A stretch of DNA of 26,973 nucleotides from an uncultured Verrucomicrobiaceae bacterium (lineage in GTDB: Bacteria; Verrucomicrobiota; Verrucomicrobiia; Verrucomicrobiales; DEV007). Made by a program: the position numbers and the translations under genes. The DNA lies in contig CAWVVE010000001.1 in assembly GCA_963933075.1 (NCBI GenBank), positions 1 to 26,973 on the forward strand, in the 5' to 3' direction. This document shows positions 1 to 26,973 of this stretch, in pieces; within the stretch, counting starts at the first letter, position 1; each line of letters opens with the position of its first letter. The notes below the pieces were generated by a model. It was given only the letters and a program-made list of their open reading frames with translations, did no database searches and had not been told where the DNA came from.

Positions 1-683
1 AAATCCGCAGAATTACCCCCGTTGCGAATGTAATCACATAAGTAATCACAGTCTTCGAGTGTCAATACCACAAGGTAATGCCCCCCCCCACTGAGAGCCC
101 GGCTCGCGGTCGCACGCGTTTCCTCATGATCTGCCTTGCCATGAATAATTGATGTGAAATCATCCTTGGCATATTTACGGACTCTTTTCCAGACACTCAT
201 CACATCACCACAAGTGGTGTCCACCATATGGCACCCTTGAGCCCTCAACCGCTCCATTAATGAAAGCTCCGCGCCAAAGGCCGGCACAATAACCACGTCA
301 TCCTCCCCCAAATCACTGATCCTGACATCGGGACATTGACCCCCGATATTCTTTATCTCCATCTCGCGTAACTGACGGTTAACCTCGGGATTATGGATAA
401 TCTCGCCAATCAGGTATATATTATTGCCCGTAAACACCCTTCTGGCTGCATAGGCCAGATCGATAGCCCGCTCTACGCCATAGCAAAAACCAAACTGTTT
501 TGCCAATCTCACAGTCGTGTTGCCCAAGATGAGCTTTCCGTCTCCCTTGTGCAGTTTTTCAACGATCTGACTGCGGTAGTGCTGCTCCACCTCGGCCTCC
601 ACCCGTTCCATTATGGCAGGAGTCCGAATATTGATGCGCTTTGCCTTCTTTTTTGAAGGTTCTTTTTCCTTACTCGTCGACAT
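1..683 (-). CDS. ispH: 4-hydroxy-3-methylbut-2-enyl diphosphate reductase (IspH/LytB), 3' end runs off the window
   Basis: Absent from the ORF track; translated by hand from ATG at 683: MSTSKEKEPSKKKAKRINIRT...AKQFGFCYGVERAIDLA...LIGEIIHNPEVN...VIVPAFG...VDTTCGDV...IIHGKADHEET. Two Fe-S Cys plus the HNP and HEE motifs are present; open to the window edge. Confidence 0.96.
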   Translation of the reverse strand, partial: MSTSKEKEPSKKKAKRINIRTPAIMERVEAEVEQHYRSQIVEKLHKGDGKLILGNTTVRLAKQFGFCYGVERAIDLAYAARRVFTGNNIYLIGEIIHNPEVNRQLREMEIKNIGGQCPDVRISDLGEDDVVIVPAFGAELSLMERLRAQGCHMVDTTCGDVMSVWKRVRKYAKDDFTSIIHGKADHEETRATASRALSGGGHYLVVLTLEDCDYLCDYIRNGGNSAD

Positions 684-904
684 CGACCGGGTCAATTCTC
701 ACAATGATGGTTCAAACGACATCAAATCCTGAAAATAGCAACCCGAGAACAAGTGAAGATGTTAAGAAAATGATCATTCTTAATTCAAAATCAAGTTCCA
801 CGGTTTCCTGGATATAAAGTAGCCTGGTAAAACCTATCTTTACCACAAATCCTATATATACCGGCTTTTATAAGGAAAACTGAAAAGTTTTGCCTTATTT
901 ATAT

Positions 905-932
905 TTGACATAATTTAAACAATTACTATCTT
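905..932 (+). promoter_or_regulatory. sigma70-type promoter: TTGACA (905-910), 16-nt AT-rich spacer, TATCTT (927-932)
   Basis: Perfect -35 hexamer and a TAnnnT -10 in an AT-rich intergenic region; no + strand CDS follows. Confidence 0.6.
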
Positions 933-937
933 TTTGC

Positions 938-1017
938 GTTACTAGTCTGTAACTGTTTGTTTGTGTTTCATGTTGTAAAGAACGTCCGGTTTATCCAAAT
1001 CGGACGTTCTTTATTTT
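938..1017 (+). ncRNA. candidate small non-coding RNA (~80 nt)
   Basis: Lies between the promoter and the terminator; 5' hairpin GTTAC-tagtct-GTAAC (938-953), U-rich single-stranded stretch (954-975); only ORF is ATG-TTG-TAA. No known RNA family recognised. Confidence 0.42.
976..1017 (+). terminator. intrinsic terminator (possibly bidirectional)
   Basis: TAAAGAACGTCCGGTTT-atcc-AAATCGGACGTTCTTTA: 17-bp stem with one G-U pair and a 4-nt loop, ending in TTCTTTATTTT on the + strand. Confidence 0.82.
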
Positions 1018-1117
1018 CAGTAAGCCTCAGGGGAACTGCGCGAGCTGCCATCAAACAAGGCAACATGACCCATTTAAGGTTTTATCAACTGATGAGCATC
1101 AGATGGATCAAGATGCT

Positions 1118-2149
1118 CTAATCATTAGGCGGCAAGAACTTGCCTGATGTATCCTTAATGAACGGTGAGTAAGTATCCAGCCCGGACTCAAAACGCTTAC
1201 GCAGAACCGCAGAACTATCCACGGGCCCTCGCGGAAACTCCTCGAGAATTGCCGCCATTAAATCAAAGAGCCCTGCAATATCGCCGAATTCCACAAATTC
1301 CGGTGATATCAAATCTTCCTTTCCACAGTTATGGTAATTGCCCAGGGGAACCGAAATCCCTGCAGTGCGAACCCCATAAGCTTGAAGCCCTGAAGCTTCA
1401 CAAGCACCACGATCCAGCAAAGCGCGCTGAGTCCTTATCGAGCGGCGTTGCGCTGCCTCGAGAATCGCCGCCGTGGCAGTATGGTCAAAGATCGAGATAC
1501 GATCCCCAACACGGCACATTGGTCCGCCTCCCATGATGGCCCTGTCCACGGCCACACTCGTCTCAATAGACACAAAACACGAATCCGGTTGAAACGGCCA
1601 CGATTGTCCAAGTTTTGTCGCACCAACAAAACCCACCTCTTCAGCACGGGTAAAAACAGCGGCACATGAAAGCTCAATCCCACCCCGATCCAAGGCGATT
1701 AGCAAAGCCACTATGACGGCACAGCCCACCAGATCATCACAGGCACGTGACCATATCTGTGTCCCACGCACCTCAAAATCCGGTAGATCCCACATCGCAA
1801 AACGACCAAATTCCCTGATCGGGAAACCCTGCAGTAAATAGGATTCGGGAACACCTCCTAAAAAAGTAAACCTATCACGAATCCTTCCCGCATCCGGCTG
1901 GAATCCTGAGCCAGCCGGTAATTCGACAAACCCGGGATGATCCATGTGCGAGCCAAAAATCCATCCCGGTTCTGATCCGCAATCACCATAAAGAACAATC
2001 AGGTTACCAAAATCATCCTCCTTGATTTGAACCGAGTCACAAGGATCCAGCAACTGGATAATGACATCTCTGATATGATATTCGTGGAAAGGAGCTGTCG
2101 GGACAGTAAGAATAGTCTCTAGAATTTCATGTAAATGTCCTCTATCCAT
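1118..2149 (-). CDS. M42/M20/M28-clan dinuclear metallopeptidase-like protein
   Basis: Ligand motifs in the expected order: SHMDH, SRACDD, RAEEVG, IETS, GNYHN. Confidence 0.82.
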   Translation of the reverse strand: MDRGHLHEILETILTVPTAPFHEYHIRDVIIQLLDPCDSVQIKEDDFGNLIVLYGDCGSEPGWIFGSHMDHPGFVELPAGSGFQPDAGRIRDRFTFLGGVPESYLLQGFPIREFGRFAMWDLPDFEVRGTQIWSRACDDLVGCAVIVALLIALDRGGIELSCAAVFTRAEEVGFVGATKLGQSWPFQPDSCFVSIETSVAVDRAIMGGGPMCRVGDRISIFDHTATAAILEAAQRRSIRTQRALLDRGACEASGLQAYGVRTAGISVPLGNYHNCGKEDLISPEFVEFGDIAGLFDLMAAILEEFPRGPVDSSAVLRKRFESGLDTYSPFIKDTSGKFLPPND

Positions 2150-2184
2150 CTTAATAGTCTCACTACTGAGTTAGACAGTTGAAC

Positions 2185-3174
2185 ATGCCTTCACTTGCTA
2201 AGCAACTCCGTTACCGGCTTGAATGGCTGGCCATTACATTCATGGCCAAGGTCATTCCGCTGCTCCCTCGTGCAGTCATGCTCTCAATGGCCCGAATATT
2301 GGGGGACTTGGCATACCTGTTTGACTGGCGTGGACGCGAGAGTGCTCTCGCAAATGTTCGCTCAGTAATCGCTGCAGGGATCCTGCCTTGCTCAAATCCC
2401 GATGAGCTTATCAAGAAAAGCTACCAGTTCTTCGCCCGGAGCATGTGTGAGCTGTTCTGGTCTGCGCGTCTGAACCAGGAGAATTATTCGCAATTTATCC
2501 AAGTCGATATTGAAGATCAGGAAGCTTTCGACCAGGCTGCCAATGAAGGGGCGATCTGGGTCACTCCGCATTACGGTAACTTTGAATGGATCAGTTTGAT
2601 GATGGGTTACCGCGGGCACCCTTTCACCCTTGTCGCACAGGACTTTAAGAACCCCCTGCTCACTAAAATATTCAGTAAGCAACGAGAACTCAGCGGGCAC
2701 AGGGTAATTTCCTCCCACAGGGCCATGATCCGCCTCCTGAAAGCATTGCAATCTGGCGGGCACGCAGCCTTCCTCACAGATCTAAACGTTCAGCCAGGCA
2801 ACTCGGCAACACCAATCCGCTGTTTTTCTTTTCTTACCTGCTCCACCGGACTTCATGCCTTCCTGCACCAGCGCACCGGGGCAAAATTGATCCCGAGTAT
2901 TGCCATACCCTGCTCGGATGGAACCTACATGATGAAACTGCTTTCCCCAATCCTCATACACCCTCATTGCACTCCCACCGAAATTGCACAAAGGTGCTGG
3001 GACGTTTTCGAGCCATATATAAGGGATTTTCCGGAACCTTGGCTCTGGATGTATAAGCACTGGAGATACCGCCCGGAAGTCGATGGACACAGATATCCGG
3101 ACTATGCCAACCGATCAAAGAAATTTGATCTGTTGCTTGAAAATACCACGGAAAAAGACGGGGCATCGCTATAA
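2185..3174 (+). CDS. LpxL/HtrB-family lipid A (lysophospholipid) acyltransferase
   Basis: N-terminal membrane segment, catalytic H-x4-E (HYGNFE), FLTDLN, C-terminal PEPWLWMYKHWR. ATG at 2185 preferred over TTG at 2179. Confidence 0.88.
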   Translation: MPSLAKQLRYRLEWLAITFMAKVIPLLPRAVMLSMARILGDLAYLFDWRGRESALANVRSVIAAGILPCSNPDELIKKSYQFFARSMCELFWSARLNQENYSQFIQVDIEDQEAFDQAANEGAIWVTPHYGNFEWISLMMGYRGHPFTLVAQDFKNPLLTKIFSKQRELSGHRVISSHRAMIRLLKALQSGGHAAFLTDLNVQPGNSATPIRCFSFLTCSTGLHAFLHQRTGAKLIPSIAIPCSDGTYMMKLLSPILIHPHCTPTEIAQRCWDVFEPYIRDFPEPWLWMYKHWRYRPEVDGHRYPDYANRSKKFDLLLENTTEKDGASL

Positions 3175-3252
3175 TGGGTGCCTAAAATTCGCCCTATCCT
3201 GTTAAGGACAGAAAGCGGACATTGAACAATGCGGACCTAGGGACACCTGCCC

Positions 3253-5334
3253 TCAAGCACCTGCTGGAGCCTGATCTCCCCATAAACCCGGGTCATTCCC
3301 AGAGCGCACCTCATCAATAGCTTTCGGCTTTTCCTCTTCCGTAATAGGAACATCAGGTGGTTGCGGACTTGCGGGCGGATCACTCATGACCCCATCCTTC
3401 ATCAAGTCGCGAATATGGGAGGCGCCTAGAGTCTCATATTCAAGCAACGCCTTGGCAATGAGCTCAAGTTGACGCCTGTGTTCGAGCAACAGTTCCTTCG
3501 CCTTGCTACATGCATTATCGATAAAACGCTTAACCTCATGATCAATTTTCTTCGCCGTATCCTCTGAATAAGAGCGACTGCTTGTCATGTCTCGAGCAAG
3601 GAAAGTGTGCTCCTGGTGGTCACCATACTGAACCATTCCCAACTCCTCGCTCATTCCCCACTGGCAAACCATCTGGCGAGCCACATCAGTGGCCATCTTG
3701 ATGTCGCCTCCGGCACCATTTGTCACATCCCCAAACACGATCTCCTCAGCCACACGCCCGCCCATTGAAACGACGAGATGATCAATCATCTCGAACTTCC
3801 GCTGAGTGTACTTGTCTTCCTCGGGAAGGAACATTGTTACCCCCAGAGCAGGCCCACGGGGAATGATGGTGACCTTGTGCAACGGATCTGTATGCTCCAG
3901 AAGTTCATTGAGAATGGCATGCCCTGCCTCATGGTAAGCAGTATTCTCCTTTTCCTTCTCACTAAGGGCAAGACTTCGCCGCTCCTTACCCCAGCGCACC
4001 TTGTCACGGGATTCCTCAAGCTCACTCAGGGTTATGGCCTTAAGGTCCCTCCTGGCCGCCAACAGTGCAGCCTCATTGATGACATTAGCCAATTCCGCAC
4101 CGGAATAACCCGGGGTTCCACGTGCAAGCACTCCCAGATTCACACTCTCTGCCATCTTCACCTTCTTGCCGTGAACCTCCAGAATGGCCTGGCGGCCTTT
4201 AACATCAGGCAGAGCCACTGTCACCTGCCTGTCAAAACGCCCGGGACGCAACAACGCAGGATCCAAGACGTCTGGACGATTGGTTGCTGCAATAATTATC
4301 ACACCTTCCTGTGTCTCAAAACCATCCATCTCCACCAGCAGGGCGTTTAATGTCTGTTCGCGTTCATCATGCCCTCCTCCCAAGCCGTGCCCGCGATGCC
4401 TCCCCACTGCATCTATTTCATCAATAAAAATCAGGCATGGTGAATGTTTCTTGCCCTGCTCAAACATATCGCGCACACGGGATGCCCCCACACCAACAAA
4501 CATTTCCACAAAATCAGATCCACTAATGCTGAAAAACGGCACATCTGCCTCTCCCGCGATGGCTCTGGCAAGCAGGGTTTTCCCTGTTCCCGGGGCTCCC
4601 ACCATCAACACTCCCTTGGGAATCTTACCTCCGAGGCGCTGAAATTTCTTGGGATCCTTGAGGAACTCGACAATTTCCCATACTTCCTCTTTTGCCTCAG
4701 TTACACCGGCAACATCCTTGAACGTCACCTTGTTGATTTCCATCTCCATCTTCTTCGCCTTGCTCTTGCCAAAGCTCATTGCCCCACGACCGGCCATGCG
4801 CATCTGCTGACGGAAGAAAAAGTAAAGGATTAGGAGAATAAGAAGTATCGGCAGCAAGCCAAGCAACACACTGCTTAACATATTGCTGTCCACTTCAACC
4901 GTGTAGTTTAATGGCTGACGCTGGGATCCCTCCACTTCACCGCCTTCTGTCTTACCGCTGAGAAGTTCCTGAAGCTCTTCCTTCTGGAAGGCAATATTGA
5001 TAAGCACCTTAAATCCTGTCGTTCCCTTGCCCGAACCTTCTGTTTCCGAGTCACTGAGCGTACCGATCAGATATTCCTCAGCACTGCCCTCCTTTTTCAC
5101 AAGGCGCAGCGGTTTTGTGCCATCAACCTTGCCCTCATTGACATATTTAACAAATTCCGGCCACTGGACAGTCTGGAAATTCCCCCCATCCCCTTTTGCT
5201 GTAAATGCCGCCACAATCAGCATCACCGCAATTGACATGAGGATGAGACCACGCCAATTGAAAGACTGTTCTCCATCCCCCGGTTTTTTGGGATCTTCAT
5301 CGCCCTCGGGGGGGGTGGGATTATTGTCAGGCAT
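3253..5334 (-). CDS. ftsH: ATP-dependent zinc metalloprotease FtsH
   Basis: Two TM helices, Walker A GAPGTGKT, pore FVEMFVG, Walker [35 protein letters not shown] zinc motif. Confidence 0.99.
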
Positions 5335-5621
5335 AAGGGACTTCTATTCTATCAGTTCGGGTAGAGGATTCCGAGGATGAACATAGCATAATCACCTCCG
5401 GAAAAAGACACTACCACAAACCACGCACAGGAGCAATCGGACGATTCCACCCGAAATCGTATCCCCACCCTCCCCACCAACTTGCCGGTTCCCAAGGCGC
5501 GACGGTATGGTATCTTGAAATGACGCAATCCAAGTTTCTGAGGAACCCTCCAGAATGTAGGCGAAATGGCAAGCTGTTTGGTGATATGGATGTTCCGGTT
5601 AATCACAAATAATCACGACGA

Positions 5622-8051
5622 ATGAAGCAATCCGGGGACAAAAAGCCTCCTGCCGAGAATGTCTGCCAGAAAAAAGGTGGATGGTGGCGCTTTTTATTGC
5701 CCCGAAGCAGTCGGGAGGAGCCCCCTGGTGATCCCTCCCGTCACTGCGCAAAACCGGTTAATGAAAAGCATCCAAACTTGATCGACAGCCTGAATGTGGT
5801 GGATCTCCAACATCTCTATGATGCCAGGGAAATGGCACTGGACAGTGTAAACCTCAACGCGAATCGCGGTGAAATGATTTGTATCATCGGGCCCAGTGGT
5901 TGCGGCAAAAGCACACTTATCCGTGCGCTGGCCGGTCATCTGCAACCGACGAGTGGTGATGTCCTAATCAACGGGCATTCCCTATACAAAAACCTTTCCA
6001 GTATTCAGCATTATATTTCATACATACCGGAGGATGACACCTTCGATCCACTGCTTAGCGTCGAGGAGAACATAGATTGCGCATCAGTAATTCGCTGCCC
6101 CCATATGAACCTCGCTGAACGCCGCAAGCGCGCCGATTCAATCCTCGTCGAACTCGGCCTTAGTGAATGCCGTCACCGGCGGGCAGGCAATTCACAAAAC
6201 AAGTTACTTTCCGGGGGCGAGCGCAAGCGCCTTAATGCGGGCCTGGACATGATCAGCACTGCTGAGGTGTTTCTCTTTGATGAACCTACCTCAGGACTCT
6301 CCTCAAAGGATTCCGAGCACGTCATGGAAATTATCTGCGGTCTTTCCCGGGATAAAATCACATTTGTCAGCATTCATCAGCCAAGCTCACGCCTCTTTCA
6401 TCTATTCCACAAGGCACTGCTGCTGGATAAGGGCGGCAAGGTCGCCTTCTTCGGCCCCCCTGGGGATATGCTCGACTACTTCAAAAATGCTCACGTAGGG
6501 GAAAGCCATCCCTTTCCCGCCAATGCAACACTAACAGGGTCAGATGACACGCCCAGGCAACCGGATTTTATCTTCGATGTTCTGGAGGCGCCCCTGCGTG
6601 ACTCCAACGGGAAAATCGTTTATGAACAGGATTCCCGTGGTCATTTCACTCATGCCCGCCGCTTCCCGCCGGACTTTTGGGCCGAACGTTTTCAGGAATA
6701 CCTTACATCGCAGGAACAAAAAGAACCGCTGACTGATTCATCAGGCAAGCGTGGACTCGTCGCGAAAATCTTACCTCGTCCTCCGAAAAGTGGCTTTAGG
6801 GAAAGCCTGCTTCACTTCGCCACCCATTTGAAACGAGCGTTCTTAAGTAAACTTCGCAACAGGGCAACCCTCATAACGACACTGTTGGCGGCTCCCTCAC
6901 TGGCCTCTTTAATCGCAACAACATTACGCTACTCAAAAGAAGCGCAATACACCTTCGGCGCGGCATCTCACATCCCCGCCTACTTGTTTCTAACCCTCCT
7001 GGTGGCCCTATTCCTTGGGCTAACAAACAGTGTAGACGAGATCATTCGTGACCGTGGCATGCTGACAAGGGAGCGCGGTCACGGAATCCGGGTGCGGCAA
7101 TATATCTCAGGAAAGTTCATTACCCTTGGCACTTTTGCCCTCTTGCAATGCGTCATCTACCTCGTAATAGGCAACGCCATACTCGAAATCCGGGACATGT
7201 TCTGGAGCTATCTTGGCTGGATGCTGATTACAGCCCTCACTGGGGTAGCCATTGGACTGTTCATCTCAAGCGTAGTGCGCGACTCAAAGACAGCGCTTAA
7301 CATCATACCGCTTGTATTAATACCGCAAATCATCCTTGGCGGTGCACTCATCAAATATGAAGAAATGAACCGCAACCTGCACCTTGTCTTCAGCATTCGG
7401 GAATGGTTTGCCGGCAATCAAGAAGCCCCGCCAATACAAACAAGTGATTTAAAGGTCCCTTTACTATGTGAGCTGATGCCCTTGCGATGGGCATACGAGT
7501 CCTTGGTCATCACTCAAGACACACTCAACCCCCTTGCGCAAACGGCATCAGAAATTGCAGCCGGGCAAAAAGCACTGCTCTTGAAACCGGATCACAACAA
7601 TGACGGCCTTTCAGACCTGGATCCCATGGAACTTGAGAAACTCAATGACCTCAAGGATGCGCAGGCGGCAATCTTCAGTCTCGAGGCGGACAATTATCAT
7701 GAGCTGAAAAAGCACCTTGAGAAGATGAACCGGGACCTGCGCTCCGGGAATTTCAACCTGGAGGAAATCAATCACTCCCTCAAGCCGGATGCCATATCGG
7801 CGCTCGATGCCTATCAGAACCAGGGGATACGTGACCTGGTGGCCAAAGCGGAAATCGAGACAGAGGACTATCGGCTCTACGAAGAAAATCCCGGGCAAAT
7901 GCGGCCAAACGTTTTCTTCGGTCAAAGTAAAAACTATTTTGGCGTGGCAATGCAGACCCTGCACAGCAATTTACTCGCCATGTTCGCCTTTATCACCATG
8001 TCCCTCTCGGCACTGGCTGTAACCCTAAGGCGACAACTTAAGCGGGTGTAA
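5622..8051 (+). CDS. fused ABC transporter, NBD followed by ABC-2-type permease (ABCG/White-like topology)
   Basis: GPSGCGKST, LSGGERKR, FLFDEPTSGL, SIHQP, then about 6 hydrophobic helices including EIIRDRGMLTRER and LIPQIILGG, with a long soluble loop before the last TM. Confidence 0.92.
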   Translation: MKQSGDKKPPAENVCQKKGGWWRFLLPRSSREEPPGDPSRHCAKPVNEKHPNLIDSLNVVDLQHLYDAREMALDSVNLNANRGEMICIIGPSGCGKSTLIRALAGHLQPTSGDVLINGHSLYKNLSSIQHYISYIPEDDTFDPLLSVEENIDCASVIRCPHMNLAERRKRADSILVELGLSECRHRRAGNSQNKLLSGGERKRLNAGLDMISTAEVFLFDEPTSGLSSKDSEHVMEIICGLSRDKITFVSIHQPSSRLFHLFHKALLLDKGGKVAFFGPPGDMLDYFKNAHVGESHPFPANATLTGSDDTPRQPDFIFDVLEAPLRDSNGKIVYEQDSRGHFTHARRFPPDFWAERFQEYLTSQEQKEPLTDSSGKRGLVAKILPRPPKSGFRESLLHFATHLKRAFLSKLRNRATLITTLLAAPSLASLIATTLRYSKEAQYTFGAASHIPAYLFLTLLVALFLGLTNSVDEIIRDRGMLTRERGHGIRVRQYISGKFITLGTFALLQCVIYLVIGNAILEIRDMFWSYLGWMLITALTGVAIGLFISSVVRDSKTALNIIPLVLIPQIILGGALIKYEEMNRNLHLVFSIREWFAGNQEAPPIQTSDLKVPLLCELMPLRWAYESLVITQDTLNPLAQTASEIAAGQKALLLKPDHNNDGLSDLDPMELEKLNDLKDAQAAIFSLEADNYHELKKHLEKMNRDLRSGNFNLEEINHSLKPDAISALDAYQNQGIRDLVAKAEIETEDYRLYEENPGQMRPNVFFGQSKNYFGVAMQTLHSNLLAMFAFITMSLSALAVTLRRQLKRV

Positions 8052-8124
8052 GAGATAGGACGTAACAACCTCTACGTTTCCGGGATGTAACGGGCTCATG
8101 CCCGATGGGTAAGGTCGGCAACGG

Positions 8125-8814
8125 CTACTCCTCAACACCCATGACCCGGCTAAAACCAGAACGAAGTCCCCCGGAAAGGGTGCTTCTCAGTGCGCCAGGT
8201 GAAAGAGCACCAAGCACATGCCGGCCATATGCTGAACGGCAGAAGAACACGGTAAGCACCTCACCTTCCCAATCACGGACACTCGCCGCAGTGGAAACAC
8301 TGTTGGTTGCCGTGTCTTCAAGTTCTCCACGCGCGCGTTGCCAACCTTCCGCCAAGGCTATACCGGAAGCAACAAGGCTCGGATCTGCTCCTGATTCCAC
8401 GAGTTCATTGCCGCCCAAGTCAGTGATAAACAAGCCGGTTAGATCATTCTTTTCTGCAGCCCACGCCACAAAGCTCTCCAGGCGTTCCACCAAGGTAACC
8501 CCGCTGCCAGGCAGAACCCTGACTCCTGGCTCTGCTCCTAACCCGGTTCCACTGCCCTCAGAGCGTAACAAGCCACTTCTCAATGCACGCTCTTTAATTG
8601 CCGCCAACTGCTCGGAGGCGCGCCCGAGTTCCCTATGTTCCACCGGGAATTCAACGCGCTTCTCCGTGCCGACATCCACAGGATCCCCAAACAAATCCAC
8701 CAGGGGATCATCTTCCCCGACGACCGTGCCATCCTCGACCTTCTCGCTGACCAGTTCCGCGCCGAGGCGGGCCAGTTCATCAGTATCAATCCAAAAGCTG
8801 TTTGACGCCATCAT
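8125..8814 (-). CDS. hypothetical protein with acidic N-terminal region and C-terminal roadblock/LC7 (MglB-like) domain
   Basis: Start reassigned to ATG 8814 (or 8811) behind GAGGA, because the longer ORF overlaps parA. C-terminal half RLESFVAWAAEKNDLTGLFITDLGGNELV...EVLTVFFCRSAYGRHVLGAL...LRSGFSRVM follows the helix-beta-beta-helix-beta(3)-helix roadblock pattern. Confidence 0.66.
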   Translation of the reverse strand: MMASNSFWIDTDELARLGAELVSEKVEDGTVVGEDDPLVDLFGDPVDVGTEKRVEFPVEHRELGRASEQLAAIKERALRSGLLRSEGSGTGLGAEPGVRVLPGSGVTLVERLESFVAWAAEKNDLTGLFITDLGGNELVESGADPSLVASGIALAEGWQRARGELEDTATNSVSTAASVRDWEGEVLTVFFCRSAYGRHVLGALSPGALRSTLSGGLRSGFSRVMGVEE

Positions 8815-9586
8815 CCTTATCCTCAGGTTCCGGCAAACCCAGTTTGCCTTCAAGCTCTGCCGCGAGTTGGTCGAACGCAACTGCAGGCGCAACCGGATTA
8901 CGCGAAAGCAACCCGACAGGGACCCCCAGGCTGCTGGCCCGTAAAAAAATAGCATCCCTCGGAATTGACGTTGCGCACATGATTCCTGCCGGTAAAGCAG
9001 CACGCAGCTGCGCCTCGGCCTCAACACTCTCCGGTTGATCTCCATGCACCATTGTCATTACGATTCCGGCCACTCCAAGATTTTTTCCTTGCCGGCGAAT
9101 CGCGGCAATAACCTTCAGCGCATTGGGCACAGAGCGAACACCCAAAGGCTCTGCCTGCTGAGGGATAAGCACAAAATCAGAACCCCCCAGCACCGCAGAG
9201 GTAACACCGGACATTCCAGCAGGAGTATCAATAATCATGACTTCGTTGCCAAGCTCTCCAAGGTCATGCAGGACATTTTGCACCACTGACACATCAATGC
9301 CCGAGGAATCCCCGAATGCCCCCGAACACCCCGCGGTAAGCAAGCTGAACTCGGGTAAACGGGTATTCAGGACAAAATCAGCTGCGCGTCCTGACCCCGC
9401 AACCGCATCGTAAAACCCGGGGCGCTCACGGATGCCCCTTGAAAGAGACAATCCGACAGAACCCTGAGGATCTGTATCCACCAGCAATACGGAACGCCCG
9501 CGCCGGGCCATGGAATAAGCCAGGTTAATGGCGACGGTAGTCTTCCCGACACCACCTTTCTGGCTTGCTATTGCGAGTGCGGTCAC
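8786..9586 (-). CDS. ParA/Soj/MinD-family ATPase
   Basis: Deviant Walker A KGGVGKTT, Walker A' VDTDPQGS, Walker B IDTPAG, IPQQAEPL. Probable start is GTG 9586 (MTALAIASQKGG); the ORF extends to 9625. Confidence 0.95.
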   Translation of the reverse strand: MTALAIASQKGGVGKTTVAINLAYSMARRGRSVLLVDTDPQGSVGLSLSRGIRERPGFYDAVAGSGRAADFVLNTRLPEFSLLTAGCSGAFGDSSGIDVSVVQNVLHDLGELGNEVMIIDTPAGMSGVTSAVLGGSDFVLIPQQAEPLGVRSVPNALKVIAAIRRQGKNLGVAGIVMTMVHGDQPESVEAEAQLRAALPAGIMCATSIPRDAIFLRASSLGVPVGLLSRNPVAPAVAFDQLAAELEGKLGLPEPEDKDDGVKQLLD

Positions 9587-9653
9587 AGTGAAAAACGCAC
9601 GCAGGATACTGACATAAGCAGGCACATAGCCACTAAAATGCGCACCGTTACTG

Positions 9654-9659
9654 ATTATA
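9654..9659 (-). promoter_or_regulatory. possible -10 element (TATAAT) of the parA-roadblock operon
   Basis: Perfect TATAAT on the - strand in an AT-rich divergent intergenic region; no recognisable -35. Confidence 0.3.
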
Positions 9660-9730
9660 TTACTTTAATTATTGTGTGCCCCGCCATTCATTAACATAAT
9701 CCCATACAACTCCCAAATGCCAATCCCCAA

Positions 9731-11935
9731 ATGCGGCACCTTTCATTCCAGCATCTTCCCCTGATTTCCTTAATGCTCTTAGCTTTGCCGGCACTGCCAC
9801 CGGCCTTGCTTGCGGAAAACAAGCTCCAAGGCCAGCTTTCCGGCTATCTCCGGCAATATTCCGAGGATCAGATCAACTGGCGACCCTGGGAAAGTGCAAC
9901 ATTCACCGAGGCAACCGCACGTGACAAGATCATATTCGCCTCCATCGGTTATTCCGCCTGCCACTGGTGCTGGTTAATGCGGCAGGAAAATTTCAAGGAT
10001 CCCCTCATCATTGATCAACTGAACAGCGAATTTGTCTGTGCCAAGATTGATCGCCTTGAGAGGCCTGACCTAGACCTTGCCTTTAGGATCTACGCCCAAA
10101 CGACCGGGTTGCCTGCCAGTTGGCCGCTTCACATCTGGTTAACGCCCTCAGGAAACCCTATGGCCGCAGGCAGCTTCAGCTCGACCAAACCCGGCGTAGA
10201 ATCCACCCGTTTCAAGACCATCATCTCCAACATTTCCAAGCGTTGGCAAAGAGAACCTGATTACATAAACGATCAATCGGCCAGCAACCTCAAAGAAATC
10301 CGTGGAAGCATGAAGCGCAAGCCTGCCGCCGAGTTCCCGAGACCCACTCCGCGGGAAACCCGCTTGAAGTTCTTTTCCGAGGTGTCTGCAAGTTATGATC
10401 CCAAATATGGTGGATTTGATCGTCTCTTTAAGTTTCCCAGACCGGAAACGCTCGAGGCCATTGCACGGCTCGCTCACCGCGATGGGCAAAACGGCTACCA
10501 AGCCAGGCAATGCCGCAAGATGCTCACTGTCACTCTCGACGGAATGCTGGCAGGAGCAATCATTGACCCGATAAACGGCGGTATCTTCAGGTATGCCAAC
10601 GACAATGCCTGGCAATTACCGCAATTTGAGAAAATGTCTGCCGATCAGGCAAGAATGTGCAGCGCTTTCCTTAGTGCCTATCAAATAAGCGGCAATGATC
10701 GGTACGCTCAATCCGCAAGGGACATCCTGAAGTTCGTTAGGGAAAACCTGACCGCAGCCGAAGGCACCTTCTACACGAGCTTGGCCTCCCACCGCCCGAT
10801 AGATCAACCGGAATCTTCCCTGGGAAGCTATTATCTATGGCGCCAGGACGAACTGGAAAAAATCCTTGAGGGTAATGAAGTAGATGCCTTCTGCAAGGCC
10901 TTCGGTATTCGCGAAGGAGGCAATATCCGCTACCCGGGACGCTTGGGAAACATTGACCGTAAAGCCAATATCCCGTTCGCGGATCACCCGGATGCCCGTG
11001 CACCAAAACCCGGGAGCCCTCTCGAATCGGCAATCAGAAAAGTCATCGACAGCAATGCCAGGAGATCACCTCCGCCACTCAATGAAATGATTATTACCGG
11101 ATGGAATGGCCTGCTCATCAGCGCTTACTCTAAAGCCGGCGCAATCCTTGGAGAACCTTCATATATCGCGATCGCCCGTTCTGCCGCAAGACAAGTCATT
11201 GAAAAGCTATACAATATAGCTGAAAACAAGCTGGCTCGCGGCATTGTCGGCAATGAGGTATTCGGAAGCGGTTTCTGCGAAGACTATATTTATTTAGCTC
11301 GCGGGCTGCTCGACCTTTATCGGGCAACGGCAGACATCAGATTCTTTACGATGGCTCGAAGAATCCAATCCATCGCCGACACACAATTTCTCGACCCATA
11401 CTCCGGGCTATATCACCTGACGCCCTCATCAAAAATCGCAAAATCACCGTTTGAGCTTTGGAGCATCACCGATGGGGATCTTCCATCTATCAACGGTATC
11501 GCCGCCCTTAACCTGCTGGAAATAGCTGCCATTGAAGGATCCGGAACCGCCCGCCAAAATGCACAGAACGTGATCCGGGCCGCAACGCCTGAACTGACCC
11601 TCTCTCCATCCAGATGTGGAAGCCTCATCTTGGCTATTGATCAGGAATCACATCCCGCTATGCAGGCAATCATCTCTGGCATGCCGGAGGATCCCTTGAC
11701 CCAAAAACTTGCGGCCCATATCCGTCAAGGCGCGCAAGGGAACATCACCCTGATCTTTATGGATGGCCAAACAGGCCAAAAGACCCTTCTCGCAACACAC
11801 CCGAAACTCGCCACTTTCCGTGCTGTGGAAGGCAATTCCAAAGTTTTCCTGTGTAAAGAATACCAAACACAGAGCGTAGCGACCACTCCTGAAATGGCAG
11901 CACGACAAATACGCTCTTTCTTACGCAATAATTAA
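9731..11935 (+). CDS. YyaL/SPATA20-like (DUF255 thioredoxin-like plus alpha/alpha barrel) protein with signal peptide
   Basis: INWRPW, SIGYSACHWC, KIDRLERPDLD, GGFDRLFKFP, GGIFRY, PQFEKM, GWNGLLI, EDY, DLPSING; hydrophobic leader ending ALLA-EN. Confidence 0.9.
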   Translation: MRHLSFQHLPLISLMLLALPALPPALLAENKLQGQLSGYLRQYSEDQINWRPWESATFTEATARDKIIFASIGYSACHWCWLMRQENFKDPLIIDQLNSEFVCAKIDRLERPDLDLAFRIYAQTTGLPASWPLHIWLTPSGNPMAAGSFSSTKPGVESTRFKTIISNISKRWQREPDYINDQSASNLKEIRGSMKRKPAAEFPRPTPRETRLKFFSEVSASYDPKYGGFDRLFKFPRPETLEAIARLAHRDGQNGYQARQCRKMLTVTLDGMLAGAIIDPINGGIFRYANDNAWQLPQFEKMSADQARMCSAFLSAYQISGNDRYAQSARDILKFVRENLTAAEGTFYTSLASHRPIDQPESSLGSYYLWRQDELEKILEGNEVDAFCKAFGIREGGNIRYPGRLGNIDRKANIPFADHPDARAPKPGSPLESAIRKVIDSNARRSPPPLNEMIITGWNGLLISAYSKAGAILGEPSYIAIARSAARQVIEKLYNIAENKLARGIVGNEVFGSGFCEDYIYLARGLLDLYRATADIRFFTMARRIQSIADTQFLDPYSGLYHLTPSSKIAKSPFELWSITDGDLPSINGIAALNLLEIAAIEGSGTARQNAQNVIRAATPELTLSPSRCGSLILAIDQESHPAMQAIISGMPEDPLTQKLAAHIRQGAQGNITLIFMDGQTGQKTLLATHPKLATFRAVEGNSKVFLCKEYQTQSVATTPEMAARQIRSFLRNN

Positions 11936-12003
11936 AAGAATCCACAGACGCTTCCCCGTAACTTCCCCATTCTACAACAACCACGTAAAGAGTGGTGGAC
12001 AAC

Positions 12004-12028
12004 TTGACAGAAATTGCAAATATACCAT
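12004..12028 (+). promoter_or_regulatory. possible promoter for the PTPDL-like-hisB-hisH unit
   Basis: Perfect TTGACA (12004-12009) about 70 nt upstream of the ATG, but the best -10 (TACCAT, 12023-12028) has only a 13-nt spacer. Confidence 0.3.
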
Positions 12029-12080
12029 TCGCCCGGTTTCGAGTTCTGTAGAAGCCCATCACACAAATTCCCACCACCAC

Positions 12081-13460
12081 ATGATCGTCTGGAATCCCTT
12101 ATTTGCATCCTTGCTGCTGTTTCTTCTATCCATCGGCTCGCTCGCAGCTGACACGCTAAAGTTGAAGGATGGAACCATCCTTGAAGGAAAAATCATCAAG
12201 GAAACTCCAGAATCCATCCAGTTTGAATACAGCATCAGTAAGAGCATCAAAGATATAAAAACCATCAACCGGTCCGATATACAGGTAATCGACAAAGAGG
12301 AAGCTGATGAACTCGCTCTTGATGAGATCAAGCAACTCCTTCCCACCGCCAGTCTCCTTACGGCCGATGACTATGACGAGATACTGGCAGGGAAACCGGC
12401 TGCTTTCATGGCGGACTTTAAATCCAGCAAGCTGAAATCATCAGTGCAGGATATCATTGATCAATTGCTGGCCGAAAAAACCAAAGTTGAGGCCAACAGC
12501 ATCAAGGTGGACGGCAAGTGGATCCCCGCGAAAGAAGCCCAGATAGACCTCTACAACCACAACGCACTGATCCTGGCAACAAGGATGAAAGCCTCCATTG
12601 GCGATCGCAAATATTCGCTCGCATTAACCCAGTTTGAAAAACTTGAAAAGGACTTTGAGTTTTCAACCGCCTACACGGAATCCATCAACGCTGGCTTGGA
12701 GACGCTCCCAAAATACGAGGCAAGGTTAACACAGTATAAGCGCAATTATAAAAATCGAAATGACAAGCGTGAAAAAGACCTGAAATCCATGGAAAAACCT
12801 GACCGTGACTTGGCCGTAAAGGATTTTCAAAGAAAACAAAAACGCTTTGAGGAACTCAGGCAGGAAGCGAAGGAGAGCAAAGAGCGATGGACCCCGGTCA
12901 GCGAGTGGAATTTACCCAGTATTGCCGAAAACCTTGATGTGATCGCCAAAGAAACCGCACGCCTCAGTAAACTTGACCTCGGCAAGACCCGTATAGCCGC
13001 AGCAATGCTTGCGGAAGCTTTTCATGACCTCGCCGATAACAAACTGACCTCAGCGCAATCCAAGCTGGACAACGCGAAAACAAACGGAGCCAGTGGTGAC
13101 GTCACTAATGATCTTGCAGGAAAAATAGATGCGGGAAAAAAGGCTGCCAGGGCAGCTGCGGCCGCGGCCGCGGTGAAGGCTGAGAATGAAGCCAAAACTA
13201 CTGAGGACAATGATCCAGAACCCGGGAAAAACAGCAAGAAACCTTCTAATTCCAAAAAACCAAAGCCAGTCGCTGACGGCGACAAACCTGATGTAAATCC
13301 TGATCCAGCTCAAAGCGAGGACGAGGACGAGATCCAGGAAGAATCCGGAGGCATTAGCGTTCAATTAATGATTTCTCTCCTTGCCGGGGTCTTGATTGTT
13401 GTGACCATCATCGCAAAAATCTTCGTGAAATCGCCCGAGAAAGAAACCCCGGAATTGTAA
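12081..13460 (+). CDS. exported, C-terminally membrane-anchored protein resembling the Verrucomicrobial PTPDL family
   Basis: Signal peptide (SLAA-DT), DTLKLKDGTILEGKII...SKSIKD, LLPTASLLTADDY at the position I recall for PTPDL, helical core, Ala/Lys/Pro/Asp/Glu linker, TM helix plus basic tail. Family name is from recall only. Confidence 0.65.
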   Translation: MIVWNPLFASLLLFLLSIGSLAADTLKLKDGTILEGKIIKETPESIQFEYSISKSIKDIKTINRSDIQVIDKEEADELALDEIKQLLPTASLLTADDYDEILAGKPAAFMADFKSSKLKSSVQDIIDQLLAEKTKVEANSIKVDGKWIPAKEAQIDLYNHNALILATRMKASIGDRKYSLALTQFEKLEKDFEFSTAYTESINAGLETLPKYEARLTQYKRNYKNRNDKREKDLKSMEKPDRDLAVKDFQRKQKRFEELRQEAKESKERWTPVSEWNLPSIAENLDVIAKETARLSKLDLGKTRIAAAMLAEAFHDLADNKLTSAQSKLDNAKTNGASGDVTNDLAGKIDAGKKAARAAAAAAAVKAENEAKTTEDNDPEPGKNSKKPSNSKKPKPVADGDKPDVNPDPAQSEDEDEIQEESGGISVQLMISLLAGVLIVVTIIAKIFVKSPEKETPEL

Positions 13461-13476
13461 CCCAGGATCTTGAACC

Positions 13477-14070
13477 ATGCCGGAACCGAGGAAATCATCT
13501 CAAAATCGAGAGACCGCCGAGACCAGAATCTCCGCGGAACTCATTGTCGACGGTTCTGGTGAATCCAGTATCGACACCGGCATCCCTTTTCTGGACCACA
13601 TGCTGACCCTCTTCGCAAGGCATAGCCTCTGCGACCTGAAGATCAGTGCCAAGGGTGATATAGAAGTGGATTATCACCACACCGTAGAGGATGTGGGAAT
13701 CGTTCTTGGCTCGTGCTTCAAAGAGGCCCTTGGCGACAAGCATGGAATATCCCGTTACGGCTGGGCATTACTCCCGATGGATGAAACACTGAGCCGTGTC
13801 GCGATAGATTTTGGCGGGCGTCCGTTTATTGCGTTCAGGGCTCCCGATAAGGTGGACAGCATTCGTGAATTCTCCTTTGGACTCGTCGAGGAGTTCCTGC
13901 GCGCCTTTGCAAACAATGCCGCAGCCAACGTGCACATAGAGGTAATTTACGGCCGGGATGCCCATCACATGGCTGAATCAATCTTCAAAGGGCTGGCGAA
14001 AGCAATTGACATGGCCGCCCGTCTGGATCCCCGGGTAACCGGTATTCCCAGCACAAAAAAAACCCTGTAG
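13477..14070 (+). CDS. hisB: imidazoleglycerol-phosphate dehydratase
   Basis: TGIPFLDHML, DYHHTVEDVGI, PMDETL, HHMAESIFKGLA, IPSTK; AGGA upstream. Confidence 0.98.
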   Translation: MPEPRKSSQNRETAETRISAELIVDGSGESSIDTGIPFLDHMLTLFARHSLCDLKISAKGDIEVDYHHTVEDVGIVLGSCFKEALGDKHGISRYGWALLPMDETLSRVAIDFGGRPFIAFRAPDKVDSIREFSFGLVEEFLRAFANNAAANVHIEVIYGRDAHHMAESIFKGLAKAIDMAARLDPRVTGIPSTKKTL

Positions 14071-14122
14071 TCGCTTGATTGGCAGGGAGAGTCCCCCCTA
14101 CCAGAAATCATCTGCGACCGGC

Positions 14123-14743
14123 ATGAACATGACTGGCATCATTGACTACGGGGCTGGAAACATCAAAAGCCTCTGTAATACCCTGGATGCAATCGGGAGC
14201 GCGCGTAAACTAATCCGGCATCCTGGTGACCTTGATGGAATTAAAGCCATTATATTCCCGGGTGTCGGTGCCTTTGGCGACTGTGCAAGACATCTGGAAA
14301 ACCAGGGACTTATCCAGCCCCTCAAGGAATGGATCCTGCAGGATCGTCCATTCCTCGGCATATGCATTGGCTTTCAGATGCTCTTTGAAGGCAGCGACGA
14401 AAGCCCCGGAAGTTCTGGACTGGGCATTTTATCAGGGCAGGTCGTGGGCTTCCCTGACATTCAGGGAATGAAAGTCCCCCATATGGGATGGAACCACCTT
14501 GACTTGAAGAATGCGGGAGACCGCGCTTGGGATGGCCTGGGCAGTTCGCCTTACTTTTACTTCGTTCACTCATTTTTTCCGCAACCCCTGGACAAATCCA
14601 TCATTGCCTCCACCACTCCCTACGGACATCCATTTGTCTCAAGCGTGCGGCGTGGACGGCTCCTTGCCACACAATTTCACCCTGAAAAAAGCCAAAGTGC
14701 GGGATCACGGTTAATCCAGAATTTCCTTGGTGAGGCGAACTGA
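14123..14743 (+). CDS. hisH: imidazole glycerol phosphate synthase glutamine amidotransferase subunit
   Basis: IIDYGAGN, PGVGAF, GICIG nucleophile, PHMGWN, YFVHS, QFHPEKS. Start is ATG 14123 or 14129. Confidence 0.98.
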   Translation: MNMTGIIDYGAGNIKSLCNTLDAIGSARKLIRHPGDLDGIKAIIFPGVGAFGDCARHLENQGLIQPLKEWILQDRPFLGICIGFQMLFEGSDESPGSSGLGILSGQVVGFPDIQGMKVPHMGWNHLDLKNAGDRAWDGLGSSPYFYFVHSFFPQPLDKSIIASTTPYGHPFVSSVRRGRLLATQFHPEKSQSAGSRLIQNFLGEAN

Positions 14744-14793
14744 CCGGAAAGGCCACCGCATCACCCCAAGGGCAATGGCCCTGGAAAATAATG

Positions 14794-15891
14794 TTACTGA
14801 CTGACGCGCATCGGCATCAGCACATAAAGGAAAGAACCCTCTGTCTTGATTACCCCGGGACTCATCTCGTCAATCAGATCAAGGAAAATCTCATCAGTGT
14901 CTAGGTTCCTTAATGGCGCCATGAGGAAATCAGGGTTAAACGCAATTGAGAACTCTGCACCTTTATAGGACACATCGATTGTCTCGGCGGCCTCTCCTAC
15001 ATCAGGGGAATTTGCAGTTACCTCAATCTTGTTTGCCCCGAAAACACACTTGACCGAGTTTGATTTCTCGTTGGCAAGCAGCGAAATACGATTCACCGTG
15101 CTCAGGAATGTTTCGCGCTCAAGGGTAATGCGCTCCTTGGTCTCTTCTGGAATCACCTGACGATAATTCGGATAATTACCCTCAATCAATTTACTGACAA
15201 GAAGGTTGTCGTTTAGCTCAAATGCAATTTGCGATTCACTGATGGATATCTTCACATCACCTTTATCCATTAACAGGCGCTGCAACTCATTAACCGCCTT
15301 GGTCGGCACAATGACCTCGGTTTCACGACTCTCGGGAAACTCAATATCGTTCTCCACCATGGCAAGCCTGCGCCCATCTGTCGCCACAAGAGTTAAGGCT
15401 CCCCCCTTGAATGAACAAAAAATACCATTGAGCACGTAACGGGTCTCATCGGTCGAAATCGCATAGGAAGTCATCCTCAGCCCATCTTTCAGAACAGCCT
15501 GGCTGATCTTGTATTCATTGGCATCCTCAAAGGTCGCCAATGGCGGGAACTCATCCTTTGCCAAGCCAAGTATTTTGAAAAAACTTGGCCCGCTTCGAAT
15601 CGAAGCCGCATTCTTTGAGTCCACTTCCACGCTCACTTCATTAGCGGGCAATTCCCTCACAATACCCGCCAATCTCCTGGCTGGAAGAGTCGTTGCTCCC
15701 GATTGCTTAACCTTGGCCTTCACCGAGCCCGTTACCCCGACATCGAGATCTGTGGTAGTCATACGCAACGAACCTCCATCAGCCTCAATCAAGACATTTG
15801 AAAGGATCGGCAAAGTTGTCCGGCTGCTCACAACGTGTTGCACCTGTTGCAATCCCTCGAGAAAATCCTCCTTTGTGATAGTAAATTTCAT
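14794..15891 (-). CDS. dnaN: DNA polymerase III beta sliding clamp
   Basis: TTLPILSNVL, DETRYVLNG, VATDGRRLA, SKLIEGNYPNY, YVLMPMR; downstream of dnaA. Start taken at MKFTIT (15891). Confidence 0.99.
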   Translation of the reverse strand: MKFTITKEDFLEGLQQVQHVVSSRTTLPILSNVLIEADGGSLRMTTTDLDVGVTGSVKAKVKQSGATTLPARRLAGIVRELPANEVSVEVDSKNAASIRSGPSFFKILGLAKDEFPPLATFEDANEYKISQAVLKDGLRMTSYAISTDETRYVLNGIFCSFKGGALTLVATDGRRLAMVENDIEFPESRETEVIVPTKAVNELQRLLMDKGDVKISISESQIAFELNDNLLVSKLIEGNYPNYRQVIPEETKERITLERETFLSTVNRISLLANEKSNSVKCVFGANKIEVTANSPDVGEAAETIDVSYKGAEFSIAFNPDFLMAPLRNLDTDEIFLDLIDEMSPGVIKTEGSFLYVLMPMRVSQ

Positions 15892-16104
15892 GCTGACTAG
15901 AAACTCTTTTGTCCTAATGTCGTACAATCATCCATGCAGACCATTAAGGAAACCAAAATAATTGTGCGATATTGCACTGGAAAATCGGGGGTGTCTAATA
16001 CAAACTGGACCTCATCACCCCGAAATTGGATATCGAGAGCAAATTAACCCGATTTCCCTCTGGATTAAGGGCAATCATGAAGCAATGGGAATGGTCTGGG
16101 TCCC

Positions 16105-17511
16105 TCAAAGGGTAGAAAGCCGACCCCCCAAGATACTTATTTTCTGACGAACTTCCTTGGACTCCTCAAGGCGCCTCTCCACCTTGCGCACCGCATGGAT
16201 GATCGTTCCGTGATCACGGCCAAAAGCCCTGCCAATTTCAACAAGGGAATGATCTGTCATGGTTCGTGATAAATACATGGCAACCTGACGGGCAAAGGCG
16301 ATATCCGCCTTTCGACCACGGGCTGTCATATCGGCCATGCGCACATCAAAATGCAGCGCAACCTCCTTCTGGATCGCTTGAATCGTAATTCTCCGTCGCC
16401 CCTCCTCGCGCAGAATATCCTTTAGCAATCCCTCAATAACCTCATCGGTGAGAGCCTTCCCGCTCAATGATGAATAACTCGCCAGCCGCATCATGGCCCC
16501 TTCCAGTCGGCGAACACTCTTGCGGATGCGATCAGCAAGGAACTCAACGATGCGATCCTCAAGAGTTACATCCCACATGGCCATCTTTTTGCGCAAGATT
16601 GCCAAGCGGGTCTCAACATCCGGCAACTGTAAACCGGCCGTCAAACCCCACTCACAGCGCGAAACAATCCTCTCCTCAAGGTCCGAAATCTCATTGGCAG
16701 CCCGATCACTTGTCAACACGATCTGGCGTTGCCCGTCACAGATCATGTTGAATGTATGAAAAAACTCTTCCTGGGATTTTTCCTTGCCGGCAAGGAAATG
16801 GATATCGTCGACGAGCAACATGTCAGCCTTCCGGTACTTGTTCCTGAACTTCGAAAGGGTATTGTTCTGCAGAGACTCAATGAATTCATTGGTAAACTGC
16901 TCACAGGTCATATAAACAACCTTCGCCTTCCCATTCTCAAGCAAATACTGGTGACCAATGGCATGCAACAGGTGTGTTTTCCCCAGCCCGGGACAACCCC
17001 ATATGAACAGGGGATTATAGCCATCCGATCGGCCGTGGGCCACGGCGCGAGCAGCCGCTGCGGCATACTCATTATTAGAACCAATGACGAAAGTATCGAA
17101 CCTGTGGTTGCAATTGAGTCCCGCGCGCTTAATGGCCTTATCAACACCGGCAACCGGATGAGGAGTCGCCACCTTTGAGTGCGCAGGCTGCTTTTGTTGT
17201 CGTGCGGCAACCTTCACCTCAGCACCTTCGGGAACATCGGGACAGTTCTCGTTGTTGGTCTCCTTGTTGATTGAGCTAACCGGTTGCCATTCCACCTTTC
17301 GCACCTCGCCAAGAACTCCAATCACGGCGTGATTAAGAATGGCAATGTAGTTTGAATCGATCCAAAGCCCATATATGTGGTTTGGCACACGAACCAGTAA
17401 GCGGGACTCGTCTGCCTCAATGAGTTGAGTTGAGGAGAACCAGCGCCGGAATGTATCCGCACTGACCTGCTCCTTGACCTTGGAGCAGATTTCCTTCCAG
17501 ATGGTATTCAT
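16105..17511 (-). CDS. dnaA: chromosomal replication initiator DnaA
   Basis: FDTFVIG, NPLFIWGCPGLGKTHLL, LLVDDIHFL, QEEFFHTFN, RRLEG, domain IV RQVAMYL...RDHGTIIHA. Start taken at MNTIW (17511). Confidence 0.99.
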   Translation of the reverse strand: MNTIWKEICSKVKEQVSADTFRRWFSSTQLIEADESRLLVRVPNHIYGLWIDSNYIAILNHAVIGVLGEVRKVEWQPVSSINKETNNENCPDVPEGAEVKVAARQQKQPAHSKVATPHPVAGVDKAIKRAGLNCNHRFDTFVIGSNNEYAAAAARAVAHGRSDGYNPLFIWGCPGLGKTHLLHAIGHQYLLENGKAKVVYMTCEQFTNEFIESLQNNTLSKFRNKYRKADMLLVDDIHFLAGKEKSQEEFFHTFNMICDGQRQIVLTSDRAANEISDLEERIVSRCEWGLTAGLQLPDVETRLAILRKKMAMWDVTLEDRIVEFLADRIRKSVRRLEGAMMRLASYSSLSGKALTDEVIEGLLKDILREEGRRRITIQAIQKEVALHFDVRMADMTARGRKADIAFARQVAMYLSRTMTDHSLVEIGRAFGRDHGTIIHAVRKVERRLEESKEVRQKISILGGRLSTL

Positions 17512-17588
17512 ACAATCGCCCATCAACTAACGGTGGGCGAAAGGGGACAGGTTGGAAGCGACTGCCTCTCTAAGAGAGCGATTGCGAT

Positions 17589-17597
17589 TGCGGATAA
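17589..17597 (-). promoter_or_regulatory. DnaA box (1 mismatch)
   Basis: TTATCCGCA on the - strand, about 80 nt upstream of the dnaA start. Confidence 0.5.
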
Positions 17598-17838
17598 AAA
17601 TCTTCATTTATTTGGTTTATCTATTCTCTCGGGCCCCGGCCTTTTTGCGTGCATCGGGAACCGTAATTCTCTTAATCGAGAACCTCCCACCCCCTTGGTG
17701 CTGAAGATCTCACATCGTGTGGTGCCAGTGATCATCATCGCCATAATCCCCCCTGATACTGTCCTGAGGCTTGCAACCGGACAGCTCACGGAAAAAACGA
17801 GATTTTCACCAGCCGTCGATGATAGATGAAATCAGAGA

Positions 17839-17847
17839 TTTTCCACA
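17839..17847 (+). promoter_or_regulatory. DnaA box
   Basis: TTTTCCACA matches TTWTNCACA exactly. Confidence 0.6.
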
Positions 17848-18088
17848 AGGATTTTCCTTCCAAAAAACAAAAAAATAACGTGGGATTTAAATTCGGGAAT
17901 GTTTCCGCCGGTACCACAAAACTCCCAATCACCATAAATAAACTGACCCGGCTTCCCTCATCAACCTCGGTCAAAAGATCTCACCGGGCCGACACTTATT
18001 AAAACAGCAAAAAATGACATTTCCCCTACCTGAAATACTAACCGAAACATATCTGTCTTGCCCCCGCTGTATCAAGGCTTTGAATCGG

Positions 18089-19789
18089 TTAAACCTTTTT
18101 CCTGTAAGGAACAAGCAAGCCGCTCCCAAGGGTGATCAGGCATGTCAGCGGCCACATCCAGGCGAAGCAATACACTGATTTCACCCCATCGCCCGAGGCG
18201 TTCAGTTCATATGTGAAAAGAGTCGCCAGTGATTCAGCAGAGATGAACCCTGCCTTGATTAGCAAGACCCAAATATCGGTCTGCACAAACATCACAGCCA
18301 CGAAAGATATCAGTGAGCCGATGAGAAGACCCCGAAACGAACCACGCCCGATCATTGCACACAGGAAAATCGCCAACAACGGGCCTACCGTGTAGGTGGT
18401 CATCCCGAATGCGAGGGGTAGGATGGGTATGTCCTCACGGGCAATTGCCAGCAACAGGGTAAATGCTGTCAGTGTAAGTCCCCAGCCAACAACCAATAAC
18501 CGCGAACGGAGCATGAGTTGCCTCTCTGAAAGACCGATATTTCCCCTCTCCGGATGATAGAAAAGAGAAAGCGTCGTCTGGCTTAGTGCGGCAAGGATTG
18601 AGTCAAGGCTTGAAATCGCTGCAGCGAAAACGCCTGCCAGGATGAGACCGCTAAGGCCAACCGGCAGGCCCATGACAATCCAGATTGGGAAAATATAGTC
18701 GGAAGTCCCCGAGAAAGTCTTGTTACTGGAAACCTTTACCCCCTGAGGCACAATGACATTCGACCGCTCCCCCGTCTCCGGATGCTCTGCGAAAGTGGCC
18801 GCATCCCTGATATCCTGAACATTTTCCAGGCCTGCCCCGAACACGGTGGCTAGTTCCTGGTCACCAAACCCCACCTGATGCTTGCTCACGAAAAGTGCTG
18901 TCCCGATCAACAACATCAGCAGGGTAATTAACTGCCCAAAAGAACTGAAAAGGATAGCCTTGCCGGCGGCACGGGCATTTTTGCAGCAAAACATGCGCTG
19001 GGCGGCGAGTTGATCAACCCCGAAAACCCCCATGTTCTGGAATGGCACGGCAAAAAGCGCCACCCACAGGGTGAATTTCAAGTCCGCACCAAGCCCGAAC
19101 TCAGGGTTGAGGATACGTGTACGGCCAAAGTTGTCAGCGGTCTCCATCATGGCTGACCACCCCCCCTCGATGCCGCCGATCAGCCACATCAACGCAATCA
19201 CTCCGCCAATGGCAAACAATGCAAACTGCATCACATCCGTCCATATTACCGTACGCATCCCTCCCATCAGGGTCCATCCGATGGCAAATAAACCAATAAC
19301 CACGATGCAGGCCCACAACGGCATACCGGTGACAACCTTTAACGGGATTGCCGCAACGAGTACCCGCACACTCTGTGCCAGAATACTACCGATCGTGAAG
19401 AAGATCGTTGCCAGGGTCTTTACGCTTAAACCAAGCCTGAATCCCATAAAATCATATGGGCTGTAAATCTCCCGCTGGTAATAAACGCGAACGAAATAGC
19501 CAGCCACAATCACCCGGGCAATAATGGAGCCTACAGCCCATTGCAGGTAGGTGAAGTCACCGTGCAGGGCAAACAAGGTGCCCGGCACGCCGATAAATGT
19601 CACCCCGCTGATTTCCGTGGCGATGATTGAGGCGCTTACTGCCTGCCATGGCATCGAACGCCCACCAAGGAAGAAATCCTTGATCGTGCCCTGCTTTCCT
19701 CGCATCGCGTGCCCAACCCAGGTCGTCAGTGCCAGATAGCCGAAAACCACCAACCAATCAACATGCGTGAAATACTCATGGATTTCCAT
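18089..19789 (-). CDS. sodium:solute symporter (SSS) family transporter
   Basis: DFFLGGRSMPW, ATEISGVTFIG, GGMRTVIWTD, GVDQLAAQR, AAAISSLDS and many TM helices. Substrate not assignable. Confidence 0.95.
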   Translation of the reverse strand: MEIHEYFTHVDWLVVFGYLALTTWVGHAMRGKQGTIKDFFLGGRSMPWQAVSASIIATEISGVTFIGVPGTLFALHGDFTYLQWAVGSIIARVIVAGYFVRVYYQREIYSPYDFMGFRLGLSVKTLATIFFTIGSILAQSVRVLVAAIPLKVVTGMPLWACIVVIGLFAIGWTLMGGMRTVIWTDVMQFALFAIGGVIALMWLIGGIEGGWSAMMETADNFGRTRILNPEFGLGADLKFTLWVALFAVPFQNMGVFGVDQLAAQRMFCCKNARAAGKAILFSSFGQLITLLMLLIGTALFVSKHQVGFGDQELATVFGAGLENVQDIRDAATFAEHPETGERSNVIVPQGVKVSSNKTFSGTSDYIFPIWIVMGLPVGLSGLILAGVFAAAISSLDSILAALSQTTLSLFYHPERGNIGLSERQLMLRSRLLVVGWGLTLTAFTLLLAIAREDIPILPLAFGMTTYTVGPLLAIFLCAMIGRGSFRGLLIGSLISFVAVMFVQTDIWVLLIKAGFISAESLATLFTYELNASGDGVKSVYCFAWMWPLTCLITLGSGLLVPYRKKV

Positions 19790-19883
19790 TAGTTGAAATG
19801 TTCCCGCCTGTTTGCTAAAAGATCAATGGGGATTCCCCTAATAAAGTAAGGATGAATCCTGTATTCGGACTATTTTAAAAAAC

Positions 19884-20126
19884 ATGGACAAGTCTCTTGA
19901 ACCCCTCGCCCTCCTGTTACGAAAAAGGATAACCATCATCGCCGACCATGCATTCCGTGACCGGGATCCACAGGCCCACCTGGAGGCACTTAAAGCCATC
20001 TTTGAAGCAATCCAGCGCGAGCATGGAACCCACAAGGGCAGGATTCCACCCAGGCTCGAGCATTTTCTCAGCGGTGGAAGCTATGACAAGGCCCTCGCCT
20101 TCATTGAGCAGGACACCGGGAATTAA
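19884..20126 (+). CDS. small hypothetical protein (80 aa, predicted helical)
   Basis: Fills the gap between the symporter and sodA; amphipathic pattern; IADHAFRDRDPQAHL and RLEHFLSGGSYDKAL resemble small conserved proteins I recall from Verrucomicrobia. Confidence 0.7.
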   Translation: MDKSLEPLALLLRKRITIIADHAFRDRDPQAHLEALKAIFEAIQREHGTHKGRIPPRLEHFLSGGSYDKALAFIEQDTGN

Positions 20127-20207
20127 ACCTCCCTGTTTGCAGGCTTGACCCCTGGCAGATTATGCCCTCTCCTTGCGAGTATAAACCCTGAAGAAAAAAC
20201 AGAAATT

Positions 20208-20816
20208 ATGGCCCACCAACTTCCTGAACTCCCTTACTCCCACGACGCGCTCGAACCCCACATTGATGCACGCACGATGGAGATTCACCATGGTAAGCAC
20301 CATAACGCTTACGTCACCAACCTGAATAACGCCATTGCCGGTAACGCCGAGCTCGAGGCCAAGTCCATCGACGAGCTCATTGCCAACCTGGACGCAGTGC
20401 CCGAGGACATCCGTGGAGCAGTGCGCAACAACGGTGGAGGACACGCCAACCATTCACTGTTCTGGACCAGCATGGGACCGGGCAAGGGAGGTGCACCCGG
20501 CGGGGCCATTGGTGATGCCATCAACTCCACTTTCGGCAGTTTTGATACCTTTAAAGAGGAATTCACCAAAGCCGGAATGACCCGTTTCGGCAGTGGTTGG
20601 GCATGGCTGAGCATCGCCAACGGCGCGCTTAAGGTCAGCTCAACACCGAACCAGGACAGTCCGGTCATGGAGGGCAATACCCCGATTTTGGGATGTGATG
20701 TATGGGAGCACGCCTATTACCTCAATTACCAGAACTTACGACCCAGCTATATCGCCGCCTGGTGGAACGTCGTCGACTGGGATGTCATCGCAGCACGCTT
20801 TGATGCTGCAACTTAA
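20208..20816 (+). CDS. sodA: superoxide dismutase, Mn-type signature
   Basis: [36 protein letters not shown] (GGH and Gln indicate Mn-type), DVWEHAYY. Start is ATG 20208. Confidence 0.96.
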
Positions 20817-20873
20817 GTCAATTCCCACTGGGTTAAAGCCGATTGATCATTCCCGGGCTCACAAGGCGCAACC

Positions 20874-21668
20874 ATGAAGGCGCTGCGTGATTGGCCGATG
20901 TTAACCGGTATGAGAAAAGAAGTGATGCGACAGGGTTTTTCATCATGTCGTCAGTATTTTTTGCTCCTCTTAACAGCGGGAATTTTACCCTGTGCCGGCA
21001 ATCCTGACGCGAAGCAGGACCGGAGCGGAAAAGCTCCCGTTAATTCCCTTACCGAGAACGAAAAGGCCGCAGGCTGGAAATTGCTCTTTAACGGCAGAAC
21101 CATTGAAGGTTGGAGGCGCTATGGTTCAGCAACGGAGAAAATTACCGGTTGGCGGATCGATAATGGCACCCTGCATAAGCCTGCCGGCGTACGCGCAGGT
21201 AACATCATGACCTCTGAGAGCTATGAGGACTTTGAATTTTCCTGGGAATGGAAACTTCAGGAACGGGGAAACAACGGCGTGAAATACTTCATCACCGAAG
21301 AACGGGGTGCCGCCATTGGTCACGAATACCAGATGATCGATGATGTCATCGTCAAGGATCCCTACTCCTCCAATGCCTCGTTCTACCTGCTGGTCAAGCC
21401 TGTTGAAGACAAGCCCAACAAACCCATGGGCGAATGGAACCGCTCAAGAATCCTCGTGCGTGGCAACCATTGCGAGCACTGGCTCAATGGCAAAAAGGTG
21501 CTCACCTATGAATGCGGAAGCCCGGCGATCATGAACCGTGTCACCAAGACAAAATTCAGGAAATACCCGGGTTTTGGGGGGAAAATCAGCGGCCATATCC
21601 TGCTCACCGACCACAAGGATCCCTGTTGGTATCGGAACCTCAAAATCCGCAAGCTCACTAAAAGCTAG
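20874..21668 (+). CDS. DUF1080 (3-keto-disaccharide hydrolase family) protein, probably exported
   Basis: GWKLLFNG, YEDFEFSWEWK, GNNGVKY, GHEYQMIDD, GEWNRSRI, EHWLNG, DHKDPCWYRNLKIR. True start may be 20910 or 20925. Confidence 0.92.
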   Translation: MKALRDWPMLTGMRKEVMRQGFSSCRQYFLLLLTAGILPCAGNPDAKQDRSGKAPVNSLTENEKAAGWKLLFNGRTIEGWRRYGSATEKITGWRIDNGTLHKPAGVRAGNIMTSESYEDFEFSWEWKLQERGNNGVKYFITEERGAAIGHEYQMIDDVIVKDPYSSNASFYLLVKPVEDKPNKPMGEWNRSRILVRGNHCEHWLNGKKVLTYECGSPAIMNRVTKTKFRKYPGFGGKISGHILLTDHKDPCWYRNLKIRKLTKS

Positions 21669-21701
21669 GCTAGGCAAGGCAACCCGCTCGGCAGGAGCGA
21701 C

Positions 21702-22871
21702 CTACTTTGCAGGATATACCGAGAGGACCCCGGATTGATTGTCCAGGATATCACGGCATTGCAACCGGACAGCGACCCTCTTTAAATCCATTCCGGCCGG
21801 AAGGGGAATTTCCACTTCCCGGGCATGTGGCTCAACCTTTGTCAGCTGTACCAGGGAATCCCCCCGCTTAGAACGTTTATCGGATAAAGTGACCGTGAAA
21901 CTGAACTGTGGAAGCGTGGCAGGATCATTCTCCCAATAGATCCTCAATTTACCACCTTTTGCCACTGACCACCCGGCGGAACGAAGCTTTATGGGGACAT
22001 ACCCGGGCTTATCTTCAGTGCGCTTAATTTCATGCCGGGAGGGATTTTTGGTCGAGGGAACGGTATTTTGGCCACCTGCGCTCATGAAGTAAAACGCCCC
22101 CTTCTGGTCCCGGGATACGCCAGCATTCCAGTTTGTCCTGAAATTGAAGGATCGCTTGCCCTTTTCCAGGTCCCAGGAATTTACCGAGTACCTGCCACTG
22201 GCAAAAGGATGCCAGCCGCCATCGACTTTGCGTTTCCATCCCCCACGGTAATGAACCGTGCGCGGCTTCACACCGGTCTCAAGCCAATCCTCAATGAATG
22301 CATCAGTCCCTCCCTGGAAAAATGCCCCTTTTGCAGCCACGTCCATGGTCACGAGGTGGGTCCACTTCCCTGTCTTTCCGCTGCGCACCCAGTAGCCATA
22401 AAAACTATGACCTGCAAGAGGCCAGTAACGCAAGGCGAGTGTATACCAGGTGTCTGTTTCCCACCCCAGTTCAAAATTCCACGACTTCAGGCCCGTTCCT
22501 TCTCCCCCGAATTTCTCCGTGATCGTGCCCGCCCCGCGGTAAACAGCCCTGATCGGAGCTGCATGACTCTTATGATCCCAAATAGAGAAAATATAGTTAT
22601 GGCCCCTCGGGTGCGCCTGCAGCCCGGCATAACCGGCAGCACGTCCCCGCCATCCAAGGGTTTCGTAATAGGTGTATTTGGCTTCCCCCTCCTTCGGCAC
22701 ACGAACTTCATTAATGATGATGTGTCCATCCAAGTTGTCATCAAAGACAAGGTGCGAGGAAGGTGCGGCATTCTGGCCGGCAAACCCGGTCAAAGGACAC
22801 GCCAGAAAAACCAAGGCAAGAAGCCACTCCCAGGCTTTCTTGGGACATATCAGGGCAGGCATCAGGTTCAT
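21702..22871 (-). CDS. DUF3472-like beta-rich exported protein
   Basis: Signal peptide, GYAGLQ, FSIWD, FGGEGTG, WETDTWY, FIEDW. Start is ATG 22871 or 22862. Confidence 0.7.
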   Translation of the reverse strand: MNLMPALICPKKAWEWLLALVFLACPLTGFAGQNAAPSSHLVFDDNLDGHIIINEVRVPKEGEAKYTYYETLGWRGRAAGYAGLQAHPRGHNYIFSIWDHKSHAAPIRAVYRGAGTITEKFGGEGTGLKSWNFELGWETDTWYTLALRYWPLAGHSFYGYWVRSGKTGKWTHLVTMDVAAKGAFFQGGTDAFIEDWLETGVKPRTVHYRGGWKRKVDGGWHPFASGRYSVNSWDLEKGKRSFNFRTNWNAGVSRDQKGAFYFMSAGGQNTVPSTKNPSRHEIKRTEDKPGYVPIKLRSAGWSVAKGGKLRIYWENDPATLPQFSFTVTLSDKRSKRGDSLVQLTKVEPHAREVEIPLPAGMDLKRVAVRLQCRDILDNQSGVLSVYPAK

Positions 22872-22898
22872 TAATCGACTAAAATAAAGGATATACAA

Positions 22899-24893
22899 TC
22901 ACCTCGGTAGCGGCCAACCCTGGATAAGGTCGGTGGGAGCACCGAACTGCGGGGGAATAGGAAATGCAACCTCGGCTTCCGGATCGCTGGAATAACGCTG
23001 CTGCCAATGTTTCTCAGGTAAGGGAAATGAAATGTTGCCAAGGCCAAGTGAAGGGAAATCCTTGCCGGAAACCGCGCGATCGGCAGAGACACGCACCACC
23101 AACAGGTTCAGGTCCCCCGGCTTAAGGATTTTATCGGGCACCTTCCATTCTCCAGCCACCCTTGGACTCAGTTTCTTGCCGTTAAGATAAACGGAAGCCT
23201 TCGCCTGCGATTGCCACGAAAGGGAATAATCTCCCTTGGCCAGCCCGGTGGGAACACGCAGCAGCGTGCGCAGATCCCGGAAAGCCCCGGCCACAACCTT
23301 ACCCCCTGCACGATGCCAACCCTCCGCTTCACGCCGCACGTCCGGATCCGCCGGCAACCCGGAAGGAGCATCCCGTCCAACCGCCCAGTAAACGGCATTA
23401 AAGAGCAGGTGCTGAAAGGACGGTGTGGAAAAATCTCCAGGATTGCCCAGCACTGTACAAAATGAGCGCCCGCCATCGCTGCGTGTGAATGTCCATGCCA
23501 CCGGTTCACGAACCTTGCCTTTTTCCCTCTGGCCACTAACTATTAATTTGGTTCCGGGAAAAAGTGACGCCTGTCCATGGTGCGCCAGTGACTTCCACCC
23601 GGCGGCAGGAAGATGGGCTGCAACCGGATGACTCGCTTTTTTCCGGCTGGCCATTACATTTAAGTCCACGGCATTCTTGAGCCGAGCACCGAAATCTGCG
23701 CCAAACACCTGCGGCCAGTCACCAAGCCCGGCTCCGATCACCGGTTTCGCCGCAGCCACATGCTTAAGAACGGCAGCCCTGATTTCTGCCGGGAATTTCT
23801 CGTGCGCCGCACATATCAAAAGCGCATCAGCATGCGCAATATGCCTCAACCCTTCAGGCTCTTTTCCGCCCCCGGGGCCGGAAACCGTAAAATGCACGCG
23901 AACCTCCGGGTCAAGGAACCGGCGGGCAAAGGCCTGCAAAACAGGCAGGTGCCCCGGATCGGCCAGCACCACCAGATGCGGTCGATGATCATGCGTAAAG
24001 CGGAAAGGGCTGCCACCCACGACCTGCTCACTGCTGATCGTTGGACACACGTGTGACTCAATATGCCTGATTACCAGGTCAAGGCCCGTAAAGTGGCTGA
24101 CATAGGGCCAGCGCCGCGGATTATACATGACATCGGTGCAATCACGCAAAAGAACCGTCTCCATTCCTGCGCGCACCATCTGGCGCAGGCCGAACGGCCG
24201 GCCAAGCACACACATGTTGGTGTGCACCCCGCAAAGCACGATGTGCCTTATGCCCTGCTCCTTGAGGACGTTCCAGACAACATCCCCCTCTGCGGCAATA
24301 TAGTCATTGTCATTGATCTCCAGTTGACTTGCCTGCCTAAGCCACGGTGTGCCCGGATTCCTGCCCTCCTTCTCAAGCTGTGCCGCCCACTGTGCATTCT
24401 CCCACTGATCCTCATCCTCACCCCCGTCAGACTGGTCGATCGGATAGGATGCACGCTCCTCGGAGGGAATGCGGTGACACCAGGCTGCCATGCCTTCAGG
24501 AGATTCACCGGCTGCAGGTGTCTGCAGCGCACGCTGTCGTGCCGGGTGCCCCGCATAGGCGGGCATACAGTCACTGGGTGAATGAATGATTATGGCACCC
24601 CGGGCACGTGCCTTTTGCAGCACCTTATTGAGACGGGGAGCGAACTCGTTCACACGTCGCACTGCCGTGACCGAGTGGTGGGAATCCCACATGTCACACA
24701 CGATGATGGCAGTTTTTTCCGGCTCCCATTTCACCTGCCGCCACGTGGTCGCGTGCTGTCCTCTCTCACGAAGGGTAAAGGAAAACGGCTCCGCTTTGAG
24801 ACTGGTGACCATCAATGGGGCAAGTAAAAGGAAGAAAATGAAAGTCCGGTGAAGAAGTATACCCTGTAGCAGTTTCTTGAGCATATTTGTCAT
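22899..24893 (-). CDS. exported multidomain protein: isochorismatase-like cysteine hydrolase, ThuA-like domain, jelly-roll domain
   Basis: TAIIVCDMWD and CGVHTNMCVLGRPFG; EPVAWT...GGRSFCTVLGNPGDF...LLFNAVYWA; ASVYLNG...LKPGDLNLLVVRV. Start is ATG 24893 or 24884. Confidence 0.82.
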   Translation of the reverse strand: MTNMLKKLLQGILLHRTFIFFLLLAPLMVTSLKAEPFSFTLRERGQHATTWRQVKWEPEKTAIIVCDMWDSHHSVTAVRRVNEFAPRLNKVLQKARARGAIIIHSPSDCMPAYAGHPARQRALQTPAAGESPEGMAAWCHRIPSEERASYPIDQSDGGEDEDQWENAQWAAQLEKEGRNPGTPWLRQASQLEINDNDYIAAEGDVVWNVLKEQGIRHIVLCGVHTNMCVLGRPFGLRQMVRAGMETVLLRDCTDVMYNPRRWPYVSHFTGLDLVIRHIESHVCPTISSEQVVGGSPFRFTHDHRPHLVVLADPGHLPVLQAFARRFLDPEVRVHFTVSGPGGGKEPEGLRHIAHADALLICAAHEKFPAEIRAAVLKHVAAAKPVIGAGLGDWPQVFGADFGARLKNAVDLNVMASRKKASHPVAAHLPAAGWKSLAHHGQASLFPGTKLIVSGQREKGKVREPVAWTFTRSDGGRSFCTVLGNPGDFSTPSFQHLLFNAVYWAVGRDAPSGLPADPDVRREAEGWHRAGGKVVAGAFRDLRTLLRVPTGLAKGDYSLSWQSQAKASVYLNGKKLSPRVAGEWKVPDKILKPGDLNLLVVRVSADRAVSGKDFPSLGLGNISFPLPEKHWQQRYSSDPEAEVAFPIPPQFGAPTDLIQGWPLPR

Positions 24894-25051
24894 TGTGGAT
24901 AAATCTCTGCCAGGAAGCAAGGTGCCTTTGCACTTGGCGGTAATTTGGCGAAATCCCTTCTCCGGGTTCCGGTTATTTGAAATATAGCAATATTATTGGT
25001 CAAATGCCCATTGCGAATCCGGGAAACGGTAGGCAGGATAAATGAATTGAT

Positions 25052-25363
25052 ATGGAAGGGTATACTGTAAACGGAAGAAGTTACCGGTGGTCGGCAGAGC
25101 CGGTTACCGTGGTATGCGTAGACGGCTGTGAGAAAGCATATCTCGACAAGACACTGGCAAGAGGGCAAATGCCAAGAATAGCCGACATGCTTGAGCGAAG
25201 AGGGAGGGGAACCGCACGCGGGGATTTGCCTTTATTTACCAACGTCAAAAATGCGGCCATTGTCACCGGTGTAGCTCCTGCAGTGAACGGAATCAGCGGT
25301 AATTTCTTCCTGGATCCCGACACGGGCAGGGAATGCTCACCTGCACCCCGGATACAGACATGA
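25052..25363 (+). pseudogene. phnA: truncated phosphonoacetate hydrolase (N-terminal ~94 aa only)
   Basis: VNGRSY, VVCVDG, FTNVKNAAIVTG, NGISGNFFLDPDTG match the PhnA N-terminus (full length about 400 aa); similarity ends near 25333 and no alternative frame continues it. Confidence 0.85.
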
Positions 25364-26643
25364 TTAAACGCTGGTTAACACAGACACGTCCGCCACTATT
25401 CGTGGCATACTGCATCACGGCGGCCTTCTGCACGTACTTCTGCATGTATGCCTTCCGCAAGCCGTTCGGGGCGGCAACATTTGAAGGTCTCAAGTTCCTC
25501 GACACAGAAATCAACCTCAAGACCGCATTCGTGATCAGCCAGATCATCGGCTACACGATATCAAAGTATCTGGGCTGCAAGTTCTGCTCGGAAATCGGAC
25601 GGGCGCACCAGGCAAAGGCTCTGGCTGCCATGATCATTATTGCGCAGCTTGCCCTGCTGGGCTTTGCCGTGCTTCCGGAGAACCTGAAGGTAGCTGCCAT
25701 ATTCATCAATGGCATTCCCCTGGGAATGGTCTGGGGGCTGGTGTCGCGTTACCTCGAGGGACGCAAGACCGCCGAGTTGCTCTTTGCGGGATTAAGCTGC
25801 TCATACATCCTGGCAAGCAGTTCGGTGAAGACAGTGGGCAGCTGGACCATGCAGAGCGGCGTGACTCAATTCTGGATGCCTGCAGCCGTGGGAGCCATGT
25901 TCCTGATCCCGTTTTTCCTGTCCGTCTTCCTCCTTAATCAACTGCCCCCTCCCAGTGAAGAGGACATTAAAAGCCGCAATAAACGCACCATTATGGATGG
26001 CAGGGAGAGGGCGGGATTCGTCAGGCAATTCCTGGTGGGGATGATCCTGCTCCTGGTACTGTATTTCTTCCTGACGGCATACCGGGATTTCAGGGACACC
26101 TACATGCCGGAGGTCTTCGATGCCATGGGCTATACCAGTGAACCCACGCTCTTCTCAAAGGCTGATTACCCAATTGCCTTCGGCATCATGGTGGTCATGG
26201 CCCTGCTCAACCTGGCGAAAAACCACCGCCGGGGCCTGCTCGCCGTGTTTGCCGTGATGATTTCCGGGATGCTCCTCATGGGGGTAGCAACTGTACTCAA
26301 GGACATGGGCACGATAAACGGTATGTGGTGGATGATTCTCATCGGCTTCGGCGCCTATCTGGCCTATGTCCCCTTCGGGGCGGTCCTCTTCGAGAGGGTC
26401 ATGGCTTCAACCAGGGCGGCGGGAACTGCCGTGTTTGCCATCTACCTGTGTGACGCGGTGGGTTACACCGGTTCCGTCGGCATCCAGCTCTATAAGGACC
26501 TGGGACATCCCGACCTTAACTACTACCAGTTCCTGCGCATGTTCACCTACGCCATGGCAATCACCGGTACCGTACTCTTTCTTCTCAGCTCGGTTTACTT
26601 CTACCGCAAGGCAGGGGCAGCTATCCCCCCACTGGAAAGGTAA
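25360..26643 (+). CDS. DUF5690-family MFS-like membrane transporter
   Basis: YFCMYAFRKPF, SQIIGYTISK, YLEGRK, YRDFRD, YLAYVPF...FER, DAVGYTGSV; about 12 hydrophobic helices; ATG 25360 overlaps the phnA stop (ATGA). Confidence 0.85.
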   Translation: MIKRWLTQTRPPLFVAYCITAAFCTYFCMYAFRKPFGAATFEGLKFLDTEINLKTAFVISQIIGYTISKYLGCKFCSEIGRAHQAKALAAMIIIAQLALLGFAVLPENLKVAAIFINGIPLGMVWGLVSRYLEGRKTAELLFAGLSCSYILASSSVKTVGSWTMQSGVTQFWMPAAVGAMFLIPFFLSVFLLNQLPPPSEEDIKSRNKRTIMDGRERAGFVRQFLVGMILLLVLYFFLTAYRDFRDTYMPEVFDAMGYTSEPTLFSKADYPIAFGIMVVMALLNLAKNHRRGLLAVFAVMISGMLLMGVATVLKDMGTINGMWWMILIGFGAYLAYVPFGAVLFERVMASTRAAGTAVFAIYLCDAVGYTGSVGIQLYKDLGHPDLNYYQFLRMFTYAMAITGTVLFLLSSVYFYRKAGAAIPPLER

Positions 26644-26650
26644 AGCCCGC

Positions 26651-26973
26651 CTACTTCTTCCTGCCCTCTGCAGGCAAGGGCAGGAACTGGATCGCGTCGA
26701 CGATGACGTATTTGCCCTCGGTGCCGGCAGTACCAATGATCACGGAACCTGATTTTCCTTTCTTGAATCGAAAGGTTCCCAATGAGCGGAACAGCTTGCC
26801 AATCGGGGCTGTCTTCCCCTCATTGACCTTCACCAAAGTTTCTCCATCCGCATGACGTATGGTCACGGGCACCCCATTCGCCCGCCTGACATTGGAGTTG
26901 TGGGACATGCGCACCTCGTAACGCCCCGCCTTGGGAAAATCGGCTACAAAGGTGGCGAATTTCTTGCCCTTGG
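26651..26973 (-). CDS. C-terminal golvesin/Xly-CBD-like domain of a gene starting beyond the window
   Basis: KGKKFATFVADFPKAGRYEVRMSH..RRANGVPVTIRHADG...LGTFRF...GTEGKYVIVDAIQF; frame open to the window edge. Confidence 0.75.
   Translation of the reverse strand, partial: KGKKFATFVADFPKAGRYEVRMSHNSNVRRANGVPVTIRHADGETLVKVNEGKTAPIGKLFRSLGTFRFKKGKSGSVIIGTAGTEGKYVIVDAIQFLPLPAEGRKK

What the first reader, a model, noticed from the sequence alone, without database searches (positions are those of the whole stretch)
25052..26643. phnA linkage points to DUF5690 as a phosphonate transporter
An uncharacterised 12-TM MFS-like protein is translationally coupled to a phosphonoacetate hydrolase gene. PhnA cleaves the C-P bond of phosphonoacetate (also the last step of the PhnWAY route for 2-aminoethylphosphonate) and needs an importer. 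I also recall DUF5690 genes near phosphonatase-like HAD and FAD-oxidoreductase genes, which needs verification. Conserved basic motifs (RKPF, EGRK, YRDFRD, FER) suit an anionic substrate. This would be a non-ABC phosphonate uptake route, relevant to aquatic phosphorus cycling.
Basis: partly seen in the sequence, partly recalled or inferred. Interest (0 to 1): 0.62.

Follow-up and report, generated by a model that had tools for sequence, protein, structure and literature searches.

The report
Phosphonate carrier outliving its deleted pathway
The 'phnA' here is only a broken stump left by a deletion of the phosphonate-breakdown genes, but the unstudied membrane protein beside it stays intact, belongs to a family that tracks phosphonate breakdown across bacteria, and may now recycle phosphonates in a marine bacterium that makes its own.

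Summary
The DUF5690 gene (25360-26643, 427 aa, 12-helix MFS fold) is real and intact. The 'phnA' is not: it is a decaying 94-codon stump. A roughly 3.5-kb deletion removed the rest of phnA, phnY and phnW and produced the ATGA overlap. The deletion is on 11 independent contigs; a same-species contig keeps the intact phnA-phnY-phnW-DUF5690 operon.

The family-level idea holds. In 300 Planctomycetota genomes, 26 of 29 with DUF5690 have phnX or phnA, against 11 of 271 without. The fold is closest to SLC37A4/GlpT, and most of GlpT's phosphate-gripping residues align with near-invariant positions. DUF5690 is probably a phosphonate carrier (about 0.85), possibly a phosphate antiporter (about 0.5); it is not an AepP/OPA member by sequence. 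This scan proposed the same earlier on other DNA (e1-5457906).

New here: four separate lesions in this Verrucomicrobiales genus all remove PhnY yet spare DUF5690 (dN/dS about 0.1). The three lineages that could be checked carry an AEP biosynthesis and tailoring locus (pepM, ppd, PntC-LicD), which suggests salvage into surface phosphonates (about 0.4). No transport has been measured.

The parts
25052..25363 (+). phnA stump (pseudogene): 94 codons of phnA plus 9 junction codons; its stop overlaps the DUF5690 start (ATGA)
   Evidence: TIGR02335 positions 2-92 of 408, below cut-off; 14 private amino-acid changes against 5 private silent ones, including S61L and N66K beside the nucleophile Thr; same 103-aa product on 11 contigs
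25324..25359 (+). Deletion junction: end of phnA codon 94 joined to the phnW-DUF5690 spacer; about 3.5 kb lost (3' phnA, phnY, phnW); a short imperfect GGCA-GAA microhomology is possible
   Evidence: Alignment to intact L012, L163 and L158
25360..26643 (+). DUF5690 gene, 427 aa, 12-TM MFS carrier with a GlpT-like cationic cavity (Y26, Y30, R33, K34, Y65, K69, W125, R242, D/E269, Y369)
   Evidence: PF18943 2e-128; model; Foldseek and VIA top hits SLC37A4; profile alignment to OPA; conservation; dN/dS 0.06-0.13 against relatives
24921..25051 (+). Intergenic region upstream of phnA, the presumed operon promoter and ribosome site; kept in all four lesioned lineages
   Evidence: Synteny with intact loci. 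The sigma-70 scan found no + strand site above chance, so the promoter is inferred
22899..24920 (-). Left flank: isochorismatase-ThuA gene (syntenic marker, not part of the system)
   Evidence: Pfam; directly adjacent to the Golvesin_C gene at the empty site in G004
26651..26973 (-). Right flank: 3' part of a Golvesin_C-domain gene (syntenic marker)
   Evidence: Pfam; 191 aa in same-species contigs

Best explanation
SHOWN: the window is a deletion derivative of a phnA-phnY-phnW-DUF5690 operon, the PhnWAY route for 2-aminoethylphosphonate (AEP). The phnA stump is dead; DUF5690 is intact and under purifying selection. STRONGLY INFERRED (about 0.85): DUF5690 proteins are inner-membrane MFS carriers for small phosphonates (AEP and its hydroxy and N-methyl relatives, 2-hydroxyethylphosphonate). 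They grip the phosphonate group with the TM1 Arg/Lys, TM2 Lys and TM7 Arg that GlpT uses for phosphate. INFERRED (about 0.5): they work like GlpT/UhpT/AepP by rocker-switch exchange, phosphonate in and inorganic phosphate out. INFERRED (about 0.4): in this genus the carrier is kept after loss of catabolism because the cells make AEP and attach it to surface lipids or glycans (pepM, ppd, aepZ, PntC-LicD, CDP-alcohol transferase). Imported AEP needs no kinase and can go straight to PntC. Losing PhnY stops the shared intermediate phosphonoacetaldehyde from draining to acetate and phosphate.
For: Deletion. Family link: 53 of 126 DUF5690 loci have a core phn gene within the fetched flank, 27 of 56 clusters after dereplication at 60% identity, spread across the tree. 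Planctomycetota sample: 26 of 29 against 11 of 271 have phnX or phnA (odds ratio 205); 11 of 22 phnX genomes have it within about 3 kb of DUF5690. Background: phnW in 5 of 150 Verrucomicrobiota genomes. Fold: the best Foldseek hits are SLC37A4/G6PT, with GlpT at rank 20; VIA Z 34.6, rmsd 3.2, 363 aligned. Profile match to OPA E=0.0025 local and 2.7e-5 global, against 0.6 for the DgoT-like control. Retention: four distinct lesions (window, G003, G001, L159) all remove PhnY and spare DUF5690; private DUF5690 changes 43 silent to 7 replacement. AEP biosynthesis locus in G001 and G003 and in this species (L156, 99.95% to G000 contig C303); it is co-sampled with the stump in three metagenomes. G004 has an empty site and no pepM. 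G001 has lost the 5' half of aepZ but keeps phnW; the window's species and G003 keep aepZ and lost phnW.
Against: No transport data. The sequence link to OPA is weak (probability 12-49%; no hit to single GlpT; none in PDB sequences); DgoT, sialin, NorA and SPNS2 score within 1-3 Z of SLC37A4; GlpT H165 is not kept. About half the loci have no phn neighbour, and 11-12 of 34 such genomes (MAGs) showed no phnX, phnA or pepM. pepM is not associated with DUF5690 in Planctomycetota (1 of 29 against 22 of 271), so salvage is not a family rule. The locus is polymorphic in the species (L158 intact) and mosaic by recombination, which can refresh DUF5690. The four lesions come from one genus and were found by searching with DUF5690. 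The pep status of L158, L159 and L163 is unknown. G000 is 68% complete and G001 has a partial phnZ-like gene.
Confidence: 0.62

Rival explanations
1. DUF5690 is a broader organophosphorus carrier (phosphoethanolamine, phosphocholine or phosphate itself) that phosphonate operons recruit. It survives here because it still brings in phosphate esters or phosphate.
For: Other neighbours are phosphoesterases: phosphocholine-specific phospholipase C (L003, L005), HisJ-like PHP phosphatases, purple acid phosphatase and nucleotide-pyrophosphatase-like proteins. Cavity residues are the same in orphan and phn-linked members. OPA carriers move phosphate esters (established knowledge).
Against: 90% of DUF5690-bearing planctomycetes have a C-P hydrolase against 4% of the others, tighter than a general ester carrier would give.
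Confidence: 0.2
2. In these AEP-producing cells the carrier runs outward, exporting surplus AEP or a pathway intermediate in exchange for phosphate. In degraders its main job would be to expel the phosphate released by C-P cleavage.
For: Antiporters are reversible (established). Retention coincides with a biosynthesis locus. Phosphate export accompanies AEP use as a nitrogen source (PMC8316502).
Against: DUF5690 is not found beside pepM in any locus examined and does not co-occur with pepM across Planctomycetota. In the intact operons here it is the only transporter gene, so an import role is needed.
Confidence: 0.08
3. Here the gene has no new role: it is an orphan awaiting decay that recombination with intact-operon relatives keeps refreshing, or it feeds a catabolic enzyme missing from the incomplete assembly.
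For: Same-species L158 is intact; L054 and L055 carry the stump with an L158-like DUF5690 allele. G000 is 68% complete. G001 has a phnZ-like fragment.
Against: The stump gathered 14 private replacements in 94 codons while the window's DUF5690 has 3 in 427. G003 (92% complete) has no intact phnA, phnX, phnZ or phnJ match yet keeps DUF5690 at 10 silent to 0 replacement changes.
Confidence: 0.15
4. One reading: a working PhnA coupled to its own phosphonoacetate importer.
For: The ATGA overlap and N-terminal PhnA homology.
Against: Three quarters of PhnA is missing, including the C-terminal DYIQH, TADH and SHGG motifs seen in the intact L012 protein, which carry the remaining metal ligands (own knowledge). 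The rest of the gene is not found in the genome.
Confidence: 0.01

Closest known systems
AepP, the AEP permease of Pseudomonas putida BIRD-1 (Murphy et al. 2021, PMC8316502)
   Same: Single-gene MFS carrier beside phnWAY or phnWX that keeps GlpT's phosphate-binding residues; non-ABC phosphonate uptake.
   Different: AepP is 27.75% identical to GlpT (E 9e-37, per the paper); DUF5690 shows no significant pairwise or NCBIfam match to GlpT/OPA. The paper did not find AepP in cosmopolitan marine bacteria, whereas DUF5690 occurs in marine PVC, Bacteroidota and Myxococcota, and beside many more pathways (PbfA, PbfD, PbfG-like, PhnZ, TmpA-like).
Organophosphate:phosphate antiporters GlpT, UhpT and SLC37A4
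   Same: Best structural matches. GlpT Y38, Y42, R45, K46, Y76, K80, W138, R269, E299 and Y393 align with DUF5690 Y26, Y30, R33, K34, Y65, K69, W125, R242, D/E269 and Y369.
   Different: 15-18% identity; H165 not kept; extra invariant R245 and D246 on TM7; antiport untested.
PhnWAY pathway of Sinorhizobium meliloti
   Same: The ancestral operon here encodes PhnW and PhnA above NCBIfam cut-offs and a PhnY at 612 bits (cut-off 636).
   Different: There the linked transporters are an ABC system and a putative sodium symporter (PMC10574752). Here it is DUF5690, and in the window the enzymes are deleted.
Pnt phosphonyl tailoring (PntC; Rice et al. 2019, PMC6697681) and the Lic pathway
   Same: The species carries pepM, ppd, aepZ with an NTP-transferase-LicD fusion and a CDP-alcohol transferase; the Lic pathway imports its headgroup.
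   Different: The text search of that paper found no AEP importer for Pnt. DUF5690 lies at a separate locus, and its link to PntC is inferred only from retention.

Membership tests
PhnA phosphonoacetate hydrolase (TIGR02335) | Full-length match of about 408 positions above 407.55 bits | tested here: not met
   100.8 bits, positions 2-92; intact relative 486 bits
PhnA phosphonoacetate hydrolase (TIGR02335) | Complete two-zinc active site | tested here: not met
   Only the first Asp and the nucleophile Thr remain; the C-terminal motifs of the intact protein are deleted
DUF5690 (PF18943) | Match above the gathering score over the whole model | tested here: met
   429 bits, positions 1-382 of 382
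Major facilitator superfamily | 12-TM two-domain MFS fold | tested here: met
   Model pLDDT 90.5; TM-score 0.70 and Z 32-35 to solved MFS carriers
OPA family (GlpT/UhpT/PgtP/AepP) | Sequence match to OPA models (TIGR00881, TIGR00712) | tested here: not met
   No NCBIfam hit at E 0.01; none in G000 at 1e-30; hhalign to GlpT probability 1%
OPA family (GlpT/UhpT/PgtP/AepP) | TM1 Arg/Lys, TM2 Lys and TM7 Arg phosphate-binding set | tested here: met
   Aligned in the profile comparison; near-invariant in 115 sequences; the alignment itself is weak (probability 49%)
OPA family (GlpT/UhpT/PgtP/AepP) | TM5 His (GlpT H165) | tested here: not met
   Aligned position 149 is Phe or Tyr
OPA family (GlpT/UhpT/PgtP/AepP) | Obligatory exchange with inorganic phosphate | not testable with these tools
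   Needs a proteoliposome assay
AepP | Orthology with PPUBIRD1_3129 | tested here: inconclusive
   The AepP sequence was not fetched. AepP is 27.75% identical to GlpT and DUF5690 is not detectably so, which makes orthology unlikely
ACS family (DgoT, sialin) | Profile similarity to DgoT-like carriers | tested here: inconclusive
   hhalign E 0.4-0.6, but structural Z 31.9, close to SLC37A4

The most novel reading that the evidence does not exclude
DUF5690 is a second, independent family of phosphonate:phosphate antiporters serving most substrate-specific phosphonate pathways in PVC bacteria, Bacteroidota and Myxococcota. In a marine Verrucomicrobiales genus it has been repeatedly repurposed, by loss of phnAYW, into the import step of an AEP salvage route feeding PntC/LicD surface decoration: a phosphonate counterpart of Lic choline scavenging.
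Probability: 0.3. Interest if true: 0.72.

Novelty: new variant of a known kind. Interest (0 to 1): 0.5.

Why it matters
Ocean phosphonate budgets use phnD, aepX and aepP as uptake markers. A carrier found in about 70% of sampled planctomycetes that have phnX or phnA is missing from that list, and no held paper assigns DUF5690 a phosphonate role (the only mention concerns pandoraviruses). If salvage is right, some marine bacteria take up AEP to rebuild it into their surface rather than mineralise it. The locus is also a warning: a phnA fragment on 11 contigs would be counted as catabolic capacity in read-based surveys. Both claims can be tested with existing P. putida transporter-null strains.

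Tried and rejected
1) Assembly artefact: rejected; the same stump is on 11 contigs from JGI, ENA and Logan. 2) Frameshifted or split phnA: rejected; no further phnA, phnY or phnW sequence in G000. 3) Sequence search of PDB with the DUF5690 profile: nothing to E 10. 4) hhalign of the 42-sequence profile to single GlpT, DgoT and EmrD: none significant; only deeper profiles separated OPA from DgoT-like carriers. 5) Family-wide link to pepM: rejected; the 3 of 8 against 1 of 32 among relatives rests on kin. 6) Viral contigs: no DUF5690 found with these patterns. 7) Verrucomicrobiota-wide co-occurrence: uninformative, DUF5690 in only 1 of 150 sampled genomes. 8) Promoter and terminator scan: no excess over shuffles. 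9) Literature: one paper names DUF5690 (pandoravirus); word searches of the 2023 review and the Pbf papers found no assignment. 11) Kyte-Doolittle found only 9 segments, so the 12-helix count rests on the model. All Fisher p-values overstate, since genomes are kin.

Full report
Observation. The window comes from a Verrucomicrobiales MAG (G000, 68% complete). Two + strand ORFs lie in the finding: 25052-25363 (103 aa) and 25333/25360-26643. The second is a full DUF5690 (429 bits); homologues start at 25360, giving 427 aa. The first matches only the first 92 of 408 positions of PhnA, at a quarter of the cut-off, and the remainder is not found in the genome.

What happened here. Syntenic relatives carry phnA (413 aa), phnY (476), phnW (371) and DUF5690 (427) between the same flanking genes (L012, L163, L158). 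The window equals this operon minus about 3.5 kb, from phnA codon 94 to the spacer just before DUF5690. The ATGA overlap is a by-product: the intact operon has a 52-nt gap after phnW. The identical stump is on 11 contigs from three archives, so the deletion is biological. The stump is decaying: 14 private replacements against 5 silent changes, including S61L and N66K next to the catalytic Thr. L158 differs from the window at only 13 of 1,800 upstream bases yet has the intact operon, while the stump is closer to L163. The deletion allele therefore probably entered by recombination and is polymorphic in the species (inference).

What DUF5690 is. Of 126 DUF5690 loci, 53 have a core phosphonate gene in flanks of 1.5-6 kb: phnX (20 loci), TIGR03364/PbfD (18), phnW (14), the TIGR03366 alcohol dehydrogenase (11), and PbfA, phnY, phnZ and phnA. 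One more lies beside a TmpA-like gene (396.8 bits, cut-off 400). The link survives dereplication (27 of 56 clusters at 60% identity) and is spread over the tree. In an evenly drawn set of 300 Planctomycetota genomes, 26 of 29 with DUF5690 have phnX or phnA, against 11 of 271 without. One of the three exceptions has phnZ, pbfD and a PhnX-like gene beside DUF5690. Among 34 genomes whose DUF5690 had no phn neighbour, 18 have phnX or phnA elsewhere. Kinship inflates the statistics, but the association is far beyond chance.

How it probably works. The model is a confident 12-helix MFS. Its best matches are human SLC37A4 structures, followed by DgoT, sialin, SPNS2 and GlpT. A profile comparison favours the organophosphate:phosphate antiporters (E 0.0025 local, 2.7e-5 global) over DgoT-like carriers (E 0.6). 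It places GlpT Y38, Y42, R45, K46, Y76, K80, W138, R269, E299 and Y393 on DUF5690 Y26, Y30, R33, K34, Y65, K69, W125, R242, D/E269 and Y369, nearly all invariant in 115 sequences. H165 is not kept. That these GlpT residues bind phosphate is established knowledge, and AepP keeps them too (PMC8316502). I infer binding of the phosphonate group (about 0.85) and exchange for phosphate (about 0.5). It works like AepP/GlpT but fails the sequence test for that family.

Why it is kept. Four different lesions hit this operon in the genus: the window; G003 (two deletions); L159 (two other deletions); and G001 (947 nt out of phnY). All remove PhnY, and all keep the upstream region and an intact DUF5690, with dN/dS mostly 0.06-0.11 and private changes of 43 silent to 7 replacement. 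G003 is 92% complete and shows no intact phnA, phnX, phnZ or phnJ. G001 and G003 carry pepM, ppd, aepZ, a CDP-alcohol transferase and an NTP-transferase-LicD fusion. In G000 that locus falls in a gap between two contig ends, but a contig 99.95% identical to G000's C303 carries it intact, and it is co-sampled with the stump in three metagenomes. G004 has neither the cassette nor pepM. G001 lost half of aepZ and kept phnW; G003 and the window's species did the reverse. PntC enzymes activate AEP with CTP for surface tailoring (PMC6697681). Phosphonoacetaldehyde is both the Ppd product and the PhnY substrate (established). The simplest reading is that producers drop the draining step and keep the importer for salvage. 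This is inference (about 0.4).

Limits. No transport has been measured. pepM and DUF5690 are not associated across Planctomycetota. Recombination can refresh the gene, and searching by DUF5690 favours loci that keep it. Phosphoesterase neighbours (phospholipase C, HisJ-like, purple acid phosphatase) leave a broader ester specificity open. About a third of the orphan genomes tested showed none of phnX, phnA or pepM.

Novelty. The only held paper naming DUF5690 concerns pandoraviruses and suggests an anionic substrate; word searches of recent phosphonate papers found no assignment. Earlier notes of this scan reached the GlpT-like importer idea on other genomes; I had noted it before looking and tested it here.

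Verdict. Observation partly confirmed; interpretation partly supported. New variant of a known kind (a second family of non-ABC phosphonate carriers), interest 0.5.

Noticed in passing
L014:1-8824, L067, L068, L073, L079, L081, L145, L166:737-10047, L218, L220, L069: A recurring module beside DUF5690: a GbcA-like Rieske oxygenase, one or two dimethylglycine-dehydrogenase-like DAO/GcvT genes, and often ETF with an Fe-S oxidoreductase. All 5 such genomes tested, and two more, have phnX or phnA. It may demethylate N-trimethyl-AEP stepwise (PMC10590968 says only the TmpAB route is known), or simply consume the glycine betaine that TmpAB releases.
   Followed up: partly
L013:3770-5008, L031: A 412-aa DAO-family gene sits between phnW and DUF5690 and matched no Pbf-named NCBIfam model at 1e-25; a possible further N-methyl-AEP oxidoreductase.
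   Followed up: partly
L153:4752-5303 and L143:7995-9589 (G001): G001 has a 5'-truncated biosynthetic aepZ but an intact catabolic phnW, with phnY broken: phnW may now serve biosynthesis.
   Followed up: partly
L152:8163-8618, L156:607-1041, L153:7787-8228: An inverted partial copy (about 450 nt, 81%) of the histidine-phosphatase gene borders the pep locus, perhaps a scar of an inversion or insertion.
   Followed up: no
L186, L187, L188 (G192, G202, G206): Myxococcota-like genomes with an orphan DUF5690, a pepM-ppd-PntC locus (two with CDP-alcohol transferases) and no phnX or phnA match: the same pattern as this genus.
   Followed up: partly
L003, L005: DUF5690 between a HAD hydrolase and a phosphocholine-specific phospholipase C-like gene, hinting at phosphocholine or phosphonolipid headgroup uptake.
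   Followed up: no
control genomes; plasmid hits H1-H6: Caulobacter vibrioides has a DUF5690 gene, a tractable host for a knockout. DUF5690 is also on six plasmids, three from gut Bacteroidales; pandoraviruses carry it too (10.1101/2023.12.02.569716).
   Followed up: no
window 8789-9625, 14794-15927, 16105-17526: parA-like, dnaN and dnaA genes: the window probably spans the chromosomal origin region.
   Followed up: no
window 8105-8944 (+), 12081-13460 (+): ORFs of 279 and 459 aa without a Pfam match at 1e-5; the first overlaps an opposite-strand ORF (8125-9045).
   Followed up: no
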